Assembly: GCA_021537435.1 (NCBI GenBank) | Contig: GCA_021537435.1_3050.1 | Source of the DNA: a phage | Length of the DNA: 64,000 bases | Strand: one strand, 5' to 3' | In this document: positions 1 through 64,000 of the stretch, piece after piece | How positions within the stretch are numbered: position 1 is the stretch's first letter | Layout of the letters: each line of letters opens with the position of its first letter | Notes under the pieces: generated by a model | Database searches by the model: none | The model's input: the letters and a program-made list of their open reading frames with translations, nothing else | Told to the model about the DNA's origin: nothing | Made by a program: the position numbers and the translations under genes

Positions 1-1924
<1,924 letters not shown>

Positions 1925-1952
1925 TATTAAAGCATATTAAAGAGGATTAAAA

Positions 1953-3932
1953 ATGACTTTATTATCTCCGGGCATTGAGCTCAAAGAAACTACGGTTCAA
2001 AGCACCGTGGTTAATAACTCTACTGGTACAGCAGCTTTGGCCGGTAAATTCCAGTGGGGTCCTGCTTTTCAGATTAAACAGGTTACAAATGAAGTAGATT
2101 TAGTTAATACTTTTGGTCAACCAACCGCTGAAACTGCTGACTATTTTATGTCTGCGATGAATTTCTTGCAGTACGGAAATGACTTACGAGTAGTTCGTGC
2201 TGTTGATAGAGATACCGCTAAAAACTCATCGCCAATTGCTGGTAATATTGAATACACAATTTCTACCCCAGGTAGTAACTACGCGGTTGGAGATAAAATC
2301 ACGGTTAAATATGTTTCAGATGATATTGAAACTGAAGGTAAAATTACTGAAGTAGACGCAGATGGAAAAATTAAGAAAATTAATATTCCTACTGCAAAAA
2401 TTATCGCTAAAGCGAAAGAAGTTGGTGAATATCCAACACTAGGTTCTAACTGGACTGCGGAAATTTCTTCGTCTTCCTCTGGTTTAGCTGCAGTAATAAC
2501 TCTTGGAAAAATTATTACTGATTCTGGTATTTTATTAGCTGAAATTGAAAATGCTGAAGCTGCTATGACAGCGGTTGACTTTCAAGCAAATCTCGAAAAA
2601 TACGGAATTCCAGGAGTAGTAGCTCTTTATCCAGGCGAATTAGGCGATAAAATTGAAATTGAAATCGTATCTAAAGCTGACTACGCAAAAGGAGCTTCTG
2701 CATTACTCCCAATTTATCCAGGTGGTGGTACTCGTGCATCTACTGCTAAAGCAGTGTTTGGATATGGACCACAAACTGATTCACAGTATGCTATTATAGT
2801 TCGTCGTAATGATGCTATTGTTCAAAGCGTTGTTCTTTCAACTAAGCGTGGTGAAAAAGATATTTACGATAGTAACATCTATATCGATGACTTTTTCGCA
2901 AAAGGTGGTTCAGAATATATTTTTGCAACTGCACAAAACTGGCCAGAAGGCTTCTCTGGAATTTTAACTCTGTCTGGTGGATTATCATCAAATGCTGAAG
3001 TAACAGCAGGAGATTTGATGGAAGCTTGGGACTTCTTTGCTGACCGTGAATCTGTTGACGTTCAGCTGTTTATTGCGGGTTCTTGTGCCGGTGAATCTTT
3101 AGAAACAGCATCTACTGTCCAAAAACACGTCGTTTCAATTGGGGATGCTCGCCAAGATTGCTTAGTATTGTGCTCACCACCGCGTGAAACTGTAGTTGGA
3201 ATTCCTGTAACTCGTGCAGTAGATAATTTAGTTAACTGGAGAACTGCAGCAGGTTCATACACTGATAATAACTTTAATATCAGTTCAACCTATGCAGCAA
3301 TCGACGGCAACTACAAATATCAGTATGACAAATATAATGATGTGAATCGTTGGGTTCCATTAGCAGCTGATATTGCTGGTTTATGCGCAAGAACTGATAA
3401 CGTATCTCAGACTTGGATGTCACCAGCTGGTTATAATCGTGGTCAGATTCTTAACGTTATTAAACTTGCTATTGAAACTCGCCAGGCTCAGCGCGACCGT
3501 TTATACCAAGAAGCTATCAACCCGGTAACTGGTACAGGTGGCGATGGTTACGTATTGTACGGTGATAAAACAGCTACTTCTGTTCCTTCTCCGTTTGATC
3601 GTATTAACGTTCGTCGTCTGTTTAATATGTTGAAAACGAATATCGGACGTAGTTCAAAATATCGTTTGTTCGAATTAAACAACGCGTTTACTCGTTCATC
3701 ATTCCGCACAGAAACTGCCCAGTACTTACAGGGAATTAAAGCTCTCGGTGGAATTTATGAATATCGTGTAGTTTGCGATACAACAAATAATACTCCGTCA
3801 GTAATTGATAGAAATGAGTTTGTTGCAACATTCTACATCCAACCTGCACGCAGTATAAATTATATCCAACTTAACTTCGTTGCGACTGCTACTGGTGCAG
3901 ATTTCGATGAGTTGACTGGTCTTGCAGGTTAA
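1953..3932 (+). CDS. 18: contractile tail sheath protein gp18
   Basis: 659-aa ORF directly after gene 17; length and position as T4 gp18; SD AAAGAGGA upstream. Confidence 0.9.
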   Translation: MTLLSPGIELKETTVQSTVVNNSTGTAALAGKFQWGPAFQIKQVTNEVDLVNTFGQPTAETADYFMSAMNFLQYGNDLRVVRAVDRDTAKNSSPIAGNIEYTISTPGSNYAVGDKITVKYVSDDIETEGKITEVDADGKIKKINIPTAKIIAKAKEVGEYPTLGSNWTAEISSSSSGLAAVITLGKIITDSGILLAEIENAEAAMTAVDFQANLEKYGIPGVVALYPGELGDKIEIEIVSKADYAKGASALLPIYPGGGTRASTAKAVFGYGPQTDSQYAIIVRRNDAIVQSVVLSTKRGEKDIYDSNIYIDDFFAKGGSEYIFATAQNWPEGFSGILTLSGGLSSNAEVTAGDLMEAWDFFADRESVDVQLFIAGSCAGESLETASTVQKHVVSIGDARQDCLVLCSPPRETVVGIPVTRAVDNLVNWRTAAGSYTDNNFNISSTYAAIDGNYKYQYDKYNDVNRWVPLAADIAGLCARTDNVSQTWMSPAGYNRGQILNVIKLAIETRQAQRDRLYQEAINPVTGTGGDGYVLYGDKTATSVPSPFDRINVRRLFNMLKTNIGRSSKYRLFELNNAFTRSSFRTETAQYLQGIKALGGIYEYRVVCDTTNNTPSVIDRNEFVATFYIQPARSINYIQLNFVATATGADFDELTGLAG

Positions 3933-3948
3933 TACGGTGCATTCTAAA

Positions 3949-3966
3949 GGCCTGTTTCGGCAGGCC
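3949..3966 (+). terminator. GC hairpin after gene 18
   Basis: GGCCTG-tttcgg-CAGGCC; no clean U-run. Confidence 0.4.
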
Positions 3967-3967
3967 A

Positions 3968-3975
3968 TATAAATA
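3968..3975 (+). promoter_or_regulatory. late promoter motif TATAAATA (gene 19, distal)
   Basis: Exact TATAAATA right after the gene 18 terminator hairpin. Confidence 0.5.
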
Positions 3976-4026
3976 CACTATATCCTTAATTCTTTAATTC
4001 TATATGCCCTAGGTTAAACATAGGGA

Positions 4027-4034
4027 TATAAATA
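4027..4034 (+). promoter_or_regulatory. late promoter motif TATAAATA (gene 19, proximal)
   Basis: Exact TATAAATA 15 nt upstream of the gene 19 ATG. Confidence 0.6.
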
Positions 4035-4048
4035 CTACAGAGGCTAAT

Positions 4049-4540
4049 ATGTTTGTAGATGATGTAACACGCGCGTTTGAATCGGGTGATTTTGCGCGAC
4101 CTAACTTATTCCAAGTAGAAATTTCTTATCTTGGACAAAATTTTACGTTTCAATGTAAAGCCACTGCTTTACCAGCTGGTATTGTAGAAAAAATTCCAGT
4201 CGGATTTATGAACCGTAAAATTAACGTAGCAGGCGATCGTACATTCGATGACTGGACTGTTACAGTAATGAACGATGAAGCTCATGATGCTCGCCAGAAG
4301 TTCGTTGATTGGCAAAGCATTGCTGCGGGGCAAGGAAACGAAATTACTGGTGGAAAACCTGCAGAGTATAAAAAGAGCGCTATCGTTCGTCAATATGCTC
4401 GTGACGCTAAAACAGTAACAAAAGAAATTGAAATTAAAGGTCTGTGGCCTACTAACGTGGGTGAACTTCAATTAGATTGGGATTCAAACAATGAAATCCA
4501 AACATTTGAAGTAACTCTTGCTCTCGATTATTGGGAATAA
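4049..4540 (+). CDS. 19: tail tube protein gp19
   Basis: 163-aa ORF after gene 18, preceded by TATAAATA late-promoter motifs and SD GAGG. Confidence 0.9.
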   Translation: MFVDDVTRAFESGDFARPNLFQVEISYLGQNFTFQCKATALPAGIVEKIPVGFMNRKINVAGDRTFDDWTVTVMNDEAHDARQKFVDWQSIAAGQGNEITGGKPAEYKKSAIVRQYARDAKTVTKEIEIKGLWPTNVGELQLDWDSNNEIQTFEVTLALDYWE

Positions 4541-4547
4541 AATGAAT

Positions 4548-4561
4548 GGGGAGAAATCCCC
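4548..4561 (+). terminator. short hairpin after gene 19
   Basis: GGGGA-gaaa-TCCCC. Confidence 0.35.
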
Positions 4562-4572
4562 ATCCTGCTTAA

Positions 4573-6197
<1,625 letters not shown>

Positions 6198-6198
<1 letters not shown>

Positions 6199-6446
6199 TG
6201 GAAGGTTTAATTGAAGCTATTAAATCAAACGACCTCGTAGCCGCTCGTAAATTATTTGCTGAAGCCATGGCTGCAAGAACGATTGATTTAATTAAAGAAG
6301 AAAAAATCGCTATCGCTCGTAATTTCTTAATCGAAGGTGAAGAACCTGATGACGAGGATGATGACGAAGACGAAGATAGTGATGATAAAGACGACAAAAA
6401 AGACAAAGACTCTGATGAAGATGACGAAGACGAGGATGATGAATAA
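6198..6446 (+). CDS. 67: prohead core protein gp67 with acidic D/E-rich C-terminus
   Basis: 82-aa ORF between 20 and 68; C-terminal poly-Asp/Glu tract typical of T4 gp67. Confidence 0.85.
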
Positions 6447-6871
6447 TGCTTCTGATCCCTGAAACTCATGAATTAGTTCTCGAGAATGTCGAAGCACTTA
6501 TTCCTGAAGCACAGGGTCGCTTTGACGAATTGTCTTCTGCTTTAAATAAAGACGATATAAATACAATTGTCGAGAATATGCTTGATGATGAAACTGATTT
6601 AGCGGTTGCATTAGCTTCTATTAATGAAAATATGCCGCTAAATGAATTTATCGTTAAACATGTTTCCGCCCGTGGTGAAATTACACGTACTAAAGACCGC
6701 AAGACGCGTGAACGTAATGCATTTCAAACCACTGGGCTGTCTAAAGCAAAACGTAGACAAATTGCTCGTAAAGCTACCAAAACGAAGATTGCCAATCCAG
6801 CAGGTCAATCTCGTGCTCAGCGTAAGCGTAAAAAAGCTCTTAAACGCCGTAAAGCATTAGGATTAAGCTAA
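6446..6871 (+). CDS. 68: prohead core protein gp68
   Basis: 141-aa ORF, basic C-terminus, position between 67 and 21. Confidence 0.85.
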
Positions 6872-7509
6872 TGAATGAACCCCAATTACTAATTGAAACT
6901 TGGGGTCAACCTGGCGAAATTATTGATGGCGTGCCAATGCTTGAATCTCATGATGGAAAAGACCTAGGTTTAAAACCTGGTTTATACATCGAAGGAATAT
7001 TCATGCAAGCGGAAGTCGTCAATAGAAATAAACGTCTTTATCCAAAACGCATATTAGAAAAAGCGGTAAAAGACTATATCAATGAGCAAGTTTTAACTAA
7101 ACAAGCTCTCGGAGAATTAAATCATCCTCCACGCGCTAATGTTGACCCGATGCAAGCCGCTATCATTATAGAAGATATGTGGTGGAAAGGAAATGACGTA
7201 TACGGACGAGCTCGTGTTATTGAAGGTGACCATGGTCCTGGAGATAAATTAGCAGCTAATATTCGTGCCGGATGGATTCCAGGAGTTTCTTCTCGTGGAT
7301 TAGGTTCATTGACTGACACAAATAAAGGTTATCGTATCGTAAACGAAGGATTCAAATTAACTGTAGGTGTTGATGCAGTATGGGGTCCAAGTGCTCCAGA
7401 TGCATGGGTAACTCCTAAGGAAATTACCGAATCACAGACGGCGGAAGCCGATACAAGTGCCGATGACGCCTATATGGCTCTCGCAGAGGCCATGAAAAAA
7501 GCGTTATAA
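6871..7509 (+). CDS. 21: prohead core protease gp21
   Basis: 212-aa ORF in the T4 gene 21 position and size. Confidence 0.9.
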   Translation: MNEPQLLIETWGQPGEIIDGVPMLESHDGKDLGLKPGLYIEGIFMQAEVVNRNKRLYPKRILEKAVKDYINEQVLTKQALGELNHPPRANVDPMQAAIIIEDMWWKGNDVYGRARVIEGDHGPGDKLAANIRAGWIPGVSSRGLGSLTDTNKGYRIVNEGFKLTVGVDAVWGPSAPDAWVTPKEITESQTAEADTSADDAYMALAEAMKKAL

Positions 7510-7512
7510 ATA
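7505..7512 (+). promoter_or_regulatory. late promoter motif TATAAATA (gene 22)
   Basis: Exact match overlapping the gene 21 stop, ~28 nt upstream of gene 22. Confidence 0.6.
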
Positions 7513-7539
7513 TTATTATCTAAACAACAGGACTACAAA

Positions 7540-8349
7540 ATGCTTAAAGAACAACTGATTGCTGAAGCGCAAAAAATTGATGCTTCCGTTGCTCTTGATA
7601 GTATTTTCGAATCAGTTAATATTTCTCCGGAAGCAAAAGAAACTTTCGGCACTGTATTCGAAGCTACCGTCAAGCAGCACGCCGTTAAATTAGCTGAATC
7701 TCATATCGCTAAAATTGCTGAAAAAGCAGAAGAAGAAGTAGAAAAAAATAAAGAAGAAGCAGAAGAAAAAGCTGAGAAGAAAATCGCTGAGCAAGCTTCT
7801 AAATTCATCGACCATCTTGCGAAAGAATGGCTCGCTGAAAATAAATTAGCAGTTGATAAAGGCATCAAAGCCGAACTGTTTGAATCCATGCTTGGTGGAT
7901 TAAAAGAGCTCTTTGTTGAACACAACGTTGTTGTTCCAGAAGAATCAGTTGATGTTGTGGCTGAAATGGAAGAAGAGTTGCAAGAACATAAAGAAGAATC
8001 AGCTCGTCTGTTCGAAGAACTCAATATGCGCGACGCATATATCAATTATGTGCAGCGTGAAGTGGCATTGAGCGAAAGTACTAAAGATCTGACTGAGTCT
8101 CAAAAAGAAAAAGTCTCTGCTCTGGTCGAAGGTATGGATTATTCAGATGAATTCTCAAATAAATTGAGTGCCATCGTAGAAATGGTGAAGAAGTCTAATA
8201 AAGATGAAAGCACTATTACTGAGGGTATAAATACTCCTGATACTGAAGCAGCCGGACTGAATTTCGTCACTGAAGCTGTAGAAGATAAAGCTGCACCTGA
8301 TGCAGAAGATATTGTAAGTGTATATGCGAAAGTCGCATCTCGTTTCTAA
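7540..8349 (+). CDS. 22: prohead core scaffold protein gp22
   Basis: 269-aa ORF, highly charged E/K-rich coiled-coil-like composition; late promoter TATAAATA upstream. Confidence 0.9.
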   Translation: MLKEQLIAEAQKIDASVALDSIFESVNISPEAKETFGTVFEATVKQHAVKLAESHIAKIAEKAEEEVEKNKEEAEEKAEKKIAEQASKFIDHLAKEWLAENKLAVDKGIKAELFESMLGGLKELFVEHNVVVPEESVDVVAEMEEELQEHKEESARLFEELNMRDAYINYVQREVALSESTKDLTESQKEKVSALVEGMDYSDEFSNKLSAIVEMVKKSNKDESTITEGINTPDTEAAGLNFVTEAVEDKAAPDAEDIVSVYAKVASRF

Positions 8350-8367
8350 TTTTAAAGGTTAACACAA

Positions 8368-9933
8368 ATGACTATCAAAACTAAAGCTGAACTTTTGAAC
8401 AAATGGAAGCCATTACTGGAAGGTGAAGGTTTACCGGAAATTGCTAATAGCAAACAAGCGATTATCGCTAAAATCTTTGAAAACCAGGAAAAAGATTTCC
8501 AGACAGCTCCGGAATATAAAGACGAAAAAATTGCTCAGGCATTCGGTTCTTTCTTAACAGAAGCTGAAATCGGTGGTGACCACGGTTACAATGCTACCAA
8601 CATCGCTGCAGGTCAGACTTCTGGCGCAGTAACTCAGATTGGCCCAGCTGTTATGGGTATGGTACGTCGTGCTATTCCTAACCTGATTGCTTTCGATATT
8701 TGCGGTGTTCAGCCGATGAACAGCCCGACTGGCCAGGTATTCGCACTGCGCGCAGTATATGGTAAAGACCCAGTGGCTGCCGGTGCTAAAGAAGCATTCC
8801 ACCCAATGTATGGTCCAGATGCAATGTTCTCTGGTCAGGGTGCTGCTAAGAAATTCCCAGCTCTGGCTGCTAATACCACTACAGTCGTAGGTGACATTTA
8901 TTCTCACTTCTTCCAGGAAACTGGTACCGTATATCTACAAGCTTCTGCTGTCGTAACACTTGATTCTAGCGCGACTGATGCTGCTAAATTAGATGCCGAA
9001 GTTAAAAAACAAATGGAAGCTGGTGCACTGGTAGAAATCGCTGAAGGTATGGCTACTTCTATCGCTGAACTTCAGGAAGGTTTCAATGGTTCTACCGATA
9101 ACCCATGGAATGAAATGGGCTTCCGTATCGATAAACAAGTTATCGAAGCTAAATCTCGTCAGCTGAAAGCTGCTTACTCTATCGAATTAGCACAAGACCT
9201 CCGCGCTGTTCACGGTATGGATGCTGATGCTGAACTGTCTGGTATTCTGGCTACCGAAATCATGCTGGAAATCAACCGCGAAGTTGTTGATTGGATTAAC
9301 TACTCCGCACAGGTTGGTAAATCTGGTATGACCCTGACTCCGGGTTCTAAAGCTGGTGTATTTGACTTCCAGGACCCAATCGATATTCGTGGTGCTCGTT
9401 GGGCAGGTGAATCCTTTAAAGCTCTGTTGTTCCAGATTGACAAAGAAGCAGTTGAAATTGCTCGTCAGACTGGTCGCGGCGAAGGTAACTTCATTATCGC
9501 TTCCCGTAACGTAGTTAACGTTCTGGCTTCAGTTGATACTGGCATTTCTTATGCTGCACAGGGTCTGGCTACCGGCTTCAACACTGATACTACCAAGTCA
9601 GTATTTGCTGGTGTTCTGGGTGGTAAATACCGCGTATATATCGACCAGTATGCTAAACAGGATTATTTCACTGTAGGTTATAAAGGTCCGAACGAAATGG
9701 ATGCTGGTATTTACTATGCTCCATATGTAGCTCTGACTCCGCTGCGTGGTTCCGATCCGAAGAACTTCCAACCGGTAATGGGATTCAAAACTCGTTACGG
9801 TATCGGTATCAACCCATTTGCAGAATCCGCTGCTCAGGCTCCGGCTTCTCGCATCCAGAGCGGTATGCCTTCTATTCTGAATAGCCTTGGTAAAAACGCT
9901 TACTTCCGCCGTGTATATGTTAAAGGTATTTAA
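8368..9933 (+). CDS. 23: major capsid protein gp23
   Basis: 521-aa ORF, N-terminal propeptide ending …AEIGGDHGY, high-expression codon usage, strong terminator downstream. Confidence 0.95.
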   Translation: MTIKTKAELLNKWKPLLEGEGLPEIANSKQAIIAKIFENQEKDFQTAPEYKDEKIAQAFGSFLTEAEIGGDHGYNATNIAAGQTSGAVTQIGPAVMGMVRRAIPNLIAFDICGVQPMNSPTGQVFALRAVYGKDPVAAGAKEAFHPMYGPDAMFSGQGAAKKFPALAANTTTVVGDIYSHFFQETGTVYLQASAVVTLDSSATDAAKLDAEVKKQMEAGALVEIAEGMATSIAELQEGFNGSTDNPWNEMGFRIDKQVIEAKSRQLKAAYSIELAQDLRAVHGMDADAELSGILATEIMLEINREVVDWINYSAQVGKSGMTLTPGSKAGVFDFQDPIDIRGARWAGESFKALLFQIDKEAVEIARQTGRGEGNFIIASRNVVNVLASVDTGISYAAQGLATGFNTDTTKSVFAGVLGGKYRVYIDQYAKQDYFTVGYKGPNEMDAGIYYAPYVALTPLRGSDPKNFQPVMGFKTRYGIGINPFAESAAQAPASRIQSGMPSILNSLGKNAYFRRVYVKGI

Positions 9934-9949
9934 GATATAACCTTATTAT

Positions 9950-9967
9950 GGGAGACTTCGGTCTCCC
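9950..9967 (+). terminator. rho-independent terminator after gene 23
   Basis: GGGAGAC-ttcg-GTCTCCC followed by a T-rich tract. Confidence 0.8.
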
Positions 9968-9982
9968 ATTCTTGTTTCTATA

Positions 9983-10249
9983 CTACGCAATCTTAACTCG
10001 ACGGTTGATGATGTCACGGAAGTCAATACGATTTTCTTGGATTTTCAGCCAGTTACCAGATTTGTCTTTGGTATGGGTAGAATATTCACCGTTCCACCAG
10101 AAGTCAGTAGCATAAGCCATGGTTTCATATTTCTTAACTAGGGCATTCACTGCATTACCGTTAGGATTGGAACCATATTTTTCTACCAGGGCTTTGATGT
10201 CTTTATCAAGAGCGGACAGAGTAGTACGAATAAAGTTTAACTTGTTCAT
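9983..10249 (-). CDS. hypothetical protein (88 aa from the internal ATG; ORF open to 10264)
   Basis: Minus-strand ORF in the 23-24 intergenic region; the ATG at 10249 has a near-perfect SD AGGAGA with 7-nt spacing; an 88-codon open frame in AT-rich DNA is unlikely by chance. Confidence 0.5.
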   Translation of the reverse strand: MNKLNFIRTTLSALDKDIKALVEKYGSNPNGNAVNALVKKYETMAYATDFWWNGEYSTHTKDKSGNWLKIQENRIDFRDIINRRVKIA

Positions 10250-10315
10250 TTTTAATCTCCTCATGTTTTTGATAGGTCTATAGTAACATGTGATAACCTT
10301 GCTGTAAACAACTTT

Positions 10316-10323
10316 TATAAATA
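10316..10323 (+). promoter_or_regulatory. late promoter motif TATAAATA (gene 24)
   Basis: Exact match ~29 nt upstream of the gene 24 ATG. Confidence 0.6.
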
Positions 10324-10351
10324 AACATATACTCTCAACAAGGAAAGCGCA

Positions 10352-11635
10352 ATGGCTAAAATCAACGAACTTCTGCGCGAATCAACCACAACGAATAGCA
10401 ACTCAATCGGTCGCCCAAATCTCGTTGCTTTGACTCGCGCTACCACTAAATTAATATATTCTGACATTGTAGCAACGCAAAGAACTAATCAACCTGTTGC
10501 TGCTTTTTATGGTATCAAATACCTTAATCCAGATAACGAATTTACTTTTAAAACTGGTGCTACTTACGCTGGCGAAGCTGGATATGTAGACCGAGAACAA
10601 ATCACAGAATTAACAGAAGAGTCTAAATTAACTCTCAATAAAGGCGATTTATTCAAATATAATAATATCGTTTATAAAGTATTAGAAGATACACCATTTG
10701 CTACCATTGAAGAAAGCGATTTAGAATTAGCTCTTCAGATTGCAATTGTTCTTTTAAAGGTTCGTCTATTTTCTGACGCAGCGTCAACGAGCAAATTTGA
10801 AAGCTCTGATAGCGAAATTGCGGATGCTAGATTCCAGATTAATAAATGGCAAACCGCAGTTAAATCTCGTAAACTTAAAACTGGCATCACAGTTGAATTA
10901 GCACAAGATTTAGAAGCAAATGGATTCGATGCTCCTAATTTCTTGGAAGATTTGCTTGCAACTGAAATGGCGGATGAAATCAATAAAGATATTCTACAGT
11001 CTTTGATTACAGTATCAAAACGCTATAAAGTTACAGGAATTACTGATACCGGTTTCATTGATTTGAGTTATGCATCTGCACCTGAAGCTGGTCGTTCATT
11101 ATACCGAATGGTATGTGAAATGGTTTCACATATCCAAAAAGAATCAACTTATACAGCAACGTTCTGTGTTGCTTCAGCTCGTGCTGCTGCGATTCTTGCT
11201 GCATCAGGTTGGTTAAAACATAAACCAGAAGATGATAAATATCTTTCACAAAATGCCTACGGGTTCTTAGCTAATGGTTTACCGCTTTATTGCGATACTA
11301 ACAGCCCATTAGATTATGTAATCGTTGGCGTGGTAGAAAATATTGGCGAAAAAGAAATTGTTGGATCAATTTTCTATGCTCCGTATACAGAAGGTCTTGA
11401 CTTAGATGACCCTGAACATGTAGGTGCATTTAAAGTTGTAGTTGATCCAGAAAGTTTGCAGCCATCTATCGGTTTATTAGTTAGATATGCTTTATCTGCA
11501 AATCCTTACACTGTAGCAAAAGATGAAAAAGAAGCAAGAATAATTGATGGTGGAGACATGGATAAAATGGCGGGTCGTTCAGATTTGTCTGTTTTATTAG
11601 GTGTTAAGTTACCAAAAATTATTGTTGATGAATAA
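10352..11635 (+). CDS. 24: capsid vertex protein gp24
   Basis: 427-aa ORF, gp23 paralogue by position and size; TATAAATA at 10316-10323. Confidence 0.9.
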   Translation: MAKINELLRESTTTNSNSIGRPNLVALTRATTKLIYSDIVATQRTNQPVAAFYGIKYLNPDNEFTFKTGATYAGEAGYVDREQITELTEESKLTLNKGDLFKYNNIVYKVLEDTPFATIEESDLELALQIAIVLLKVRLFSDAASTSKFESSDSEIADARFQINKWQTAVKSRKLKTGITVELAQDLEANGFDAPNFLEDLLATEMADEINKDILQSLITVSKRYKVTGITDTGFIDLSYASAPEAGRSLYRMVCEMVSHIQKESTYTATFCVASARAAAILAASGWLKHKPEDDKYLSQNAYGFLANGLPLYCDTNSPLDYVIVGVVENIGEKEIVGSIFYAPYTEGLDLDDPEHVGAFKVVVDPESLQPSIGLLVRYALSANPYTVAKDEKEARIIDGGDMDKMAGRSDLSVLLGVKLPKIIVDE

Positions 11636-11640
11636 AACAA

Positions 11641-11658
11641 AGGGACCTTTCGGTCCCT
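11641..11658. terminator. bidirectional terminator between gene 24 and rnlB
   Basis: AGGGACC-tttc-GGTCCCT flanked by A-run and T-run. Confidence 0.8.
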
Positions 11659-11664
11659 TTTTAT

Positions 11665-12669
11665 TTAACTTACCAATTCAATCCAAGCCGGACGAAGTAC
11701 ATCTTGTACCATTTTAACTAATTCCTTTTTAACCAAAGAAGGATTATCTGCTTGAGTTAGAGTAATACCTTCACGAGAAGTTTCTTCCAAAATATCTTGA
11801 ACAGTTAGTCCCATCACCTTTCCAAAATCTTTTGGACCAATTTCGCCAATTTTAGAAATAACGTTATTTACTCGGTTCAGTGTAACGTAACAAGCTAAAA
11901 TTCCCACCAATTTGTTATCAGCTTCTGACAGTTCAACTTTAGCTTTAATAGGCTTATCAGACTTTTTCTTTTCACTAAATTTAGAATTCTTGCATTTAAT
12001 CGCTACGCGATTGCCATTAGGCATCCAAGAAGGATAACAAGGTTTCAATACATAACCTTCAGCGGTAAATACTTCGCCTTTTGCTTCGGCATTCCAAACG
12101 CATTTATTTGCATCAACTAATCCAGCATGGTCTACTGTAAAATTATAATCTTGGACGACAGAATCTAAATCATTTGGCAATTTAATAAGCTCTTCAAATT
12201 TACCGCGACCTAAAAGTGGAGCCATTTTAAATTTAAACGTATTACAGAATGATTCCATCATATAATCATCGACATAAGTCACATCACCACTTTCTGTAGT
12301 AACAATAATGTCAAATACATAAAAATCTTTATCGCCATAATCGACATTCTTCTGAATGCCAGGTCCAGCGAATTCGCCAAAAACTTGATAAGATACAACT
12401 GCTGAGGTTTCCATAATATCTTGTACTGCTTTAATGGAATCAGCGTAATTCTTTAGAATAATTTCATACCCAAAGAAATCTTCAGCAGGAAGAATAGGGC
12501 CAGTACGTTTAGCGCAAGTTACTTTATCACGCTCAATAATTAATGAGAAATTTGTACCATGAATCTTTTCACGAGCTACCCACTCCCCACCAGTCAATCC
12601 CAAGCTATAAAGTTTTTCAATAAATTTCGAGTTGTAATGATTTTCAAGACTGCTATACTTTTTAAACAT
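11665..12669 (-). CDS. rnlB: RNA ligase 2 (Rnl2)
   Basis: 334 aa; nucleotidyltransferase motif I KIHGTN near the N-terminus; matches T4 Rnl2. Confidence 0.92.
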
Positions 12670-12678
12670 AATTAATCC

Positions 12679-12957
12679 TCAAAATGTAATTTCTAACCAA
12701 TCACCATCACGCTGATCACTATTGACTTTAAAGCTAAATCCTTCTTTTCTCAGCCAATCACCAATTTCTTCAGTAATCAATTTATCGCGAGCAATGCAAT
12801 AATAACTAAATTGTGTTTTACCTTGTTCAGCTGCTTTATTAGCAAGTTCCGAAAAATCTTTAATAAAACACTCTAGCTTAAACTGTTTACTTTTGAATGC
12901 TTTTTCGCGTAATTGATTAGCAAAAGATTCATTTTCATAAAGATCATACTGTTCCAT
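12679..12957 (-). CDS. hypothetical protein (T4 24.2 position)
   Basis: 92-aa ORF packed between rnlB and hoc, same strand. Confidence 0.6.
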   Translation of the reverse strand: MEQYDLYENESFANQLREKAFKSKQFKLECFIKDFSELANKAAEQGKTQFSYYCIARDKLITEEIGDWLRKEGFSFKVNSDQRDGDWLEITF

Positions 12958-13159
12958 TTTTCACCTTTTTATTAATATGTCTTTTTCTATAGACAACTTT
13001 TTCTCGAGTCTCAAATTTATTCTTAGCAGTCATAGCTCGAGCCCATAATACAGCCACTTCTTTCGCCTGTAAGTTTAATTCACGAGCAATTTCAATGAAT
13101 GACTTTCCAGACTCATGAAGAGTAAACACCACAACCTCAGTTCTCATAATCAATCTCAT
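12944..13159 (-). CDS. hypothetical small protein (T4 24.3 position), possible HTH
   Basis: 71-aa ORF overlapping the preceding ORF by 14 nt. Confidence 0.55.
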   Translation of the reverse strand: MRLIMRTEVVVFTLHESGKSFIEIARELNLQAKEVAVLWARAMTAKNKFETREKVVYRKRHINKKVKNGTV

Positions 13160-13226
13160 GTTATCGAGTTGGTGCCATTATATACACCATTTTCTGATTG
13201 TGTTTTGTGTGCTTTCAAAATGAAAA

Positions 13227-13244
13227 AAGGGGCCGAAGCCCCTT
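13227..13244 (-). terminator. terminator downstream of hoc
   Basis: AAGGGGC-cgaa-GCCCCTT; A-run on the + strand gives a U-run on the minus transcript. Confidence 0.75.
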
Positions 13245-13248
13245 ATGA

Positions 13249-14379
13249 TTATGGATAGGTATAGATGATACCAGTTTCTAAAGCAGTTTTGTGAATGATG
13301 TATCCATTACGCGATTCTTGAACATCAACTTCTGGATAATCTTTCATCATTTTCTGAAGAGTGTAACGATGCAAGTAGTACTTACTATCTGGATCATCAG
13401 TTTTCCAATCTTTACCTTCTTCGGTCATTTTTTGGATTTCATCCATAACCCACCAACCACACCAGATGTAAGCTGAAGTACGATGTGGAAGAGGATGAAC
13501 ATAAGGTAATTCACCTTCTGGTTCTGGAGCAACTTTATCAGTTACCTGAACTTGACCTTCTGCTGTAATAGTTTTGCTATCATAATCAGTAGCAGTAACA
13601 ATTGCAGTAACTTCAATAGTTTGACTTCCAATAGATGAGGTATCAACGGTATATACATTAGTTGACCCTTCTACAGGAGAAGAATCTTTCTTCCATGAAT
13701 ACGCAATTTGCGCTTCTTCTGGAGCATCAGTGACATTAGCGGTAAATGTAGCCGAAGCATCTTGTTGAACGTTAATAGAAGGAGGAGTCAATGTAACCTG
13801 TGGATTCATTGTCTTCTTATTAACCGTTAATGATACTTCATTCGAAGTAACTTCTTTTGCGTCATAATCTGTTGCGGTTACTTGAGCCACACACTTGATT
13901 TTTTTAACTCCGCTTGTAGTAGGAGTGTAATTGAATGTAGCAGAAGTTGCTTCGCCCACAGGAGAATCATCTACATACCATTGATAAGTAGCGTTTGCGC
14001 CTGATGGCTGCGAAGCTAAAGTAGCGGTAAATTCAACAGCTGTTCCGATTACTCCAGCCGCAGGACTATCAGGAGTTACTGCCAAGGTAGTCGTCTGAGT
14101 CTTGTTTTTGACTGTGATAGTTGTACTAATTTCAGCTGTTTCAGCTTCAGAATCAGGAATAGTATTTGTTGCAACTACCTTAATAGTCTTTTGACCGGCA
14201 GGTCCTTTTAATACATAATCAAAAGTTGCGGCTGATCCTTCTTGGGGAGCATTATCTACACTCCATGCATAGGTAATAGTTCCACCTTCAGCCTGACCAC
14301 TAGGTGCAGCAGTAAACTGTTTGGTTTCATCAATAACCCCTGTTGGTGTTTTAGGAGTTATATCAACTGTAAAAGCCAT
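13249..14379 (-). CDS. hoc: highly immunogenic outer capsid protein Hoc
   Basis: 376 aa, T/S-rich tandem Ig-like segments; position after the 24 block. Confidence 0.9.
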   Translation of the reverse strand: MAFTVDITPKTPTGVIDETKQFTAAPSGQAEGGTITYAWSVDNAPQEGSAATFDYVLKGPAGQKTIKVVATNTIPDSEAETAEISTTITVKNKTQTTTLAVTPDSPAAGVIGTAVEFTATLASQPSGANATYQWYVDDSPVGEATSATFNYTPTTSGVKKIKCVAQVTATDYDAKEVTSNEVSLTVNKKTMNPQVTLTPPSINVQQDASATFTANVTDAPEEAQIAYSWKKDSSPVEGSTNVYTVDTSSIGSQTIEVTAIVTATDYDSKTITAEGQVQVTDKVAPEPEGELPYVHPLPHRTSAYIWCGWWVMDEIQKMTEEGKDWKTDDPDSKYYLHRYTLQKMMKDYPEVDVQESRNGYIIHKTALETGIIYTYP

Positions 14380-14388
14380 AAGTTATCC

Positions 14389-15069
14389 TTATTTTAATGT
14401 TACGAAAGAAGAATTGCGTGTTTCACGAATTAAAACTGATCCGTCACGGTTAATGTAATAAATTAAGCTAAATAAAGTTTGGTGTGCTGACGCGTGTTCA
14501 AAACTAGTTGGGTGAGATTTCCAATCAGGAGTTTCAGCAATCCATTGATAAATCCACCAAGGAACGGTACAAAATCCTGGATTTTTTCCAATCAGCTGAA
14601 GATTCGGACTAAAGTTTTCCGGAAGAGTAAATACAGACGGCTTTTCAGATTCAATAATCTCAGCTACAGCCTGTTCGAATTTTTCTTCAACAAAAGGAGT
14701 GTCTTCAATCAAAACATCAGTATTTTCAGGAATTTTATCCGTTTCTACTACTTCAATTTTAATGTCAGATTTAACCGGAGAATCAATCAGAAGTGCTGCT
14801 TCTGGATTGACTTCTTCATCGTCATATTTTAATCCCTCTGCGACATCAGCAGCATCAATTAAGTCTTTAATAGATAACCCATCAGTCTCTGGCATAGGTT
14901 CACTAGCGAGCTTCTGGAGGGCTTCTTCAATATCAGCAACGATATTATCAAAAGATTTATTCTTTTTGACCTTTATACCAAACTGTTCAGCATATTCAGC
15001 TAATTTAGCTTTAGCTTCTTTATTATCATCAAGAGCCTTCAGCTCTGCAATATAATCTTTATCTATCAT
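14389..15069 (-). CDS. inh: inhibitor of prohead protease (Inh)
   Basis: 226-aa ORF immediately upstream of hoc on the minus strand; SD GAGGAAA before the ATG. Confidence 0.8.
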   Translation of the reverse strand: MIDKDYIAELKALDDNKEAKAKLAEYAEQFGIKVKKNKSFDNIVADIEEALQKLASEPMPETDGLSIKDLIDAADVAEGLKYDDEEVNPEAALLIDSPVKSDIKIEVVETDKIPENTDVLIEDTPFVEEKFEQAVAEIIESEKPSVFTLPENFSPNLQLIGKNPGFCTVPWWIYQWIAETPDWKSHPTSFEHASAHQTLFSLIYYINRDGSVLIRETRNSSFVTLK

Positions 15070-15082
15070 AATATTTCCTCAG

Positions 15083-15090
15083 TATAAATA
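15083..15090 (+). promoter_or_regulatory. late promoter motif TATAAATA (uvsW)
   Basis: Exact match ~30 nt upstream of uvsW. Confidence 0.55.
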
Positions 15091-15119
15091 TAGATATATT
15101 TATTACATGGTATTTAGAC

Positions 15120-16631
15120 ATGACTGACATTAAAGTACATTTTTATGATTTTAGTCACGTGAGAATTGATTGTGAAGAAAGTACATTTCATGAACTCCGT
15201 GATTTCTTTAGCTTTGAAGCTGATGGGTATCGTTTTAATCCGAAGTACAGATATGGCCACTGGGATGGACGAATCCGTCTGTTAGATTATAATCGTCTTC
15301 TTCCATTCGGCTTAGTCGGGCAAATTAAAAAATTCTGTGATAACTTTGGCTATAAAGCCTGGATTGACCCGCAAATTAACGAAAAAGAAGAATTATCAAG
15401 AAAAGATTTTGATGAATGGCTTTCTAAATTAGAAATCTATTCAGGAAATAAAAGAATTGAACCACACTGGTATCAAAAAGATGCAGTGTTCGAAGGATTA
15501 GTTAATCGTCGTAGAATTCTTAATCTTCCAACATCCGCTGGTAAATCATTAATTCAAGCTTTGCTTGCGCGATATTATTTGGAAAATTATGAAGGTAAAA
15601 TTCTTATCATTGTTCCAACAACTGCCTTAACAACTCAGATGGCTGATGACTTCGTCGACTATCGTCTATTCAGTCATGCAATGATAAAGAAAATTGGTGG
15701 CGGAGCATCAAAAGATGATAAATATAAAAATGATGCACCAGTCGTCGTTGGTACATGGCAAACTGTAGTTAAACAACCAAAAGAATGGTTCTCACAGTTT
15801 GGAATGATGATGAATGATGAATGCCATCTTGCTACTGGAAAAAGTATTTCATCTATCATATCAGGTTTAAATAACTGTATGTTTAAATTTGGTTTATCTG
15901 GTTCATTACGTGATGGCAAAGCCAATATCATGCAGTATGTTGGAATGTTTGGTGAAATATTTAAGCCGGTAACGACCTCTAAATTAATGGAAGATGGACA
16001 AGTAACTGAGTTAAAAATTAATAGCATTTTTCTTCGCTATCCCGATGAGTTCACTACTAAATTAAAGGGAAAAACTTATCAAGAAGAAATAAAAATTATT
16101 ACTGGGCTCAGTAAAAGAAATAAATGGATCGCTAAATTAGCTATTAAGCTTGCGCAAAAAGATGAAAACGCTTTTGTCATGTTTAAACATGTATCACATG
16201 GTAAAGCTATTTTCGATTTAATTAAAAATGAATACGATAAAGTTTATTACGTATCAGGGGAAGTTGATACCGAAACCCGCAATATAATGAAAACCTTAGC
16301 TGAAAATGGTAAAGGAATAATTATAGTAGCTAGTTATGGTGTATTTTCTACTGGTATTTCAGTTAAAAATCTGCATCACGTTGTTTTAGCGCACGGTGTT
16401 AAATCTAAAATTATTGTATTGCAAACAATAGGTCGCGTATTACGTAAGCATGGTTCTAAGACAATAGCAACCGTCTGGGACCTCATAGATGACGCGGGCG
16501 TAGTTTCTAAATCAAAAACATCTTCTAAAAAATACTCGCATTTAAACTATCTTTTAAAACATGGACTTGATCGTATTCAGCGTTATGCTGATGAAAAGTT
16601 TAATTATGTGATGAAAGAGGTTAAACTTTGA
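15120..16631 (+). CDS. uvsW: UvsW SF2 DNA/RNA helicase
   Basis: 503 aa; Walker A PTSAGKS, DECH box (MNDECHL); late promoter TATAAATA at 15083-15090. Confidence 0.93.
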   Translation: MTDIKVHFYDFSHVRIDCEESTFHELRDFFSFEADGYRFNPKYRYGHWDGRIRLLDYNRLLPFGLVGQIKKFCDNFGYKAWIDPQINEKEELSRKDFDEWLSKLEIYSGNKRIEPHWYQKDAVFEGLVNRRRILNLPTSAGKSLIQALLARYYLENYEGKILIIVPTTALTTQMADDFVDYRLFSHAMIKKIGGGASKDDKYKNDAPVVVGTWQTVVKQPKEWFSQFGMMMNDECHLATGKSISSIISGLNNCMFKFGLSGSLRDGKANIMQYVGMFGEIFKPVTTSKLMEDGQVTELKINSIFLRYPDEFTTKLKGKTYQEEIKIITGLSKRNKWIAKLAIKLAQKDENAFVMFKHVSHGKAIFDLIKNEYDKVYYVSGEVDTETRNIMKTLAENGKGIIIVASYGVFSTGISVKNLHHVVLAHGVKSKIIVLQTIGRVLRKHGSKTIATVWDLIDDAGVVSKSKTSSKKYSHLNYLLKHGLDRIQRYADEKFNYVMKEVKL

Positions 16632-17320
16632 ATTATAAATTAATATATGATAATTTAATTAATAGAGCCCAGAATCGGGCTCGCCTTAATGGATACACTG
16701 AAACACATCATATAATTCCTAGATGTATGGGTGGTACAAATGATAAGTGTAATTTAGTAGAACTAACGGCTGAAGAACATTTTATAGCCCATAAACTTTT
16801 AGCTAAAATTCATCCAAACCATTACGGTATAATTAAAGCTGTTATATGTATGGGGATGAATTCAAATACTCATGAAAGACACGTCAATAAATCTTACGCA
16901 TGGGAACGTCGTAAAATGGCAGAACTTCAATCCGGCGAAGGTAATCCATTTTACGGAAAACACCATACGGAAGAACATAAACAATATATGTCAAAACTCA
17001 TGAAAAGTCGTCCAATTACATGGGGAAATAAAATTAGTAAAACTAAAAGAATGAACCCAACGAAATGGACTGAAGAAGCTAAAAGATTACATTCAATCAA
17101 TCAATCGGGTAAAAATAACGGCATGTATGGAAGGAAACATTCCGCTAAATCTATTCAGAAAATTAAAGATAACATGCCAGATAATTCAGGAGCTAATAAC
17201 CCAGCTGCTAAACCTATAGAAGTAAATGGTGTTAAGTATAAATGTATGAAAGATGCTTCTAAAGCTACTGGATTATCAATGTACAAACTAAGAATACTTA
17301 GAAAAACAGTTAATTTATAA
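16628..17320 (+). CDS. HNH homing endonuclease-like protein with NUMOD-type DNA-binding repeats (TTG start)
   Basis: 230-aa ORF; HNH core HHIIPRCMGG…N…EEHFIAH; two GxxNPxYGKHH-like repeats; no in-frame ATG upstream of the HNH motif, but TTG at 16628 follows SD AAAGAGG by 6 nt and overlaps the uvsW stop. Confidence 0.8.
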   Translation: MNYKLIYDNLINRAQNRARLNGYTETHHIIPRCMGGTNDKCNLVELTAEEHFIAHKLLAKIHPNHYGIIKAVICMGMNSNTHERHVNKSYAWERRKMAELQSGEGNPFYGKHHTEEHKQYMSKLMKSRPITWGNKISKTKRMNPTKWTEEAKRLHSINQSGKNNGMYGRKHSAKSIQKIKDNMPDNSGANNPAAKPIEVNGVKYKCMKDASKATGLSMYKLRILRKTVNL

Positions 17321-17334
17321 GGGCTTCGGCCCTT
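17319..17334 (+). terminator. hairpin immediately after the HNH ORF stop
   Basis: AAGGGC-ttcg-GCCCTT; weak U tract. Confidence 0.35.
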
Positions 17335-17345
17335 TGGAGAAAAAG

Positions 17346-17576
17346 ATGTTACTAGAATTTAAACAATTTCTTTATGAAGCTTCTATTGATGAATTTATGG
17401 GTAAAATTGCCTCTTGTCAAACATTAGAAGGTTTAGAAGAACTTGAAGCTTATTATAAGAAAAGAGTTAAAGAAACTGAATTAAAAGATACTGATGACAT
17501 CTCAGTCAGAGATGCTTTGGCAGGAAAAAGAGCTGAATTAGAAGATTCAGACGATGAAGTAGAAGAAAGCTTTTAA
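17346..17576 (+). CDS. UvsW.1-like small protein
   Basis: ORF track starts at TTG 17334; the ATG at 17346 (MLLEFKQFLYEAS…) gives 76 aa, matching T4 UvsW.1 as I recall it. Confidence 0.8.
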   Translation: MLLEFKQFLYEASIDEFMGKIASCQTLEGLEELEAYYKKRVKETELKDTDDISVRDALAGKRAELEDSDDEVEESF

Positions 17577-17631
17577 ATTAAAAAAGGCCCAACCAAAAAG
17601 GAAGGGCCAAAACTATAGACTAAAGGTCACA

Positions 17632-17799
17632 CTATAGCAAAAGTTGTGTTTCATTTAATTGTTCTTCCGAACTTTCTGAAACTGGTAGTTCTTTAATGTA
17701 ATTATAACAAGGCCCAGGATGTACAGGACCTTTGTCTGTTTCAACAACCAATGCAGAATCGATTGGAGTTTTACAGACAACACAAATCTTATCTGACAT
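17632..17799 (-). CDS. small Cys-containing protein (uvsY.-2 position), 55 aa
   Basis: Hand-translated: MSDKICVVCKTPIDSALVVETDKGPVHPGPCYNY…; SD GAGGAG 6 nt upstream; below the ORF-track length cut-off. Confidence 0.6.
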   Translation of the reverse strand: MSDKICVVCKTPIDSALVVETDKGPVHPGPCYNYIKELPVSESSEEQLNETQLLL

Positions 17800-17827
17800 G
17801 ATTGTCTCCTCTAAATTATATATCTAT

Positions 17828-18052
17828 TTATATAACTCTCATATGCATATCAATGCCCATATCTTTAGAATAAAAATATTCATCAAGATATCCGGCAAAT
17901 TTTCCTTTAATATAAAGTACATCTTCACCGCATGGGTGGTCGGCCAGGATACGAATATCCTGACGCTTGAGATTATACTTTTTCATTAAGAATTGAATTT
18001 CCGTTTCAAATTCTTCTTCATAATTAAAAGCATCATCAATGCTATATTTCAT
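17828..18052 (-). CDS. hypothetical protein (uvsY.-1 position)
   Basis: 74-aa ORF whose start overlaps the uvsY stop. Confidence 0.65.
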   Translation of the reverse strand: MKYSIDDAFNYEEEFETEIQFLMKKYNLKRQDIRILADHPCGEDVLYIKGKFAGYLDEYFYSKDMGIDMHMRVI

Positions 18053-18465
18053 TATTTTCCAGCCTCAAATGCTCGCATGTCTTGAATATGCTTAATAGCA
18101 AATCCACGTGATTTTATAGCATCAAGAGCTCCGCTACAGAAATCCAATAAAATTCCCCAATATTGTAATGAAGTATCAACTTTTAAAACATCCTTATCAG
18201 CTGATAGAACTGTCTTCATTTCTGATTTTTCATAACGATCCATACTAAATTCATCACCATCTCCTCGTCCCGAGTAGTAGTCTAATTTAGCTTTAAGAGC
18301 AACTTTTTTCTGTGCTTCAATTCTAAGTATTTCCTTTTTAATACTTGAATGCTTATTAAGCCATTTACTATATAACATCACATTATTAGCTGCTTCATAC
18401 TGTAATTTAGTCGAATCTATAAACACATCTTTCTTCAATTCTTCTTGAAGATCTTCTAATTTCAT
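18052..18465 (-). CDS. uvsY: recombination mediator UvsY
   Basis: 137 aa, MKLEDLQEELKKDVFIDSTKLQYEAANN… as T4 UvsY; MotA-type middle promoter upstream. Confidence 0.93.
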   Translation of the reverse strand: MKLEDLQEELKKDVFIDSTKLQYEAANNVMLYSKWLNKHSSIKKEILRIEAQKKVALKAKLDYYSGRGDGDEFSMDRYEKSEMKTVLSADKDVLKVDTSLQYWGILLDFCSGALDAIKSRGFAIKHIQDMRAFEAGK

Positions 18466-18505
18466 GTTGTTCTCTATTCAATTGTTATTGGATGGACTTA
18501 GATTC

Positions 18506-18532
18506 ATTATACCACGTTTATACGTGAAGCAT
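18506..18532 (-). promoter_or_regulatory. MotA-dependent middle promoter for uvsY
   Basis: Minus strand reads AATGCTTCA (MotA-box-like), ~13 nt, then TATAAT, upstream of the uvsY ATG. Confidence 0.55.
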
Positions 18533-18930
18533 TATACTCTATTACTGGAAGCCAGTTGCAGTTTTATCTGCTCAATATCATCAGGGTTATCAATGACCGA
18601 AAAGCGTATTTCTACTATCAGAGTATAATCATCATAAACCGGTATTACATTAACTGCTAATTTATCAATACGTGGCTCATAGTTTCTTACTGCGCTTTCG
18701 ATGTTACGCTCAACCGTATCAGCAGTAAGAGGAGTCATATTTTCAAAAAGCTGATCTGATAAATCACATCCAAATTCAGGGTCAAACGGTCTTGAACCTT
18801 TTCTTGTTGTAATAATTCCTAAAAGACTGTTTTTAATTGACCTTAATCCAAGCGATCTGGAAACGTCTTTGTTCCAATCCATTTTCATTTCCGGGTCAAT
18901 GTCAGAATAAAGCTTATTAATATTTGCCAT
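18532..18930 (-). CDS. 25: baseplate wedge protein gp25
   Basis: 132-aa ORF, position and size of T4 gp25. Confidence 0.88.
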   Translation of the reverse strand: MANINKLYSDIDPEMKMDWNKDVSRSLGLRSIKNSLLGIITTRKGSRPFDPEFGCDLSDQLFENMTPLTADTVERNIESAVRNYEPRIDKLAVNVIPVYDDYTLIVEIRFSVIDNPDDIEQIKLQLASSNRV

Positions 18931-19556
18931 TATAATAACTCAAAGAACTCTTTGAGGCCTCTTATTACATGAGCATGGGTTTTTCCACACTCTGGACACT
19001 TAATTGGAACAGCCAAATAAACAGTAGGTTTTAAAAGCATATCTTTTATAGCTACAATATCTGACTCTGTGATGATAGAATATAAATCTTCTAGTTCCTT
19101 TTCATTTAAGTCTTCAACTGGAATGCTTTCCCCGTTAGCATGAATCGTTTCTATGCATGATACTATCATGTGGGCTATATTTTTATCATCAAAAATTTTA
19201 GGGTATCGGAATTTAATTTTAATGTCACCCAGTGTATACCAGAGGTCTTCTGGTGCATCTATTTGTGTATGTAATAGATTTATATGGGTTGGTATTTCAG
19301 TTCCACAGGTGCACTTCCAGGAGTTTTCGTGATTAACTTCGCCGAGAGAATGTGCCCATAAATGAATCAACAATAGTTCTGATTCTTGGCGGTTTAAATC
19401 TTTTGCATTTGTGCAGTCTTTGATTAGCTTTTTAACAATTACTTCTACGGAACCATTATTTTTGGCAGTAATAAGTTCTAGATATTCTTTAAGCGTGAAT
19501 GCGCGACAATTGATTATTTTAGAACCAACTCTCACATCAAATTTGTATTCATACAT
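18930..19556 (-). CDS. 26: baseplate hub protein gp26
   Basis: 208-aa ORF, start-stop overlap with gene 25. Confidence 0.85.
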
Positions 19557-19581
19557 ATTTAGCTCCTTTATTTATCATATT

Positions 19582-19589
19582 TATAAATA
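19582..19589 (+). promoter_or_regulatory. late promoter motif TATAAATA (gene 51)
   Basis: Exact match ~18 nt upstream of the gene 51 ATG. Confidence 0.55.
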
Positions 19590-19606
19590 GAATAAAAGGA
19601 GCATCT

Positions 19607-20356
19607 ATGGCAAACATTATTCGTTGTAAATTACCAGATGGTGTTCATCGTTTTAAACCATTTACGGTAGAAGATTATCGAGATTTTTTGTTAGTTCGAA
19701 ACGATATAGAACATCGGTCACCACAAGAACAAAAAGAAATAATTACTGATTTAATTGATGATTATTTTGGAGACTATCCGAAGACTTGGCAACCATTTAT
19801 ATTTTTGCAGGTATTTGTAGGGTCGATAGGTAAAACTAAAGTACCAGTCACATTCGTATGTCCAAAATGTAAAAAAGAAAAGACAGTTCCATTTGAAATA
19901 TATCAAAAAGAATTAAAGGAACCTGTTTTTGATGTAGCTAATGTTAAAATTAAATTAAAGTTTCCTTCTGAGTTTTATGAAAATAAAGCAAAGATGATTA
20001 CTGAAAATATTCATTCCGTCCAAGTAGATGAAATTTGGTATGATTGGAAGGAAATTAGCGAGTCCAGTCAAATAGAACTAGTTGACGCCATCGAGATAGA
20101 AACATTAGAAAAAATTCTCGATGCAATGAATCCTATTAATTTAACTCTACATATGTCATGCTGTAATAAGTACATTAAAAAATACACTGATATAGTAGAC
20201 GTGTTTAAGCTATTAGTTAACCCAGATGAGATATTTACTTTTTATCAAATTAATCACACACTCGTAAAAAGTAATTATAGCTTAAATTCAATAATGAAAA
20301 TGATTCCTGCCGAGCGCGGATTCGTATTAAAACTGATTGAGAAGGATAAACAATAA
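19607..20356 (+). CDS. 51: baseplate hub assembly catalyst gp51
   Basis: 249-aa ORF, divergent from 26; TATAAATA at 19582-19589. Confidence 0.88.
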
Positions 20357-21531
20357 TGAGTATGTTGCAACGCCCCGGATATCCAAATCTCAGCGTTAAA
20401 TTATTTGATAGCTACGACGCTTGGAGTAATAATAGATTTGTTGAATTAGCTGCTACTATTACCACATTAACTATGCGGGATTCTCTTTATGGCCGAAATG
20501 AAGGAATGCTGCAGTTTTATGATTCTAAAAACATCCATACAAAAATGGATGGAAATGAAATAATTCAGATTTCTGTAGCTAATGCAAATGATATTAATAA
20601 TGTTAAAACACGAATTTATGGATGTAAGCATTTTTCCGTGTCAGTAGATTCAAAAGGTGATAACATCATTGCTATTGAATTGGGAACTATTCATTCTATA
20701 GAAAATCTTAAATTTGGTAGACCATTTTTCCCTGATGCGGGTGAATCTATAAAAGAAATGCTTGGCGTCATTTATCAAGACCGTACATTATTAACTCCAG
20801 CGATAAATGCTATAAATGCTTATGTTCCTGATATTCCATGGACTAGCACATTTGAAAACTATTTGTCATATGTAAGAGAAGTTGCTCTAGCTGTAGGAAG
20901 CGACAAATTTGTATTTGTATGGCAAGACATCATGGGAGTTAACATGATGGACTATGATATGATGATAAATCAAGAACCATATCCAATGATTGTCGGTGAG
21001 CCATCTTTAATAGGTCAATTTGTCCAAGAATTAAAATATCCATTAGCATATGATTTTGTTTGGTTGACTAAATCGAATCCTCACAAACGTGACCCAATGA
21101 AAAACGCTACTATCTATGCGCATTCATTTTTAGATTCTTCATTGCCAATGATTACTACAGGAAAGGGTGAAAACTCTATTGTAGTGTCAAGGTCAGGTGC
21201 TTATTCTGAAATGACTTATAGGAATGGATATGAAGAAGCTATTCGTCTTCAAACTATGGCACAATATGACGGCTATGCTAAATGTTCTACTGTCGGTAAT
21301 TTTAACTTGACTCCTGGTGTTAAAATTATTTTTAATGATAGTAAAAACCAATTTAAAACAGAATTTTACGTTGATGAAGTTATCCATGAATTATCCAATA
21401 ATAATTCAGTAACTCATCTATATATGTTCACTAATGCAACGAAACTGGAAACAATAGACCCAGTTAAGGTTAAAAATGAATTTAAATCTGATACTACCAC
21501 TGAAGAAAGTAGTTCTTCCAATAAGCAATAA
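20356..21531 (+). CDS. 27: baseplate hub protein gp27
   Basis: 391 aa, ATGA-overlapped with gene 51. Confidence 0.9.
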
Positions 21532-22009
21532 AGAAGTTTCTATTCCTAAAATGGGTCTTAAACATTATAACATTTTAAAAGATGTTAAAGGTCCTGATGA
21601 AAATTTAAAACTTCTTATTGATTCTATTTGTCCGAATTTATCACCGGCAGAAGTTGATTTCGTTTCTATTCATTTATTGGAATTTAATGGAAAGATTAAA
21701 TCTCGTAAAGAAATAGATGGCTATACTTATGACATTAATGATGTCTATGTATGCCAAAGATTGGAATTTCAATACCAAGGAAATACATTTTATTTTAGAC
21801 CTCCTGGAAAATTTGAACAATTTTTAACGGTGAGCGATATGTTATCTAAATGCTTGCTTAAGGTCAACGATGAAGTTAAAGAAATTAATTTTCTTGAGAT
21901 GCCAGCATTCGTTTTAAAATGGGCAAATGATATTTTTACAACTTTAGCAATTCCTGGCCCTAATGGTCCAATAACTGGAATTGGCAATATTATTGGATTA
22001 TTTGAATGA
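21476..22009 (+). CDS. 28: baseplate hub distal protein gp28
   Basis: 177 aa, overlaps gp27 3' end in another frame. Confidence 0.8.
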
Positions 22010-23778
22010 AAAAGCCACAAGAAATGCAAACGATGCGTAGAAAAGTTATTTCAGATAATAAACCAACACAGGAAGCGGCTAAATCCGCTTCCAACACTTT
22101 ATCTGGACTTAATGATATATCTACGAAATTGGATGATGCTCAAGCTGCTTCTGAATTAATAGCTCAAACTGTCGAAGAAAAATCGAATGAAATAGTTGGA
22201 GCAATTGGTAACGTAGAAAGCGCAGTGAGTGATACTACTGCCGGTTCTGAGTTAATTGCTGAAACTGTCGAAATTGGCAACAATATTAATAAAGAAATCG
22301 GTGAATCACTCGGAAGCAAATTAGATAAATTAACAAGTTTACTAGAGCAAAAAATCCAGACAGCTGGAATTCAACAGACTGGAACTAGTTTAGCCACTGT
22401 TGAAAGCGCTATTCCTGTTAAAGTCGTTGAGGATGATACTGCCGAATCTGTGGGTCCTTTATTACCAGCTCCCGAAGCAGTTAATAATGATCCTGACGCT
22501 GATTTTTTCCCTACCCCTCAACCAGTTGAACCCAAACAAGAATCGCCAGAAGAAAAACAGAAAAAAGAAGCATTTAACTTAAAATTATCTCAAGCTTTAG
22601 ATAAATTAACAAAGACTGTTGATTTTGGATTTAAGAAATCCATTTCAATTAGTGATAAAATATCAAGCATGTTATTTAAGTACACCATAAGTGCTGCTAT
22701 TGAAGCTGCTAAAATGACTGCAATGATATTGGCTGTTGTTGTTGGAATAGACCTTTTGATGGTTCATTTTAAATACTGGTCAGATAAATTTTCAAAAGCC
22801 TGGGATTTATTTAATACTGACTTTACTAAATTCTCTAGCGAAACCGGAACATGGGGTCCTTTATTACAGAGCATCTTTAGTTCTATTGATGAAATTAAAA
22901 AGTTTTGGGAAGCCGGAGATTGGGGTGGATTGACAGTAGCTATTGTTGAAGGGCTTGGAAAGGTTCTTTATAATTTAGGAGAACTTATTCAATTAGGTAT
23001 GGCTAAATTATCTGCGGCAATTCTTCGAGTTATTCCTGGTATGAAAGATACCGCTGATGAAGTAGAAGGAAGAGCGCTGGAAAATTTCCAAAATACTACA
23101 AATGCTTCTCTTAGCAAAGAAGATCAAGAAAAAGTTGCAAATTATCAATATAAAAGAATGAATGGCGATCTTGGTCCAATAGCAAAAGGATTAGACAAAA
23201 TTGCGAATTGGAAAACTCGTGCTTCTAACTGGATTCGTGGTGTTGATAATAAAGAAGCACTAACGACTGATGAAGAGAGAGCAGAGGAAGAAGAAAAATT
23301 AAAGCAACTTTCTCCGGAAGAAGCTAAAATTGCTTTAATGAAAGCTAATGAAGCTCGTGCTGCTATGAATCGTTTTGAACAATATGCTGATTCAGCTGAT
23401 ATGAGTAAAGACTCAACGGTTAAATCAGTTGAGTCTGCCTATGAAGACCTTAAAAAACGGATGGATGACCCGGATTTAAATAATTCACCGGCAGTTAAAA
23501 AAGAACTTGCTGCTAGATTTTCTAAAATTGATGCTACTTATCAAGAGCTCAAGAAAAATCAGCCTAATGCCAAACCTGAAACTTCTGCTAAATCACCAGA
23601 AGCGAAACAAGTCCAGGTGATTGAAAAGAACAAAGCACAGCAAGCTCCTGTTCAACAAGCATCTCCTTCAATCAATAATACTAATAATGTTATTAAGAAA
23701 AATACTGTCGTTCATAATATGACACCCGTAACGAGCACGACTGCTCCTGGTGTATTTGATGCGACTGGAGTTAATTAA
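22006..23778 (+). CDS. 29: tail length tape-measure/baseplate hub protein gp29
   Basis: 590 aa, long alpha-helical composition; position after 28. Confidence 0.88.
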   Translation: MKKPQEMQTMRRKVISDNKPTQEAAKSASNTLSGLNDISTKLDDAQAASELIAQTVEEKSNEIVGAIGNVESAVSDTTAGSELIAETVEIGNNINKEIGESLGSKLDKLTSLLEQKIQTAGIQQTGTSLATVESAIPVKVVEDDTAESVGPLLPAPEAVNNDPDADFFPTPQPVEPKQESPEEKQKKEAFNLKLSQALDKLTKTVDFGFKKSISISDKISSMLFKYTISAAIEAAKMTAMILAVVVGIDLLMVHFKYWSDKFSKAWDLFNTDFTKFSSETGTWGPLLQSIFSSIDEIKKFWEAGDWGGLTVAIVEGLGKVLYNLGELIQLGMAKLSAAILRVIPGMKDTADEVEGRALENFQNTTNASLSKEDQEKVANYQYKRMNGDLGPIAKGLDKIANWKTRASNWIRGVDNKEALTTDEERAEEEEKLKQLSPEEAKIALMKANEARAAMNRFEQYADSADMSKDSTVKSVESAYEDLKKRMDDPDLNNSPAVKKELAARFSKIDATYQELKKNQPNAKPETSAKSPEAKQVQVIEKNKAQQAPVQQASPSINNTNNVIKKNTVVHNMTPVTSTTAPGVFDATGVN

Positions 23779-23786
23779 GGAATAAT

Positions 23787-24881
23787 ATGGCAATTGTTAA
23801 AGAAATAACTGCTGATTTAATTAAAAAGTCTGGTGAGAAAATTTCAGCCGGACAGAGTACTAAATCAGAAGTAGGAACTAAAACATACACTGCCCAGTTT
23901 CCAACTGGGCGTGCTAGTGGTAATGACACTACAGGGGACTTCCAGGTAACAGATCTATATAAGAATGGATTATTATTTACTGCATACAATATGTCATCTA
24001 GGGATTCTGGAAGTCTTAGATCGATGAGATCTAACTACTCTTCTTCATCTTCGAGTATTTTAAGTACAGCTAGAAACACTATTAGTAGTACAGTATCAAA
24101 ACTATCAAATGGATTAATATCAAACAATAATTCAGGAACAATAAGTAAAGCTCCTGTCGCAAACATTCTTTTACCAAGATCTAAATCTGATGTTGATACA
24201 TCATCACATAGATTTAATGATGTTCAAGAAAGTCTTATCAGCAGAGGAGGAGGTACTGCTACTGGTGTGCTAAGTAATATTGCTTCAACCGCAGTATTTG
24301 GGGCACTGGAAAGTATAACACAAGGTATAATGGCTGATAATAATGAACAGATTTATACGACAGCCAGAAGTATGTATGGTGGTGCTGAAAATAGAACTAA
24401 AGTGTTTACATGGGATTTGACTCCACGTTCAACAGAAGATTTAATGGCTATTATTAATATCTATCAGTATTTTAACTATTTTTCTTATGGTGAAACAGGT
24501 AAATCTCAATATGCTGCTGAAATAAAGGGGTATTTAGATGATTGGTATCGTTCTACGTTAATTGAACCTTTATCTCCGGAAGACGCAGCTAAAAATAAAA
24601 CACTATTTGAGAAAATGACAGCAAGTTTAACGAACGTTCTTGTAGTTTCAAACCCGACAATTTGGATGGTGAAAAACTTTGGTGCAACATCTAAGTTTGA
24701 TGGAAAAACGGAAATATTTGGTCCATGCCAAATACAGAGCATTAGATTTGATAAAACACCTAATGGTAACTTTAACGGATTAGCTATTGCTCCAAACCTC
24801 CCTAGTACATTTACTCTCGAGATTACTATGAGAGAAATTATCACGTTAAACCGTGCTTCTTTATATGCGGGGACTTTTTAA
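23787..24881 (+). CDS. 48: baseplate-tail tube junction protein gp48
   Basis: 364 aa, position and size. Confidence 0.88.
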   Translation: MAIVKEITADLIKKSGEKISAGQSTKSEVGTKTYTAQFPTGRASGNDTTGDFQVTDLYKNGLLFTAYNMSSRDSGSLRSMRSNYSSSSSSILSTARNTISSTVSKLSNGLISNNNSGTISKAPVANILLPRSKSDVDTSSHRFNDVQESLISRGGGTATGVLSNIASTAVFGALESITQGIMADNNEQIYTTARSMYGGAENRTKVFTWDLTPRSTEDLMAIINIYQYFNYFSYGETGKSQYAAEIKGYLDDWYRSTLIEPLSPEDAAKNKTLFEKMTASLTNVLVVSNPTIWMVKNFGATSKFDGKTEIFGPCQIQSIRFDKTPNGNFNGLAIAPNLPSTFTLEITMREIITLNRASLYAGTF

Positions 24882-25846
24882 TGTATTCTTTAGAGGAATT
24901 TAATAATCAAGCAATAAACGCAGATTTCCAACGTAATAATATGTTTAGCTGCGTTTTTGCAACAACTCCATCAACTAAAAGCTCTTCGTTGATAAGTTCA
25001 ATTAGCAACTTTTCTTATAATAACTTGGGCCTAAATTCAGATTGGTTAGGATTAACTCAAGGTGATATTAATCAGGGAATTACTACGCTAATTACAGCTG
25101 GCACACAAAAACTGATAAGAAAATCAGGGGTTAGTAAATATCTTATTGGTGCCATGAGTCAACGTACAGTTCAAAGTTTATTAGGCTCATTTACAGTTGG
25201 TACATATTTAATTGACTTCTTTAACATGGCATATAACTCATCTGGATTGATGATATACTCTGTAAAAATGCCAGAGAATAGATTATCCTATGAAACTGAC
25301 TGGAACTATAATTCTCCTAATATTCGTATAACTGGGAGAGAATTAGACCCTTTGGTTATTTCATTTAGAATGGATTCAGAAGCTTGTAACTATCGTGCAA
25401 TGCAAGACTGGGTTAACTCCGTTCAAGACCCAGTAACTGGATTACGCGCTTTGCCACAGGATGTCGAGGCAGATATTCAGGTTAATCTTCATTCTCGTAA
25501 TGGATTGCCTCATACTGCGGTGATGTTCACCGGATGCATTCCAGTGTCAGTGAGCGCTCCTGAGTTATCATATGATGGAGATAACCAAATAACTACATTT
25601 GATGTTACTTTTGCGTACAGAGTGATGCAGGCTGGAGCAGTTGATAGGCAAGCTGCGCTTGAATGGCTTGAATCTGCTGCTATAAATGGTATTCAAAGCG
25701 TTCTCGGAAATAGTGGAGGTGTTACTGGACTATCTAATTCGCTTTCACGACTCAGTAGATTAGGGGGAACTGCAGGAAGCATTTCAAACATTAATACTAT
25801 GACAGGAATTGTTAATTCGCAGAGTAAAATATTAGGAGCAATATAA
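24881..25846 (+). CDS. 54: baseplate-tail tube initiator gp54
   Basis: 321 aa, ATGA-overlapped with 48; terminator follows. Confidence 0.88.
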   Translation: MYSLEEFNNQAINADFQRNNMFSCVFATTPSTKSSSLISSISNFSYNNLGLNSDWLGLTQGDINQGITTLITAGTQKLIRKSGVSKYLIGAMSQRTVQSLLGSFTVGTYLIDFFNMAYNSSGLMIYSVKMPENRLSYETDWNYNSPNIRITGRELDPLVISFRMDSEACNYRAMQDWVNSVQDPVTGLRALPQDVEADIQVNLHSRNGLPHTAVMFTGCIPVSVSAPELSYDGDNQITTFDVTFAYRVMQAGAVDRQAALEWLESAAINGIQSVLGNSGGVTGLSNSLSRLSRLGGTAGSISNINTMTGIVNSQSKILGAI

Positions 25847-25850
25847 CAAT

Positions 25851-25868
25851 GGGGACCTTTCGGTCCCC
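25851..25868. terminator. bidirectional terminator after gene 54
   Basis: GGGGACC-tttc-GGTCCCC followed by ATATTTTTATTT. Confidence 0.8.
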
Positions 25869-25874
25869 ATATTT

Positions 25875-26165
25875 TTATTTACGGAATGAAATGAAAGCAG
25901 AAACTGAAGCAACTAAACTGTCTTCAATATAAACTTCAATTTTTACCGGAGCTTCTGACTCGAATTTACCTGTTACTACACCTTGGAAAATACTTTCAGT
26001 TTGTTCTGGCTTTGAAAAATTTTCAGAAGGAAAAATTCCGAACTTTTTATCTGTTCCAAAAATTTTGATAAATTCATCATAAACTGCTTCATTAAAAGCA
26101 TTATCAGCAGGAATAACGCCTTCAACTACAAGTTCTTGACCTAAAAAGCGCAAAGAAGATTTCAT
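25875..26165 (-). CDS. hypothetical protein (alt-proximal small ORF)
   Basis: 96-aa ORF between gene 54 and the Alt-like genes. Confidence 0.55.
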   Translation of the reverse strand: MKSSLRFLGQELVVEGVIPADNAFNEAVYDEFIKIFGTDKKFGIFPSENFSKPEQTESIFQGVVTGKFESEAPVKIEVYIEDSLVASVSAFISFRK

Positions 26166-26225
26166 TTTGTGTTCCTCATGTTATGTCAGTAAGATTACTA
26201 TAACACAACACGAGGGACTTGTAAA

Positions 26226-28283
26226 CTACATTTTGAACTTTTTAGACATTCCGTTGATGTTAACCAAAGAAGCTAAGATTTGAGAAACTTCGTTTTCCTC
26301 TTCTTTTGATTCTTCTACAAGGAATTGATTAAATCCAGCCATTGGACGAACTTCACCAGTTTCCATCAAATGATCGCCATCATATACTGATTCTTCTAAT
26401 TGCTCAGAAGGAGGAACGATTGTACCTTCGATTAGATACTTGTTATAAGCAGTTTCTTTCATAAAGTACGTACTTACTTTATTAATCTTCAGTAAAATTC
26501 CACGCGGTAGAATAACTTCAGCTTCTGATGGAAATCCTGATAAATGACCTGGAACGATAACTTTGATTCGCTCAGCTCCTTTAATTACCATACCCACGCT
26601 AGTTTCAGCATCTTCATTGGCATATGTAGAATGACTACCCATATGCATTAAATCTTCTGCATCAACGGAACCTTCTCCTTCGCCAGAAAATACTGCGCCG
26701 GAATCATCTAGAGCCATATAGTTTTTACCATGCTCACCGAAGATATTTGGTTTAAGTGATGTCGATACGAAGTTCTTGAAATAGAACATTTTGTTTTCAA
26801 TGTTATGACGCAAAGTTTTAAAGGTAACTTCTTGTCCACGGTAAAGTGTAGTTCCTGGAGGAAGAACTGATCCTTTGGCAAAGGCAGAATCTAACGTCTC
26901 GATGTGCTTAATAGCTCTTTCCATGTATTCTTCACGGGTAGAATCTGGTTTACCCAAAAGGAACGAGTTCATTTCAACATATGAATCTGCACAATAATCT
27001 TCAATTACATCAGATTCAGCCTGAGTCAGTCCTTTTGGAGTTACTTCGGTGCTTGCGTATTCATATGCCTGAGCAGCAGATTCATTAATCAATTTATAAA
27101 TGCCATTCATTACAAATTGAATAATAGCTGTCTTTTCATCTGATGTAGCTTTAGAACCTTTAACTAAATCATTGATAATTTTCTTAATAACATCAAAGCT
27201 ATTAGAAATATTAATGTCAGCAAGATCGCTTAAAATTTTATCAGTTTTATAATCAAAGAATTCTTTATTCTTTAAATATTCTTGAGAACCTTGATATGTT
27301 ATATCGCTCTGCAGCTTGATAGATGGATCGCGTAAACGTGCATGGGCTAATGCAATATGATTTCGGAAACTTTCTAGTTCATAATCATTAGATTTAAAAC
27401 GAGAAGCACTTCTCATACCACCGATAGCTCCTTTGCTGAAGTTTGAACCAATCTGGATAACGCCAGAGTTCATTGGTCCTTCTGCTTTATATACCGGAAC
27501 TTTAGATTCAAACTCTTGATATTTCTTGGCAGCGAAGCTATCACCCTGAAGTGAAGCATCAACAGTAGAATATTGAGCTTGTGCTGCTAATCGACGACTA
27601 ATTTTAGTTTTCTGAATAACAGCTTGATCAGTGCGCTTATCATTTTCCAAAGCAATAGAAGCAGCAACTGCGACAGCTTTAGGAACAGCATTACCTGTTT
27701 TAACGTCTACATAAACATCACCAACCTTTGATTCAACTTTTGTGAATAACTCAGTTGAAATAGGAGGTACACCTGGAATGTCTTCTAAATTGGCATTTTT
27801 ACGGTAAACCATAATATATGCATATTTCTTATCATAGTCCCAGATTTCCTTTAAAAGAACATATCGACCTGCTCCTTTAGTACGTACTAAACGGTCAGCA
27901 ATAACTTGCATTTGACGAGCAGCGCCATTTGTTTTACTTTTTAGTACGCGGAATAGGCATGCATCAATTTTATACTGTTTCATTGTTTGAAGAGCAGTAT
28001 CAAAAACCGCATTAATGACACCAATTGGATTTCCACCCAAGTTTTTAAGCTTAACTAACGATAATTTCTCATTAACACCTATCATTACGATATGCATCAT
28101 TTTGTCGCCTGGCTTAACGTTTTTATTCGTATCACCGCCAGAGGTGTATGTACAAAATCGAAATCCAGGAAGAACGCTTTCTTCACCGGCTTGAATAGCA
28201 AAAATTTGAGGTATTTTATGCTTAGGATTTAAGTTAACAACCGGCGCCGAAGCGCCGTCAAATAATTCTGTAATAAGTTCCAT
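26226..28283 (-). CDS. alt: Alt-like ADP-ribosyltransferase, paralog A (685 aa)
   Basis: N-terminus MELITELFD (capsid-targeting, gp21 site LITE); C-terminal ART signatures YxxxxYxEMN, YRGQ, FVSTSL, SEAEVILPRG. Confidence 0.85.
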   Translation of the reverse strand: MELITELFDGASAPVVNLNPKHKIPQIFAIQAGEESVLPGFRFCTYTSGGDTNKNVKPGDKMMHIVMIGVNEKLSLVKLKNLGGNPIGVINAVFDTALQTMKQYKIDACLFRVLKSKTNGAARQMQVIADRLVRTKGAGRYVLLKEIWDYDKKYAYIMVYRKNANLEDIPGVPPISTELFTKVESKVGDVYVDVKTGNAVPKAVAVAASIALENDKRTDQAVIQKTKISRRLAAQAQYSTVDASLQGDSFAAKKYQEFESKVPVYKAEGPMNSGVIQIGSNFSKGAIGGMRSASRFKSNDYELESFRNHIALAHARLRDPSIKLQSDITYQGSQEYLKNKEFFDYKTDKILSDLADINISNSFDVIKKIINDLVKGSKATSDEKTAIIQFVMNGIYKLINESAAQAYEYASTEVTPKGLTQAESDVIEDYCADSYVEMNSFLLGKPDSTREEYMERAIKHIETLDSAFAKGSVLPPGTTLYRGQEVTFKTLRHNIENKMFYFKNFVSTSLKPNIFGEHGKNYMALDDSGAVFSGEGEGSVDAEDLMHMGSHSTYANEDAETSVGMVIKGAERIKVIVPGHLSGFPSEAEVILPRGILLKINKVSTYFMKETAYNKYLIEGTIVPPSEQLEESVYDGDHLMETGEVRPMAGFNQFLVEESKEEENEVSQILASLVNINGMSKKFKM

Positions 28284-28286
28284 GAT

Positions 28287-30383
28287 TTATCCTTGAACGA
28301 ACTTGTAAGGCATGTTTGTAATATCTATGCAAGACGCAATAATTCCAAGAGATGATTCTACTTTCTGTTTAACATTTGATGAAACAAATGATGCAAAGTC
28401 AACTCTGTCTTCTATTTCAATATCACCTGTCATTGCAACCAATTCACCAGTTTCCATTAAATGGTCTCCGTCATAGATTACCGATTCGGTGAGCTCTTCC
28501 GTGGTCATAACTTCAGCTTGAATGAGTTTTGTATTATTAGATGTTGTTCCGTCATTATTAGAAGCATCAGTTATTTTATTAACTTTGACCATCAATCCAC
28601 GCGGTAGAATAACTTCAGCTTCTGTTGCTATTCCGAGACTTCCTGGATATACAACATTAACTTTATGAGCTCCATCAATTGCCCATCCTATTTGAACTTT
28701 AACGTATTCAGGATTTTCTTTATACGCTCTTATTTCGTTTGGATTAATAGTTATTCCTTCTTCATTTTTATCAACTGTTAATTCATTGCGAGCTTCTGGT
28801 TCTAAAAGACCAATACCAGCATGTGTGATTCCAAAACGTCCAAAAATGATAGGAGTTAAAGAAGTAGATACAAAATTTCTGAAGTAGAACACTTTATTTT
28901 TAACTAACGCTTCATATATAGGAGCAGTCATACTTTGAGCACGATAAACTGTAATGCCTTCTGGTATACGGTCACCATTTTCAAAAGCTGAATCTAAGTT
29001 ATTTATAGCAGATTCAATTTCTTTTTCACTCATTACATCATATCGTTCTGGATTGTAACGACCTAAAAGAAGATTATTGATGTCAGTATATCCTGAACCG
29101 CAATATTCTCTAATGCCACGCTTTTGTGATGGAGTATATTTAGAACCATCGCGGGCAATAGTAATATCAATCATTGGACCAGCACCAATTCCAGAAAAAC
29201 TGTAAATCATTCGTTTGAGGAATTTAGTTTTTGCTGCGTTCCAGGAATTTTTAGTTATTTCTTCCCAGACTTCATCTGGTTGTCCTTTACGATTTTTATT
29301 ATGATTAGCAAGCCATTTATCTTTATAATCTTCAAAGAATTGATTTACAGCTGCTGCGTATTTCTCTAAACATTTTATTGAAGTAGTTGGTTCATTTTTA
29401 ATTGCATTAAAAATTACTTCTTTAATTTTTTCTGAAACTTCACCGACTTGACTCATTGGAAAGAATTTATAATCATAGTGAAGTTCATCTGCCGTTCCTT
29501 CAGCAATAATTTTTGCTGCCTTTGTTTTAGAAGCTAATGAATTAATTCCAATTTTCATTTCTTCTGCTTCGGGAATTAAAGGTGCAGTAGCTGGTTTATT
29601 AAAATTAGCTGCTGTAGATTCATACTTCTGGAATAATTCACTTTCAAATCTAGAAGATTCCAATGACTGACTTTGTGCAATTGCTCTACGGGAAATTTTA
29701 ACTTTAACGATTACGGCTTGGTCAGAACGTTTATCATTTTCTTGTGCAATAGATGCAGCAATTGCCTCATTTTTGGTTACTTGAGCTCCAGTATCTTTAT
29801 TGATATAAACATCACCGACCTTCGATTCAACTTTAGTAAAGAGCTCGGTGCTAATTTCTGGAACTCCTGGAATGTCTTCTAGTGATACATTTTTACGATG
29901 TATAAGAATATATGCATACTTTTTATCGTAATCCCAGAGTTCCTTAAGAAGGACGTATCTGCCACCTGAACGACTGCGGATGAGTCTATCAGCAATAAGT
30001 TGAATTTGTCGAGCTTGACCGGCGGTTTTAGACTTAAGAATACGAAGCATGCAGGCATCAATTTTATATTGACGCATTGTTTGCATTGCAACAGTAAAAA
30101 CTGAATTGATATAATTAATTGGGCTTGGACCAAGACCTTTTAATTTAGCAATTGAACCTTTAGCAGTTAATGTAAAAGGAACAATATGCATCATTTTGTC
30201 GCCCATTTTTAAATCGCGATTAGTATCACCTCCAGATGTATAGGTACATAAACGAAAGCCTGGTTGTTCAATTGCATCATCAACATGAACTGAAAAAATT
30301 TGTGGTATTTTCTTCTTTGGATTTAAGTTTGTAATCGGAAGAGTAGTATCTTCGTCAAATAATTCTGTAATGAGTTCCATCAT
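28287..30383 (-). CDS. Alt-like ADP-ribosyltransferase, paralog B (698 aa)
   Basis: N-terminus MMELITELFD; ART signatures YxxxGYTDINN, YRAQ, FVSTSL, TEAEVILPRG; first ~230 aa and last ~80 aa strongly similar to paralog A, middle divergent. Confidence 0.85.
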   Translation of the reverse strand: MMELITELFDEDTTLPITNLNPKKKIPQIFSVHVDDAIEQPGFRLCTYTSGGDTNRDLKMGDKMMHIVPFTLTAKGSIAKLKGLGPSPINYINSVFTVAMQTMRQYKIDACMLRILKSKTAGQARQIQLIADRLIRSRSGGRYVLLKELWDYDKKYAYILIHRKNVSLEDIPGVPEISTELFTKVESKVGDVYINKDTGAQVTKNEAIAASIAQENDKRSDQAVIVKVKISRRAIAQSQSLESSRFESELFQKYESTAANFNKPATAPLIPEAEEMKIGINSLASKTKAAKIIAEGTADELHYDYKFFPMSQVGEVSEKIKEVIFNAIKNEPTTSIKCLEKYAAAVNQFFEDYKDKWLANHNKNRKGQPDEVWEEITKNSWNAAKTKFLKRMIYSFSGIGAGPMIDITIARDGSKYTPSQKRGIREYCGSGYTDINNLLLGRYNPERYDVMSEKEIESAINNLDSAFENGDRIPEGITVYRAQSMTAPIYEALVKNKVFYFRNFVSTSLTPIIFGRFGITHAGIGLLEPEARNELTVDKNEEGITINPNEIRAYKENPEYVKVQIGWAIDGAHKVNVVYPGSLGIATEAEVILPRGLMVKVNKITDASNNDGTTSNNTKLIQAEVMTTEELTESVIYDGDHLMETGELVAMTGDIEIEDRVDFASFVSSNVKQKVESSLGIIASCIDITNMPYKFVQG

Positions 30384-30416
30384 ATCCTCTCTAGTGTTTA
30401 TTCTATTTATAAAATT

Positions 30417-30434
30417 AAAGGCCCGAAGGCCTTT
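30417..30434 (-). terminator. hairpin between the ligase-proximal small ORF and Alt paralog B
   Basis: AAAGGCC-cgaa-GGCCTTT. Confidence 0.55.
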
Positions 30435-30621
30435 AATAATCTATTGGTAATAGAGTACGATATATTTCAAACTTTGGACCTTTTTCATAAGCATCAAAAG
30501 TTTCTGTGAATTTATTATAAGCATATGCATCTATAAATTCAATCATGATTTGCGATACAGAAGTAGAAACATCTCCACCTTCTTTTTGAGCCACGACAAT
30601 TGTTTCTAAGTAAGCTTTCAT
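30433..30621 (-). CDS. hypothetical small protein
   Basis: 62-aa ORF; start overlaps the ligase stop by 4 nt. Confidence 0.5.
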   Translation of the reverse strand: MKAYLETIVVAQKEGGDVSTSVSQIMIEFIDAYAYNKFTETFDAYEKGPKFEIYRTLLPIDY

Positions 30622-32081
30622 AAACCAGTTACCTCATGAAAATCGCCAAATACATCTTCGAACGTATTAGCTTTAGTTTTATCTTCACGTAAACGAATCG
30701 CAATTGGAAGAAATAATTTAACGTAATCGGTGCGGCCATCAGATTTTAACCAACCGTTGCATTCGCACTCTAGAATTTTTCCAATATAATAATTTTGGTT
30801 TTCCATAATGCGAGTACGGTCAAGTTCATGCGATTTTACACCAGCTTTATCTTTTAAGCCTGAACCAGCATTTACTTTAATTTTTCCACACTCTGACTCA
30901 AGAATAAATCCACCCGCTTTAGTAGGGTCTTTACGGTGAGGATAAATTCCTACAATTTTTAAATCAACATCAATTACTTCTTTAAATTTATAAAGATTTT
31001 TTGAACGAGCATTTTCCCATAATCCATCGATATTTTTGAGAATAATACCCTCAAGACCTTGATCAATATACTTTTTGTAAATTACCTTAGCTTCATCTAG
31101 GTTATTTACTACTTGGTTTTCAATTAAAATTACTTTATCATAGCCTGATGTCATTTGTTCTAGTTTAGAAAAACGTACATCATATTTTAAACGAAACGCT
31201 GGAAGACCATATATTTCTACTAATGGAACATAGTCCCAGACCTGAAACTTCATGCATTGTGCTTCTTTTTCAGAAATGGTTCCCTTTAAAGATTTATTGG
31301 CGATGCCATTAGATGCAGTACGTGATTCAGCTACTTCGGCGAATTCTTTAGCTTTACTAATTTCAGGATAAGCATCAAAAAGAAAATCTAGGCCTTCTGG
31401 CTCCTTTTCAACTTGCTCATGGTATACCAATTCGCCATCAATTAACACACCTTCTGGATGAATCTGGCGAGCTTCTGCAGTCATTTTGATTAACTCTTCC
31501 TTGAGAAGATCTAATCCTAGATATTCATTACCAGCTCGTGATAAAAGACGAACATCATCTAATTCATCACCTCTGACTTCAGCAAAGCACCGAGCTCCAT
31601 CAGCTTTTAATTGGGCAAAGGCTGGAAATTTGATATTCTTATTAATGCCTTTTTCATCATAAGAACTTGCCAGCATTTGAGGTTGTTCAGGAATTAAACC
31701 TGGCCAAACTTTGTTTGCAATAGATACTGATGCACCACATTCAAGGTCTCGCATCATCACACGACGCAAAACTTCAACGTCATCTTTTTTACCGTCAGCA
31801 ATATATCCAGTTAATTCCTCAATTGCCGCATTTCCGGTCAATTTCCGAGTAGCTAACGTGAATTCAATGAAGTCAAGCATATCGGTAAGAGTCAACATTC
31901 CAAAACTCTGGGTAGCAATACCAGGTTTAGGCCATTTCTTGATATAATACTGTAACCCACGAGAATAAGTCAGACGATATACTCGTTTAAGCAATTCATT
32001 ATCTTTATTCTTTTCAAGAATTGCTTGCTTCTGCTTAGTTGAACCAATAGATGCTATTTCGTTCAGAATTTTAAGAATCAT
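30618..32081 (-). CDS. 30: ATP-dependent DNA ligase gp30
   Basis: 487 aa; adenylation motif KADGARC. Confidence 0.93.
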   Translation of the reverse strand: MILKILNEIASIGSTKQKQAILEKNKDNELLKRVYRLTYSRGLQYYIKKWPKPGIATQSFGMLTLTDMLDFIEFTLATRKLTGNAAIEELTGYIADGKKDDVEVLRRVMMRDLECGASVSIANKVWPGLIPEQPQMLASSYDEKGINKNIKFPAFAQLKADGARCFAEVRGDELDDVRLLSRAGNEYLGLDLLKEELIKMTAEARQIHPEGVLIDGELVYHEQVEKEPEGLDFLFDAYPEISKAKEFAEVAESRTASNGIANKSLKGTISEKEAQCMKFQVWDYVPLVEIYGLPAFRLKYDVRFSKLEQMTSGYDKVILIENQVVNNLDEAKVIYKKYIDQGLEGIILKNIDGLWENARSKNLYKFKEVIDVDLKIVGIYPHRKDPTKAGGFILESECGKIKVNAGSGLKDKAGVKSHELDRTRIMENQNYYIGKILECECNGWLKSDGRTDYVKLFLPIAIRLREDKTKANTFEDVFGDFHEVTGL

Positions 32082-32347
32082 TGTTCATCCTTTAGAGTTT
32101 GGTTTACAGCTCTATTATAAATCAATTCATCATTAAGCTCAGTCAAAGACTTGTGGTACGTGGTTCTAACTTTATTTCCTTGCATCCAGTGCTTGACGTA
32201 AATGAAACCTTGCTCTACACATTTTTTAAAAATTCGTTCGTCTTTTTGAGCTCGAAATTCTGGATTGCATCTAAAAAATTGATTTACGTGACCGTAATCA
32301 CGTGTAGTATTACCTTCATTTTCATAAATAGTGTGAACGACAAACAT
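32078..32347 (-). CDS. hypothetical protein (T4 30.1 position)
   Basis: 89-aa ORF, stop overlaps the ligase start. Confidence 0.6.
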   Translation of the reverse strand: MFVVHTIYENEGNTTRDYGHVNQFFRCNPEFRAQKDERIFKKCVEQGFIYVKHWMQGNKVRTTYHKSLTELNDELIYNRAVNQTLKDEQ

Positions 32348-33183
32348 TAGAATGCTCCTTGGAAAATATTATCACCACTAGTAGGTCTATTATACAAATA
32401 CTCTATGCCACCGGGTTTAATATAGTTCCATGTCTGAAACGGATGCGTCTGATATGGATGATATAGATTATAAGGATTAAATCCAGGAGTTCTCCAGGTA
32501 GTGTTCCAAGGAAAAGAATCGTTTTTAATCATCTTCTCAATTACATCTTTTATAACTTTTTCACTATCAAAACTTTCTTTATTTTCCTTCGATGGAAAAA
32601 GCTTATTCTCTACATCATTCCATGTATAAACTCGCTGCGCAGTTTTTGGAATATTGTCACGCTCTCCTCGAGCCATCCAATAAACAGGAACATTTAATAT
32701 TTCACTCGCGTGATCGCAGTGGTGAGCGAGATCGTCAATATAACAAATTACGTTATATTTCTCTTTTGCCTTTTTGAACAACTCTTCTTTTGAAGAATCA
32801 TGACCACACATCAATACTTCTGAGAAGGCACCAGGAAAAAGAGCATTCAAATTAAATTGACGATTTAGCAGAGCGTCAATAGAATCACCCAATGCTGTAA
32901 CAGCTACAAAATTATAATCTTCTTTTAATTTGTTAATTACACACAGGGCATCTTTATACGGAGACAAGTAACGAATAAAATCTGAACGATTGTATTTTTC
33001 AATTAACTTGACACCAAGTTCTTCATCGCAATTAAAGAGCTTACCAGGAGAAATAAATTTTTCGTCCTGAATCATTTTTAAAATATGTTCCAACGGAAGA
33101 TTATATTTTTGGGCAAAATAAGGAAGACCTGATTGCCAGCTTAAACACACCCCGTCAATATCAGTCAAAATAGTAGGCTTCAT
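32347..33183 (-). CDS. HAD-superfamily hydrolase-like protein (T4 30.2 position)
   Basis: 278 aa; N-terminal LTDIDGV (HAD motif I DxDG[TV]). Confidence 0.7.
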   Translation of the reverse strand: MKPTILTDIDGVCLSWQSGLPYFAQKYNLPLEHILKMIQDEKFISPGKLFNCDEELGVKLIEKYNRSDFIRYLSPYKDALCVINKLKEDYNFVAVTALGDSIDALLNRQFNLNALFPGAFSEVLMCGHDSSKEELFKKAKEKYNVICYIDDLAHHCDHASEILNVPVYWMARGERDNIPKTAQRVYTWNDVENKLFPSKENKESFDSEKVIKDVIEKMIKNDSFPWNTTWRTPGFNPYNLYHPYQTHPFQTWNYIKPGGIEYLYNRPTSGDNIFQGAF

Positions 33184-33644
33184 AGAGAGTCTCTTAATAG
33201 GTTTAACACATCAATAAATTCAGCTTCGGTTAGTATTGTATCATCTTTTGTTAGACCACTAGCCATGCTATGCTTCAAAACTTTTCCTTTCGAGGCTAGT
33301 AATGCATCACGAAAGCCCTTGTTTTGAATCGCTGCTTCAAAATATGCATTTGTGTACAACTCTTTCCACGCAGGTGAGTATCTTGAAAACGGAACTCCAA
33401 GCCAGAAGAGGGTCCCACGGTCCTGAGCTCTAGCATAAGACCTTCCAGCTTGTTGGGCGGCAAGCCCGGATAACCCAAATACACGACGTTGCTGTTCAAC
33501 ATTTTTCACCTTACATCCTTGGAGAAATCCTTCAAGACCTCCAAATTGGATACCATCCATAACAAAAGGCCATTGGGCGAAATTACTTAATGCACACGAT
33601 GGCCATCTAAAATTGCTTCTAATCTCTAACTCAGGCATTTTCAA
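33180..33644 (-). CDS. hypothetical protein (T4 30.3 position)
   Basis: 154-aa ORF, overlapping neighbours by 4 and 14 nt. Confidence 0.6.
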   Translation of the reverse strand: MKMPELEIRSNFRWPSCALSNFAQWPFVMDGIQFGGLEGFLQGCKVKNVEQQRRVFGLSGLAAQQAGRSYARAQDRGTLFWLGVPFSRYSPAWKELYTNAYFEAAIQNKGFRDALLASKGKVLKHSMASGLTKDDTILTEAEFIDVLNLLRDSL

Positions 33645-33837
33645 TACTTATAATTTCAACATCAGCCCAATGACCATAGCAAGGAAGACGAAATTCAACT
33701 GGCCAGTTAGGGTCCTTTTCTAATATAATAGACTCAACTCGTGGTTCTTCATGTTCATCAGTATATGGATTTTTATCTGTTACTTTATATGTGACCTTAA
33801 TGTACTGAATTCCAAAAATCTTATTAATTATATTCAT
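33631..33837 (-). CDS. hypothetical protein
   Basis: 68-aa ORF in the tightly packed early-gene array. Confidence 0.5.
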   Translation of the reverse strand: MNIINKIFGIQYIKVTYKVTDKNPYTDEHEEPRVESIILEKDPNWPVEFRLPCYGHWADVEIISIENA

Positions 33838-34031
33838 ACTAATTCCTTTAATCCGTAAATAGGAGATAATTCATCACCCATGCGAAGGTCTTCATTTCCA
33901 TCTACCCAGGAAACAATATAAGCCTCTTTTATTTGAATACCACTCCATTTAAATGGAGGTAGAACCTTAGAAATTAATCCAGGTATACCAACTCCCTTTA
34001 ATTCAACAGTTTGACCTAAAAAGAATTTCAT
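33834..34031 (-). CDS. hypothetical protein
   Basis: 65-aa ORF, 4-nt overlap with the upstream ORF. Confidence 0.5.
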   Translation of the reverse strand: MKFFLGQTVELKGVGIPGLISKVLPPFKWSGIQIKEAYIVSWVDGNEDLRMGDELSPIYGLKELV

Positions 34032-34318
34032 TAGAACCTCATCTGAAAGCCGTGTGATTTAACATTACCGCCGCCAATATCAGAAATATTAATTTCACGC
34101 GCAATTGAAGGGTCAATGTCAATTTCACGATTAAGTTTAGCGATAGCTAAAGTATCACGCCCATTTACTGTACGGAATTCTAAAGGACAAACCACATCAA
34201 CATAATTTTTAATCGATTCACTGGTAGGTTGCAAATGAGCAGGAAGGTCTTTAGGCGCCTTAGAGAAAACAACTTCACAGAAATTTTTGCGGGTATCAAA
34301 ATAAGTAGTCATAAACAT
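34031..34318 (-). CDS. hypothetical protein (95 aa from SD-preceded ATG; ORF open to 34369)
   Basis: ATG at 34318 follows GAGGAAA; the region 34335-34350 upstream forms a GC hairpin, arguing that it is intergenic. Confidence 0.5.
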   Translation of the reverse strand: MFMTTYFDTRKNFCEVVFSKAPKDLPAHLQPTSESIKNYVDVVCPLEFRTVNGRDTLAIAKLNREIDIDPSIAREINISDIGGGNVKSHGFQMRF

Positions 34319-34334
34319 AGTATTTTCCTCAGTA

Positions 34335-34350
34335 AGGGGCCGAAGCCCCT
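34335..34350. terminator. GC hairpin with + strand T-run inside the early-gene array
   Basis: AGGGGC-cgaa-GCCCCT followed by GTTTTATTTT on the + strand. Confidence 0.45.
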
Positions 34351-34358
34351 GTTTTATT

Positions 34359-34724
34359 TTAAATATCAAATTCGTTAAGAACTACATCAAAGATTGCTTC
34401 AAGATGCTCAGGTTTAGCTCTGTTACTCAAAATATGACGAATCCAAGTTTTAACCAGAAGCTTACGATTAGCGCCATTCCAGCAAGGATGGGTCCCTAAA
34501 TCGCGTTGACGAAAATCATCATCCAGAGCGATTTTGAAGTTTGAACCTTCCATTGTGATTGAAACCGTGATGCCATTTTCAAATCGCATATAAACGTAGT
34601 TAGGAGTCATATACTGTTCAATTTCGCATACTGATCCATTTTGATGTTTCCAAAGGCAAATAGTATCAATAGAACCTGCAATACCATTAGAAACATATTT
34701 ACGTTCAAAGTTGATGTAGTTCAT
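34359..34724 (-). CDS. hypothetical protein
   Basis: 121-aa ORF. Confidence 0.55.
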   Translation of the reverse strand: MNYINFERKYVSNGIAGSIDTICLWKHQNGSVCEIEQYMTPNYVYMRFENGITVSITMEGSNFKIALDDDFRQRDLGTHPCWNGANRKLLVKTWIRHILSNRAKPEHLEAIFDVVLNEFDI

Positions 34725-34792
34725 TTTTATTCTCCGAGATGTTTAATTGCGGTACAGGTATATAATATCATATCCTGTACCAAAGTAAACAA

Positions 34793-35125
34793 TTATTTTA
34801 CTACTTTCCAGTGCTTCATGTCAAGTTTACCAACTTTTTTCATCTTCTCAATCAAACGTTCGGCACGTTGGCGAGCTGTAACATAATACCATTCGCCTAA
34901 TTCATTTTGTTCAATTTTTCCAACGATTACTGTATTCAATTCATAAATCCAACCAGTAAAGAAATTATGAACTTGAATTGTAAAGGTGAAATCTGTTCCC
35001 ATACCTTCTGTTGTTTCTACTTCAATAATATCACCTTCAACTGCCATTAAGAACCACATAGTTTCATCATATTTACCATTGAAGCATTTAGTCTTAACTG
35101 CAGCGTTCAGATTAATCGTTTTCAT
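34793..35125 (-). CDS. hypothetical protein
   Basis: 110-aa ORF. Confidence 0.55.
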   Translation of the reverse strand: MKTINLNAAVKTKCFNGKYDETMWFLMAVEGDIIEVETTEGMGTDFTFTIQVHNFFTGWIYELNTVIVGKIEQNELGEWYYVTARQRAERLIEKMKKVGKLDMKHWKVVK

Positions 35126-35210
35126 TTTATTCTCCTTTGTTTGTGTAAGATAATACTATCACAAAGGAACCATACTGTAAACAACTTTATGCAATCTTTG
35201 GAAAATAAAA

Positions 35211-35232
35211 AAGGACTCCCGAAGGAGTCCTT
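35211..35232 (-). terminator. terminator with 9-bp perfect stem
   Basis: AAGGACTCC-cgaa-GGAGTCCTT preceded by AAAATAAAAA on the + strand (U-run on the minus transcript). Confidence 0.8.
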
Positions 35233-35235
35233 AAC

Positions 35236-35412
35236 TTATGCTTTCTGCTTACCAAAACGAGAAGCATCATCTCGAAGAACCGCACGTGCTCGGCGCATGA
35301 TCTTCTCAACAGTTTGATTGATACGAGAGTTCGACCCACGCTTGTAGCCAGCGCGTTTAGAATCACCAACTTTCTTTTCAACTGCTTTCTTTGCTTTAGC
35401 TTGTTTTGCCAT
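35236..35412 (-). CDS. small basic protein (58 aa from MAKQAKAKK…; ORF open to 35454)
   Basis: Lys/Arg-rich ORF; strong 9-bp-stem terminator immediately downstream. Confidence 0.5.
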   Translation of the reverse strand: MAKQAKAKKAVEKKVGDSKRAGYKRGSNSRINQTVEKIMRRARAVLRDDASRFGKQKA

Positions 35413-35655
35413 TATAAATTCTCTTTTAAATGAAAATGCAGGACTTATTGGCATTGCCTGCGCAAGCCCTCAAGGGGAACATAGGTTTTGGATATTTAAC
35501 GACAGGATAACCATAAACCCGTCATCATTCACATTCAAGAGGTACACCATAAAACTGCCGGGGTCTTAAAACTATAATGATTCGCAAATCATTAATCAGA
35601 CAGTTCGATGGCTCCTCGATTTTAGCTCACACTAAGGCAGTGAATCTCCAATAAA

Positions 35656-35904
35656 TTACTTCAGTGTTACCACAAAGTGACGAACTGCTTTTCGTGCAGC
35701 AGAAGCCAGAGGCTTAGCATACTTAAGTTCATCTTTTTCCTGAAGCTCAGCAGCTAATGCAGTTTGAGCAGGATTCAGATGTTTGAAATAACGCAGGATT
35801 TCAAGAGCTTCGGCTTCAACATCAATAGATGCGCCATAGTTTTCGTGACCATTATTCCATGCGTTTCGTTGCAGTTCAAGAGCGTGTTGTAATTGTTTAA
35901 TCAT
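35656..35904 (-). CDS. rIII: lysis-inhibition accessory protein rIII
   Basis: 82 aa, in the rIII position upstream of gene 31; length as T4 rIII. Confidence 0.8.
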   Translation of the reverse strand: MIKQLQHALELQRNAWNNGHENYGASIDVEAEALEILRYFKHLNPAQTALAAELQEKDELKYAKPLASAARKAVRHFVVTLK

Positions 35905-36050
35905 TTAAAAATTCTCGTTAGAGATTAAAACTCGGTAGTCACGTTCTTCTGATTTCATCTTCTTTCGACAGATCTCTCAGTTGTAGACTACCACATAGAA
36001 TTGTTCGGTTAACTTATTATTCCGACACCCAATTCATATTATTATTTATA

Positions 36051-36386
36051 TCACTTATAAAGACACGGAATAGCTTTATAGTGACAAGTAACGAATTTTT
36101 GTTTAATTTCTTTTGGCTGCTTAAGACCCAGAGCTACAAAAGGATGCGGAACATTTCGAATTTGACCAACTGGAAGAGAAGTCAAATCACCAACTTCGCA
36201 GAAACCTTCAGGAACATCAGGACCGACAGAGTGAACTACACATAGTTCAGGAACTTCACCTTGAACACGTTTACCGATAATAAGTCCTGATTCTGTAACT
36301 TCTTCATCACCGGCTTGTGCAGGTTCAGAAACTAAAATAACATATTCACCGACAGCACGAATTGGTAGCTGTTGTACTTCAGACAT
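36051..36386 (-). CDS. 31: co-chaperonin gp31 (GroES analogue)
   Basis: 111 aa, [30 protein letters not shown]… matches T4 gp31 as I recall it. Confidence 0.93.
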
Positions 36387-36442
36387 CGTTTTTCCTTTTT
36401 GTTAACAGATGAATTAATAATAACAAATAATTCTTAAAGCAT

Positions 36443-36751
36443 TTATTTACCAATAAATTGGAGTAAATGCTCAACTTTCATACCATTAACAGAAATCAAT
36501 TTGTCAATAGAAAAACCTCGCCATGCACCAAGTTCAACATCAAATACTGGAATCATGTCAGTAGATTCTTTCCGAGTCGATTCAGTCAATTTACCAGTTT
36601 GCATGGTTGGCATAAAGTCTGCGTCACGAGTACCTTTCATAGTACGAATAGTACCATCAGACTTTTCAAAAACTACGTTTGAAACACCCATGGACAGTTT
36701 AGTTTTCAAAATTTCACGAATTGCTACTTTCTGCTCAGTTGTTAGTTTCAT
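36443..36751 (-). CDS. hypothetical protein (T4 31.1 position)
   Basis: 102-aa ORF. Confidence 0.6.
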   Translation of the reverse strand: MKLTTEQKVAIREILKTKLSMGVSNVVFEKSDGTIRTMKGTRDADFMPTMQTGKLTESTRKESTDMIPVFDVELGAWRGFSIDKLISVNGMKVEHLLQFIGK

Positions 36752-36988
36752 TTATTTACCTATCACAGTTTTAATATGAGTTGTTCCACGTTCTTTAAGG
36801 GTGGAAAGTAATTTTTGGCATTTTTCTAAATCAGATTTCCAACTATATGGTCTATCAATACTAGTCCAATCAGTTTTATAATACTGTTTCCATTTAGAGA
36901 AAAAATATTTCTTATACTCTACAGCAAATGAGATGTTCTCGTTAGAATAAGAACTAATTGCTGTGAGCTTTACCAAACGAAATTTCAT
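36752..36988 (-). CDS. hypothetical protein (T4 31.2 position)
   Basis: 78-aa ORF. Confidence 0.55.
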   Translation of the reverse strand: MKFRLVKLTAISSYSNENISFAVEYKKYFFSKWKQYYKTDWTSIDRPYSWKSDLEKCQKLLSTLKERGTTHIKTVIGK

Positions 36989-37569
36989 TATTCACCACAG
37001 AATTCGTTGATATTTTCCCAGTTTAACTTATTCAAGTTTTTCTTAGGAACATTAAACACTTCAATACCTGCATTTCGCAGAATATCATCCCAGCCAGGTT
37101 TATTTTTATCGTATGTTTCACAATAAACCAGCTTTTTAATACCAGATTGAGCTATCGCTTTTGCGCAATCTGGACAGGGAGAAAGTGTTACATACATAGT
37201 AGCACCTTCAATAGAAGAACCATTTCGTGCAGCAAACAAAATTGCATTTAGTTCAGCATGAATTTCATTTTTAGACGACCATTCAGAGTGAGCGCTACGG
37301 TGTTCTTTCGCCAAGATAAAACGATCAGTTGAACCAAACGATACACATTCAGGCTTATGACCTTGAATGATAGTATGTTTAGGTTTATTCAACAACCAAC
37401 CTTGCTCGGCAGCATAATCGCAGCAGTTCACACCCCCGGCAGGTGAACCATTATATCCGGTAGAAATAATACGTCCATTCTTTTCAATTACTGCTCCTAC
37501 TTTCCAGGAGCAACATTTTGATTCTTGTGATACTAAATATGCAATTTGAAGTACTGTACTCGCTTTCAT
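36988..37569 (-). CDS. cd: dCMP deaminase
   Basis: 193 aa; zinc-ligand motifs HAELNA and PCPDCA. Confidence 0.93.
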   Translation of the reverse strand: MKASTVLQIAYLVSQESKCCSWKVGAVIEKNGRIISTGYNGSPAGGVNCCDYAAEQGWLLNKPKHTIIQGHKPECVSFGSTDRFILAKEHRSAHSEWSSKNEIHAELNAILFAARNGSSIEGATMYVTLSPCPDCAKAIAQSGIKKLVYCETYDKNKPGWDDILRNAGIEVFNVPKKNLNKLNWENINEFCGE

Positions 37570-37904
37570 TTCATAATCACCAGATAAGCAGATTTAGCAG
37601 TTTCAACACGATAAATTTCGTGACGAAGTTTAGTTATACTTTTAATAACAGAACTAATTATATTCTGCCCATCTTTAAAGCGGTTTTTCTTATCAATAAA
37701 AATTGCACCAGCCATCTTTTTGTGAAGCTCAACTGGATACTTCGTCACAATAATAGCATCATACACAGAAGGATGAATACTATTCACTAGAGTATCATTC
37801 ATTAAAGTTATTCTAATGAACTGTGCTGTTTCAGAGTCAAGCGCTCTATGATCGCCAGTATCATTTTCAAGACAATTATCAATTATATCAGTTAAATTCA
37901 TCAT
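37566..37904 (-). CDS. hypothetical protein (cd.1 position)
   Basis: 112-aa ORF. Confidence 0.55.
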   Translation of the reverse strand: MMNLTDIIDNCLENDTGDHRALDSETAQFIRITLMNDTLVNSIHPSVYDAIIVTKYPVELHKKMAGAIFIDKKNRFKDGQNIISSVIKSITKLRHEIYRVETAKSAYLVIMK

Positions 37905-38137
37905 AGTACGCCATACACCCTTTGTGCTTCAACTAATCCATCAAAATCCAGTTTAAGATGCGATATTTGATCGCCATCACCTGGATTCACAATTACTAAT
38001 ACTGAACGAGGAGTTTCGGTAATAACACGAACCGATGTTTCAGGAAATCGTTCAGAAACCTTATTTACCAATTCCTGCGCAAATAGTTTAACTTTTTCTT
38101 GGAATTCTTTAACAGTAATTGGTTTTTCACTTAGCAT
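37901..38137 (-). CDS. hypothetical protein (cd.2 position)
   Basis: 78-aa ORF. Confidence 0.55.
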   Translation of the reverse strand: MLSEKPITVKEFQEKVKLFAQELVNKVSERFPETSVRVITETPRSVLVIVNPGDGDQISHLKLDFDGLVEAQRVYGVL

Positions 38138-38199
38138 TTTGTTTTCCTCATTTGTTTTGGTAGAGCTATAATATCACAACTCTACCATAAAGTAAACTG

Positions 38200-38505
38200 T
38201 TAAATTGCCTTGAATTCTGATGTCTGTGATTCAAAACGAATATCGCCTTTGATGACTAGCTCAGCATCAAGACCAAATACGACAATGATATGCGCGGAAC
38301 CTGGATACAACGTAATGGCAATAGAATCCACCTGGTCTGGAAGCAAAGTGTTCAATACATGAGTCACTTGAGCATGGATTCGAAGCTCGGCTGCGTTATC
38401 AAGCTTTTCAAACATATTATTAGCGATAATTTGACTAAACACTACTTCTACGATTTTAGAATAAGTCGGAAACATATTTACCTCACATAATTTTCTTCGA
38501 GCCAA
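38200..38505 (-). CDS. hypothetical protein (cd.3 position)
   Basis: 101-aa ORF. Confidence 0.55.
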   Translation of the reverse strand: MARRKLCEVNMFPTYSKIVEVVFSQIIANNMFEKLDNAAELRIHAQVTHVLNTLLPDQVDSIAITLYPGSAHIIVVFGLDAELVIKGDIRFESQTSEFKAI

Positions 38506-38537
38506 TTAATAATCCCAAGTTTCATGATGCCACGCCA

Positions 38538-39666
<1,129 letters not shown>

Positions 39667-39676
<10 letters not shown>

Positions 39677-39966
39677 TTATCCTCTTTTAACTCTTGGCGA
39701 TAATAACATATCATAGTTTTCTGATCATGTACATATCGTTTTACATCATTAAGCCAAATACGAAATTCCTGGGAATCTTCGAATGGCATACCGACCCAAG
39801 CTTTACCATCAATAACTTTAACTTGCCAGGATAGTTTAGCTTCATCATATGACTTTATTTGTACTGGCCAATTAGGATGAACTGTTTCTTTCTTTACTTC
39901 TAGAGGCTTTGTCGAACAACCAACTAGAAGACCAATAGATAATATTACTGCTGATAGTTTAATCAT
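39667..39966 (-). CDS. predicted lipoprotein (pseT.2 position)
   Basis: 99 aa; signal peptide with lipobox L-V-G-C (MIKLSAVILSIGLLVGCSTK). Confidence 0.6.
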
Positions 39967-40316
39967 TTAGAAAGGTCCTGGATGTCTTCTGCGAACTTGT
40001 TGAAGGAGTTGTTGATTTGTTTTTCAACCAATCCTGGCTTATGAGCCACCACATCCGCCTTCTTTGCGTCTTTGCGCAGTTTTTCATTTTCACGCTCAAT
40101 AGCAGCAATTGCCTCACGATTTTTATTATTCATCGCATCAATATAATTATACTGAATTCGCAAATTATTTAATGCTAAAGCGTTTTCATTGGCCGTTTTT
40201 GTAATTTCTACAACAGACGTTTCTAATCTTTCAATTTTATTTTTTAAAATTAAAGAAGTTCCGCCCAATGCAATTACAATTAATAGCAAGCCTGCTGTCG
40301 TATTACTTAATTGCAT
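39963..40316 (-). CDS. predicted membrane-anchored coiled-coil protein (pseT.3 position)
   Basis: 117 aa; N-terminal hydrophobic helix LLLIVIALGGTSLIL. Confidence 0.55.
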   Translation of the reverse strand: MQLSNTTAGLLLIVIALGGTSLILKNKIERLETSVVEITKTANENALALNNLRIQYNYIDAMNNKNREAIAAIERENEKLRKDAKKADVVAHKPGLVEKQINNSFNKFAEDIQDLSK

Positions 40317-40813
40317 AAAGTTTTAATAACCTCTATAATATCGTCTTGAGAAAGACCGTTAATTAAAATATGATGTTCAGCAGGAGATTTAGAAATTTTA
40401 AAACATGCCTCAACATCTTCTGCCATATCCGATGCGCTACGATTTGGATTACTAATTCCAAGACGATGTTTTCCCGTTAAAGGATTAACGATGATATAGC
40501 ATTTACAGTTGTTAATATGAACATTAGGTTGAGTCTGATTAATGAACACATCGCAATCATATTTCGCAAGCTGATTTTCTAAAAAGACTTTCATCTCCTC
40601 AACTGCATCAGGAAGCATATCACGGGCTTGCTCAAGACGACGATTTCGATATTCTTTAATGGTCGTTTTCCGCTTGACTTGTTTAGCTAAATCTTTCTTA
40701 AGATCGGTGATATATCCAACTCGACGATTTCCTTTAAATACAGAAATCCCATCTGTAGTATCACCATATGCTTCAACGACCATCTCAGTAGTAATAAGCT
40801 GCAAATCCATCAT
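40307..40813 (-). CDS. alc: Alc host-transcription terminator protein
   Basis: 168-aa ORF between the pseT block and rnlA. Confidence 0.75.
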   Translation of the reverse strand: MMDLQLITTEMVVEAYGDTTDGISVFKGNRRVGYITDLKKDLAKQVKRKTTIKEYRNRRLEQARDMLPDAVEEMKVFLENQLAKYDCDVFINQTQPNVHINNCKCYIIVNPLTGKHRLGISNPNRSASDMAEDVEACFKISKSPAEHHILINGLSQDDIIEVIKTLCN

Positions 40814-40874
40814 AAAGTCCTCATGTTATGTCAGTAAGACTACTGTAACACAACACGAGGGACTTGTAAACAGC

Positions 40875-42462
<1,588 letters not shown>

Positions 42463-42489
42463 AATAAAATGGGCCTTGTGGCCCACTCC

Positions 42490-42992
42490 TTAAAAATATT
42501 TTTTAAAACTCATCATAACTTTATCATCAACATCATTATCAATCTGTGCTACAAGGTAAGATGACAGTTCTACTTCTTGTGGCGCGGATTGAACATTATC
42601 AGAATTAAGATATTCACGAATCCAAGGATACGGATGTTTAACCGGAGCATCAGTAATTGGGCATGGAAGACCGCACTGTTTCATACGAGATACAGTTAAG
42701 TAATCAATAAAGCTCCACATGCTATTTGTATTTAATCCAGGAACATCGCCATCTTTAAATAAATGAACTGCCCAGTCTTTTTCTTGACGGTTAACTTCCA
42801 TGAAAATATCAACTGCTTCTTGTTCACACTCTTGAGCAATTTTAACCCATTCATCGCCATCAGTACCAGATTGAAGTTGACGAATAATATATTGGGTGCC
42901 TTTAAGGTGAAGCTGTTCATCGCGTGCAATGAACTTCATAATCTTGGCATTACCTTCCATGATTTCCATGTTTTTATGGAAGTTGAAAGTAC
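42490..42992 (-). CDS. nrdB: ribonucleotide reductase small subunit NrdB, exon 2
   Basis: Frame encodes (C)TFNFHKNMEIMEGNAKIMKFIARDEQLHL… to stop; 3' splice site placed after intron-terminal G at 42993. Confidence 0.85.
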
Positions 42993-44082
42993 CGTTATGT
43001 TCGATTGAGCTCGCTAATTCTCAATCCGTTCTCTTATGAACTGCTACATATTACTATGCAGACCAGACTATATCACAATCCCAGAGGGATTCTCCCCATT
43101 TCGAGTCGCTTGACCCTACGTCCGAAGACTAGTCGTTGAACCTTGCTTTGCAATTGTCGCCGTGCCATCGTTTATATGTTGATGGTGATAAATCTTTCTT
43201 ATCACAATATGGACAATTCAATTGAATTCTATTTGGATTTAATTTACATCTGTCATTATGTTTTAGATAAAATCCAGGACCTTTACCAATGTGACCACAG
43301 AAATCACATGTGATTTCTTTTTGTGCAGGATGGGTCCCGTTCTTAACCATTTCTAATGTTTTTGCTGATGTTCTTTTCTTATGGTCTTCTGATAAGAAAT
43401 GATGTGAACCGTCATTTACCCGTTTTGATTGAGTTTCTGACTGCATTTTACCACCGCAAAATACATGAGTACCTTCTTTTATAGCTGCAATATTACGTTC
43501 TTTAACTTTTGCAATATGCTCAGCTTGTTGAAAATTATGTATACCTAATGCAACTCTATTTAAATTAGATTTACGCTGTATTTCACCATCTAAAAGATGA
43601 AATGTACCATTTTCTATCTTAGATTTAATAGAGGCAATATTTTTAGCTCGTACTTCAGGGATATTAAAAATCTGGATTTCTCTAGATTTTGCGGCTTTAG
43701 AAGCTAATTCAGAAATTTCTTCAGGAGAATATTTCATTCTAAGCTTTATAGCATGACAAGCCTGGTAATCTTTTTGAGCTAAATGTATATCATAATGTTC
43801 CTGTATAGAAAGGCACATCAAATTATCTAAATCATTATTTTCACGGTTACCGTCTTTATGATGGATTTCGTATGTTCTTCCATCAGAATCTTTAGGTATA
43901 GGTCCGTTAGCATCTATCCAAATTTTTCTATAGTTCAATTGTGCATCCTCTTAAAAGTATAATCATATTTATATTATACTAATTAAAGGTGCAAGCAAAA
44001 CCTTGGCTGCTAGTTTTCCATAAAGGACTTTCCAGCAATTAAAGGAGTTTTCGATAAACGTTACCGTTTAAAGGCGCATTTT
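42993..44082 (-). mobile_element. group I intron in nrdB (1090 nt) carrying I-TevIII
   Basis: Exon-1 frame hits TAA right after …RFYVSFA; splicing GCG-T|…G|GT-ACT restores SFA-C-TFNF, colinear with E. coli NrdB; 3' part resembles the td intron 3' core. Confidence 0.85.
43129..43938 (-). CDS. I-TevIII: intron-encoded HNH homing endonuclease I-TevIII, full length
   Basis: 269 aa; HNH motif EIHHKDGNRENNDLDNLMCLSIQEHYDIH; C-terminal Cys-rich zinc-finger-like region. Confidence 0.85.
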   Translation of the reverse strand: MNYRKIWIDANGPIPKDSDGRTYEIHHKDGNRENNDLDNLMCLSIQEHYDIHLAQKDYQACHAIKLRMKYSPEEISELASKAAKSREIQIFNIPEVRAKNIASIKSKIENGTFHLLDGEIQRKSNLNRVALGIHNFQQAEHIAKVKERNIAAIKEGTHVFCGGKMQSETQSKRVNDGSHHFLSEDHKKRTSAKTLEMVKNGTHPAQKEITCDFCGHIGKGPGFYLKHNDRCKLNPNRIQLNCPYCDKKDLSPSTYKRWHGDNCKARFND

Positions 44083-44746
44083 ACGCAAAAGATACATAAA
44101 AACGAATAGCTTCCAATGCGTTGATTACATGGAGGCAAAGGTAAAGAGATTTCATCAGATCTCGTTTAGCTCTTTGCTCAACGTCTTTATCAGCTAGAAT
44201 TAGACCTTGGTCTTTATAATATTCAACCATGTCTTTAGCATTTTCCCATTCACGGGTTTTAACCAAGACATCATCATAATAGCGACCGATAGATTCAGCA
44301 CGTTTCATGATAGCTTCATCTAATACAATCTCATCAAATACCTTTGATGGATCAGTATAAAGATTTCGCATGATATGAGTATATGAACGACTGTGAATAG
44401 TTTCACTAAAAGTCCATGTAGCAACCCATGTATCAAGGCTTGGGTCTGAAATTAATGACATAAGTACAGCAGATGGCGCACGACCCTGAATGCTATCCAA
44501 AAGTGATTGATACTTCAGGTTATTAGTAAAAATATTCTGCTGATACTGAGGAAGTTTATTAAATTGTGCAGCATCCATCATCAAGTTTACTTCTTCAGGA
44601 CGCCAGAAAAATGATAATTGCTTTTCAGTCAAATCTTCAAAAACTTTATGGCGTTGAATATCATAACGCGCAATACCAAGACCTGAACCGAAGAACATAG
44701 GTTCTTTTAAAACATCAACTGGATTTGTATTAAAAACTGTAGACAT
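44083..44746 (-). CDS. nrdB: ribonucleotide reductase small subunit NrdB, exon 1
   Basis: 221 codons, MSTVFNTNPVDVLKEPMFFGSGLG…ALEAIRFYVSFA, ending at the 5' splice site after U (44083). Confidence 0.88.
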
Positions 44747-44780
44747 ATTATTCTCGCTTATTATAGGTTTAAATATTTAA

Positions 44781-45572
44781 TCACATATTATGTATAAGCA
44801 CTTCGGTCTGAAATGATGCACCCTTCTTTTGCTTCCTATACATGGTTTCAAAATATTCAATTTTGAAATTATTAGAAAGGGCCCAATCTTTTAAAATATA
44901 ATTATTAATATCGTCTGATAGATTATTAGTGATAATAAATTTAGACTTCGATTGTTTAATTTTGTCTAATAATTCTAATTCATCCTTTTCTTCCCAGCCT
45001 GAATATTTAAATTTAGTAGAAAGATACGGCGGGTCAATGAATAAATTTTTGTTTTCAAAATCCAAATCTCTGAATGATTTATTACTAAATGTAAATCGGT
45101 GCTGTCTATTTTTAAATTCAGAAAATTTATCCTGCTGAGACTTATTAAAAGAAGTTCTGGAATACTTGGCTCTATTGGCGAAAGCCGCGTTATAATTCCC
45201 ATTACTAGAAAATCGGATTAACGAACTGAATGAAAATAAATGTAGAACATAAAGATATAATCCGTTTTTGGTTTTATCGTATTCTTTTGACAGATTATAA
45301 AAAGGTGCTGAATCTTTGTCATTCAAATTAAAATCTTCAATAATTTTAACTATATCATTAATTGAAGATGATTTCATCTTTTTATACATGTCTATAAGAG
45401 GAGTATTAATATCATTACATATAACATCTCTCTGACAATTCATAGAAAATCCAAGACCACCACAAAAAGCATCCAAAACAGGCTTATCGTCAAAGCGGTT
45501 TGAAAATTGTCTAATAAATGGCATATACTTATGTTTTGCACCTGGATATGTTATGGCAGGTAGGTCTTTCAT
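44781..45572 (-). CDS. Dam-family (alpha-class) DNA N6-adenine methyltransferase-like protein
   Basis: 263 aa; motif I DAFCGGLG at aa 34-41; Dam-like YPGAK and CNDIN; LYLYVLH; catalytic DPPY at aa 180-183 (nt 45024-45035 verified by hand). Confidence 0.8.
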   Translation of the reverse strand: MKDLPAITYPGAKHKYMPFIRQFSNRFDDKPVLDAFCGGLGFSMNCQRDVICNDINTPLIDMYKKMKSSSINDIVKIIEDFNLNDKDSAPFYNLSKEYDKTKNGLYLYVLHLFSFSSLIRFSSNGNYNAAFANRAKYSRTSFNKSQQDKFSEFKNRQHRFTFSNKSFRDLDFENKNLFIDPPYLSTKFKYSGWEEKDELELLDKIKQSKSKFIITNNLSDDINNYILKDWALSNNFKIEYFETMYRKQKKGASFQTEVLIHNM

Positions 45573-45615
45573 ATTATTTCTCGTTGTTGGTGACTCGTCC
45601 GTGAGTCAAATTATA

Positions 45616-47880
45616 TCATAATTTACAGGATGAACAATCTTCAGCTTTTGGAGTTTCTATTTCATAATCATCAGTACCAGAACCATCACGGGTATTATGA
45701 TAATAGAAATTTTTTCCGCCAAAATACCAAAAGTACAAAAGGTCATCAATCATTACAGACATTGGAACCTTTCCTTTTGGAAAAATCTGCGGGTCATAAT
45801 ATGTATTTGCTGAAGCTGATTGACATACCCATTTAAGCATAATAGCTACCTGCGTAAGATAAGGTTTATTACCTTTCTTAGCTAATTTCCATGTATAATC
45901 ATATAGGTCTATGTTATGTTCAATATTGGGCACGACTTGATTAAAGGAACCCTCTTTTGATTCTTTAACCGAGACTGGTCCACGTGGAGGCTCGATACCG
46001 TTTGTACTGTTAGAAACTTGGGAAGATGACTCACATGGCATAAGTGCTGATAATGTGCTATTACGGATGCCAAAGAGCTTAAGGTCTTCCCGCAGCGACG
46101 ACCAGTCACAAACGTATTTTGGAGCTGCGATTTGGTCAATCTTTTTATTGTACCAGTCGATAGGTAGTTCGCCTCGAGACCAACGAGTGTCTGAATAATA
46201 TTCGCAAGGTCCTTTTTCTTTGGCGAGCTTAATGGATGCTTTAATGAGTCCATACTGTAATCTCTCAAATAGTTCATGTGTTAAATCGTTAGCATCTTCA
46301 TAAGAAGCAAAGTTACTTGCCAGCCAAGCTGCATAGTTAGTAACACCTACACCAAGGTTACGACGCTTTTTAGCTTTTTCTGCTTCAGGAACTGGATATC
46401 CTTGGTAATCCAAAAGATTATCAAGAGCACGAACTTGAACTTCTGCCAATTCATTAATTTTATCTTGGTCTTGCCAATCGAAGTTATCCAACACAAATGC
46501 AGATAACGTACACAATCCAATTTCAGCATCAGGGCTATTCACATCATTTGTTGGAATAGCAATTTCACAGCATAAGTTACTCTGACGAATAGGTGCCTTT
46601 TCACGAATAAACGGAGTATAGTTATTCGTATTATCAATGAACTGTACATAAATCCTTGCTGTTCCTGAACGTTCAGTCATGAGCAATTCAAATAGTTCAC
46701 GGGCTTTAATACGCTTTTTACGAATATTAGGGTCTTTTTCTGCCGCTTCGTATAATTCACGGAAACGGTCTTGGTCTTTAAAATAAGAATAATAAAGCTC
46801 TCCACCCATTTCATGGGGACTGAACAAAGTAATGTAATCGTTCTTTCCAAAACGTTCCATCATCAAATCATTCAGTTGAACACCATAATCCATATGACGA
46901 ATGCGGTTTTCTTCTACGCCTTTGTTATTTTTCAAAACGAGAAGATTTTCAACTTCCAAATGCCAAATAGGATAATAAGCAGTAGCAGCGCCGCCACGAA
47001 TTCCACCCTGTGAACATGATTTAACTGCAGTCTGAAAATGTTTCCAAAAAGGAATAACACCGGTATGGCGTACTTCACCCATGCCAATCTTAGAACCTTC
47101 GGCACGAATCATACCAACGTTAATACCAATTCCAGCACGTTTGGAGATATATTCAACAATTGAAGCGGAAGCCTTATTGATAGACTTCAATGAATCTCCT
47201 GCCTCAATAACAACACATGAACTAAACTGTCGAGTCGGAGTACGGCAACCAGCCATAATAGGAGTTGGCAATGAAATCTGTCGAGTAGATACTGCTTCAT
47301 AAAAACGGATAACATGTTTTAATCTATCAACAGGTTCGTCTTGATGCAATGCCATTCCAATAGCCATAAATGCAAACTGTGGAGTTTCATAAATTTGACC
47401 AGTGGTTTTATCTTTAACTAAATATTTTTCTTTTAATTGCATCGCCCCGGAATAAGTAAATTCCATATCCCGCTCGTGCTTAATTTTTGATTCTAAAAAT
47501 GTAATTTCTTCTGCTGAATATTTTGACAACAATTCAGGGTCGTATTTACCTTCATTTACACAGTAAGAAATATGGTCAATAAATGAACGTGGTTCATACT
47601 GCCTGTAAACATGCTTACGAAGAGCGAACATTAAGCAGCGTGCAGCTACATATTGGTAATCAGGCTCTTCAACTGAAATAGAATTCGCAGCAGCCTTAAT
47701 GACAATAGTCTGAATATCATCAGTTGTCATTCCATCACGGAGATAAGATTTAATATTTTCATATAATTCATAAGGATCTACTGATGTTCCCTCAGCTGCC
47801 CAAGATAAAACTTTAATAATTTTTTGTGGGTCAAAGCTCTGAGAAACACCACTACTTTTGATAACATTAATTAATTGCAT
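45616..47880 (-). CDS. nrdA: ribonucleotide reductase large subunit NrdA
   Basis: 754 aa, N-terminal ATP-cone, class Ia RNR alpha. Confidence 0.93.
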   Translation of the reverse strand: MQLINVIKSSGVSQSFDPQKIIKVLSWAAEGTSVDPYELYENIKSYLRDGMTTDDIQTIVIKAAANSISVEEPDYQYVAARCLMFALRKHVYRQYEPRSFIDHISYCVNEGKYDPELLSKYSAEEITFLESKIKHERDMEFTYSGAMQLKEKYLVKDKTTGQIYETPQFAFMAIGMALHQDEPVDRLKHVIRFYEAVSTRQISLPTPIMAGCRTPTRQFSSCVVIEAGDSLKSINKASASIVEYISKRAGIGINVGMIRAEGSKIGMGEVRHTGVIPFWKHFQTAVKSCSQGGIRGGAATAYYPIWHLEVENLLVLKNNKGVEENRIRHMDYGVQLNDLMMERFGKNDYITLFSPHEMGGELYYSYFKDQDRFRELYEAAEKDPNIRKKRIKARELFELLMTERSGTARIYVQFIDNTNNYTPFIREKAPIRQSNLCCEIAIPTNDVNSPDAEIGLCTLSAFVLDNFDWQDQDKINELAEVQVRALDNLLDYQGYPVPEAEKAKKRRNLGVGVTNYAAWLASNFASYEDANDLTHELFERLQYGLIKASIKLAKEKGPCEYYSDTRWSRGELPIDWYNKKIDQIAAPKYVCDWSSLREDLKLFGIRNSTLSALMPCESSSQVSNSTNGIEPPRGPVSVKESKEGSFNQVVPNIEHNIDLYDYTWKLAKKGNKPYLTQVAIMLKWVCQSASANTYYDPQIFPKGKVPMSVMIDDLLYFWYFGGKNFYYHNTRDGSGTDDYEIETPKAEDCSSCKL

Positions 47881-48197
47881 AAGTCCTCAACTTGAAAATC
47901 GTCTTTAAACAATCGGTTAACTATATGAGCTATTATATCACCATGACACGGCTTTGGTTTACATGTGCATCCTAGCCTCATTCCACGTAAAGGCTCTAAA
48001 TGTGCTTTAGTTATTTCTCCGGATTTAATTCGACGTATAAAATCTTTTTTGAATAATTCAATGGCAGCCTCCCGGCTGCCAGCATCTTTACCGACGTAAT
48101 TTCCCCAAAATGTACCACGGTGAATATTAACATCAAAGTCGGATTTATATTTATTCACTACTTGGCATAGACGGCCCGCGCGGTGATAATTCGTCAT
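47871..48197 (-). CDS. hypothetical Cys/His-containing protein (nrdA.1 position)
   Basis: 108-aa ORF overlapping the nrdA start. Confidence 0.6.
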
Positions 48198-48414
48198 ATT
48201 GTTTTTCCGTTAAAACAGTAATATCATAATAACAATCTGAAGAAGTTTTAACCGTAGAAATTTTATTATCAAAATACTCACGAGTCATTTTATGAGTATA
48301 ATATTTTTTGCCATAAATGATAATAGGCTGATTTGGTCCTGGAACTTCTAACTCGCTTGGGTTAGGAAGTGTAAAAAGAACTACACCAGAAGTATCTTTA
48401 AATCGTAAAATCAT
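48151..48414 (-). CDS. hypothetical protein (nrdA.2 position)
   Basis: 87-aa ORF between td exon 2 and nrdA.1. Confidence 0.5.
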
Positions 48415-48437
48415 ATATCCTCACAATTAATAATTAA

Positions 48438-48749
48438 TTACACCGCCATTTTTCCTTTCAAGACGCCGTGGGACTGATAATCTTTGAGAACGAAATCTTT
48501 AGGCCTGAGTTTAAGAATGTATTCCAATTGTTCTTTAGTAGAAAGATAGCGGAATTTATAAGGCAATCCGCCTATTACCAGTTCACAAAGCTCTTTAGGT
48601 TCACGACGCAAAATTTCTTTACATTGTTCTACGTGATTCATATAGATATGAGTATTACCACCGGAAAATATCAAATCTCCCGGAATAAGATTACACATCT
48701 TAGCTACAATATGAACTAACGTAGCATATGATGCAATATTAAATGGAAG
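48438..48749 (-). CDS. td: thymidylate synthase, exon 2
   Basis: Encodes LPFNIASYATLVHIVAKMC…; begins immediately after intron-terminal ATG|CTTCCATTTAAT. Confidence 0.9.
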   Translation of the reverse strand, partial: LPFNIASYATLVHIVAKMCNLIPGDLIFSGGNTHIYMNHVEQCKEILRREPKELCELVIGGLPYKFRYLSTKEQLEYILKLRPKDFVLKDYQSHGVLKGKMAV

Positions 48750-49765
48750 CATTATGTTCAGATAAGGTCGTTAATCTTACCCCGGAATTATATCCAGCTG
48801 CATGTCACCATGCAGATCAGACTATATCTCCAACTTGTTAAAGCAAGTTGTCTATCGTTTCGAGTCACTTGACCCTACTCCCCAAAGGGATAGTCGTTAG
48901 GCATTTATGTAGAACCAATTCCATTTATCAGATTTTACACGATAAGTAACTAATCCAGACGAAATTTTAAAATGTCTAGCTGCATCTGCTGCACAATCAA
49001 AAATAACCCCATCACATGAAATCTTTTTAATATTACTAGGCTTTTTACCTTTCATCTTTTCTGATATTTTAGATTTAGTTATGTCTGAATGCTTATGATT
49101 AAAGAATGAATTATTTTCACCTGAACGATTTCTGCATTTACTACAAGTATAAGCAGAAGTTTGTATGCGAACACCGCACTTACAAAACTTATGGGTTTCT
49201 GGATTCCAACGCCCGTTTTTACTTCCGGGTTTACTGTAAAGAGCTTTCCGACCATCAGGTCCAAGTTTAAGCATCTTAGCTTTAACAGTTTTAGAACGTT
49301 TCTTAATAATTTCTTCTTTTAATGGATGCGTAGAACATGTATCACCAAACGTTGCATCAGCAATATTGTATCCATTAATTTTAGAATTAAGCTCTTTAAT
49401 CCAAAAATTTTCTCGTTCAATAATCAAATCTTTCTCATATGGAATTTCTTCCAAAATAGAACATTCAAACACATTACCATGTTTGTTAAAAGACCTCTGA
49501 AGCTTTATAGAAGAATGGCATCCTTTTTCTAAATCTTTAAAATGCCTCTTCCATCTCTTTTCAAAATCTTTAGCACTTCCTACATATACTTTATTGTTTA
49601 AAGTATTTTTAATCTGATAAATTCCGCTTTTCATAAATACCTCTTTAAATATAGAAGTATTTATTAAAGGGCAGTCCTACAATTTAGCACGGGATTGTCT
49701 ACTAGAGAGGTTCCCCGTTTAGATAGATTACAAGTATAAGTCACCTTATACTCAGGCCTCAATTA
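48750..49765 (-). mobile_element. group I intron in td (1016 nt) carrying I-TevI
   Basis: 5' exon ends …GTTTTCTTGGGT; intron starts TAATTGAGGCCTGAGTATAAGGTGAC…; 3' end …CATAATG; length equals the T4 td intron. Confidence 0.92.
48897..49634 (-). CDS. I-TevI: intron-encoded GIY-YIG homing endonuclease I-TevI
   Basis: 245 aa; MKSGIYQIKNTLNNKVYVGSAKDFEKRWKRH; Cys-rich linker and C-terminal DNA-binding region. Confidence 0.92.
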   Translation of the reverse strand: MKSGIYQIKNTLNNKVYVGSAKDFEKRWKRHFKDLEKGCHSSIKLQRSFNKHGNVFECSILEEIPYEKDLIIERENFWIKELNSKINGYNIADATFGDTCSTHPLKEEIIKKRSKTVKAKMLKLGPDGRKALYSKPGSKNGRWNPETHKFCKCGVRIQTSAYTCSKCRNRSGENNSFFNHKHSDITKSKISEKMKGKKPSNIKKISCDGVIFDCAADAARHFKISSGLVTYRVKSDKWNWFYINA

Positions 49766-50314
49766 ACCCAAGAAAACATCTACTGATCGTTGATACCACT
49801 GCAAATCCAAATAGCCATTACGCACATTAAACTGATAGAACATATGACAAGGCGGTAATGCCATATATTTAAGTTCAGCTGGATTCCACGCAGAAACAAT
49901 TTGTCGCCTATCATTCGGCAGTTTTTTAATACGATCAATAACTTCTATAATTTGGTCTACACCACCAAAATCACGCCATTGTTTTCCATAAATTGGACCA
50001 AGTTCACCGCTATGGTATCCTAAATCTTTTGCTTGATTTTCGTAATTTTCATCCCAGACTGTTTTGCCTTGAATTAATGAATCATGCTGAATTAATCGTA
50101 AATCATTGACATTCGTGCTTCCTGATAAAAACCATATTAACTCAGCAATGCAAGCTTTCCAAGCGAGCTTTTTAGTTGTTACTGCAGGAAAACCTTTGGT
50201 TAAATCCCAACGCAATTTAGTACCGAACAAAGCAATTGTTCCTGTGCCCGTTCGGTCATCGGTTTCATAGCCGTTTTCAAGAATGTCTTTAATTAAATCT
50301 TGGTATTGTTTCAT
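49766..50314 (-). CDS. td: thymidylate synthase, exon 1
   Basis: 183 codons MKQYQDLIKDILENGYETDDRTGTG…ALPPCH…VDVFLG, ending at the splice site. Confidence 0.92.
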
Positions 50315-50359
50315 TTAGTACCTTATATAAATTATAATACATTTTATGAAGCTAAATAA

Positions 50360-50707
50360 TCAATACGGTTTAGCATCAAATTTTCTCTCAATTTCAGGCG
50401 TGAAATATAATTCTTTACCGCGTTTGGAAAAGCGACCAATAATATGATAATTATTCTCATCAAACGTGATATTGCCGATATCCATAGCTTTCAACCAAAT
50501 ATCGATATTTCTATCCAACTTTATGTCAAAATTCCAATACGGAGAACTATTACCGAAAATACTGCAAGCGGATTCAGTAAAACAACTACTATAAATCTTG
50601 TCTTTAGGAACTACTAATTGATAGACGCCTTTAATAAACTGAGGACCCTGCCATTTTGGTTGTTTCGCGTCTTTTTCTAATAGAATAGGGTAATAATTAA
50701 AATTCAT
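50360..50707 (-). CDS. hypothetical protein in the frd-td insert (115 aa from ATG; 119 aa from GTG at 50719)
   Basis: ORF fills a 417-bp insert at the frd/td junction; no recognisable motif. Confidence 0.5.
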   Translation of the reverse strand: MNFNYYPILLEKDAKQPKWQGPQFIKGVYQLVVPKDKIYSSCFTESACSIFGNSSPYWNFDIKLDRNIDIWLKAMDIGNITFDENNYHIIGRFSKRGKELYFTPEIERKFDAKPY

Positions 50708-50727
50708 ATTTTCCGCCACGTGTTATT

Positions 50728-51554
<827 letters not shown>

Positions 51555-51565
51555 TTTATCTCCTA

Positions 51566-51898
51566 TTAAAAAGGATCAGGAACATATCCACTAGCTTTAA
51601 TCATTTTAATTAATGTTACCATTCCTTTGTTAACTGCTTGTGAGATTTCATCAAAAACTTCATCATTAAAAAGTTCTAGCACACCCTTCTGAACTTTTAA
51701 TTTACAGCCAACAATTTCGTCATCGCCTATAGTAAATTCATTACCGCCAATTCCACCGAAAAACTTAATTACCCCAGTTAACTGTCTTCCACGAGAATAT
51801 GGGTCGTGCGATAAAGTAATATGAGTCACCCCAGGTACAGTTTTAAATTGGCAGCGGATGTTTACTTGAGCAATTCCAGTTACATGAATGTCAGACAT
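51566..51898 (-). CDS. hypothetical protein (frd.2 position)
   Basis: 110-aa ORF. Confidence 0.55.
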   Translation of the reverse strand: MSDIHVTGIAQVNIRCQFKTVPGVTHITLSHDPYSRGRQLTGVIKFFGGIGGNEFTIGDDEIVGCKLKVQKGVLELFNDEVFDEISQAVNKGMVTLIKMIKASGYVPDPF

Positions 51899-51908
51899 AA
51901 TATTTTCC

Positions 51909-52151
51909 TCAAACAGTCTTTTTCACAATTTTCCAATCATCTTTAAACTGTTCAACATCAGAATGGTAAATCCAGAATCCTGCGCTTTCTCCATCCTCGT
52001 AAAGAGGGCATCCATCACATTCATCTTCCCATCCCATGTCACGCAAAAGATGTTCAGCTTTTTTAACAAGTTCAGAATCTTTACCGATGATATTAAAATA
52101 CCATTTACCTCTAACTTCTGAATCTTTAATACTCTGGCGTTGTAATCTCAT
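51909..52151 (-). CDS. hypothetical protein (frd.3 position)
   Basis: 80-aa ORF. Confidence 0.55.
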   Translation of the reverse strand: MRLQRQSIKDSEVRGKWYFNIIGKDSELVKKAEHLLRDMGWEDECDGCPLYEDGESAGFWIYHSDVEQFKDDWKIVKKTV

Positions 52152-52289
52152 TTTATTCTCCTTAGCAAGCTTTAATCAAAAGATATAAACAGACCAACAT
52201 AACTATTGCCATAATATAAGGTGCGAACATTTTCTTTTCTCCATTAGTTTTGATAGGGTAATAGTATCACACTACTACCCTTTTGTAAA

Positions 52290-52676
52290 CTACTTTTTGA
52301 AAGTTTTTCGCAAAAGTTCAATGATTTCATCTACATTGTTTTCGTCAACAATGCAGTGAATTTTTGTCACGCCAGAAACTATACCTTCATTAGCGGATTG
52401 AGGCTTTTCTAAAGTTACCTCAGTAAAGTATTTGAATTCTTCAGAGTAAATCTCAAAATACGTCTCAAGTGGGCCACCCGCCATGTATTCAGTGCCATCT
52501 TCCATAGTTACACGTACCACACATTCACCAGCACAATCATCACTTTCCATTTCATCTACAACAAAACTAGGCCCGTGCTTCTCTATTAAATTTAGCATCA
52601 TTACATTGCAACGGCACTCGTTAGCAAAGTCATTTTTAAATAAAGGGTTAATGATATAAGTTTTTCCAACTTCCAT
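52290..52676 (-). CDS. hypothetical protein
   Basis: 128-aa ORF. Confidence 0.55.
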   Translation of the reverse strand: MEVGKTYIINPLFKNDFANECRCNVMMLNLIEKHGPSFVVDEMESDDCAGECVVRVTMEDGTEYMAGGPLETYFEIYSEEFKYFTEVTLEKPQSANEGIVSGVTKIHCIVDENNVDEIIELLRKTFKK

Positions 52677-52720
52677 TTTGATTTCCTCATTTTAATAGGG
52701 GCTTGATAGCCCCTTGATAA

Positions 52721-53023
52721 TTATTGTTCAATTAATACCATGTAAAATTCTGTGTCTTCAGAATCCATACCATCACAATATTCATTAGCCATAAAGCGGG
52801 TGAGGTCTTCAAGAGGACCTTCAATAACGATTTGAATACTCCAAAACTTAGAATCTTGCACGCTTGTGATACTAAGTTCAGGATAACGATTACGAATAAT
52901 TTCTTCGATATATTCAAAATCAACGATGTCAATATCAACTTTAGCCATATTATTTTCCTCTTTAATCATCAGCAGTATTGCCGATAGTTGTATAGTACCA
53001 CAGTTCTTATAGTATGTAAACAA
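52721..53023 (-). CDS. hypothetical protein
   Basis: 100-aa ORF upstream of gene 32. Confidence 0.5.
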
Positions 53024-53054
53024 CTTTGTGAAAAAATTTTTGAAATAAAAAAAA

Positions 53055-53073
53055 GGGGACCTCTAGGGTCCCC
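53055..53073 (-). terminator. rho-independent terminator downstream of gene 32
   Basis: GGGGACC-tctag-GGTCCCC preceded by A9 on the + strand (U9 on the minus transcript). Confidence 0.85.
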
Positions 53074-53095
53074 AATTAATTAGTAATATAATCTA

Positions 53096-54004
53096 TTAAA
53101 GGTCATTCAAAAGGTCATCCAGGTCCGTGTCATCAGCACTAGATGAACTGCCAGAGCTTGAGCTCATAAAATCATCTTCAGTTTTTGTATTGAAGTCATC
53201 AACATTGAATGCATCCAAATCATCAGCAACTTTATCAGCTTTCTTAGCGGCAGTCGCTGCGGCACCACCCATAGCAGCAGTTCCCATAACTTGACTGAAC
53301 TTAGTGCTCAGTTCTTCAAACGATTTGAATTTATCTTTAGAAGTCATTTCAGAAAGGTCAACCATTTGTTCGAACAGTTCTTTCTGGAAAGATTCATCAT
53401 CAATGTTTGGAATCGCAGATTGATTCAGGAATTTAGATTCATCGTAGTTACTAAAACCAGAAACTTGTTTAACTTTCAGTACAAAGTTAGCACCTTCCCA
53501 CGGACAAGTTACATCAACCGGAGTTTCACCCATTTCAACATCAACTGCAATCATTGCATTGATTTTATCCCAGATTTTCTTACCGAAACGGTATTTAAAT
53601 ACTTTACCTTCATTTTCTGGAGCAGCCGGGTCTTTTACTACAAGAATGTTAGCCCAGTAAGAAGTTTTACGTTTAACAAGACCGTACTCTTTATTGTCAG
53701 TGTTATACAAATCATTTTTATTGATGTACTGACATACTGGACAAGAATCGTAATCACCGTGGGTAGATGAACAGTTTTCGATATACCATTTACCATTTTT
53801 CTTGAAACCGTGATTTACAAGAATTGCGAATGGTGCTTGTTCATCATTTTTAGACGGAAGAAAACGAATTACTGCTTGACCGTTACCCGCATTATCGAGT
53901 TTCAGTTTCCACTCGCCTTTATCTTCAGAAGAAAAACCACCTTTATTTCCAGCCAGTTTAGCCATTTGTGCAGCGAGTTCAGCAGTAGATTTACGTTTAA
54001 ACAT
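53096..54004 (-). CDS. 32: single-stranded DNA-binding protein gp32
   Basis: 302 aa; zinc-binding Cys/His cluster ([17 protein letters not shown]); acidic Ser/Asp-rich C-terminus; strong terminator downstream. Confidence 0.93.
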
Positions 54005-54103
54005 TTTTATTTCCTTTTTAATTTAATTAACAGTTGGTGCTATGACGATGTATGACCTCATAGCTGGTCAGTAAGATAATTATAATCTATTTATAATAAG
54101 CAA

Positions 54104-54757
54104 TTAATACTTACAAGATTTCACAGTTTCAATAAAAACACTTTTAGCTTCCTGTGAATCAATATTTAAAATTTTTCTATAAGCCTTTAACTTTATAGAA
54201 TAATTATTCCAGACTAAATTATCAGTCTGTTCATCATGTTTATCGATTATATTTAAAAACGAATCAAGCAAGATAAACGTCTCAAACGAAATTATATTCG
54301 ATTGAAGTAGTTTAAAAATATAACTTGATTGGACTTTTGGATTATACTCAAAGATTTCTTTAAAAGCAGAAACTTCAACTTTTTTACTAAAATAATAAAT
54401 GTTGCGAATATCTTCTTCAAACTTAAATTTAATTTGCTTTAAGCGTCCGATATATTCACGATAAAACACAAGTGCATCAGCGTCAGAGATGTCACCAATC
54501 CAAGCATCTTGGTTAGCAACAAGATTGCTTATAAAGATTAAAGCAAGTTCCTTTAATTTATATTTTTCTGATAACTTCTGGAAAAAATACTTATCCCTTC
54601 GCTTTTGATAAGCGGCATCAGACACCCGCATGCACCAATTATACTTAATTACATCATACTTTCCATTCATATGTTGTTTTATCATTAAGTATAATTTATA
54701 AACTGATTTACCATCAATATATCTTTCACCACCAGCAGGCATGCGGAGTTTAATCAT
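54104..54757 (-). CDS. 59: helicase loader gp59
   Basis: 217-aa ORF between 33 and 32. Confidence 0.88.
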   Translation of the reverse strand: MIKLRMPAGGERYIDGKSVYKLYLMIKQHMNGKYDVIKYNWCMRVSDAAYQKRRDKYFFQKLSEKYKLKELALIFISNLVANQDAWIGDISDADALVFYREYIGRLKQIKFKFEEDIRNIYYFSKKVEVSAFKEIFEYNPKVQSSYIFKLLQSNIISFETFILLDSFLNIIDKHDEQTDNLVWNNYSIKLKAYRKILNIDSQEAKSVFIETVKSCKY

Positions 54758-55092
54758 AGTAGAAAATCTAATGTATTAGTTTTTTCACAACGAACAACAG
54801 AAGGACGTAAAAGATTTTCGTCAATAGCTTCTGACTGAATTTTTTCAATTATACCCGAAGGAATAAATTTAGCAAATTGAGTTTCAGGAATAGAATTTTC
54901 TTCTAAGAATGCTGTTGTAGCTTCAAGATAACTCATTCCAAACTCTTCTACCATTTTTTCAATAATAAATCCATTTTCTTGACGGTCAAGAAGCTTTGCA
55001 ATTTCATCCTTTTCTTTCTTAATTGAAAGTTCTTTTTCTGAAAGACCGGTCTCATCGACCGGACGAATATCATTTAGAGAAAACTGTGTCAT
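54754..55092 (-). CDS. 33: late-transcription co-activator gp33
   Basis: 112 aa from MTQFSLNDI… (ORF track starts 3 codons upstream). Confidence 0.8.
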   Translation of the reverse strand: MTQFSLNDIRPVDETGLSEKELSIKKEKDEIAKLLDRQENGFIIEKMVEEFGMSYLEATTAFLEENSIPETQFAKFIPSGIIEKIQSEAIDENLLRPSVVRCEKTNTLDFLL

Positions 55093-55339
55093 AAAGTTCA
55101 ACTACCTCTTCAGTTTCAGCTTCAAACACATCACGGTTATCTTTATGATACAAAGCTAACAGACGATTAAACATCTTGCCATCAACACCAAGTTCATCTT
55201 TGGCACGAATTCGAATATCTTTAATCAATTCATTATAACCAGAAATTTTCAGTTTATGATCAGATGCTTCTTTAATAAATTTAGCCAAGTCTTCGCCATG
55301 GATAGCTTCATCAAATTCAACCATTTCTTTTTTAGCCAT
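55070..55339 (-). CDS. dsbA: double-stranded DNA-binding protein DsbA
   Basis: 89-aa ORF between rnh and 33. Confidence 0.8.
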   Translation of the reverse strand: MAKKEMVEFDEAIHGEDLAKFIKEASDHKLKISGYNELIKDIRIRAKDELGVDGKMFNRLLALYHKDNRDVFEAETEEVVELYDTVFSK

Positions 55340-55347
55340 TATTCACC

Positions 55348-56265
55348 TCAAAATTCATTAATGCTATTAGTTAATTTAGAAAGACCCGCTTTTACAAAAT
55401 ATGAATAAATTTTGCCACGCGGTGGTAATTTATATGAATTATAATAATTCACAATGTTTGAAGCAATATTATCAGGAATATAATCAAAATCAATTAGAAC
55501 TAAATTTTCTTTATAACGATTATATTCAGATTCTGTGAGAAGCACCTTAGCTTGCTCACGGTCATTAGCAATAGCTTCAACAATAGAGGTTTTCATTGAA
55601 GGAGTTCGTTCACCTTCAACTCTGGTAAACCAGAAGTCAGATCGTACTTTAACTGAAGCAACGTTATCCTTTTTGTCGCCTTTAAGGATTTTAGTCATAC
55701 AGTCAATTTCAGCAGAACCGCTTTTAATTTTAACCCACTTCTTGTGCATCGGTGACCATTGCTTAACATTTGGGTATTTGTGAAGTTGAGTAAAGTCACC
55801 ATCCGATGAAATGATTAAAATCTTATGTCCTTCTAAAGAGAACTTTTTAACCAAAACAGCAATATGGTCATCTGCTTCATACTTATCAATATCCATAACG
55901 ATGTATGGCATATAAGCTTTCAATTCATCTATAACTTTATGGCTGGATTCAAAATAACCTTCCCAGTCCCAAGTAGATTCTTCTCGTGCTTTTCCACGGT
56001 TTTTCTTATAATAATAAGCAAAATCACGACGCCAGTATCCAGATTTCGCGTTATCAATACACAATACAATTTTAGTGTATCCAAGAGTTTTTGCTTTTTT
56101 GACATTAAACTTAATTGAGTTCAATATCAAATGACGAACCATTGATAAATTAATTTTTTCTTTATCTGGGAAGTTTACCAAAGCAGTTGAAAGCGCAATT
56201 TGACTAAAGTCAATTAAGCAGATTCCTTCTTTGTAATCTTCATCCAGCATCATTTCTAAATCCAT
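55348..56265 (-). CDS. rnh: RNase H / 5'-3' flap exonuclease
   Basis: 305 aa from MDLEMMLDEDYKEGICLIDFSQI… (ORF track starts 5 codons upstream). Confidence 0.9.
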   Translation of the reverse strand: MDLEMMLDEDYKEGICLIDFSQIALSTALVNFPDKEKINLSMVRHLILNSIKFNVKKAKTLGYTKIVLCIDNAKSGYWRRDFAYYYKKNRGKAREESTWDWEGYFESSHKVIDELKAYMPYIVMDIDKYEADDHIAVLVKKFSLEGHKILIISSDGDFTQLHKYPNVKQWSPMHKKWVKIKSGSAEIDCMTKILKGDKKDNVASVKVRSDFWFTRVEGERTPSMKTSIVEAIANDREQAKVLLTESEYNRYKENLVLIDFDYIPDNIASNIVNYYNSYKLPPRGKIYSYFVKAGLSKLTNSINEF

Positions 56266-56327
56266 ATGAACCTCGTTCAATTAGTGAGATTTCTATTATA
56301 TACCATCCAAATCTTAAAGTAAACAAG

Positions 56328-56335
56328 TATAAATA
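56328..56335 (+). promoter_or_regulatory. late promoter motif TATAAATA (gene 34)
   Basis: Exact match ~35 nt upstream of the gene 34 ATG. Confidence 0.6.
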
Positions 56336-56369
56336 CTTATTATTGAAAACACAATAGGAGCCCGGGAGA

Positions 56370-59300
56370 ATGGCCGAGATTAAAAGAAAGTTCAGAGCAG
56401 AAGATGGTCTGGACGCAGGTGGTGATAAAATAATCAACGTAGCTTTAGCTGATCGTGCCGTAGGAACTGACGGTGTTAACGTTGATTACTTAATTCAAGA
56501 AAACACAGTTCAACAATACGATCCAACTCGTGGATATTTAAAAGATTTTGTAATCATTTATGATAACCGTTTTTGGGCTGCTATAAATGATATTCCAAAA
56601 CCAGCAGGAGCTTTTAATAGCGTACGTTGGAGATCATTACGTACTGATGCTAATTGGACAACTGTTTCATCAGGACCTTATCAATTAAAGTCAGGCGAAT
56701 CAATTTCAGTTGATACTGCATCTGGTAATGACATTACATTTACTTTACCATCTTCCCCAATTGATGGAGATACTATCGTTCTCCAAGACATTGGAGGAAA
56801 ACCTGGAGTTAATCAAGTTTTAATTACCGCTTCAGTACAAAGTATTGTAAACTTTAGAGGTGAACAAGTACGTTCAGTACTAATGACTCATCCAAAGTCA
56901 CAGTTAGTTTTAATTTTTAGTAATCGTCTGTGGCAAATGTATGTAGCTGATTATAGTAGAGAAGCTGTAGTTGTAACACCGGCAAGTCTCTACCAAGCGC
57001 AGTCAAACGATTTTATCGTGCGTAGATTTACTTCCGCTGCGCCTATTAATATTAAACTTCCGAGATTTGCTAATCATGGCGATATTATTAATTTCGTTGA
57101 TTTAGATAAATTAAATCCTCTTTATCATACAATTGTTACTACATACGATGAAACTACTTCAATACAAGAAGATGGAACTCATTCCATTGAAGGCCGTACA
57201 TCTATTGATGGTTTCTTGATGTATGATGATAATGAGAAATTATGGAGATTATTTGACGGGGATAGTAAAGCACGTTTACGCGTTATAACAACTAATTCTA
57301 GCATTCGTCCAAATGAAGAAGTCATGGTATTTGGTGCGAATAACGGAACAACCCAAACAATTGAACTTCAGCTTCCAACTAATATTTCTGTTGGTGATAC
57401 TGTTAAAATTTCCATGAATTACATGAGAAAAGGACAAACAGTTAAAATCAAAGCTGCTGATGAAGATAAAATTGCTTCTTCAGTTCAATTACTGCAATTC
57501 CCAAAACGCTCAGAATATCCGCCTGAAGCTGAATGGGTGACTGTTCAAGAATTAGTTTTTAATGGTGAAACTAATTATGTTCCAGTTTTGGAACTTGCTT
57601 ATATAGAAGATTCTGATGGAAAATACTGGGTTGTACAACAAAACGTTCCAACAGTTGAAAGAGTTGATTCTTTAAATGATTCTACTAGAGCAAGATTAGG
57701 CGTAATTGCTTTAGCTACACAAGCTCAAGCAAATGCTGATTTAGAAAATTCTCCACAGAAAGAATTAGCAATTACACCAGAAACATTAGCTAACCGTACT
57801 GCTACAGAAACTCGTAGAGGTATCGCAAGAATAGCAACCACTGCCCAAGTGAACCAGGATACTACATTCTCTTTTGCTGATGATATTATCGTCACTCCTA
57901 AAAAGCTGAATGAAAGAACTGCCACAGAAACCCGTAGAGGTGTTGCTGAAATTGCTACACAGCAAGAAACTAATGCAGGTACTGATGATACTACAATCAT
58001 CACTCCTAAAAAGCTTCAAGCTCGACAAGGTTCTGAATCATTATCTGGTATTGTAACCTTTGTATCTACCGCAGGAGCTACTCCAGCTTCTAGTCGTGAA
58101 TTAAATGGTACAAATGTTTACAATAAAAACACTAATAATTTAGTTGTTTCGCCTAAAGCTTTGGATCAGTATAAAGCTACTCCAACGCAACAAGGTGCAG
58201 TAATTTTAGCAGTTGAAAGTGAAGTAATTGCTGGAAAAAGTCAAGAAGGATGGGCAAATGCTGTTGTAACGCCAGAAACGTTACATAAAAAGACATCAAC
58301 TGATGGAAGAATTGGTTTAATTGAAATTGCTACACAAAGTGAAGTTAATACAGGAACTGATTATACTCGTGCAGTCACTCCTAAAACTTTAAATGATCGT
58401 AAAGCAACTGAAAGTTTAAGTGGTATAGCTGAAATTGCTACACAAGTTGAATTCGACGCAGGCGTCGACGATACTCGTATCTCTACACCATTAAAAATTA
58501 AAACCAGATTTAATAGTACTGATCGTACTTCTGTTGTTGCTCTATCTGGATTAGTTGAATCAGGAACTCTCTGGGACCATTATACCCTTAATATTCTTGA
58601 AGCAAATGAGACACAACGTGGTACACTTCGTGTAGCTACACAAGTTGAAGCTGCTGCAGGAACATTGGATAATGTTCTAATAACTCCTAAAAAGCTTTTA
58701 GGTACTAAATCTACCGAATCGCAAGAAGGCGTTATTAAAGTTGCAACTCAGGCTGAAACTGTAGCTGGAACGTCAGCAAATACTGCTGTATCTCCAAAAA
58801 ATTTAAAATGGGTTGTACAGAGTGAACCTACTTGGGCAGCTACTACTTTGGTAAGAGGTTTTGTTAAAACTTCATCTGGTTCAATTACATTCGTTGGTAA
58901 TGATATAGTTGGTTCAACACAGTCATTAGAATTATATGAGAAAAATAGCTATGCAGTATCGCCATATGAATTAAACCGCGTATTAGCAAATTATTTGCCG
59001 TTAAAAGCAAAAGCTGCAGATAGTAATTTATTAGATGGTCTAGATTCATCTCAGTTCATTCGTAGGGATATTGCACAGACAGTTAATGGTTCACTAACCT
59101 TAACGCAACAAACGAATCTGAGTGCCCCTCTTGTATCATCTAGTACTGCTACGTTCGGTGGATCAGTTTCAGCAAATAGTACACTAACCATTTCTAATAC
59201 TGATGGAACAGCAACTCGTCTGATTTTTGAGAAAGGACCTCAAACTGGAACGAACCCGGCTCAAACGATGACAGTCAGCGTGTGGGGGAATCAATTTAGT

Positions 59301-60242
59301 GGGGAATCAAACACAACACGTTCTACCGTATTTGAAGTTAGTGATGAAACATCTTATCACTTTTATTCTCAACGCGATAAAGATGGTAATATAGCATTTA
59401 GCATTAATGGTACTGTAATGCCAATAAATGTGAATGCTTTAGGTTCTTTGAATGCGAATGGCGTTGCAACATTCGGTAGTTCAGTTACTGCTAATGGCGA
59501 ATTTATCAGTAAATCATCGAATGCTTTCAGAGCAATAAATGGTAATTATGGATTCTTTATTCGTAACGCTGGTAATGACACCTATTTTATGCTCACTGCA
59601 GCCGGTGATCAGAGCGGTGGATTTAATGCATTACGTCCATTATCAATTAATAATCAGTCCGGTCAAGTAACGATTGGTGAAAACTTAATCATTGCCAAAG
59701 GTGCTACTATAAGTTCAGGTGGTTTAACTGTTAACTCGAGAATTCGTTCTCAGGGTACTAAAACCTCTGATTTATATACCCGTGCGCCAACATCTGATAC
59801 TGTAGGATTCTGGTCAATCGATATTAATGATTCAGCCACTTATAACCAGTTCCCGGGTTATTTTGAAATGGTTGAAAAAACTAATGAAGTGACTGGACTT
59901 CCATACTTAGAACGTGGCGAAGAGGTTAAATCTCCTGGTACATTGACTCAGTTTGGTAACACACTCGATTCGCTTTACCAAGATTGGATTACTTATCCAA
60001 CGACCCCAGACGCGCGCACCACTCGCTGGACACGTACATGGCAGAAAACCAAAAACTCTTGGTCAAGTTTTGTTCAGGTATTTGATGGGGGTAACCCTCC
60101 TCAGCCATCTGATATCGGTGCTTTACCATCTGATAATGCTACAATGGGGAATCTTACTATTCGTGATTTCTTACGAATTGGTAATGTTCGCATTATTCCT
60201 GACCCAGTGAATAAATCTGTTAAATTTGAATGGATTGAATAA
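56370..60242 (+). CDS. 34: long tail fibre proximal subunit gp34
   Basis: 1290-aa ORF with internal repeats; late promoter TATAAATA at 56328-56335. Confidence 0.93.
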   Translation: MAEIKRKFRAEDGLDAGGDKIINVALADRAVGTDGVNVDYLIQENTVQQYDPTRGYLKDFVIIYDNRFWAAINDIPKPAGAFNSVRWRSLRTDANWTTVSSGPYQLKSGESISVDTASGNDITFTLPSSPIDGDTIVLQDIGGKPGVNQVLITASVQSIVNFRGEQVRSVLMTHPKSQLVLIFSNRLWQMYVADYSREAVVVTPASLYQAQSNDFIVRRFTSAAPINIKLPRFANHGDIINFVDLDKLNPLYHTIVTTYDETTSIQEDGTHSIEGRTSIDGFLMYDDNEKLWRLFDGDSKARLRVITTNSSIRPNEEVMVFGANNGTTQTIELQLPTNISVGDTVKISMNYMRKGQTVKIKAADEDKIASSVQLLQFPKRSEYPPEAEWVTVQELVFNGETNYVPVLELAYIEDSDGKYWVVQQNVPTVERVDSLNDSTRARLGVIALATQAQANADLENSPQKELAITPETLANRTATETRRGIARIATTAQVNQDTTFSFADDIIVTPKKLNERTATETRRGVAEIATQQETNAGTDDTTIITPKKLQARQGSESLSGIVTFVSTAGATPASSRELNGTNVYNKNTNNLVVSPKALDQYKATPTQQGAVILAVESEVIAGKSQEGWANAVVTPETLHKKTSTDGRIGLIEIATQSEVNTGTDYTRAVTPKTLNDRKATESLSGIAEIATQVEFDAGVDDTRISTPLKIKTRFNSTDRTSVVALSGLVESGTLWDHYTLNILEANETQRGTLRVATQVEAAAGTLDNVLITPKKLLGTKSTESQEGVIKVATQAETVAGTSANTAVSPKNLKWVVQSEPTWAATTLVRGFVKTSSGSITFVGNDIVGSTQSLELYEKNSYAVSPYELNRVLANYLPLKAKAADSNLLDGLDSSQFIRRDIAQTVNGSLTLTQQTNLSAPLVSSSTATFGGSVSANSTLTISNTDGTATRLIFEKGPQTGTNPAQTMTVSVWGNQFSGESNTTRSTVFEVSDETSYHFYSQRDKDGNIAFSINGTVMPINVNALGSLNANGVATFGSSVTANGEFISKSSNAFRAINGNYGFFIRNAGNDTYFMLTAAGDQSGGFNALRPLSINNQSGQVTIGENLIIAKGATISSGGLTVNSRIRSQGTKTSDLYTRAPTSDTVGFWSIDINDSATYNQFPGYFEMVEKTNEVTGLPYLERGEEVKSPGTLTQFGNTLDSLYQDWITYPTTPDARTTRWTRTWQKTKNSWSSFVQVFDGGNPPQPSDIGALPSDNATMGNLTIRDFLRIGNVRIIPDPVNKSVKFEWIE
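57740..58810 (+). repeat. intragenic tandem repeats in gene 34 (~30-40-aa units)
   Basis: At least seven units of the form ET(R/Q)xG(I/V)A(x)IAT(Q/T)xE…G…(I/V)TPKxL seen in the translation. Confidence 0.6.
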
Positions 60243-60250
60243 GAGGTATT

Positions 60251-61366
60251 ATGGAAAAATTTATGGCAGAGTTTGGACAAGGATATGTCCAAACGCCATT
60301 TTTATCGGAAAGCAATTCAGTAAGATATAAAATAAGTATAGCGGGTTCTTGCCCGCTTTCTACAGCAGGACCATATGTTAAATTTCAGGATAATCCTATC
60401 GGAAGTCAAACATTTAACGCAGGTCTTCATTTAAGAGTTTTTGACCCTTCTACAGGAGCATTAGTTGATAGTAAGTCATATGCTTTTTCGACTTCAAATG
60501 ATACTACATCAGCTGCTTTTGTTAGTTTCATGAATTCTTTGACGAATAATAGACTTGTTGCTATATTAACTAGCGGAAAGGTTAATTTTCCTCCTGAAGT
60601 AGTATCTTGGTTAAGAGCTGCAGGAACATCTGCTTTTCCATCTGATTCTGTATTGTCAAGATTTGACGTATCATATGCTGCTTTTTATACTTCTTCTAAA
60701 AGAGCTATTGCATTAGAACACGTTAAACTAAGTAATAGAAAAAGTACAGATGACTATCAAACTATTTTAGATGTTGTATTTGATAGTTTAGAAGACGTTG
60801 GAGCTACAGGATTTCCTAAAAGAACATATGAAAGCGTTGAGCAATTTATGTCAGCTGTCGGTGGAACTAATAACGAAATTGCACGTTTACCAACTTCATC
60901 CGCGATAAGTAAATTATCTGACTATAATTTAATCCCTGGTGATGTTCTTTATCTTAAAGCGCAGCTATACGCTGACGCAGATTTACTTGCGCTTGGAACT
61001 ACAAATATATCTATCCGTTTTTATGATGAATCGAATGGATATATTTCTTCAACACATGCTGAGTTTACTGGACAAGCTGAGTCATGGGAATTAAAGGAAG
61101 ATTATGTAGTTATTCCAGAAAATGCAGTAGGATTTACGATATATGCACAAAGAACTGCTCAAGCTGGTCAAGGCGGCATGAGGAATTTAAGCTTTTCGGA
61201 AGTGTCAAGAAATGGCGGAATTTCAAAACCTGCTGAATTTGGCGTCAATGGTATTCGAGTTAATTATGTCTGTGAATCTGCTTCACCTCCGGATATAATG
61301 GTACTTCCTACGCAAGCATCGTCTAAAGCTGGTAAAGTATTTGGGCAAGAATTTAGAGAAGTATAA
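60251..61366 (+). CDS. 35: long tail fibre hinge protein gp35
   Basis: 371-aa ORF directly after 34. Confidence 0.88.
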   Translation: MEKFMAEFGQGYVQTPFLSESNSVRYKISIAGSCPLSTAGPYVKFQDNPIGSQTFNAGLHLRVFDPSTGALVDSKSYAFSTSNDTTSAAFVSFMNSLTNNRLVAILTSGKVNFPPEVVSWLRAAGTSAFPSDSVLSRFDVSYAAFYTSSKRAIALEHVKLSNRKSTDDYQTILDVVFDSLEDVGATGFPKRTYESVEQFMSAVGGTNNEIARLPTSSAISKLSDYNLIPGDVLYLKAQLYADADLLALGTTNISIRFYDESNGYISSTHAEFTGQAESWELKEDYVVIPENAVGFTIYAQRTAQAGQGGMRNLSFSEVSRNGGISKPAEFGVNGIRVNYVCESASPPDIMVLPTQASSKAGKVFGQEFREV

Positions 61367-61371
61367 ATTGA

Positions 61372-61389
61372 GGGAGCCTTCGGGTTCCC
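61372..61389 (+). terminator. terminator after gene 35
   Basis: GGGAGCC-ttcg-GGTTCCC (one G-U pair) followed by TTTTTCTTT. Confidence 0.8.
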
Positions 61390-61397
61390 TTTTTCTT

Positions 61398-61405
61398 TAT
61401 AAATA
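61398..61405 (+). promoter_or_regulatory. late promoter motif TATAAATA (gene 36)
   Basis: Exact match between the gene 35 terminator and gene 36. Confidence 0.6.
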
Positions 61406-61428
61406 CTATTAAAATAAAGGGGCATACA

Positions 61429-62085
61429 ATGGCTGATTTAAAAGTAGGTTCAACAACTGGAGGCTCTGTCATTTGGCATCAAGGAAATTTTCCATTGAAT
61501 CCAGCCGGTGACGATGTACTCTATAAATCATTTAAAATATATTCAGAATACAATAAACCGCAAGCTGCTGATAACGATTTCGTTTCTAAAGCTAATGGTG
61601 GTACGTATTTAAATAAAGTAATTTTTAATAAAGGAATGACTGTTCCTGGTGCAGGGTCAGGTGACAATGGTATTTTTGCTGGTCCTGGTGATAATGCCAC
61701 ATATGATACTACAAATATGGATATTGTTTCGTGGTATGGTATTGGTTTTAAATCATCACAGGGATCAGCGGGTAGAACTGTAGTAATTAACACACGAAAT
61801 GGGGATATTAGCTCAAAGGGTGTAATTGAAGCATCACAAATACGCGCAACTTCATTATCTCCAGTAAATAATTATGACCTCACGCGGAAAGATTATGTCG
61901 ATGGAGCAATAAATATTGTTACAGCAAACGCAAACTCTAGGGTATTACGCTCTGGAGATACTATGACAGGTAACTTAACCGCGCCAAACCTTTTTTCGCA
62001 GAATCCTGCATCTCAACCATCACATGTTCCACGATTTGACCAAATTGTTATTAAGGATTCTGTTCAAGATTTCGGCTATTATTAA
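61429..62085 (+). CDS. 36: long tail fibre distal connector gp36
   Basis: 218-aa ORF; terminator and late promoter upstream. Confidence 0.88.
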   Translation: MADLKVGSTTGGSVIWHQGNFPLNPAGDDVLYKSFKIYSEYNKPQAADNDFVSKANGGTYLNKVIFNKGMTVPGAGSGDNGIFAGPGDNATYDTTNMDIVSWYGIGFKSSQGSAGRTVVINTRNGDISSKGVIEASQIRATSLSPVNNYDLTRKDYVDGAINIVTANANSRVLRSGDTMTGNLTAPNLFSQNPASQPSHVPRFDQIVIKDSVQDFGYY

Positions 62086-62093
62086 GAGGACTT

Positions 62094-64000
62094 ATGGCTA
62101 CTTTAAAACAAATACAATTTAAAAGAAGCAAAACTGCAGGAGCACGTCCTGCCGCTTCAGTATTAGCCGAAGGTGAATTGGCTATAAACTTAAAAGACCG
62201 TTTACTTTTTACTAAAGATGACCAAGGAAATATCATTGATCTTGGTTTTGCTAAGGGTGGTAGTATTGACGGGAATGTTATTCATACTGGCAATTATAAC
62301 CAAACTGGCGATTATACTTTAAATGGTACCTTCACTCAGACTGGTAATTTTAATTTAACTGGTATTGCTCGAGTAACTCGCGATATTATTGCTGCTGGGC
62401 AGATTACGACTGAAGGCGGAGAATTTATTACAAAAAGTTCAGGTACAGCACATGTTCGTTTTCATGATTCCGCCGACCGTGAACGCGGTATTATTTTTTC
62501 TCCTGCTAATGACGGTTTAACTACACAAGTAGTTAACATCAGAGTTCAAGATTACAAAGCTGGTTCAGAAAACACTTTCGCTTTTAATGGAAATGGTTTG
62601 TTTTCTTCACCAGAAGTTTTTGGGTGGAAATCTGTATCAACTCCGGTAATTTATACCAATAAAGTTATTACAAATGGTAAAGTTGTCGGCGATTATGATA
62701 TCTATTCAATGGCCAATAATAATTCTGACACAGATAAAAACTATTTGCGCGTTGTACGTACCAACCCAGTGGCCGCAATGCTCCATGAAATTTGTGAAAA
62801 TAACGGCATCAGTTGGTATTCTGGTTCAACCCCTACTGATTTCATGTTGTCTTTTGCTTATTCAGGTGGTTTTCAAGCTGGGCATTCGATTGCAGTAGGT
62901 ATGGAATCAGCAGGGCCTATGACGTATTCAGCCTTAGGTAAAGGTTCTATTGCTTTGGGTGATAATGATACCGGATTAAAATGGTATCAAGATGGTTATT
63001 TCTATGTAGTAAACAATGGTACGAGAACTTTCCTTTATAGTCCTGAATCAACCGTAAGCCTTAGAAAAATGGTTATGGGTTATTCTGTAAATGGCAATGA
63101 TTTAACTACTCCTCCTACTGAAAACTATGCTCTCGCTACTGTTGTTACTTACCATGATAATAATGCGTTTGGAGATGGTCAGACTCTTTTAGGATATTAC
63201 CAAGGTGGTAATTATCATCATTATTTCCGCGGTAAGGGTACCACAAACATTAATACTCATGGCGGTTTGCTAGTTACTCCTGGTAATATTGACGTTATTG
63301 GTGGTTCAGTTAATATTGATGGTCGTAATAATGCTTCTACGCTGATGTTTAGAGGTAACACAACTGGTAACAGTTCAGTTGATAATATGACAATTTCTGT
63401 ATGGGGTAATACCTTTACTAATCCTAGTGAAGGCACCCGTAAAAATGTCATGGAAATTTCTGACGCAACTAGTTGGATGAGCTATATTCAAAGACTTACT
63501 ACTGGTGAAGTAGAAATGAACGTCAATGGTTCATTTGAATCATCCGGTGTTACTGCTGGAAATAAAGGAGTTCACACAACAGGCGAAATTTCATCTGGGG
63601 CTGTGAATGCGCTTCGTATTTGGAACGCAGATTATGGAGCTATTTTTAGACGTTCAGAAGGTAGTCTTCATATTATTCCAACTGCTTATGGTGAAGGTAA
63701 ACATGGTGATATCGGTCCACTTCGCCCGTTTAGTATGGCTTTAGATACTGGTAAAGTTACTATTCCAGATTTACAATCAAGTTACAATACGTTTGCTGCT
63801 AACGGTTATATTAAATTTACTGGTCACGGCGCGGGCGCTGGTGGTTATGACATTCAATATGCTCAAGCGGCTCCTATTTTCCAGGAAATTGATGATGATG
63901 CTGTAAGCAAATATTATCCTATTGTTAAACAGAAGTTTTTAAACGGTAAATCTGTTTGGTCTTTAGGTACCGAAATTGAATCAGGTACATTCGTTATTCA
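62094..64000 (+). CDS. 37: long tail fibre distal subunit gp37, N-terminal ~635 codons (3' partial)
   Basis: ATG at 62094 after SD AAGAGGA; frame (MATLKQIQFKRSKTAGARPAASVLAEGELAINLKDR…) stays open to the window end; absent from the ORF track because no stop lies in the window. Confidence 0.88.
   Translation, partial: MATLKQIQFKRSKTAGARPAASVLAEGELAINLKDRLLFTKDDQGNIIDLGFAKGGSIDGNVIHTGNYNQTGDYTLNGTFTQTGNFNLTGIARVTRDIIAAGQITTEGGEFITKSSGTAHVRFHDSADRERGIIFSPANDGLTTQVVNIRVQDYKAGSENTFAFNGNGLFSSPEVFGWKSVSTPVIYTNKVITNGKVVGDYDIYSMANNNSDTDKNYLRVVRTNPVAAMLHEICENNGISWYSGSTPTDFMLSFAYSGGFQAGHSIAVGMESAGPMTYSALGKGSIALGDNDTGLKWYQDGYFYVVNNGTRTFLYSPESTVSLRKMVMGYSVNGNDLTTPPTENYALATVVTYHDNNAFGDGQTLLGYYQGGNYHHYFRGKGTTNINTHGGLLVTPGNIDVIGGSVNIDGRNNASTLMFRGNTTGNSSVDNMTISVWGNTFTNPSEGTRKNVMEISDATSWMSYIQRLTTGEVEMNVNGSFESSGVTAGNKGVHTTGEISSGAVNALRIWNADYGAIFRRSEGSLHIIPTAYGEGKHGDIGPLRPFSMALDTGKVTIPDLQSSYNTFAANGYIKFTGHGAGAGGYDIQYAQAAPIFQEIDDDAVSKYYPIVKQKFLNGKSVWSLGTEIESGTFVI

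Follow-up and report, generated by a model that had tools for sequence, protein, structure and literature searches.

The morons of lambdoid phages, as reportedly described by Juhala and Hendrix, are extra genes with their own promoter and terminator that lie between genes adjacent in relatives. T4-type phages carry promoter-early stem-loop (PeSL) cassettes (Arbiol 2010, PMC2839356; Comeau 2014, PMC4122927), and the T4/PST consensus for the early promoter of these cassettes is TTTACW-N17-TAYWAT (Comeau 2014, PMC4122927). Phage T4 also carries segD, the one homing endonuclease gene of T4 that runs against the genes beside it; a promoter specific to segD was not found (Edgell et al., PMC2988022).

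In this study, we examine the interval between genes 23 and 24 in a 64,000-nt stretch of phage DNA (contig GCA_021537435.1_3050.1), referred to here as the window. Gene 23, which encodes the major head protein, occupies 8368-9933, and gene 24, which encodes the vertex protein, occupies 10352-11635, both on the plus strand, with 418 bp between the end of the former (9933) and the start of the latter (10352). An earlier note on this DNA had placed in the interval a minus-strand ORF of 88 to 93 residues, and the coordinates bear this out: the longest minus-strand ORF runs over 9983..10264, with 93 residues from the first ATG, and a second ATG at 10249 gives a protein of 88 residues that begins MNKLNF (9983..10249). 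The upstream ATG has no Shine-Dalgarno before it, as read from the sequence, and is not kept in diverged homologues, and M1 of the 88-residue form is invariant in 23 homologues; the 88-residue start is therefore the real start. It is served by the Shine-Dalgarno GAGGAGA at 10256..10262 (minus strand), which is kept in JS98, IME341, and mobillu and lies 6 nt 5' of the ATG at 10249, so that the near-perfect Shine-Dalgarno of the earlier note stands and its 7-nt spacer does not. The product is a hydrophilic protein of 10.25 kDa with a pI of 9.6 that belongs to the JS98 ORF173c / PHROG 6003 family. The best explanation of the locus as a whole is that of a self-contained early unit, carried as a dispensable and exchanged cassette, whose product would act by binding. 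We consider this explanation quite probable in its entirety, and the part of it that concerns the gene and the cassette a shade more probable still.

The cassette shares with PeSLs an A/T-rich stretch, a TTTACW-N17-TAYWAT promoter, a Shine-Dalgarno, and an ATG, followed by a small ORF without a named function; in addition, the ORF differs between close relatives, and exchange proceeds via short conserved sequences. Unlike in PeSLs, no stem-loop lies directly upstream of the ORF promoter, a position taken by the gene 24 late promoter and start codon; the cassette sits in the conserved structural head-gene module rather than in a hyperplastic region, and its crossovers fall at the ends of genes 23 and 24 rather than in PeSL repeats. 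As with morons, the ORF is present or absent between otherwise adjacent genes and has its own promoter, a hairpin at its end, and a deviant base composition, and a homologue on a contig of ~50 kb shows the textbook layout of terminator, promoter, and ORF. In contrast to lambdoid morons, the ORF belongs to a virulent phage and has no prophage expression, and it shares with gene 23 a terminator that is weak when read in the ORF direction. The finding is real but ordinary, in that it concerns an annotated accessory gene in a known kind of arrangement. The value of the gene itself is modest, although its start and promoter are now defined, its fold is modelled with confidence, and its status as an accessory gene is clear. 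The main interest is evolutionary and lies in a precise swap, in which a gene-sized cassette moves between T4-like genera via two 17-nt patches in the conservative head module, and in the simple explanation that the locus offers for the odd orientation of segD in the T4 literature.

A tblastn search found the ORF in 238 phage records, all but one of which (237/238) cover at least 80% of the query, at identities that range from 100% down to ~36%. Homologues at ~30-37% identity keep both length and position, and those at ~30% identity keep the length, the start codon, and the invariant residues. Pairwise dN/dS by the Nei-Gojobori method, from unsaturated comparisons, is 0.03-0.13; against JS98, the ORF carries eight synonymous changes and one non-synonymous change. 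The protein matches PHROG 6003 over its full length (E=5.8e-50), with residues 1-88 on profile positions 1-88 of 90. The number and coverage of the records, the dN/dS values, and the PHROG match place the ORF far beyond chance, and it is a real protein-coding gene under purifying selection. PHROG 6003, which is annotated as of unknown function, is the family of JS98 ORF173c, VR7ORF190c, and the proteins like RB69ORF188c. The homology search that the earlier note had proposed thus assigns the ORF to a family that is unnamed beyond "hypothetical protein".

The gene was already known, since it is annotated as a hypothetical protein in more than 200 T4-like phages and is catalogued as PHROG 6003. 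The exact protein is in GenBank as AVH86003.1 of phage vB_EcoM-G28, and the names given to it and to its clusters in public sources are all "hypothetical" or "uncharacterized". Literature searches by locus tags, by PHROG and VOG identifiers, and by "genes 23 and 24" returned no paper on the ORF. In every T4-like locus opened, namely those of JS98 (ORF173c, EpJS98_gp173), G28, JS09 (annotated as similar to RB69ORF188c), VR7 (VR7ORF190c), IME341, and mobillu, the ORF separates genes 23 and 24 and runs opposite to them. The JS98 ORF173c / VR7ORF190c family shares position, strand, promoter, and ribosome-binding site with the window ORF. The window protein is 98.9% identical to that of JS98, and the gene itself is no different from JS98 ORF173c; only the backbone differs, being that of a Tequatrovirus and not of a Dhakavirus. 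No paralogue of the ORF was found within the 64-kb window.

An exhaustive profile HMM search of 1.84 billion representatives added only a handful of further family members; its other matches were low-complexity or repeat false positives and one chimeric ORF from a metagenome. When a diverse profile was used in a second, word-indexed search, the family grew to 23 usable sequences, in whose alignment M1, K3, F6, N30, G31, N32, and Q71 are invariant. Two entries in this material are irregular. The RB69 family member (BFVD Q7Y4W1, RB69ORF188c) is listed at 41 residues and the other Mosigvirus members have 89, so RB69 ORF188c may be truncated or mis-annotated. In P0010, a metagenome protein of 160 residues from a contig of 701 bp, the C-terminal 34 residues are identical to residues 31-64 of the window protein and the N-terminal part is unrelated to it; P0010 is most likely an assembly chimera.

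The 23-sequence alignment yielded an AlphaFold2 model with a pLDDT of 94.5 and a pTM of 0.80. The predicted fold consists of a helix over residues 3-25, a helix over 31-48, a beta-hairpin (52-61/67-71), and a helix over 77-87, with the two long helices joined by the invariant N-G-N loop. Neither the single protein nor the 23 members contained a Pfam domain, the best candidate being DUF5380 at E=0.085 against a 29-bit cut-off. A search of the family members against NCBIfam gave noise only, the PADLOC models of anti-phage defence components returned no families at E<=1, and a sequence-profile search of the PDB gave nothing below E=0.16. Foldseek with the model gave no informative match, and BFVD returned only a family member. 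A winged-helix reading taken from the first Foldseek list was dropped, given TM scores of 0.2-0.3 and its failure to recur with the better model.

The conserved residues are of polar, non-catalytic types (Lys, Asn, Gln) or occupy positions in the hydrophobic core, and this lack of conserved catalytic-type residues makes a binding protein more likely than an enzyme. Many T4 early accessory proteins act by binding a host protein or nucleic acid. The small basic protein would likewise act by binding, its target being a host protein or nucleic acid as for early factors of host takeover or counter-defence. A host-binding or counter-defence role is one that we entertain tentatively, as somewhat short of an even chance. 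A bolder version holds that the protein is an early counter-defence or host-takeover factor of new fold and that its position beside gene 23 is meaningful, as it would be if the major capsid protein set off a host system that this factor counters; the transfer of the cassette into a Tequatrovirus would then reflect selection by such a system. We regard this version as unlikely.

A sequence match to a sigma-70 promoter of the T4 early type, TTTACA-17 nt-TACTAT with TG before the -10, lies upstream of the ORF at 10280..10308 on the minus strand, with the -35 TTTACA at 10308-10303 and the -10 TACTAT at 10285-10280. It fits the TTTACW-N17-TAYWAT consensus exactly. The strict form GTTTACW-N17-TAYWAT occurs five times in the 64-kb window against an expectation of 0.11, each time before an ORF and in all five cases on the minus strand, so that the ORF has the orientation of every strict early-promoter match in the window. 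The four other matches lie on that strand at 38168-38197, 52261-52290, 52992-53021, and 56295-56324 and precede ORFs of 78, 80, 82, and 305 residues, respectively. The -35 and a -10 of the pattern TAnnAT are kept in six phages (the window, JS98, IME341, JS09, VR7, and, upstream of segD, T4). The supplement of an omics study that followed T4 infection over time (PMC9697503) places segD in the class "early-RNA_middle-Protein" and gives quantities of SegD peptides from early time points. By analogy, these entries support early activity of this class of promoter at the 23-24 position, and the ORF is probably transcribed by the host polymerase immediately after infection.

The late promoter of gene 24, TATAAATA, was read from the sequence at 10316..10323 on the plus strand and is invariant in seven of seven aligned phages. 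It stands 8 nt beyond the early -35, occupying the A/T-rich stretch upstream of the early promoter; the two form a compact divergent pair that is kept in all aligned phages. At the other end of the interval, a hairpin with a 9-bp stem and a TTCG loop (ATGGGAGAC-TTCG-GTCTCCCAT) spans 9948..9969 and is followed by a T-tract on the plus strand; it is annotated as a terminator in G28 and is the gene 23 terminator. The earlier note had set the ORF between this terminator and the gene 24 late promoter, and both flanking elements are found there. On the minus strand, the hairpin lies 13 nt past the ORF stop (-16.1 kcal/mol, z=-3.8) and has no U-tract after it, which makes termination on that strand uncertain; for the ORF transcript it would be at best a weak terminator or a 3' stabiliser. 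A further terminator-like hairpin lies on the minus strand at 10397-10415, within the 5' end of gene 24 and on the upstream side of the early promoter; T4 has the identical hairpin (locus extract 7369-7387). It could be a barrier to transcripts that read through from the rnlB side, or a product of chance.

These elements suggest how the 23-24 interval would operate as an early transcription unit complete in itself. In the first minutes of infection, the sigma-70 RNA polymerase of the host would transcribe the minus strand, starting near 10273, and the strong ribosome-binding site would drive translation of the basic, soluble protein of 88 residues; the transcript would stop at the gene 23 hairpin or run past it. 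The same arrangement lends itself to a different reading, in which the main role lies at the RNA level and the peptide is secondary: early transcription of the minus strand, running over the gene 24 late promoter and reaching the 3' end of gene 23, would exert antisense control of the head genes or transcriptional interference on them. The back-to-back promoters, 8 nt apart and both conserved, are compatible with this, as are the strictly conserved position of the unit and the lack of a minus-strand U-tract after the hairpin, which makes read-through into antisense gene 23 plausible. However, the codon-level purifying selection and the strong ribosome-binding site show the protein to be what is conserved, synonymous sites diverge freely, and T4 and the empty-site phages manage without the ORF sequence. 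A primary role of the RNA is therefore quite unlikely, and an RNA-level effect may exist as an extra function of the protein-coding early unit that we favour.

The interval is 100% identical to that of the Escherichia phages GEP001, vB_EcoM_JE01, vB_EcoM-G28, EP01, KIT06, and HZ_ZJUN4, whose records all call the ORF a hypothetical protein; the classification of G28 assigns it to Tequatrovirus. Genes 22, 23, 24, and rnlB of the window are 96-98% identical to those of T4, and the window is that of a Tequatrovirus. Against the Dhakavirus JS98, the interval is 96.4% identical, whereas identity falls to 80% for gene 23 and 69% for gene 24. Informative sites are of Tequatrovirus type up to 9912, of JS98 type after 9933, and of Tequatrovirus type again from 10357, and the right junction lies within 10334-10356. 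The two switches coincide with 17-nt patches that are identical in the window, the empty-site Tequatrovirus Paracelsus, and JS98: the left crossover patch, GTATATGTTAAAGGTAT, lies at the gene 23 end (9913..9929), and the right one, AAGGAAAGCGCAATGGC, covers the ribosome-binding site and start of gene 24 (10340..10356). Since the type switches at these two patches, this is a precise cassette swap, and since the hairpin is of the JS98 sequence type, the whole interval moved, from the terminator to the late promoter. The GC3 of the ORF, 0.43 against 0.22 for gene 24 (0.22-0.24 for gene 24 and rnlB), fits a foreign origin. On these comparisons, the locus is a Dhakavirus-type cassette in a Tequatrovirus backbone, and the cassette passes between T4-like genera through homology patches of ~17 nt at the gene 23 end and the gene 24 start.

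Comparison of the 23-24 interval across T4-like phages revealed four states of the site: empty, ORF, segD, and ORF plus segD. The survey used 800 bp from each flank as the query, and its rows come from a spread sample of the matches. Among the Tequatrovirus-level rows of this sample, 24 of 26 have an empty interval of 83 bp (span 1681-1683 bp), as Paracelsus confirms, and T4 and PYps10T span 2409 bp, with segD. Matches at ~88-89% flank identity, which were Mosigvirus where checked, span either 2023 bp (ORF only) or ~2687 bp (ORF plus endonuclease). The ORF is the regular occupant of the site in Dhakavirus, Mosigvirus, and Gaprivervirus, and ORF plus segD occurs in some Dhaka- and Mosigviruses. 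The suggestion of a moron-like accessory gene is thus upheld by the gene's own promoter, by a terminator hairpin, and by its absence from most close relatives, in which the 23-24 gap is 83 bp, and the four states bear out the suggestion of a turnover hot spot.

The earlier note had proposed that a frameshift of the ORF in close relatives would count against the gene. Exactly one record has such a frameshift: in the Tequatrovirus 310Ecol104PP, a 93%-identical copy of the ORF is broken and annotated at 64 residues, which reads as a sign of a dispensable gene and not of a spurious one. The ORF appears, from this copy, to be dispensable at least in 310Ecol104PP. The break consists of a 10-bp tandem duplication (GATTTTCTTG) and a 10-bp deletion, ~80 nt apart (locus extract ~550-820), and the copy also has a 1-nt deletion in the spacer before the start codon; the disruption is either true decay or an assembly error.

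The T4 locus contains segD between genes 23 and 24, as the earlier note had stated, at the same site as the ORF and likewise on the minus strand. A sigma-70 match, TTTACA-17-TATTAT with TG (10/12), lies directly upstream of T4 segD on the minus strand (NC_000866 ~107253-107281; locus extract 7254-7282); this promoter-like site is homologous to the ORF promoter and, like it, is divergent from the gene 24 late promoter. The products of the two loci differ. SegD is a GIY-YIG homing endonuclease and is unrelated to the ORF product, which shows no GIY-YIG catalytic domain or nuclease signature in any of the 23 members and whose predicted fold is one of three helices and a hairpin, and T4 lacks the ORF. 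In IME341 and mobillu, in contrast to both T4 and the window, the ORF and segD stand in tandem: an endonuclease gene (223 residues in IME341, 219 in mobillu) begins 3 nt past the ORF stop on the same strand, and the IME341 endonuclease shares 56% identity with T4 SegD along its full length. The simplest history, which rests on six genomes rather than on a phylogenetic reconstruction, would be insertion of a SegD-type gene at the tail of the early unit, followed in the T4 lineage by loss of the ORF but not of the promoter. The backward orientation of segD in T4 would then follow from the place of SegD-type genes at the tail of the ORF's early unit, whose promoter T4 has kept.

The earlier interpretation is thus partly supported. 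Its moron-like gene and its turnover hot spot stand, and its reading of the ORF as a remnant and its framing of the ORF as an odd-strand replacement of segD do not. To single out the opposite strand as a peculiarity of the ORF is misleading, because T4 segD has the same minus-strand orientation. It is likewise misleading to present the ORF as standing "instead of" segD, because the ORF regularly occupies this site in the three genera named above.

The close association of the two genes also raises the idea that the ORF is a partner of the SegD-type endonuclease, acting as a helper, an immunity factor, or a carrier of the target site, and that the locus is one mobile element. The SegD orthologues of IME341 and mobillu lie in the same unit, 3 nt past the ORF stop, and sharp-bordered cassette exchange of the kind seen here can come from endonuclease-driven co-conversion. 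However, the ORF occurs without an endonuclease in the window, JS98, VR7, and JS09 and in five of the eight Mosigvirus-level rows of the spread sample (~88-89% identity), segD occurs without the ORF in T4, and distant homologues in other types of phage have no adjoining endonuclease. Insertion of segD into a pre-existing unit is the simpler reading, and a partnership is very unlikely.

Members of the family also occur beyond T4-like phages. A 40%-identical member stands among small hypothetical ORFs in the Acinetobacter phage ABPH49 (Vequintavirinae), and such a member also occurs in a metagenomic contig of 141 kb. Another is found in the temperate-phage-like contig of ~50 kb, just past a primase-polymerase gene and with NinX and Ead/Ea22 genes nearby; a terminator hairpin and a TTGACG-17-TATACT promoter stand ahead of it there. 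With these distant members outside T4-like phages, the family behaves as a mobile, self-contained accessory gene.

This distribution bears on a further proposal, namely that the protein serves the head genes on either side, for example by chaperoning or regulating the assembly of gp23/gp24 or by forming a minor part of the head itself. The ORF does keep its place between these two genes in all T4-like loci inspected, over three or four genera and down to ~35% identity. Nevertheless, the homologues in Vequintavirinae and in the temperate-like element are not beside head genes, the ORF is absent from most Tequatroviruses, in which gp23 and gp24 are nearly identical, and both its sigma-70 promoter and its orientation are those of an early gene. 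A head function is accordingly as improbable as the partnership with SegD. Finally, that the ORF is a functionless chance frame or a decaying remnant left by the turnover of mobile elements such as segD is scarcely credible. The four states do mark the site as a turnover hot spot, the gene is missing from most Tequatroviruses, and the 310Ecol104PP copy is truncated to 64 residues, but the gene of the window is intact and under strong purifying selection (dN/dS 0.03-0.13), 237 of the 238 records cover at least 80% of it, homologues at ~30% identity keep its length, start codon, and invariant residues, its structure model is confident, and its promoter and ribosome-binding site are conserved.

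Two observations concern the genes around the interval. JS98 (extract 3418-5982), VR7 (1-2395), and IME341 (1-2399) each have two diverged copies of gene 24 in tandem, and the window, T4, and JS09 have one; the copy number shows no correlation with the presence of the small ORF. In JS09, rnlB (RNA ligase 2; extract 86-1085) is annotated as two CDS pieces of 720 and 150 nt, which suggests a frameshift or a sequencing error.

Follow-up and report, generated by a model that had tools for sequence, protein, structure and literature searches.

A probable Mob-type homing endonuclease gene lodged in the 3′ end of the phage gene uvsW

In the window, i.e., the whole 64,000-nucleotide stretch of phage DNA that was analyzed (contig GCA_021537435.1_3050.1), an additional open reading frame lies at the junction between the helicase gene uvsW and its neighbor uvsW.1. 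This raises the questions of what protein the frame encodes, how it came to lie there, and whether it is mobile. A preliminary description based on the sequence letters had proposed an HNH homing endonuclease gene (HEG). From the evidence presented here, we conclude that HEG probably encodes a functional homing endonuclease that is free-standing and of the T4 “Mob” type, and that it is inserted near the very end of uvsW. The features of the locus are compiled in Table 1.

Table 1. Features at the uvsW–HEG–uvsW.1 locus (positions in the window).
Feature	Position	Strand	Remarks
Late-promoter motif TATAAATA	15083..15090	+	30 nt upstream of uvsW
uvsW helicase gene, 503 aa	15120..16631	+	Ends ...VMKEVKL-stop; native form ...VMKTVNL-stop
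uvsW 3′ tract completely linked to HEG	16481..16631	+	Hyperdivergent core 16502-16544
Substitute uvsW tail ATGAAAGAGGTTAAACTTTGA	16611..16631	+	Diverged left copy of native tail; contains SD and TTG
HNH homing endonuclease gene (HEG), Mob-type, free-standing (probable)	16628..17320	+	230 aa; TTG start
Internal hairpin GAGCCC-AGAAUC-GGGCUC	16665..16682	+	37 nt after HEG start; ΔG about −13 kcal/mol
HNH catalytic motif	16697..16792	+	aa 24-55: TETHHIIPRCMGGTNDKCNLVELTAEEHFIAH
Two NUMOD3 DNA-binding repeats	16907..17182	+	About aa 94-122 (best) and about aa 157-185
C-terminal module, I-TevI DNA-binding-domain-like (minor-groove helix and helix-turn-helix)	17096..17308	+	
Native uvsW tail remnant	17300..17320	+	AGAAAAACAGTTAATTTATAA; T4-type ATGAAAACAGTTAATTTATAA
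Hairpin GGGC-UUCG-GCCC (GGGCTTCGGCCC)	17321..17332	+	Native uvsW/uvsW.1 spacer, outside the insert
uvsW.1, 76 aa	17346..17576	+	SD GGAG 17337-17340; sequence identical to HEG-less relatives
Hairpin GGCCC...GGGCC	17586..17608		Between converging uvsW.1 and uvsY.-2; z = −3.8

The 230-residue reading frame and its TTG start, both named in the preliminary description, were borne out, as was the overlap with the uvsW stop codon (TTG at 16628–16630, TGA at 16629–16631; TTGA). The TTG start is well supported because the orthologues and T4 MobB–E all begin M-N-Y at exactly that codon. The Shine–Dalgarno (SD) sequence AAAGAGG is present at 16614–16620 as claimed, but it is spaced 7 nt from the TTG and not 6; in orthologues starting with TTG, a strong SD (GAGG) accompanied this codon every time. 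In-frame ATG codons had been thought to be absent. They do occur, the earliest at codon 34, and all of them are downstream of the catalytic His-His pair. Translation of HEG may be coupled to that of uvsW and proceed at a low level, as suggested before.

The HNH core and the two DNA-binding repeats seen earlier proved to be real. Pfam NUMOD3 matched two stretches of the protein (E = 7.6e-14, 51.8 bits compared with a cut-off of 20.4 bits), of which the second is positioned approximately, i.e., from its GKNNGMYGRKHS motif. With the HEG protein alone, Pfam HNH (PF01844) remained under its curated cut-off (E = 0.012, 16.2 compared with 21.4 bits); it matched 35 of 49 homologues at E < 0.01, the best at 3.2e-5. 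Strong matches were obtained with the PHROG families 655 and 12434 (“homing/HNH endonuclease”), with E = 3.9e-60 for PHROG 655, “homing endonuclease”. In HNH motifs, the general base is a His with which strand 1 ends, an Asn has a structural role, and His residues of the helix bind the metal. The motif of the HEG protein reads ETHHIIPRCMGG..N42..EEH51FIAH55, and H28, N42, H51 and H55 were invariant in the 49 homologues. Profile alignment matched it with the HNH motifs of McrA (McrA HNH, E = 1e-3) and of group II maturases. Moreover, the AF2 model of the protein (mean pLDDT 89.5) contains a strand at residues 25–28, a second strand at 43–46 and a helix at 48–61. HNH-family membership, for which a profile search had been put forward as a check, is supported by PHROG 655, by the identity with MobB–E, by the invariant residues and by the predicted core.

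BLASTP of the N-terminus found MobE (51% identity, E = 1e-31), MobB (44%), MobD (57%), MobC (43%) and the MobA fragment (62%). For T4 MobB–E, the identity of 43–57% extends over the N-terminal ~105 residues (E values from 1e-19 to 1e-31), and beyond about residue 120 BLASTP found no similarity to T4 MobA–E. The C-terminal module resembles the DNA-binding domain of I-TevI (1i3j), with E = 0.006 and, in a profile-versus-PDB comparison, E = 3.1e-8; 1i3j was also the top Foldseek match of the HEG protein model (probability 1.00). With the single HEG sequence, the profile of this domain stayed sub-threshold (14.7 compared with 27 bits). The HEG protein fits the T4 Mob type, i.e., a Mob N-terminal nuclease domain followed by a DNA-binding region of its own at the C-terminus.

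The flanking genes were identified by profile matches to PF21241 and helicase domains for UvsW and to PF11637 (E = 1.5e-30) for UvsW.1. HEG had been described as lying precisely between them. The junction is indeed the same, but the insert interrupts uvsW within its last five codons. UvsW now ends in the residues KEVKL and a stop codon supplied by the insert, and the native tail KTVNL with its stop codon now terminates the endonuclease frame, where it encodes the last residues, (R)KTVNL. In T4, which has no HEG, the uvsW 3′ end and junction read ...AATTACGTAATGAAAACAGTTAATTTATAAGGGC... The GC hairpin reported after the HEG stop exists as well, but it is the hairpin of the native spacer and is unchanged in HEG-less genomes.

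HEG is already known as a gene. It is annotated as “homing endonuclease” in phage T6, where it is found at 99.9% identity (AP018814 EcT6_00183; NC_054907), and in many RefSeq records. Yersinia phage PST carries a copy labeled “mobD” with the note “MobE”, and Shigella phage SP18 also has the gene. In the searchable literature, we found no paper describing this endonuclease and no experiment on its protein. T4, for which the uvsW|uvsW.1 junction was to be checked, does not contain the gene there. Carriers made up 49 of about 500 Tequatrovirus records. T6-type copies occupied the same position with 97–100% protein identity, and orthologues from Dhakavirus and from Klebsiella, Morganella and Proteus phages were found at the same junction with 53–70% identity. 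We inspected 12 HEG-bearing loci, from Tequatrovirus, Dhakavirus, Klebsiella phage Roth16, Morganella phage Rgz1 and two metagenomic contigs, and all of them showed the uvsW|uvsW.1 junction and an NTGA start/stop overlap. HEG is a presence/absence polymorphism at one fixed site among close relatives. In total, 75 intact full-length orthologues were found, each adjoining uvsW and each in one piece, and dN/dS between close pairs was 0.05–0.10. Purifying selection of this strength argues for an active HEG.

Presence of HEG is completely linked to the sequence of the uvsW 3′ tract. Compared with HEG-less Tequatroviruses, this tract contains about 45 differences per 150 nt, whereas elsewhere we found 0–5 per 100 nt; among HEG-bearing genomes there were almost no differences. 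The linked block in the window comprises 16481–17302, and to its right the sequence does not differ from empty genomes. In three genera, HEG-bearing and HEG-less relatives shared 97–99% identity in mid-uvsW, compared with 73–85% over the last 190 nt. We regard positions 16481–16631 as a candidate co-conversion and self-immunity tract, and the population-level pattern suggests that flanking donor sequence was co-converted with HEG. A donor tract common to the genera was not found, i.e., HEG-bearing uvsW tracts were no more alike than their hosts, and the comparison hence shows a shared site rather than transfer between genera. What recurs among HEG-bearing lineages is limited to a short signature at the amino-acid level, S-K-[TDN]-S compared with S-A-N-x and a Glu at tail position −5, which could be due to shared ancestry or convergence. 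Because the residues encoded by the hyperdivergent core are still the native ones in the Roth16-type lineage, no single immunity polymorphism common to all lineages emerged.

These data also bear on the alternative that HEG is a nuclease that no longer homes and was retained for a benefit to the phage, e.g., damage to co-infecting competitors (marker exclusion or interference) or a role tied to UvsW and UvsW.1. Strong purifying selection and the intactness of 75 of 75 copies would agree with retention, and HEG divergence that roughly follows host divergence between genera fits long vertical residence. However, the gene is patchy within Tequatrovirus (about 10% of records) and belongs to a sharply bounded foreign haplotype block, and both are the expected products of recent horizontal spread by gene conversion. 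Interference is moreover compatible with homing, because cleavage of HEG-less genomes yields both. We therefore consider retention without homing unlikely.

Even less probable, to a degree that leaves it little weight, is a decaying, inactive relic similar to T4 mobA or I-TevIII that is mobilized only in trans or never. Many T4 homing endonuclease genes are defective, with mobA annotated as a 37-aa fragment and I-TevIII as a deletion; poor expression would fit the weak TTG start, and in the L012 orthologue an R replaces the first His of the HH pair. By contrast, all 75 copies are full length, the catalytic residues are invariant in the 49 homologues, dN/dS is low as given above, and the TTG starts are always paired with their strong SD. 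An intron- or intein-type insertion into one split helicase gene has a negligible probability and is already refuted as far as sequence analysis goes: it is suggested by the labels “uvsW-A / uvsW-B” and “group I intron endonuclease” in PST and vB_EcoM_G8/G28 and by a sub-threshold NCBIfam “group I intron endonuclease” match to the DNA-binding part (30 compared with 56 bits), but uvsW and uvsW.1 are separate reading frames with an intervening stop codon in every HEG-less phage examined (also PMC1524935), and at the left junction endonuclease and uvsW are in different frames. A comparison of positions 15000–17800 with Rfam gave no match, group I introns included, and a fused UvsW–UvsW.1 protein was found neither by word-indexed search nor when 1.84 billion representatives were searched exhaustively with a profile. 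With two reading frames in all T4-like phages examined and no fused protein, we also found no support for a uvsW/uvsW.1 split created by the endonuclease (“genes in pieces”). HEG is thus free-standing, with a start of its own and outside any intron or intein.

For a functional homing endonuclease, expression signals are of interest. The exact motif TATAAATA upstream of uvsW is the presumed promoter of a uvsW–HEG–uvsW.1 transcript, since no other exact late motif precedes 17825 on the + strand. It was found at the same place in eight of eight other HEG-bearing loci checked. Scans for sigma70-like promoters and for terminators gave signals at background only. The transcript presumably ends at the hairpin between uvsW.1 and uvsY.-2, which corresponds to a conserved bidirectional terminator in T4-like phages (PMC1524935). 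The best regulatory evidence comes less from the features named in the preliminary description than from the conserved hairpin inside HEG, which is homologous to the mobE terminator. It was present at +33..+55 in all seven orthologue lineages (ΔG −12 to −15, z −2.6 to −4.4), with stem sequences that differ and covary, and its position is that of the weak intrinsic terminator of T4 mobE mapped by 3′ RACE (PMC2790892). Termination at the HEG hairpin is uncertain because the U-tract following it is poor.

Two further regulatory elements were considered. In the window, an 11-bp A/U-rich stem covers part of the SD and the TTG (ΔG −8.7 to −10.6, z −1.2), but in other lineages folding of the start region was weak (−2 to −5 kcal/mol) and inconsistent, and an RBS-sequestering hairpin as in Aeh1 mobE or I-TevI is hence not supported. 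The Dhakavirus and L012 lineages alone carry an exact TATAAATA at +430, a possible lead to an internal late promoter that would restore uvsW.1 expression. HEG in the window contains one-mismatch late motifs only, e.g., TATAAATG at 17237. Motifs of this kind are common in AT-rich DNA.

To place HEG among known systems, we compared it with the endonucleases of T4. T4 MobE is a free-standing HNH homing endonuclease located between nrdA and nrdB (Wilson & Edgell 2009, PMC2790892). It is promoterless and co-transcribed with the upstream gene; its nick falls in nrdB, about 120 nt away from where mobE is inserted, and polymorphisms give protection (PMC2790892). HEG and MobE are 51% identical over the first 106 aa and 72% over the 5′ 188 nt. 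Both begin M-N-Y, have a start that overlaps the upstream stop and no promoter of their own, and form a stable hairpin some 30 nt inside the reading frame, the mapped weak terminator in mobE. Moreover, in each case the neighboring essential gene contains a polymorphic tract at a distance of about 100 nt from the insertion. In contrast, the C-termini differ, with two NUMOD3 repeats and an I-TevI-like helix-turn-helix in HEG; T4 MobE as annotated has 141 aa in all. HEG is found at the 3′ end of uvsW with a TTG start, MobE at the 5′ end of nrdB with an ATG start, and the HEG element takes the place of the last upstream codons, the native codons now forming its own end.

T4 MobB, MobC and MobD share the Mob-type N-terminal nuclease domain (43–57%, E values from 1e-19 to 1e-25) and, like HEG, are free-standing and tightly packed against their neighbors. 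Their C-termini are unrelated, however, their insertion sites differ, and mobB, mobC and mobD do not have the +33..+55 hairpin. I-HmuI (1U3E), with weak similarity to the HEG protein, and I-TevI (1I3J) are both intron-encoded, and the I-TevI nuclease is of the GIY-YIG and not the HNH type. T4 SegE has uvsW as its target gene (PMC2988022), i.e., the same host gene as proposed for HEG, and segE-bearing and segE-less phages differ by 20–28% in the first ~150 nt of uvsW, which mirrors the HEG 3′ tract. SegE belongs to the unrelated GIY-YIG family, however, and is located between inh and uvsW at the opposite uvsW end. This segE site had been described as empty, and segE is indeed absent from the window. 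HEG is nevertheless not an alternative occupant of the segE neighborhood, as had been considered, because T6 and PST carry both genes together.

We therefore propose the following course for homing by HEG. The gene would be transcribed late together with uvsW from TATAAATA and translated from the TTG overlapping the uvsW stop, with the SD supplied by the substitute tail that would have arrived with the element. Its output is probably throttled by the conserved +37 hairpin, homologous to the mobE internal terminator. The enzyme is predicted to consist of an N-terminal HNH (beta-beta-alpha-metal) nuclease followed by the two NUMOD3 repeats and the I-TevI-like helix-turn-helix, which would read a long DNA site. 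In mixed infections, it would nick or cut the uvsW 3′ end of a HEG-less phage, at a target that may span the insertion point or fall within ~130 nt upstream. Recombinational repair would then transfer HEG to the recipient, together with the substitute tail and donor uvsW sequence of about 150 nt. The carrier itself is proposed to be immune, since its site is both interrupted and rewritten.

Beyond homing as such, we tentatively suggest, as a possibility that falls short of being probable, that the mobile unit is a composite cassette made up of a rewritten stretch of the uvsW 3′ end (about 150 nt), the substitute tail providing RBS and start, and the reading frame with its attenuator hairpin, which uses one site in at least five T4-like genera. 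As part of the same suggestion, this Mob subfamily would possess a general, so far unrecognized self-limiting device in the covarying +33..+55 hairpin, which mobE shares and which would also modulate the downstream host gene, i.e., uvsW.1 here and nrdB in the case of mobE. The hairpin would extend the single experimentally mapped mobE terminator to the whole subfamily.

Given its annotation in T6 and RefSeq and its membership in the well-studied Mob class, the gene itself is of little import. Its locus is a sixth Mob-type site, where the T4 reviews consulted list mobA–E only, and the insertion rewrites and reuses the end of the essential recombination helicase gene uvsW. For homing specialists, the multi-genus orthologues at the same site and the sharply bounded linked haplotype provide a clean natural example. 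For annotators, the locus shows that “uvsW-A/uvsW-B”, “mobD” and “group I intron endonuclease” are misleading names for its genes. The window differs from T6 in that T6 has segE and a mobE homologue, both of which the window lacks, and HEG itself does not differ.

The TTG-start ORF of 230 residues that the preliminary description had placed between uvsW and uvsW.1 was present at 16628..17320 (+). Its overlap with the uvsW stop and the strong Shine-Dalgarno (SD) sequence were also found, the latter at a spacing of 7 nt rather than 6. In-frame ATG codons, said to be absent, do exist, but the first is codon 34 and all lie 3′ of the catalytic His pair. As seven orthologue lineages and T4 MobB-E moreover have their start at precisely this position, with the residues M/L-N(K)-Y, sequence comparison makes TTG 16628 a well-supported start. 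ATG occupies the position in three of the seven uvsW-junction lineages. Start and uvsW stop overlap as NTGA in all lineages; GAGG lies 7 nt upstream in all four TTG lineages, and no good SD was found in the three ATG lineages. A conserved hairpin masking the ribosome-binding site was not supported across lineages.

Features of the uvsW–uvsW.1 region and of related loci (L-numbers, comparison loci)
Feature	Position	Strand	Remarks
uvsW	15120-16631	+	503 aa; Pfam UvsW_N E=5e-43 and helicase domains
SD AAAGAGG	16614-16620	+	7 nt before TTG
TTG start	16628-16630	+	overlaps uvsW stop TGA 16629-16631
Endonuclease ORF	16628..17320	+	230 aa, TTG start (ORF listing)
Internal hairpin	16665-16682	+	at position of mobE terminator
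uvsW.1	ATG at 17346	+	76 aa; PF11637 E=1.5e-30
Hairpin copy	L004 2474-2492
Hairpin copy	L009 3032-3051
Hairpin copy	L007 3038-3057
Hairpin copy	L011 3037-3056
Hairpin copy	L012 3033-3052
Hairpin copy, T4 mobE	L039 ~20363-20384	minus
Tequatrovirus empty junction			...TAC GTA ATG AAA ACA GTT AAT TTA TAA, then GGGCTTCGGCCC
Tequatrovirus filled, left end			...TAT GTG ATG AAA GAG GTT AAA CTT TGA, then endonuclease body
Tequatrovirus filled, right end			endonuclease body, then CTT AGA AAA ACA GTT AAT TTA TAA, then GGGCTTCGGCCC

The claimed HNH core was borne out by four residues invariant in 49 homologues (H28, N42, H51, H55), by PHROG 655 'homing endonuclease' (E=3.9e-60) and by the McrA HNH motif (E=1e-3), even though the Pfam HNH match was weak (E=0.012, under the curated cut-off). 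Pfam NUMOD3 matched twice (E=7.6e-14). The profile search of solved structures that returned McrA also gave the I-TevI DNA-binding domain (E=3e-8) and, at E=0.017, the HNH motif of a group II maturase. In the AlphaFold model, whose mean pLDDT is 89.5, strands 25-28 and 43-46 and helix 48-61 form a predicted β-β-α core, followed by putative helical NUMOD-type repeats and, at the C-terminus, a strand-strand-helix-helix unit. Over the N-terminal ~105 aa, identity is 57% to T4 MobD, 51% to MobE, 44% to MobB and 43% to MobC, whereas the C-terminal halves are unrelated, i.e., the defining pattern of Mob genes (PMC2988022). The gene thus belongs with the free-standing HNH genes of Mob type, in a place that is vacant in T4. 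Against an intron or intein speak the lack of an Rfam match and the fact that every empty genome has uvsW and uvsW.1 as two ORFs. A decaying relic is contradicted by intact copies and by selection, with dN/dS (Nei-Gojobori) of 0.05-0.10 in close pairs (window/L014, L005/L009) and 0.1-0.4 in distant pairs, which are saturated.

By megablast, 49 phage records cover all of 16000-17900 at 97.6-99.1% identity, including T6 (AP018814, NC_054907, MH550421) and Yersinia phage PST. Since the flanks have matches in about 500 records (≥90% identity), roughly one in ten Tequatrovirus records carries the gene. Its absence from the T4 junction was confirmed, as T4 has one contiguous sequence that aligns with both 15126-16616 and 17303-17700 of the window. 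Its novelty had been overestimated: the T6 copy shares 99.9% identity and the TTG-start coordinates and goes by 'homing endonuclease' in its record, in PST the gene is called 'mobD', with 'MobE' as a note, and further records have 'group I intron endonuclease' or 'hypothetical'. Judged from sequence, it is the homing endonuclease gene of the Mob family known from T6, which public genomes already annotate, and the preliminary description and reading were essentially right. The T4 reviews consulted name mobA-E only and no uvsW/uvsW.1 endonuclease, and a literature search found no paper on it. What is added here is modest: a tail duplication, a linked tract, same-site orthologues and a mobE-like hairpin.

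A large protein search returned a tight full-length group (54-100% identity, 224-233 aa) with a sharp fall to ≤45% beyond. Every member with inspected context lies between uvsW and uvsW.1, i.e., in Klebsiella phage Roth16, Dhakaviruses ESCO10, UP19 and PSD2002, Morganella phage Rgz1 and two metagenomic contigs. With tblastn on a phage collection, 75 records held an intact single-piece orthologue, and the helicase adjoins it in all matches listed. That the endonuclease had split one gene into uvsW and uvsW.1 found no support: fused UvsW-UvsW.1 occurred in 0 of 1.84 billion representatives and was not found in an indexed search.

Comparison of filled and empty junctions, i.e., with and without the gene, revealed that the uvsW tail occurs twice in filled Tequatrovirus genomes. 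The left copy has diverged, gives the UvsW end KEVKL* and holds SD and TTG; the right copy is native and supplies the last endonuclease residues (KTVNL) and the stop. The native Dhakavirus tail MKQVDL* likewise ends the endonuclease in filled genomes, where UvsW ends in MKEVQI*, and the Roth16 group has a shorter duplication. The GC hairpin described after the endonuclease stop is present but belongs to the native spacer, outside the insert. In the T4 RefSeq record NC_000866 an old sequencing error persists at this junction (L003 4165-4205), which reads TTAATAAGCTTCGGCCC versus TTATAAGGGCTTCGGCCC in T4-like genomes; the fused 587-aa UvsW annotated as a result can mislead junction comparisons.

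Filled and empty Tequatroviruses differ at 0-5 nt per 100 nt over most of uvsW and at 16-20 per 100 nt in its last ~150-200 nt. Differences common against two empty genomes span about 16481 to 16631, with a hyperdivergent core at 16502-16544, and filled genomes are near-identical to each other over this tract. On the right side, the filled and an empty genome differ up to 17504 only in the two bases that make ATG into AGA. The left-sided asymmetry recurs in two further genera: identity between filled and empty genomes drops from 97% in mid-uvsW to 73-83% in the last 190 nt in Dhakaviruses, and from 99% to 85% in the Roth16 group. The tract looks like co-conversion from a foreign donor and suggests an endonuclease target at, or left of, the insertion point, because carriers would still have an unaltered copy of any site lying entirely on the right.

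At the other end of uvsW (window 15120-15300), genomes with segE (T4, T6) differ from those without (window, L014, L015) by ~20-28% over the first ~150 nt and by <5% deeper into the gene. SegE's known target fits this divergence (PMC2988022), which resembles a tract of co-conversion or immunity linked to SegE and is the mirror image of the 3′ tract. The segE site is indeed empty here, as the inh-uvsW spacer (15070-15119) has only 50 nt. The idea of a different endonuclease using the same neighbourhood needs amending, since T6 and PST have both genes, which therefore assort independently. A third endonuclease seems to exploit the region in one Dhakavirus-like metagenomic contig (L010), where a 232-aa TTG-start ORF (2897-3595, minus strand) with GIY-YIG-like and NUMOD3-like motifs lies between uvsY.-2 and uvsY, instead of the small ORF that related genomes have at the uvsY.-1 position. 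The 64 kb contain no further nuclease domain of Mob type, e.g., mobE; the sole second tblastn match of the HNH protein in the window is the C-terminal DNA-binding domain of a 245-aa ORF (48897-49634, minus strand; MKSGIYQIKN...), which we take from its sequence to be I-TevI, the td intron GIY-YIG endonuclease.

The only exact late-promoter motif on the plus strand up to 17825 lies at 15083, just upstream of uvsW, with none in 15090-17825; it is conserved in all other lineages. A sigma-70-like promoter scan stayed at background level. We infer that the gene would be co-transcribed with uvsW, with coupled initiation at the overlapping TTG. MobE is likewise promoterless and co-transcribed with nrdA, and a 9-bp hairpin 27 nt into mobE is a weak intrinsic terminator by 3′ RACE and RNase protection (PMC2790892). 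The most interesting expression detail is the corresponding hairpin: all seven uvsW-junction lineages have a G+C-rich stem of 6-8 bp at +33..+55 (ΔG -12 to -15 kcal/mol), with different stem sequences, the gene's strongest in five and equal or nearly equal to it in two. Covariation shows it to be conserved in T4 mobE as well as in every HNH gene of the uvsW junction, and it is absent from T4 mobB, mobC and mobD. The amino acids across it are not conserved and are near-palindromic (e.g., R-A-Q-x-R-A, R-S-R-K-A-S), as though the RNA had shaped them. As the following U-tract is poor everywhere, the hairpin may act in attenuation, stability or translation. If it terminates, late-like motifs in the 3′ half of the gene, indistinguishable from chance, could feed uvsW.1, by analogy with the nrdB promoter inside mobE: the window has TATAAATG at 17237-17244, and the Dhakavirus and L012 lineages have the exact motif TATAAATA at +430 (3430-3437 in both L009 and L012).

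The UvsW.1 domain (PF11637) is also N-terminal in proteins of 260-300 aa (P0214-P0229), which correspond to PHROG 14207. Three others tested had no second domain; the remainder of P0214 is weakly cytidylyltransferase-like (PF01467, E=0.0017), and these long proteins might hint at what UvsW.1 binds.

Follow-up and report, generated by a model that had tools for sequence, protein, structure and literature searches.

The Alt protein of bacteriophage T4 is the textbook enzyme that is injected with phage DNA, and the experiments on it were all done on T4, which has a single copy of the gene. Most close relatives, such as T2 and T6, the phages of the RB series and numerous isolates from phage therapy and the BASEL collection, encode two anciently diverged Alts, and the account of the proteins injected by T-even phages may therefore be incomplete. 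Such a two-gene locus is present in the DNA analyzed here, a 64,000-nucleotide stretch of phage DNA (GenBank assembly GCA_021537435.1, contig GCA_021537435.1_3050.1; hereafter, the window). Do both genes encode functional enzymes that reach the host, do these act on the same targets, and what became of the second gene in T4? Taking all evidence together, we consider it likely that this is an ancestral two-gene locus encoding two functional ADP-ribosyltransferases (ARTs) that are packaged and injected and probably have different targets, with exchange of effector parts and a loss in T4.

Organization of the alt locus

The source phage is a Tequatrovirus nearest to RB14, and the two-gene alt locus is probably the ancestral state. 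An earlier note, made from the sequence alone, had described adjoining minus-strand ORFs of 685 and 698 aa separated by 3 nt, and exactly these coordinates were recovered. The longer one, alt, extends from its first ATG over positions 28287-30383, and the 3 nt between it and the second gene, here called paralog 2, read 'atc' (Table 1). The start of alt is ATGATG, as it is in T4. The second ATG is favoured as the start because of the spacing of the GAGG Shine-Dalgarno sequence, and the 697 aa annotated for alt of RB14 match this choice. Both proteins begin with MELITELFD, as had been claimed; the 698-aa ORF merely adds one Met upstream.

The gene order (gp30 ligase, alt.1, alt, ..., alt.-3, gp54) is that of T4, RB14, T2, T6 and JS10, with the alt genes located between gene 30 and gene 54. 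The late-promoter consensus TATAAATA lies in front of alt. Because the 3-nt gap was found to contain no promoter, this late promoter probably serves both alt genes. A further, internal copy of TATAAATA lies at 29007-29000. The GC-rich hairpin aaaggccttcgggccttt is predicted to mark the border between the early/middle unit on the upstream side and the late unit of alt. At the sequence level, the signal for late expression and the locus of the T4 Alt family are recovered here in TATAAATA and in the conserved gene order.

Table 1. Positions of features of the alt locus in the window (a slash within a motif marks the gp21 cleavage site)
Feature	Coordinates	Strand	Remarks
GC-rich hairpin aaaggccttcgggccttt	30417..30434	-	after alt.1; annotated terminator in SA20RB
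T4 late-promoter consensus TATAAATA	30404..30411	-	~20 nt upstream of alt; late promoter annotated at same spot in SA20RB
GAGG Shine-Dalgarno of alt	30386..30389	-	5 nt from second ATG (30380), just 2 nt from first
alt (lineage A)	28287..30380	-	697 aa from second ATG; PF03496 E 1e-37
Putative exchangeable effector cassette of alt (codons ~249-621)	28518..29636	-	breakpoints near codons 249 and 621
Predicted C-terminal propeptide of alt (aa 633-697) and stop	28287..28484	-	after ELTE632/SV
Paralog 2 (lineage B; ortholog of RB14 'alt.-2' and IME08 'altb')	26226..28283	-	685 aa; PF03496 E 5e-20
N-module of paralog 2 (aa 1-238)	27570..28283	-	MELITE propeptide (6 aa) and alpha/beta domain, precomputed Pfam PF26846; dN/dS 0.006
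All-helical middle of paralog 2 (aa 239-415)	27039..27569	-	13-19% identity to Alt; dN/dS 0.087
ART domain of paralog 2 (aa 416-631)	26391..27038	-	R482, S507-T-S509, F584-x-x-E587-A-E589; ends at predicted gp21 site L629-E-E631/S632
Predicted C-terminal propeptide of paralog 2 (aa 632-685, 54 aa) and stop	26226..26390	-	disordered in model
9-bp direct repeat CTAAAAAGT, left copy	27936..27944	-	one breakpoint of T4 deletion
9-bp direct repeat CTAAAAAGT, right copy	26237..26245	-	other breakpoint of T4 deletion

Both proteins carry the catalytic signatures of R-S-E ADP-ribosyltransferases

The Pfam family PF03496 (ADPrib_exo_Tox; curated gathering cut-off, 23.4 bits) matched alt with 129.9 bits and paralog 2 with 72.0 bits. 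The R-S-E motifs that had been read in both proteins (YCADSYVEMN and YCGSGYTDIN, YRG/YRA, FVSTSL and EAEVILPRG) are all present. In alt the catalytic residues are, in order, R480, S505-T-S507 and E587-A-E589; their counterparts in paralog 2 (R482, S507/S509 and E587/E589) are invariant in 20 homologs. The E577A substitution kills the activity of T4 Alt (PMC11404850), and the equivalent Glu, the second of the E-x-E motif, is kept in both paralogs. Paralog 2 did not turn out to be a characterized protein of non-ART function, and in alignments its catalytic motifs coincide with those of the active site of Alt.

No match to the paralog 2 sequence was found in the PDB or in NCBIfam. With its AF2 model, which is of moderate confidence (pLDDT 74), the best Foldseek matches were Vis, Certhrax, C3, CDTa, VIP2 and iota (E 4e-7 to 2e-4; TM on target ~0.6). 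The C3/VIP2/iota/CDTa/Vis toxins (PF03496) have the same catalytic fold, R, S-T-S and E-x-E, at a sequence identity of 15-20%; they are secreted, or binary with other delivery domains, whereas delivery of the Alts would be via the phage head. As judged from these signatures, both proteins are mono-ADP-ribosyltransferases of the R-S-E (C3/VIP2-like) clade, the activity of paralog 2 being a predicted one.

The paralogs share a modular build

The homology between the two proteins is beyond chance (BLASTP E 6e-159) and differs strongly between regions. Identity is highest in the N-terminal 238 aa (66%) and falls to 13-19% in the helical middle, which is essentially unalignable; the ART domain reaches 33% and the C-terminus (last ~70 aa) 35%, with the conservation in the latter concentrated in one block, SV(I)YDGDHLMETGE. 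The first ~230 aa and the C-terminal ~80 aa, described in the earlier note as near-identical, are therefore considerably more diverged than that; values of 99% (N-terminal) and 94% (C-terminal) apply to the Alt of the window versus T4 Alt and not to the two paralogs. Likewise, the central ~350 aa, taken to be clearly different, are so in the helical middle, but the ART domain within them is plainly homologous.

These comparisons point to a four-part build common to both proteins. At the N-terminus, a propeptide of 6 residues with [I/L]-x-E at its end would be followed by an alpha/beta N-module of ~230 aa that is specific for the Alt family, an effector part composed of the helical middle and the ART domain, and a disordered C-terminal propeptide of 54-65 aa that starts directly after the L-x-E/SV site. 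The T4 Alt family phrog_802 matches paralog 2 over residues 1-685 (E 1e-256), and the precomputed PF26846, which maps to the N-module, is present on every full-length homolog. No family match was found for the helical middle of paralog 2. An N-terminal MuF head-protein domain, as in the MuF-fused Alt/VIP2 ARTs (PMC9503650), was not found either.

We also considered the N-module as a general carrier of diverse cargo and rejected this, as an exhaustive profile search produced only 74 clusters, nearly all of them Alt-sized and consisting of N-module plus ART. Four N-module matches are without a Pfam ART domain; three of these show degenerate ART motifs by eye, leaving P0184 as the single match with an unrecognizable C-terminal part.

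Predicted processing by gp21 and packaging in the head

The gp21 cleavage sites of T4 Alt, determined by mass spectrometry, are ITE-6 and LTE-619 (PMC5694885). Motifs for gp21 are found at aligned positions in the window proteins: ITE6/LF in both, and LTE632/SV in alt versus LEE631/SV in paralog 2. All 11 proteins of lineages A and B that were compared, representing two genera, keep the two sites as [IL]xE, E6 and E631 of paralog 2 are invariant among the homologs aligned, and the same site mapping reproduces the published mass of mature T4 Alt (68.2 kDa). The predicted propeptides coincide with low-confidence, disordered parts of the paralog 2 model. This corrects the earlier note in another respect: by these sites, the conserved C-terminal region would be mostly removed propeptide, outside the mature enzyme.

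Both proteins of the window are probably carried in the head and delivered into the host cell. Going by their homolog T4 Alt, late transcription of the two genes would start from TATAAATA, the conserved ends would build both proteins into the prohead core, and the prohead protease gp21 would trim both termini of each, giving products of ~70 and ~69 kDa. Both enzymes would then enter the host together with the DNA and modify arginines of host proteins by ADP-ribosylation at the onset of infection. A literature search for virion-proteomic or biochemical work on the second Alt retrieved only a comparative-genomics mention from 2006 (PMC1524935) and annotation-level names.

ModA and ModB of T4 are short early proteins of ~200 aa. 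They differ from the Alt paralogs in having neither N-module nor propeptides, in not being packaged and in their locus. Both are R-S-E clade ARTs of the same phage group (PMC5512222). That paralog 2, like these proteins, is an active ART that is not packaged and acts, late in infection, in the cytoplasm of the cell in which it is made would be in line with the one third of positions at which the paralog N-modules differ, and with a C-propeptide only 35% identical to that of Alt. We regard this as improbable. A cytoplasmic enzyme would need neither the two gp21 motifs, which are at exact aligned positions in two genera with E6 and E631 invariant, nor an N-module that is the most constrained region of the protein, nor its co-orientation with alt, 3 nt behind it and downstream of its late promoter.

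The effector part behaves as an exchangeable cassette

T4 Alt (gpAlt, NP_049811), which is head-packaged and injected, is the ortholog of the window alt, with the same locus, gp21 sites, R/STS/ExE residues and late promoter. The N-modules are 99% and the C-propeptides 94% identical, but the effector cassettes are different (identity of 32-34% in the middle and 60-63% in ART). The window cassette is that of T2 and T6, and also that of Dhakavirus altA (ART, 93-95%). At the nucleotide level it is 39-69% identical to T4 alt between flanks of 91-100%. In the comparison with Dhakavirus altA, identity within the cassette reaches 95%, and the flanks are at 39-76%. Synonymous divergence follows the same boundaries: dS between alt and T4 alt is 0.18 in the N-module, 0.05 in the C-propeptide and 1.2-1.3 in middle and ART, and dS between alt and JS10 altA is 0.50 in ART and >2 in the flanks. 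The cassette thereby spans exactly the stretch bounded by the N-module on one side and the C-terminal gp21 site on the other. This pattern indicates that the effector part behaves as an evolutionary exchange unit that is swapped between phages and genera, the N-module and C-propeptide staying with the phage lineage. Cassette exchange is the one addition to the existing annotation; both genes belong, as ordinary members, to a family that is already known and annotated, and their classification is unchanged. The boundaries also suggest sites at which a foreign effector might be placed in Alt for head packaging.

Paralog 2 shares the whole architecture with T4 Alt at 41-43% identity and forms a separate, older lineage. 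Its ortholog in Dhakavirus is altb (IME08 YP_003734338; JS10 YP_002922542), which occupies the same position in the tandem pair and is 42% identical in the middle, 51% in ART and 59-65% in the C-propeptide; it has S-A-S where paralog 2 has S-T-S. Orthology of lineages A and B across Tequatrovirus and Dhakavirus holds in the middle, ART and C-propeptide. The N-module of altb, however, is closer to altA of its own genome (63%) than to its Tequatrovirus ortholog (45%). Recent gene conversion as the source of this likeness within a genome was rejected, as synonymous sites of the paralogs are saturated (dS 1.4-1.6) and no exact run that they share is longer than 29 nt (the longest being in the ExE region). 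The likeness may go back to an old conversion, or to co-evolution with the phage's own head core.

At position -3 of the ARTT loop, which serves substrate recognition, lineage B has an aromatic residue (F/Y; in both paralog 2 and Dhakavirus altb) and lineage A has Ile or Pro (Pro in T4 Alt). The ancient divergence of the effector parts, together with this difference in the ARTT loop, argues that the two enzymes probably act on different proteins of the host. T4 Alt is known to ADP-ribosylate RNA polymerase alpha, at Arg265, and other host proteins (PMC5512222, PMC9503650). If the paralogs were redundant, both would modify the same targets, such as Arg265 of RNA polymerase alpha, and the second copy would be retained for the sake of gene dosage or as insurance against inhibitors from host or phage. 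Both enzymes do have the Arg-type E-x-E motif and the overall architecture in common, and T4 lives without the second copy. We nevertheless think redundancy unlikely: only 33% of ART and 13-19% of the middle are identical, the ARTT -3 residue differs systematically by lineage, and the lineages have been distinct since before the Tequatrovirus/Dhakavirus split, with saturated synonymous sites and an effector part that was not homogenized. Redundancy would predict homogenization, or more loss than the 91 of ~500 records discussed below. Different targets combined with a shared packaging/processing module was also the idea put forward in the earlier note. The modular build fits every feature tested and the cassette breakpoints strengthen it; the divergence, though, includes the catalytic domain itself.

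Paralog 2 is under purifying selection and was lost in T4

The tandem intact alt pair is already known and annotated, and is the usual state in most relatives, laboratory T4 being the exception. Duplications of alt were described by Nolan in 2006 (PMC1524935). Both genes have the RefSeq name "Alt-like RNA polymerase ADP-ribosyltransferase" and are called alta/altb in IME08. The paralog 2 ORF is intact in all genomes sampled, as well as in T2 and T6. Over eight genomes its dN/dS is 0.039 at a dS of 0.21, indicating strong purifying selection; by region it rises from 0.006 in the N-module through 0.029 in ART to 0.087 in the middle, the least constrained part. A pseudogene reading was rejected on dN/dS and conservation. 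The related proposal, that of a degenerating or catalytically inactive copy surviving only as a structural filler of the core, would be in keeping with the pseudogene in T4 and with the label 'hypothetical protein' in some GenBank records; it is very improbable in view of the constraint on ART, the invariant catalytic R, S-T-S and E-x-E, an intact segment in 402 records (94-99% identity) and a 90%-identity protein cluster of 772 members of 685 aa.

The earlier note had left open whether T4 carries both genes intact. It does not: alt is intact, and the second gene survives only as the fragments alt.-1 and alt.-2 (NP_049810 and NP_049809; phrog_23015 and phrog_15247), the DNA of which is 96% identical to the first 348 nt of the paralog 2 gene. 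In T4, this gene has a 1-nt deletion, causing a frameshift, in an A-run near codon 55, and ~1.7 kb is missing between the two CTAAAAAGT repeats. The sequence comparison identifies alt.-1/alt.-2 as the remnant of a lineage B gene, generated by a frameshift and a deletion mediated by the 9-bp repeat. The segment deleted in T4 is the one present in the 402 phage records, T2 and T6 included, and the T4-type junction is found in 91 records, T4 among them. Lineage B is dispensable under at least some conditions, since T4 and 90 other records are without it.

The contrast between T4 and T2/T6 offers a simple comparative route to the targets of the second enzyme. More tentatively, AltB may be injected as an additional effector that acts on a host target of its own, perhaps in counter-defence, and that went unstudied for 50 years only because T4 deleted the gene, and the Alt scaffold (N-module plus C-propeptide) may be a lineage-specific head-delivery chassis whose cassettes are swapped among phages, and even across genera, under arms-race selection; we hold this wider view to be plausible, somewhat short of probable.

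The T4 record describes the fragments as 'an old duplication of the first part of alt'; our comparison indicates a truncated full-length paralog instead. In T4, the tail of alt.-2 reads through into the promoter region of alt.-3, a region that the window has as well. In the CmdTAC paper, many mentions of 'alt' refer to this neighbouring gene, alt.-3, and not to the ARTs.

The tandem alt locus

As the earlier note had claimed, two neighbouring minus-strand ORFs lie at exactly 28287-30383 and 26226-28283, separated by a gap of 3 nt ('atc'). The window DNA is that of a Tequatrovirus, 98.4% identical to RB14 across the locus, and the gene order gp48, gp54, alt.-3, second paralog, alt, alt.1, gp30 ligase is common to the window, RB14, T2, T6 and T4; alt.1 and the ligase gene stop overlap by 4 nt. 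The alt ORF is preceded by a GC-rich hairpin, a T4 late-promoter consensus (TATAAATA) and a GAGG Shine-Dalgarno sequence. The spacing from GAGG is 5 nt for the second ATG of alt but just 2 nt for the first, so the alt product is likely a 697-aa protein (MELITELFD...) starting at the second ATG. This form is annotated in RB14, and T4 alt has an identical ATGATG start.

No promoter for the second paralog is present in the 3-nt gap and its ORF has a plausible ribosome-binding site (AAGGA); late co-expression with alt is therefore expected. A second exact TATAAATA is located near codon 458 of alt, upstream of the second paralog, at a site annotated as a late promoter in SA20RB. This internal site could provide additional transcription of the second paralog or could be a chance occurrence; the window contains 19 TATAAATA sites versus 8.7 expected.

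The downstream gene alt.-3 has its own early-type promoter and so forms a transcription unit apart from the late alt genes. C-terminal extension mutants of T4 Alt.-3 evade the CmdTAC defence system (PMC11618068). The hairpin between gp54 and alt.-3 has a terminator score on the plus strand, with a T-rich tail (ATTTTTATTT); its stem is listed for the minus strand too, where the tail is not T-rich, and terminators on both strands are annotated at the equivalent position in SA20RB.

Positions of features at the alt locus and of the parts of the second-paralog AlphaFold model
Feature	Position	Strand	Remarks
GC-rich hairpin	25849-25870		perfect 9-bp stem, ATGGGGACC TTTC GGTCCCCAT; between convergent gp54 (+) and alt.-3 (-)
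alt.-3	25875-26165	-	96 aa; DUF5498/PF17602, phrog_1739; directly downstream of second paralog
alt.-3 early-type promoter	26197-26225	-	GTTTAC-17 nt-TATAGT
Second paralog ORF	26226-28283	-	685 aa
Direct repeat CTAAAAAGT, copy 2	26245-26237	-	9 bp; T4 deletion end
Direct repeat CTAAAAAGT, copy 1	27944-27936	-	9 bp; T4 deletion end
alt ORF	28287-30383	-	698 aa from first ATG
Internal TATAAATA	29000-29007	-	within alt coding region
Late-promoter consensus TATAAATA	30411-30404	-	upstream of alt
alt.1	30433-30621	-	62 aa; Pfam PF24647 'Phage blade protein', full length, E 7.5e-29
N-module	~aa 12-225		alpha/beta
Middle	~aa 230-415		all-helical
ART domain	~aa 420-625		ART fold
Disordered stretches	aa 1-11 and 629-672		

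Both proteins are ADP-ribosyltransferase paralogs

The paralogs can be aligned end to end (BLASTP E 6e-159, 41% identity). Their terminal parts had been called near-identical, which overstates the similarity: identity is 66% over aa 1-238 (the N-module), 19% over aa 239-420, 33% in the ADP-ribosyltransferase (ART) domain and 35% over the last ~70 residues. Near-identity does hold between T4 Alt and window Alt (99% N-terminal, 94% C-terminal). Every ART motif cited before was found in both proteins, and both are far over the Pfam threshold for PF03496. Residues R482, S507/S509 and E587/E589 (second-paralog numbering) are invariant in an alignment of 20 homologs, and the second catalytic Glu of the E-x-E motif aligns with T4 Alt E577; the E577A mutation abolishes T4 Alt activity (PMC11404850, where the numbering includes an extra Met). 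AlphaFold predicts four parts for the second paralog (pLDDT 74), and the model has structural matches to Vis, C3, CDTa, VIP2 and iota toxins. In precomputed annotation the N-module is Pfam family PF26846, placed there because the family is present on a fragment that begins at residue 62 but absent from one that begins at residue 158. The pair are true Alt paralogs and were rightly recognised as such, even if the description was partly overstated.

The gene content was already known, since both genes carry the RefSeq name 'Alt-like RNA polymerase ADP-ribosyltransferase' (RB14, RB51, wV7 and many more), the tandem pair of Dhakavirus is named alta and altb in the IME08 record, and alt duplications in T4-like phages as well as the T4 alt.-1/alt.-2 remnants were described by Nolan et al. 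2006 (PMC1524935). In the literature we found no experimental work on the second paralog, and no published statement of the T4 deletion mechanism, of the retention of both prohead protease (gp21) sites in the second-paralog lineage or of the cassette boundaries. The last three are modest refinements.

The second gene is maintained, and truncated in T4

In reference T4 the interval from alt to alt.-3 contains solely alt.-1 (61 aa) and alt.-2 (67 aa), which align with the N-terminus of the window second paralog and not with Alt, in agreement with PHROGs. DNA comparison with the window identified two lesions in T4: the loss of a single nucleotide from a run of A near codon 55 of the second gene, and a deletion of ~1.7 kb whose two ends each lie in one copy of a 9-bp direct repeat, CTAAAAAGT. 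The alt.-2 tail CSLQVPRVVL* corresponds to window sequence beyond the stop codon, in another frame, running into the alt.-3 early promoter. The notes 'old duplication of the first part of gene alt' (T4 record NC_000866, 5066-5451) and 'apparent insertion in alt.-2' (T6 record MH550421, 4302-6359) therefore have the direction reversed; the evidence from these comparisons points to truncation of a full-length second paralog by deletion in the T4 lineage. The segment absent from T4 is present in 402 phage records at 94-99% identity, and the pair is intact in T2 and T6. The T4-type junction occurs in 91 records, independent environmental isolates among them (e.g. HY03, SG1, vB_EcoM_112, RB55, RB59), so that the loss is a trait of a natural lineage rather than a T4D/T4B laboratory artefact. 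In some phages, e.g. phiC600P9, an intact second paralog accompanies an alt allele of the T4 type.

The second-paralog ORF is intact in 8/8 genomes, at 2,058 nt in each. Over these eight genomes, which span a dS of ~0.2, dN/dS is 0.039 for the whole gene, 0.006 for the N-module, 0.087 for the middle, 0.029 for the ART domain and 0.027 for the C-terminal part. The low dN/dS and the intact ORFs rule out a decaying copy; judged by its sequence, the second paralog is a maintained gene.

Paralog lineages and an exchangeable cassette

In the middle, ART and C-terminal regions, genes of different genera cluster according to paralog lineage. Window alt shares 67% (middle), 93-95% (ART) and 49% (C-terminal) identity with Dhakavirus altA (lineage A), and the second paralog 42%, 51% and 59-65%, respectively, with altB (lineage B). 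The duplication is therefore older than the split of Tequatrovirus and Dhakavirus. For the N-module, in contrast, clustering follows the genome: paralogs of one genome are 67% and 63% identical, as against 41-46% between genera. Recent gene conversion is excluded by a paralog dS of 1.4-1.6; this pattern would be accounted for by conversion further back in time, or if the N-module has co-evolved with the head core of its own phage.

Sliding nucleotide identity revealed sharp breakpoints in alt. Against T4 alt, identity is 91-100% in codons 1-248, 39-69% in codons 249-621 and 95-99% in codons 622-697; against altA of the Dhakavirus phage JS10 it is 39-72%, 60-95% (83-95% from codon 399 on) and 49-76%, respectively. 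Likewise, dS against T4 alt is small at the two ends (N-module 0.18, C-terminal part 0.05) and 1.2-1.3 in the middle and ART regions, and against JS10 altA it is 0.50 in ART and >2 in both flanks. The exchanged unit is thus exactly the stretch lying between the N-module and the C-terminal gp21 site, which at the sequence level agrees with the prediction of a 'chassis plus effector' arrangement.

Lineages A and B are also distinguished by their ARTT loop, which in C3-like ARTs has a part in substrate choice. At position -3 relative to the first catalytic Glu, lineage B is aromatic (F in Tequatrovirus, Y in Dhakavirus), resembling the aromatic-x-x-E-x-E toxins; Ile occupies this position in lineage A, and Pro in the T4 allele. 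A more novel reading, in which the second paralog would be a second, so far unstudied injected effector on a chassis with an exchangeable cassette, has somewhat below even chances.

Processing and proposed action

In T4, Alt belongs to the prohead core (~40 copies) and is ejected along with the DNA (PMC9026906). Mass spectrometry placed its gp21 cuts after ITE-6 and LTE-619, with loss of 63 C-terminal residues and a product of 68.2 kDa (PMC5694885), a mass that our site mapping reproduced exactly. At the aligned positions window Alt has ITE6/LF and ELTE632/SV and the second paralog ITE6/LF and QLEE631/SV (slashes mark cleavage); Dhakavirus A and B proteins have LNE/VF followed by LQE/SV or LSE/SV. 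E6 and E631 are invariant in the alignment of homologs, and the stretches predicted for removal are the disordered parts of the second-paralog model.

The analysis shows the sequence features; that the second protein is packaged, cleaved, injected and active we infer. It would be transcribed late, jointly with alt; both proteins would enter the prohead, by homology to T4 Alt, and be trimmed at both ends to a predicted 70.1 kDa (alt) and 69.1 kDa (second paralog), and upon injection would ADP-ribosylate arginines. Arginine preference is a property of the E-x-E type among C3-like ARTs. The earlier proposal of two injected ARTs with a shared packaging module and different targets is reasonable and fits all testable features, but its packaging and target-specificity parts are hypothetical.

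A profile search with the N-module also returned two other architectures. The first ~160 residues of a metagenomic protein of 541 aa (P0184) match the Alt N-module, and no ART motif can be recognised in its C-terminal part, which also lacks Pfam and PHROG matches; from its sequence, it is possibly a non-ART cargo on an Alt chassis. Another protein (P0187; 1,142 aa) combines the N-module and ART-like motifs with an extension of ~650 aa.

Follow-up and report, generated by a model that had tools for sequence, protein, structure and literature searches.

The nrdB introns of phages RB3 and T4 are both treated as self-splicing group I introns (PMC1865063, PMC2790892). The RB3 intron and its endonuclease I-TevIII were described by Eddy & Gold in 1991, as cited in PMC2988022, and by Robbins et al. 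in 2007 (PMC1865063). RB3 I-TevIII works as a dimer; its catalysis requires residues H26, H27, N39 and H48, and its DNA binding requires C211/C214 and C242/C245 (PMC1865063). The enzyme is labile and of very low specific activity in vitro; homing of the RB3 intron reaches 4.3%, compared to <0.1% for the T4 remnant, a difference of more than 40 times (PMC1865063). Inheritance of the T4 intron depends on MobE in trans (PMC2790892). [quoted passage not shown]

In the DNA analyzed here, one stretch of 64,000 nucleotides from a phage (the window), nrdB is interrupted by an insert of 1090 nt. With a probability of about 0.93, we regard the insert as the classical mobile group I intron that T-even phages carry in nrdB, here in the full-length form known from RB3. 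This reading is carried by the junctions and the identities to known sequences, by the unbroken ORF with its motifs, by the pairing of the helices and by the purifying selection on the ORF; no feature of the sequence counts against it. The features of the locus, all on the (-) strand, are as follows.

44083..44746 (-), nrdB exon 1: 221 codons and the first base of a Cys codon (ORF and Pfam Ribonuc_red_sm match)
42993..44082 (-), nrdB intron of 1090 nt, assigned to group I (IA2-type) from RB3 identity, a partial Rfam match and helix checks
43990..44082 (-), 5' ribozyme segment: P1 3' strand, P2, P3 5' strand, P4/P5 and P6/P6a 5' strand (pair tables and minimum-free-energy (MFE) fold)
44077-44074, 44070-44055, 44047-44042 and 44038-44007 (-), within that segment: P1 3' strand, P2, P3 5' strand and P4/P5, respectively
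43942..43993 (-), predicted hairpin sequestering the ribosome-binding site of I-TevIII (fold of -14.9 kcal/mol)
43129..43938 (-), I-TevIII ORF of 269 aa with a TTG start: HNH domain in the N-terminal ~50 aa and two C-terminal zinc fingers
43384..43874 (-), segment of 491 nt deleted in T4 (alignment with NC_000866)
42993..43152 (-), 3' ribozyme core: P6a/P6 3' strand, P7, P7.1, P7.2, P3 3' strand, P8, P9, P9.1, P9.2 and terminal G (Rfam alignment and pair tables)
43134-43130 / 43070-43066, 43097-43092 and 42993 (-), within that core: P7, P3 3' strand and terminal G, respectively
42490..42992 (-), nrdB exon 2: the final two Cys-codon bases, then 166 codons and a stop

The uninterrupted reading frames, as called, cover the N-terminal half of the small chain at 44746-44081 and its C-terminal half at 42969-42490 on the (-) strand. 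The two exons match different parts of the Pfam Ribonuc_red_sm profile, positions 9-144 for exon 1 and 177-271 for exon 2. Exon 1 ends with ...RFYVSFA and one T, the U at 44083 being the 5' splice-site U, and exon 2 starts with GT-ACT at 42992. The earlier note had derived these junctions by hand, with the Cys codon and the frame restored across them, and they proved to be exact. Aligned with the intronless nrdB of phage vB_Eco_NR1, the window shows a gap of exactly 44082..42993, all 1090 bases, which is also the length that had been claimed for the intron. The gap cannot slide, since the first base of the intron (A) differs from that of exon 2 (G), and its last base (G) from that of exon 1 (T); the junction is therefore unambiguous. 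Excision of 44082..42993 joins T44083 to GT42992 and gives one in-frame ORF of 1167 nt, encoding a 388-aa NrdB that reads ...RFYVSFA-C-TFNFHKNMEIMEGNAK... and is collinear with NR1 nrdB, as a class Ia ribonucleotide reductase beta subunit. The predicted ligated mRNA reads ...TTTGCGT up to the junction and GTACTTTC... after it.

In the deposited genomes of Pu-Krd-SF6, vB_Eco_BGP, e11/2, S16 and HY03, nrdB is given as two CDSs flanking an endonuclease gene, and the exon 2 fragment begins at an internal ATG. In the window, nrdB should be annotated as one spliced gene; the two-fragment annotation is wrong. Several GenBank records err by splitting nrdB in this way, and the correct annotation is the main use of the present finding.

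The intron appears to be a group I intron of subgroup IA2, of the T-even phage type, and its splicing is suggested by its 99.4% identity to the RB3 intron and its T4-like core. P1 consists of a wobble between U44083 and G44077 (G6 of the intron), followed by three G-C/C-G pairs; the last base of the intron is G at 42993, the omega G. For the window and five relatives, the helices were examined by direct pairing, and P3, P4, P5, P7, P7.1, P7.2, P8, P9, P9.1 and P9.2 were all formed by standard pairs in all six. P2 (intron positions 13-18 / 23-28) and P6/P6a are paired in the MFE fold of a mini-intron from which the ORF was removed. The same fold gives P1, P2, P4-P6a and P7-P9.2 and does not recover P3, because P3 crosses P7 as a pseudoknot; P3 was verified by direct pairing. 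The ORF occupies the P6a loop, and its last codons and stop make up the P6a/P6 3' strands and the P7 5' strand.

Some of the differences among the copies preserve or improve the helices. In P9, the T4 type and the type shared by RB3 and the window are distinguished by one compensatory change between A-U and G-C, and by another pair that went from G.U to G-C. Two non-coding positions of the intron, 43025 and 44020, set the window apart from the other full-length copies in the comparison. The A at 43025, which is G in all five relatives, turns a G.U into an A-U pair in P9.2; it is the sole window-specific change in the core, and it improves pairing. At 44020, the P5 loop has one A fewer than RB3, the same state as in T4. 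We considered whether this deficit of 1 nt against the RB3 genome record could be a frameshift and rejected the idea: the P5 loop, in which it falls, is non-coding, and T4 has the same state. Nothing in the intron sequence suggests impaired splicing.

The Rfam search of the whole window at the gathering threshold gave no match. In E-value mode, the Intron_gpI model (RF00028) matched the intron in part, with 34 bits (E=4.9e-6) against a gathering score of 50, and the partial alignment puts P7, P3', P8 and P9 in sensible places. We take the low score as a limit of the model and not as counter-evidence, because P6a holds an ORF of about 850 nt and the window's td intron is likewise missed.

The ORF in the P6a loop is the 269-aa HNH/zinc-finger endonuclease that the earlier note had described. 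It matches Pfam HNH_3 with 48.7 bits (cut-off 24.8), carries two CX2CX12-13HX3C zinc-finger motifs at residues 211 and 242, and is identical to RB3 I-TevIII at 268 of 269 residues. All the essential residues, H26, H27, N39, H48, C211, C214, C242 and C245, are kept. The TTG start lies seven bases past GAGGA, and the same start is annotated in both RB3 records. Compared to Salmonella phage S16, with 87% nucleotide identity, the ORF has 63 synonymous and 41 non-synonymous substitutions and no indel in 810 nt, which gives a dN/dS of 0.11; compared to HY03, with 97% nucleotide identity, dN/dS is 0.095. These values indicate that the ORF is under purifying selection; a dN/dS of about 0.1 over 104 substitutions, with no indel, points to long-term selection for the protein. 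The linker of I-TevIII (residues 74-114, window 43597-43719 (-)) also matches Pfam FlgM (anti-sigma-28) with 26.2 bits at a cut-off of 25; the match is probably compositional and due to a Lys/Ser/Ala-rich helical stretch.

The hairpin at 43993-43942 has a z-score of -3.2, and none of 200 shuffled sequences was equally stable. The ribosome-binding site GAGGA (43950-43946) is paired inside it, and the loop holds the T4 late-promoter motif TATAAATA at 43973-43966. By analogy with the T-even introns, the hairpin would mask the I-TevIII ribosome-binding site on early and middle transcripts, and transcripts begun at the late promoter in the loop would be without its 5' arm, with the site left free. 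Expression of I-TevIII is thus probably limited to late times.

The same gene, insertion site and architecture are found in RB3 (X59078; KM606994; UniProt TEV3_BPR03). Aligned with the RB3 and T4 introns, as the earlier note had proposed, the window intron is 99.4% identical to that of RB3 (1083 of 1090 positions, 7 differences), and T4 lacks 43874-43384. Within the ORF, RB3 differs from the window at four silent positions and at one residue. In the exons, RB3 differs at 78 of ~676 aligned columns in exon 1 and at 13 of 503 in exon 2. The intron is far better conserved than its host gene, as is typical of an element that moves laterally. In exon 1, the window differs at 44114-44138 (-) from all five intron-bearing relatives, and only half of the positions there match the intronless NR1. 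Over the 31 nt of exon 1 that adjoin the intron, the window agrees fully with four of those five relatives; the fifth, Pu-Krd-SF6, is one base off. The stretch at 44114-44138 may be the end of a co-conversion tract.

The only residue that differs between the window and RB3 I-TevIII (3146-3955 of the RB3 stretch compared) is residue 23, Tyr in the window and Asp in RB3, with its codon at 43870-43872. It sits three to four residues ahead of the catalytic His26/His27. Y23 is present in every other allele examined, including HY03 and S16; the exact 269-aa protein of the window is found on 164 public contigs, the RB3 form on 6, and matches at ≥99% identity to the first 60 residues of I-TevIII occur in 56 phage records. 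We considered Y23 as a disabling mutation and rejected it, since Y23 is the consensus and D23 the exception. A PDB sequence search for a solved relative that would place residue 23 in a structure found none. To our knowledge, all published I-TevIII biochemistry used the RB3 allele (D23). The laboratory reference enzyme thus deviates from the natural consensus beside the active site, which is relevant to any re-examination of I-TevIII activity. The outlier status of the RB3 enzyme, and not of the window's, is a mildly new point; that it might bear on the reported weak activity of the RB3 enzyme is speculative. The stronger form of this idea, that the low specific activity and lability of the RB3 enzyme and the original failure to detect homing are peculiarities of the RB3 lineage, and that the Y23 enzyme is possibly a considerably better homing endonuclease, we hold to be rather unlikely.

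T4 (NC_000866, T4p231) has the same insertion site and ribozyme core as the window, and the flanks of the splice sites are identical. Different from the window, T4 has lost 491 nt, which takes out the HNH motif and shifts the frame, and the remnant ORF is annotated as defective; the earlier note's description of the T4 ORF as truncated and inactive was correct. The deletion is flanked by an imperfect direct repeat, GAAGAaCATA / GAAGAcCATA. Near the 3' end, T4 is also short of one A, and it carries six substitutions in the 3' end of the ORF and the 3' ribozyme that are absent from the window and RB3; one compensatory pair is among the six, and T4 additionally has G at the window's A 43025.

The earlier note had further stated that the full-length form is known from only a few relatives, and this part did not stand. 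Using megablast against 50,697 phage records, we found the 1090-nt intron in 127 records; the best matches are 99.5% identical, among them RB3 with its 1991 record X59078 and its genome KM606994, in which the ORF bears the annotation I-TevIII. The collection contains GenBank/RefSeq duplicates, so all these figures are records and not independent phages. A 600-nt probe of spliced nrdB matched 726 phage records. The I-TevIII ORF matched 120: in 85 the match spans 80% or more of the ORF, and in about 35 it spans ~40%, which is the T4-type deletion. The full-length form is thus present in roughly one eighth of the nrdB-bearing records; it outnumbers the T4-type form of the intron, which makes T4 the exceptional case. 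The textbook picture, with T4 as a dead copy and RB3 as the rare intact one, is reversed in today's data, and the premise of rarity reflects the older literature and not current databases. Shortened forms of 97, 87, 73 and 105 aa are frequent in the I-TevIII protein cluster, and a scan of IMG/VR for I-TevIII relatives gave a single locus, apparently of the deleted form.

The window is collinear with T4 96.6-156.7 kb. Compared to T4, it lacks segD, segE, segG and mobE. The surroundings of nrdB and the sites of the missing seg genes are as follows.

48438-50314 (-), td gene with a group I intron, collinear with T4; intact 245-aa I-TevI, ORF 48897-49634
47880-45616 (-), nrdA
44781-45572 (-), D12-class N6-adenine DNA methyltransferase gene, 263 aa (Pfam PF02086, 85.7 bits)
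~9941-10303, position of T4 segD: 362 bp in the window, about 760 bp in T4
~15106-15126, position of T4 segE: about 20 bp in the window, about 640 bp in T4
~54067-54103, position of T4 segG: about 36 bp in the window, about 620 bp in T4

The methyltransferase gene lies between nrdA and nrdB, upstream of nrdB, where T4 and RB3 have mobE (T4 also nrdB.1). This insert is found in only 7 phage records; the best match, 99.7% identical, is in vB_Eco_NR1, where it stands beside the intronless nrdB. Genes like denA and rnlA come after nrdB exon 2. The absence of an adjacent MobE helper agrees with an intron that depends on the endonuclease it encodes itself. Elsewhere in the window, a 230-aa ORF with an HNH-type N-terminus (16628-17320 (+)) is inserted between uvsW and uvsW.1, where T4 has no insert; its first ~190 nt share 72% identity with T4 mobE, and it looks like a free-standing mob-type homing endonuclease. 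A 119-aa ORF at 50360-50719 (-), between td and frd, is absent from T4, and NR1 has a hypothetical gene there. The alt / alt.-1 to alt.-3 region (26245-29574) is rearranged or strongly diverged compared to T4, matching it in overlapping pieces of 69-80% identity.

Two other explanations of the locus have to be weighed. In one of them, the insert is not a splicing intron at all; instead, nrdB would be split or pseudogenised, and a free-standing HNH endonuclease gene would have inserted into it. The deposited genomes that annotate two nrdB fragments and a separate endonuclease would agree with this, as would the Rfam score below the gathering level. However, the insert is 99.4% identical to an experimentally shown mobile group I intron, as cited in PMC1865063, and it has all the group I helices, the U.G pair at the 5' splice site and the terminal G. 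Its excision also restores the exact sequence of intronless alleles. The split annotations are pipeline artefacts, and we give this explanation hardly any credence.

A less extreme explanation accepts that the intron splices and holds that the endonuclease is dead or nearly so, the ORF looking intact through recent arrival of the intron, and the element persisting by hitch-hiking or recombination, much as MobE maintains the T4 remnant. The very low specific activity and lability of the characterised RB3 enzyme would fit, and the truncated forms of the protein cluster, together with the records of the T4-type deletion, show that loss of endonuclease function is tolerated. Against it, a dN/dS of about 0.1 over 104 substitutions compared to S16, in 810 nt free of indels, speaks for lasting selection on the protein; every essential residue is retained, and there is no mobE beside nrdB to mobilise the intron in trans. 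We consider a dead endonuclease quite improbable. With catalytic and zinc-finger residues, ribozyme helices, RBS hairpin and late promoter all intact, and dN/dS at about 0.1, it is a reasonable inference that the phage has an active nrdB homing system; given the weak, labile RB3 enzyme and its 4.3% homing, 'active' may amount to modest activity.

Under the preferred reading, that of a mobile intron with its own endonuclease, the nrdB RNA would fold as a group IA2 ribozyme with the U.G pair of P1, the P3-P7 pseudoknot, P7.1/P7.2, P8-P9.2 and the terminal G. Judging from the experiments on T4 and RB3, from which splicing, cleavage and homing are all carried over, the ribozyme would excise itself from the transcript and allow a normal 388-aa class Ia ribonucleotide reductase beta subunit to be made. 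The gene in the P6a loop would encode I-TevIII, and double-strand-break repair would copy the intron during mixed infections.

The element is already known, and the window has its commonest allele: it was described in 1991 and characterised in 2007, and dozens of genomes in the databases hold identical copies. The finding is right but unremarkable, and it matters little beyond annotation. In e11/2 (vB_EcoM_112), phiD1, AV121, vB_Eco_BGP and others, I-TevIII is identical to that of the window over 269 aa and the intron is 99.5% identical; these phages differ from the window by three to six silent changes in the ORF, in the nrdB exon background and in the content of the nrdA-nrdB spacer. The td intron with I-TevI is likewise of group IA2, lies in a gene of nucleotide metabolism, has its ORF looped out of the core and is controlled by a late promoter and an RBS hairpin (PMC2988022). 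It differs in its host gene and in its endonuclease, which is of the GIY-YIG and not the HNH type: I-TevI is a monomer that cuts at -23/-25, whereas I-TevIII is a dimer that cuts at -14/-16 (PMC2988022, PMC1865063).

Follow-up and report, generated by a model that had tools for sequence, protein, structure and literature searches.

The closest relative of solved structure to the protein reported here is T4 Dam, a GATC-specific N6-adenine methyltransferase (PDB 1Q0S, 1YF3, 1YFJ, 1YFL) whose gene occupies positions 16846-17625 of the T4 genome, between genes 56 and 61. Further removed are E. coli Dam (EcoDam) and S. pneumoniae DpnM (PDB 2G1P and 2DPM), GATC enzymes of the orphan or restriction-modification kind that share its family and fold. 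The genomic site has a precedent of another sort in mobE. In T4 and RB3 this free-standing gene for an HNH homing endonuclease fills the identical nrdA-nrdB slot, where it is an optional addition to the nrd transcription unit (PMC2790892). Work on the nrd region as a whole has documented it as a hot spot where endonucleases insert and flanking markers are co-converted (PMC2790892).

We analysed a 64,000-nucleotide stretch of phage DNA (contig GCA_021537435.1_3050.1, hereafter the window), the source of which is a Tequatrovirus sharing ~97% identity with phiD1 and RB3 across 24 kb. The window spans roughly T4 coordinates 95-159 kb, leaving the canonical dam locus outside, and its nrdA-nrdB slot holds a methyltransferase gene. 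The best explanation of this gene, to which we assign a probability of about 0.6, is that it is transcribed together with nrdA and nrdB and encodes an active orphan N6-adenine methyltransferase, which modifies GATC or a near variant and serves the phage in anti-restriction.

A single-gene insert between nrdA and nrdB

The features of the locus, in window coordinates, are as follows.

43129-43938: full-length HNH ORF of 269 aa, I-TevIII type, inside the nrdB intron
44084-44746, minus strand: nrdB exon 1 (start at 44746), the downstream neighbour; exon end placed approximately, by aligning it with NR1, whose nrdB has no intron
44747-44766, minus strand: retained nrdB translation-initiation region, CTATAATAAGCGAGAATAAT then ATG, homologous to the empty-site sequence
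44767-45585, minus strand: 819-bp insert, defined against the empty nrdA-nrdB site by comparison with WilhelmHis (empty) and with NR1 and BGP (carriers)
44781-45572, minus strand: coding sequence of the D12/T4Dam-like methyltransferase, 263 aa, stop codon included in the span; from ORF and motifs, Pfam, PDB, an AlphaFold2 model and dN/dS
45591-45608, minus strand: conserved hairpin UGACUC-ACGGAC-GAGUCA, just past the stop codon of nrdA and before the insert; also in empty-site phages
45616-47880, minus strand: nrdA, the upstream neighbour; from the ORF list and relatives' annotations

The methyltransferase ORF starts with ATG, ends with TGA and contains no internal stops. A preliminary description of this DNA had reported a 263-aa minus-strand ORF with the motifs DAFCGGLG, DPPY, YPGAK and CNDIN, and all of these are present in an intact frame, as ITYPGAKHKY (residues 7-16), VLDAFCGGLGF (32-42), VICNDINT (50-57) and FIDPPYL (178-184). 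Gaps of 43 nt and 34 nt separate the gene from nrdA upstream and nrdB downstream, respectively. Its placement between nrdA and an intron-containing nrdB, also described previously, is borne out by the ORF list and by the annotation of RB3, in which a split nrdB with an intron HNH ORF shows the same arrangement. No other Dam-like gene was found in the window by tblastn. It is an orphan, with no cognate restriction endonuclease gene adjacent: nrdA and nrdB are its sole flanks in the window and in all other carriers.

Comparison with unoccupied loci defines the insert precisely, as a single gene placed between the post-nrdA hairpin and the nrdB ribosome-binding site. An empty locus runs TGA TATAATT-TGACTCACGGACGAGTCA-CCAAC, then the junction, then TATTAACTAAGCGGAAAATTT ATG; the window retains the hairpin and CCAAC, after which come AACGAGAAATAAT, the methyltransferase ORF, TTAAATATTTAAAC and a recognisable nrdB leader, CTATAATAAGCGAGAATAAT ATG. 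The insert comprises a 13-nt leader, the coding sequence and a 14-nt trailer; since AAC is found at each junction, its ends can be placed only to within 3 nt. Within the leader lies a Shine-Dalgarno-like GAG of its own (45580-45582), giving a GAG-N7-ATG start that resembles the initiation region of nrdB. CF-SP2, fDHCT2, PhiKpNIH-6 and two Logan contigs share this layout. Since the hairpin past nrdA (folding energy -7.5 kcal/mol, z = -1.96) also occurs in empty-site phages, it is part of the host locus and not of the cassette; its stem shows a compensatory change in Marfavirus-type loci, from GACTC/GAGTC to GGCTC/GAGCC.

Across the phages compared, the slot was found in three states, mobE, empty or methyltransferase.

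T4: mobE (141 aa) plus nrdB.1
RB3: full-length mobE, 243 aa
WilhelmHis and most others: empty, 51 bp
Window, NR1 and BGP: 263-aa methyltransferase gene

The earlier statement that mobE fills this slot in T4 was therefore correct, and comparison of the nrdA-nrdB interval finds no methyltransferase there in reference T4. Like the cassette, mobE is patchily distributed among T4-like phages. The two differ in that the cassette has no nuclease domain and no sequence relationship to mobE, and in their junctions: mobE overlaps the nrdA stop codon and has a terminator hairpin within it, while the cassette follows the hairpin of the empty site. Searches of the 869-bp interval with blastn and tblastx against the T4 and RB3 slots detected no mobE remnant, the best matches being at chance level (E ~0.2 or higher). 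With the junctions of an empty-site allele and no similarity to mobE, the cassette gives no indication of having replaced a homing endonuclease gene, as had been suggested, and we rejected replacement of mobE. Judged as a free-standing homing endonuclease itself, it shows the patchy distribution at one site and the lateral transfer expected of such an element, but its only domain is D12 and no nuclease is present.

No terminator-like site, including any sigma-70-type terminator, was found in the nrdA-nrdB interval, and neither the T4 late TATAAATA motif nor a complete MotA-box promoter motif occurs at positions 44000-48600 of the minus strand. A sigma-70-like match, ATGACA-17-TATAAT at 45322-45294, falls within the ORF and is ill-placed to drive the gene. 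On these scans we rejected the idea that the cassette has a promoter or terminator of its own. The lack of a terminator in the interval and of a late or complete MotA-box promoter motif upstream suggests that the methyltransferase gene is probably co-transcribed with nrdA and nrdB. An Rfam scan of 41500-51000 at gathering thresholds returned nothing, not even the ORF-containing group I introns of nrdB and td.

Family, fold and predicted target of the protein

A single Pfam family, PF02086 (D12), matches the cassette protein, at 85.7 bits against a cutoff of 22 (E 5.5e-24), with residues 9-245 aligned to profile positions 1-251 of 253. The profile search against the Dam/D12 family that had been proposed thus gives a significant, full-length match, and among PHROG families the protein matches phrog_56, DNA methyltransferase (E 9e-36). 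The best sequence match in the PDB is T4 Dam (E 4e-38; 35% identity by BLASTP), followed by DpnM (3e-6) and E. coli Dam (1e-4). The motifs stand in the alpha-class order, with DAFCGGLG (FxGxG) at 34-41, the recognition hairpin at about 115-134 and DPPY at 180-183. An AlphaFold2 model built from 21 sequences (pLDDT 87, pTM 0.86) is closest in a Foldseek search of the PDB to the T4Dam-DNA complexes (TM 0.83, E 1e-21), then to EcoDam (0.75) and DpnM (0.73; these two at about 0.72-0.75). All three of these nearest solved folds belong to GATC enzymes.

Profile matches, motif order and the predicted fold together identify the protein as a D12-family, alpha-class N6-adenine methyltransferase with the T4Dam/EcoDam/DpnM fold. 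This agrees with the original assignment as an alpha-class, Dam-type enzyme, with the proviso that the cutoff of the NCBIfam Dam subfamily is missed: the window protein scores 94.1 bits on TIGR00571, for which the cutoff is 114.85. Other members and the nearest outside relative also score low (BGP allele 70.2, P0004 87.4, Dam of Alcaligenes phage Afa-NA1 91.4), and the E. coli Dam equivalog model NF008152 gives 33.5 bits, under its cutoff of 441. T4 Dam, run as a control, passes TIGR00571 easily at 239.5 bits. By these profile scores the protein is not a typical Dam.

T4 Dam and the cassette protein are similar in class and length (259 and 263 aa, respectively), share FCGGL and DPPY, and are both encoded by orphan, accessory phage genes. 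They differ in a 3-residue deletion near helix 195-208. Identity to E. coli Dam and DpnM in structural alignment is only ~16-18%, and those enzymes are encoded by cellular genes, unlike the phage gene described here.

The D12 class contains enzymes with non-GATC sites, and this, together with a score below the TIGR00571 cutoff, means that GATC is not assured as the target. In EcoDam the contact residues with assigned roles are K9, Y119, N120, L122, R124, P134 and Y138, of which Y119 intercalates, K9 and Y138 read the first base pair, L122 and P134 touch the third base pair, and R124 reads the guanine of the fourth (PMC4417163). We took residue roles from this EcoDam literature (PMC4417163) and mapped T4Dam numbering onto the window protein by alignment, which pairs K11 with K13, F111 (the intercalating residue) with F115, S112 with S116, M114 with L118, R116 with R120, and R130 with R134. 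Six of the seven GATC-contact positions mapped in this way are kept, and the equivalents of EcoDam K9, Y119, L122 and R124 are retained. A recognition hairpin that keeps most of the GATC-reading residues of T4Dam and EcoDam makes GATC, or a close or relaxed site, the most likely target, with N6 methylation of its adenine predicted. GATC is scarce in the window, with 71 sites against 220 expected (observed/expected 0.32), and is the most avoided palindromic tetramer there; a GATC enzyme would thus have few targets.

Several features of the recognition region point the other way, to an active enzyme of changed or relaxed specificity (for example, a GAT/GAY-type or some other site) that would add a methylation pattern beyond that of canonical Dam. 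The position of T4Dam P126 (EcoDam P134), a contact to the third base pair (PMC4417163), is Ala in the window protein and in P0004 and Ser in the other alleles, so that no member has the proline. A 6-7-residue insertion (AKYSRTS), common to the clade and Afa-NA1 Dam, follows R134 just past the recognition hairpin, and R120, the guanine-reading Arg, is replaced by Lys in the allele of BGP, CF-SP2 and fDHCT2. The hypermethylating dam-h mutation of T2 and T4 is P126S, and this Ser is found in four of the six clade members. The sub-cutoff TIGR00571 score fits this reading as well, and an additional pattern would explain why BGP keeps both the canonical dam and the cassette gene. Set against the six retained contact positions and the three GATC-specific nearest folds, however, we regard changed specificity as possible but on the unlikely side, and favour an enzyme acting on GATC or a near variant.

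Distribution, selection and lateral exchange

A 2.2-kb query consisting of the nrdA 3' end, the cassette and the nrdB 5' end matched 811 phage records, only eight of which (~1%) contain the cassette, compared to 134 with mobE. Five carriers are 98-100% identical to the window at the protein level: NR1 (vB_Eco_NR1), T4_ev240, ECO07P2, 236Ecol005PP and EP02SG. A second allele, ~78-80% identical, has three carriers, BGP (Tequatrovirus), CF-SP2 (Gelderlandvirus) and fDHCT2. Klebsiella phage PhiKpNIH-6 (Marfavirus), found separately, and two Logan contigs have a third allele at 76%. The order nrdA, methyltransferase, nrdB, with the same hairpin and leader, is found in all carriers, and of the eight records plus PhiKpNIH-6, most already annotate the gene as a DNA adenine methylase.

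Beyond these phages the clade is isolated. Only four clusters, at 76-99% identity, came out of a word-indexed search covering 5.8 billion proteins, with the next match at 33%; in an exhaustive HMMER search of 1.84 billion representatives at 50% identity the clade amounted to a single representative, the next sequence scoring 116 bits at 34% identity. IMG/VR viral contigs scanned with peptide patterns contained no relative. In a neighbour-joining (NJ) tree the clade stands apart from that of T4 Dam, its sister and nearest outgroup being a protein of Alcaligenes phage Afa-NA1 (PV550095; 40.6% identity) whose annotation is DNA adenine methylase Dam. The context of the Afa-NA1 gene is unrelated, beside topoisomerase genes in a 78-kb phage. 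The literature searched contained no published description of a methyltransferase cassette between nrdA and nrdB. We conclude that the cassette represents a rare new clade of a well-known enzyme family and is not unique to the window.

The dN/dS ratio of the methyltransferase is 0.07-0.17 in all orthologue pairs, similar to that of nrdA, and the protein is therefore maintained by purifying selection. Along with the Pfam score and the T4 Dam match (E 4e-38), these values place the ORF far beyond chance as a real gene. At the same time, its history is discordant with that of its surroundings, as seen from pairwise nucleotide identities of nrdA and the methyltransferase gene.

Window and BGP: nrdA 96.8%, methyltransferase gene 79.5%
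BGP and CF-SP2: nrdA 79.4%, methyltransferase gene 91.5%
L008 and L009: nrdA 93.6%, methyltransferase gene 100%
Window and NR1: nrdA 97.7%, methyltransferase gene 99.9%

Between the window and NR1 a block of ~100% identity covers the cassette and the nrdA 3' end, with flanks at 96-98%. This discordance indicates lateral exchange between T4-like lineages with the slot unchanged, and the cassette occupies that slot in Tequatrovirus, Gelderlandvirus and Marfavirus alike. Homologous recombination in the conserved nrd genes is the simplest route.

Exchange of this kind, with identical or nearly identical cassettes in differing flanks and a phylogeny at odds with nrdA, could also mark a selfish cassette of little benefit to the phage that hitch-hikes in a recombination hot spot made by neighbouring homing endonucleases (I-TevIII of the nrdB intron, I-TevI of td, and MobE from co-infecting phages). 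The nrd region is known for endonuclease-driven co-conversion (PMC2790892), and a full-length I-TevIII ORF lies ~850 bp away in both the window and BGP. The cassette itself, however, is nuclease-free, with D12 as its only domain, and six of the eight carriers from the nrdA-nrdB search, NR1 among them, have an nrdB with no intron. Its rarity beside the 134 mobE records is unlike that of a successful selfish element, and the low dN/dS indicates that enzyme function matters. Moreover, nrdB codon 42 in the window is AAG, as in mobE-lacking phages (PMC2790892), so a co-infecting mobE+ phage would be expected to convert the slot to mobE, and MobE homing to eliminate the cassette instead of spreading it. 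We therefore consider a mainly selfish cassette very unlikely.

Relation to canonical dam and proposed role

The canonical dam of T4 lies ~123 kb from the nrdA-nrdB slot, in agreement with the earlier statement that it is far outside this region. Using the T4 dam region as a query, we found canonical dam in 179 of 533 records (~34%); most of the others align over ~65% of the query in two pieces, the pattern of dam absence. Canonical dam is therefore itself accessory. It counts against an anti-restriction role for the cassette that the one ascribed to T4 Dam has itself only modest documentation, and that two thirds of the Tequatrovirus-type records have no canonical dam.

Among the carriers of the cassette, direct checks found no dam between genes 56 and 61 in T4_ev240, NR1 and 236Ecol005PP, and tblastn found a single Dam-like place in each of ECO07P2, EP02SG, CF-SP2 and fDHCT2; in all, 7/9 carriers have a single such place by tblastn. 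BGP, as stated above, has both genes. We do not claim mutual exclusion of the cassette and canonical dam: five related dam-less carriers are not significant against a background of 34%, and the two coexist in BGP.

That most carriers lack dam at the canonical locus, and that T4 Dam is the closest solved relative, might suggest an ordinary T4 dam orthologue moved from genes 56-61 to the nrd region. This is barely credible, given 35% identity, a separate NJ clade with an Alcaligenes phage outgroup, and the fact that BGP has this gene as well as canonical dam; some two thirds of Tequatrovirus-type records are without dam whether or not they carry the cassette. We rejected a relocated orthologue on these grounds. 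By sequence comparison, the cassette gene is a distinct paralogue of canonical dam. Of the two possibilities raised in the preliminary description, an extra or a relocated methyltransferase, the first holds for BGP, in dam-less carriers the gene is the sole one of its kind, and relocation fails on the same identity, clade and TIGR00571 evidence.

The favoured reading, an active orphan enzyme acting on GATC or a near variant, can be set out as follows. The cassette, lacking a promoter, would be transcribed as part of the prereplicative mRNA of nrdA and nrdB, with translation beginning at its own GAG-N7-ATG. Its product is predicted to be a solitary, active, AdoMet-dependent N6-adenine methyltransferase with no partner nuclease, which would flip out the target adenine, methylate it in the DPPY pocket, and so mark the phage's own DNA at GATC or at a related or relaxed site. 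Protection from host restriction by such self-methylation, the role usually ascribed to T4 Dam, would be the most likely benefit, and in phages without canonical dam the cassette may supply the only Dam-like gene. An accessory role in anti-restriction is suggested as the most likely one by analogy with T4 Dam and with phage orphan methyltransferases in general (PMC12707154). The slot may be viewed as having alternative empty, mobE and methyltransferase states, with movement between phages by recombination in the conserved nrd flanks.

Another role considered, and rejected, was methylation immunity to MobE or I-TevIII. MobE nicks nrdB at nt 122-126 (PMC2790892), approximately positions 44621-44625 of the window, and the intron insertion site lies near 44084. 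If GATC is assumed to be the target, nrdB exon 1 has just two sites, at 44158 and 44350, and neither the nick site nor the insertion site overlaps a GATC.

A more far-reaching proposal combines altered specificity with mobility. The occurrence of Ala or Ser at the position of T4Dam P126 in all members, along with the extra loop in the recognition domain, could be read as a naturally relaxed, dam-h-like enzyme acting beyond GATC on hydroxymethylcytosine DNA, encoded by a mobile anti-restriction cassette that rivals mobE for the slot and is carried by endonuclease-stimulated recombination. We think this unlikely as a whole.

If the changes in the recognition domain do alter specificity, the clade would offer a natural test of the control that P126/P134 exerts over Dam discrimination, and would be an addition to the anti-restriction methyltransferases of phages; otherwise, the cassette is an ordinary accessory gene. 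In practical terms, the gene bears on the interpretation of methylation-sensitive assays and of 6mA calls for therapeutic T4-like phages. For the T-even phages, the nrdA-nrdB slot, a textbook homing endonuclease hot spot, has a third allelic state in which it holds a non-nuclease accessory gene that crosses genera, and Dam in T4-like phages is more than one gene, with a distant paralogue that can be the sole Dam-like gene or coexist with the canonical one.

Slot methyltransferase and canonical dam

Two further carriers have the methyltransferase gene in the nrdA-nrdB slot. The canonical T4-type dam gene lies between genes 56 and 61.

vB_Eco_BGP locus (L002) 3795-4586: slot methyltransferase gene
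Klebsiella phage PhiKpNIH-6 (MN395284.1), L010 5001-5624 plus the end of L012: slot methyltransferase gene
T4 locus (L004) 5847-6626: canonical dam, between genes 56 and 61

In PhiKpNIH-6 the linear record MN395284.1 starts, arbitrarily, within the gene, which is thereby cut in two and, because of this split, is annotated only as a misc_feature. When the record ends are joined, the ORF is intact except for three residues at the junction; the split is an assembly and annotation artefact. In BGP, the slot gene is annotated as a hypothetical protein shortened to 744 nt, while the full 792-nt ORF is intact, and the same genome also carries canonical dam (OZ035849.1 33963-34742). A search of the phage collection found canonical dam between genes 56 and 61 in only 179 of 533 records of Tequatrovirus type. 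At this site the majority of T4-like coliphages, among them RB14 and the RB3/RB5 group, have a short stretch that lacks dam.

GATC content of the window

Among palindromic tetramers, GATC shows the strongest under-representation in the window, with 71 sites observed against 219.8 expected (observed/expected 0.32; second-order Markov model, 1-64000), followed by CTAG (0.64). Only three GATC sites fall within 42-48 kb, and the site count found none inside the methyltransferase cassette.

Sequences flanking the slot and intron ORFs

Window 45591-45608, minus strand: hairpin just 3' of the nrdA stop codon
L008/L009 (two further loci with the slot gene) about 5975-5992 and L010 about 4975-4990: counterpart hairpins
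Window 44084-44330: divergent patch at the 3' end of nrdB exon 1, from identity comparison with NR1 and BGP
Window 44621-44625: nrdB codon 42 region, where MobE nick sites map
Window 43129-43938, minus strand: full-length I-TevIII-type HNH ORF (269 aa) in the nrdB intron
Window 48897-49634, minus strand: I-TevI-type GIY-YIG ORF (245 aa) splitting td

The hairpin is kept in both empty-site and cassette-bearing phages, and its stem shows a compensatory change between genera (GACTC/GAGTC versus GGCTC/GAGCC). Its stability is modest (-7.5 and -9.0 kcal/mol) and it has no U-tract.

The I-TevIII-type ORF is full-length in RB3, as in the window, whereas the T4 copy is truncated. A scan of window 41500-51000 at Rfam gathering thresholds returned no match to a group I intron at nrdB or td.

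Against NR1 and BGP, the exon 1 patch is only 76-77% identical, compared with 96-100% for its flanks. In the database it comes closest to the nrdB allele of T4 (93%), most other records showing 60-80% identity. The patch, which adjoins the intron insertion site, looks like a mosaic of the co-conversion type. Codon 42 of nrdB is AAG, the codon reported in T2 and in all phages without mobE (PMC2790892), which suggests that the window genome could serve as a recipient in mobE homing.
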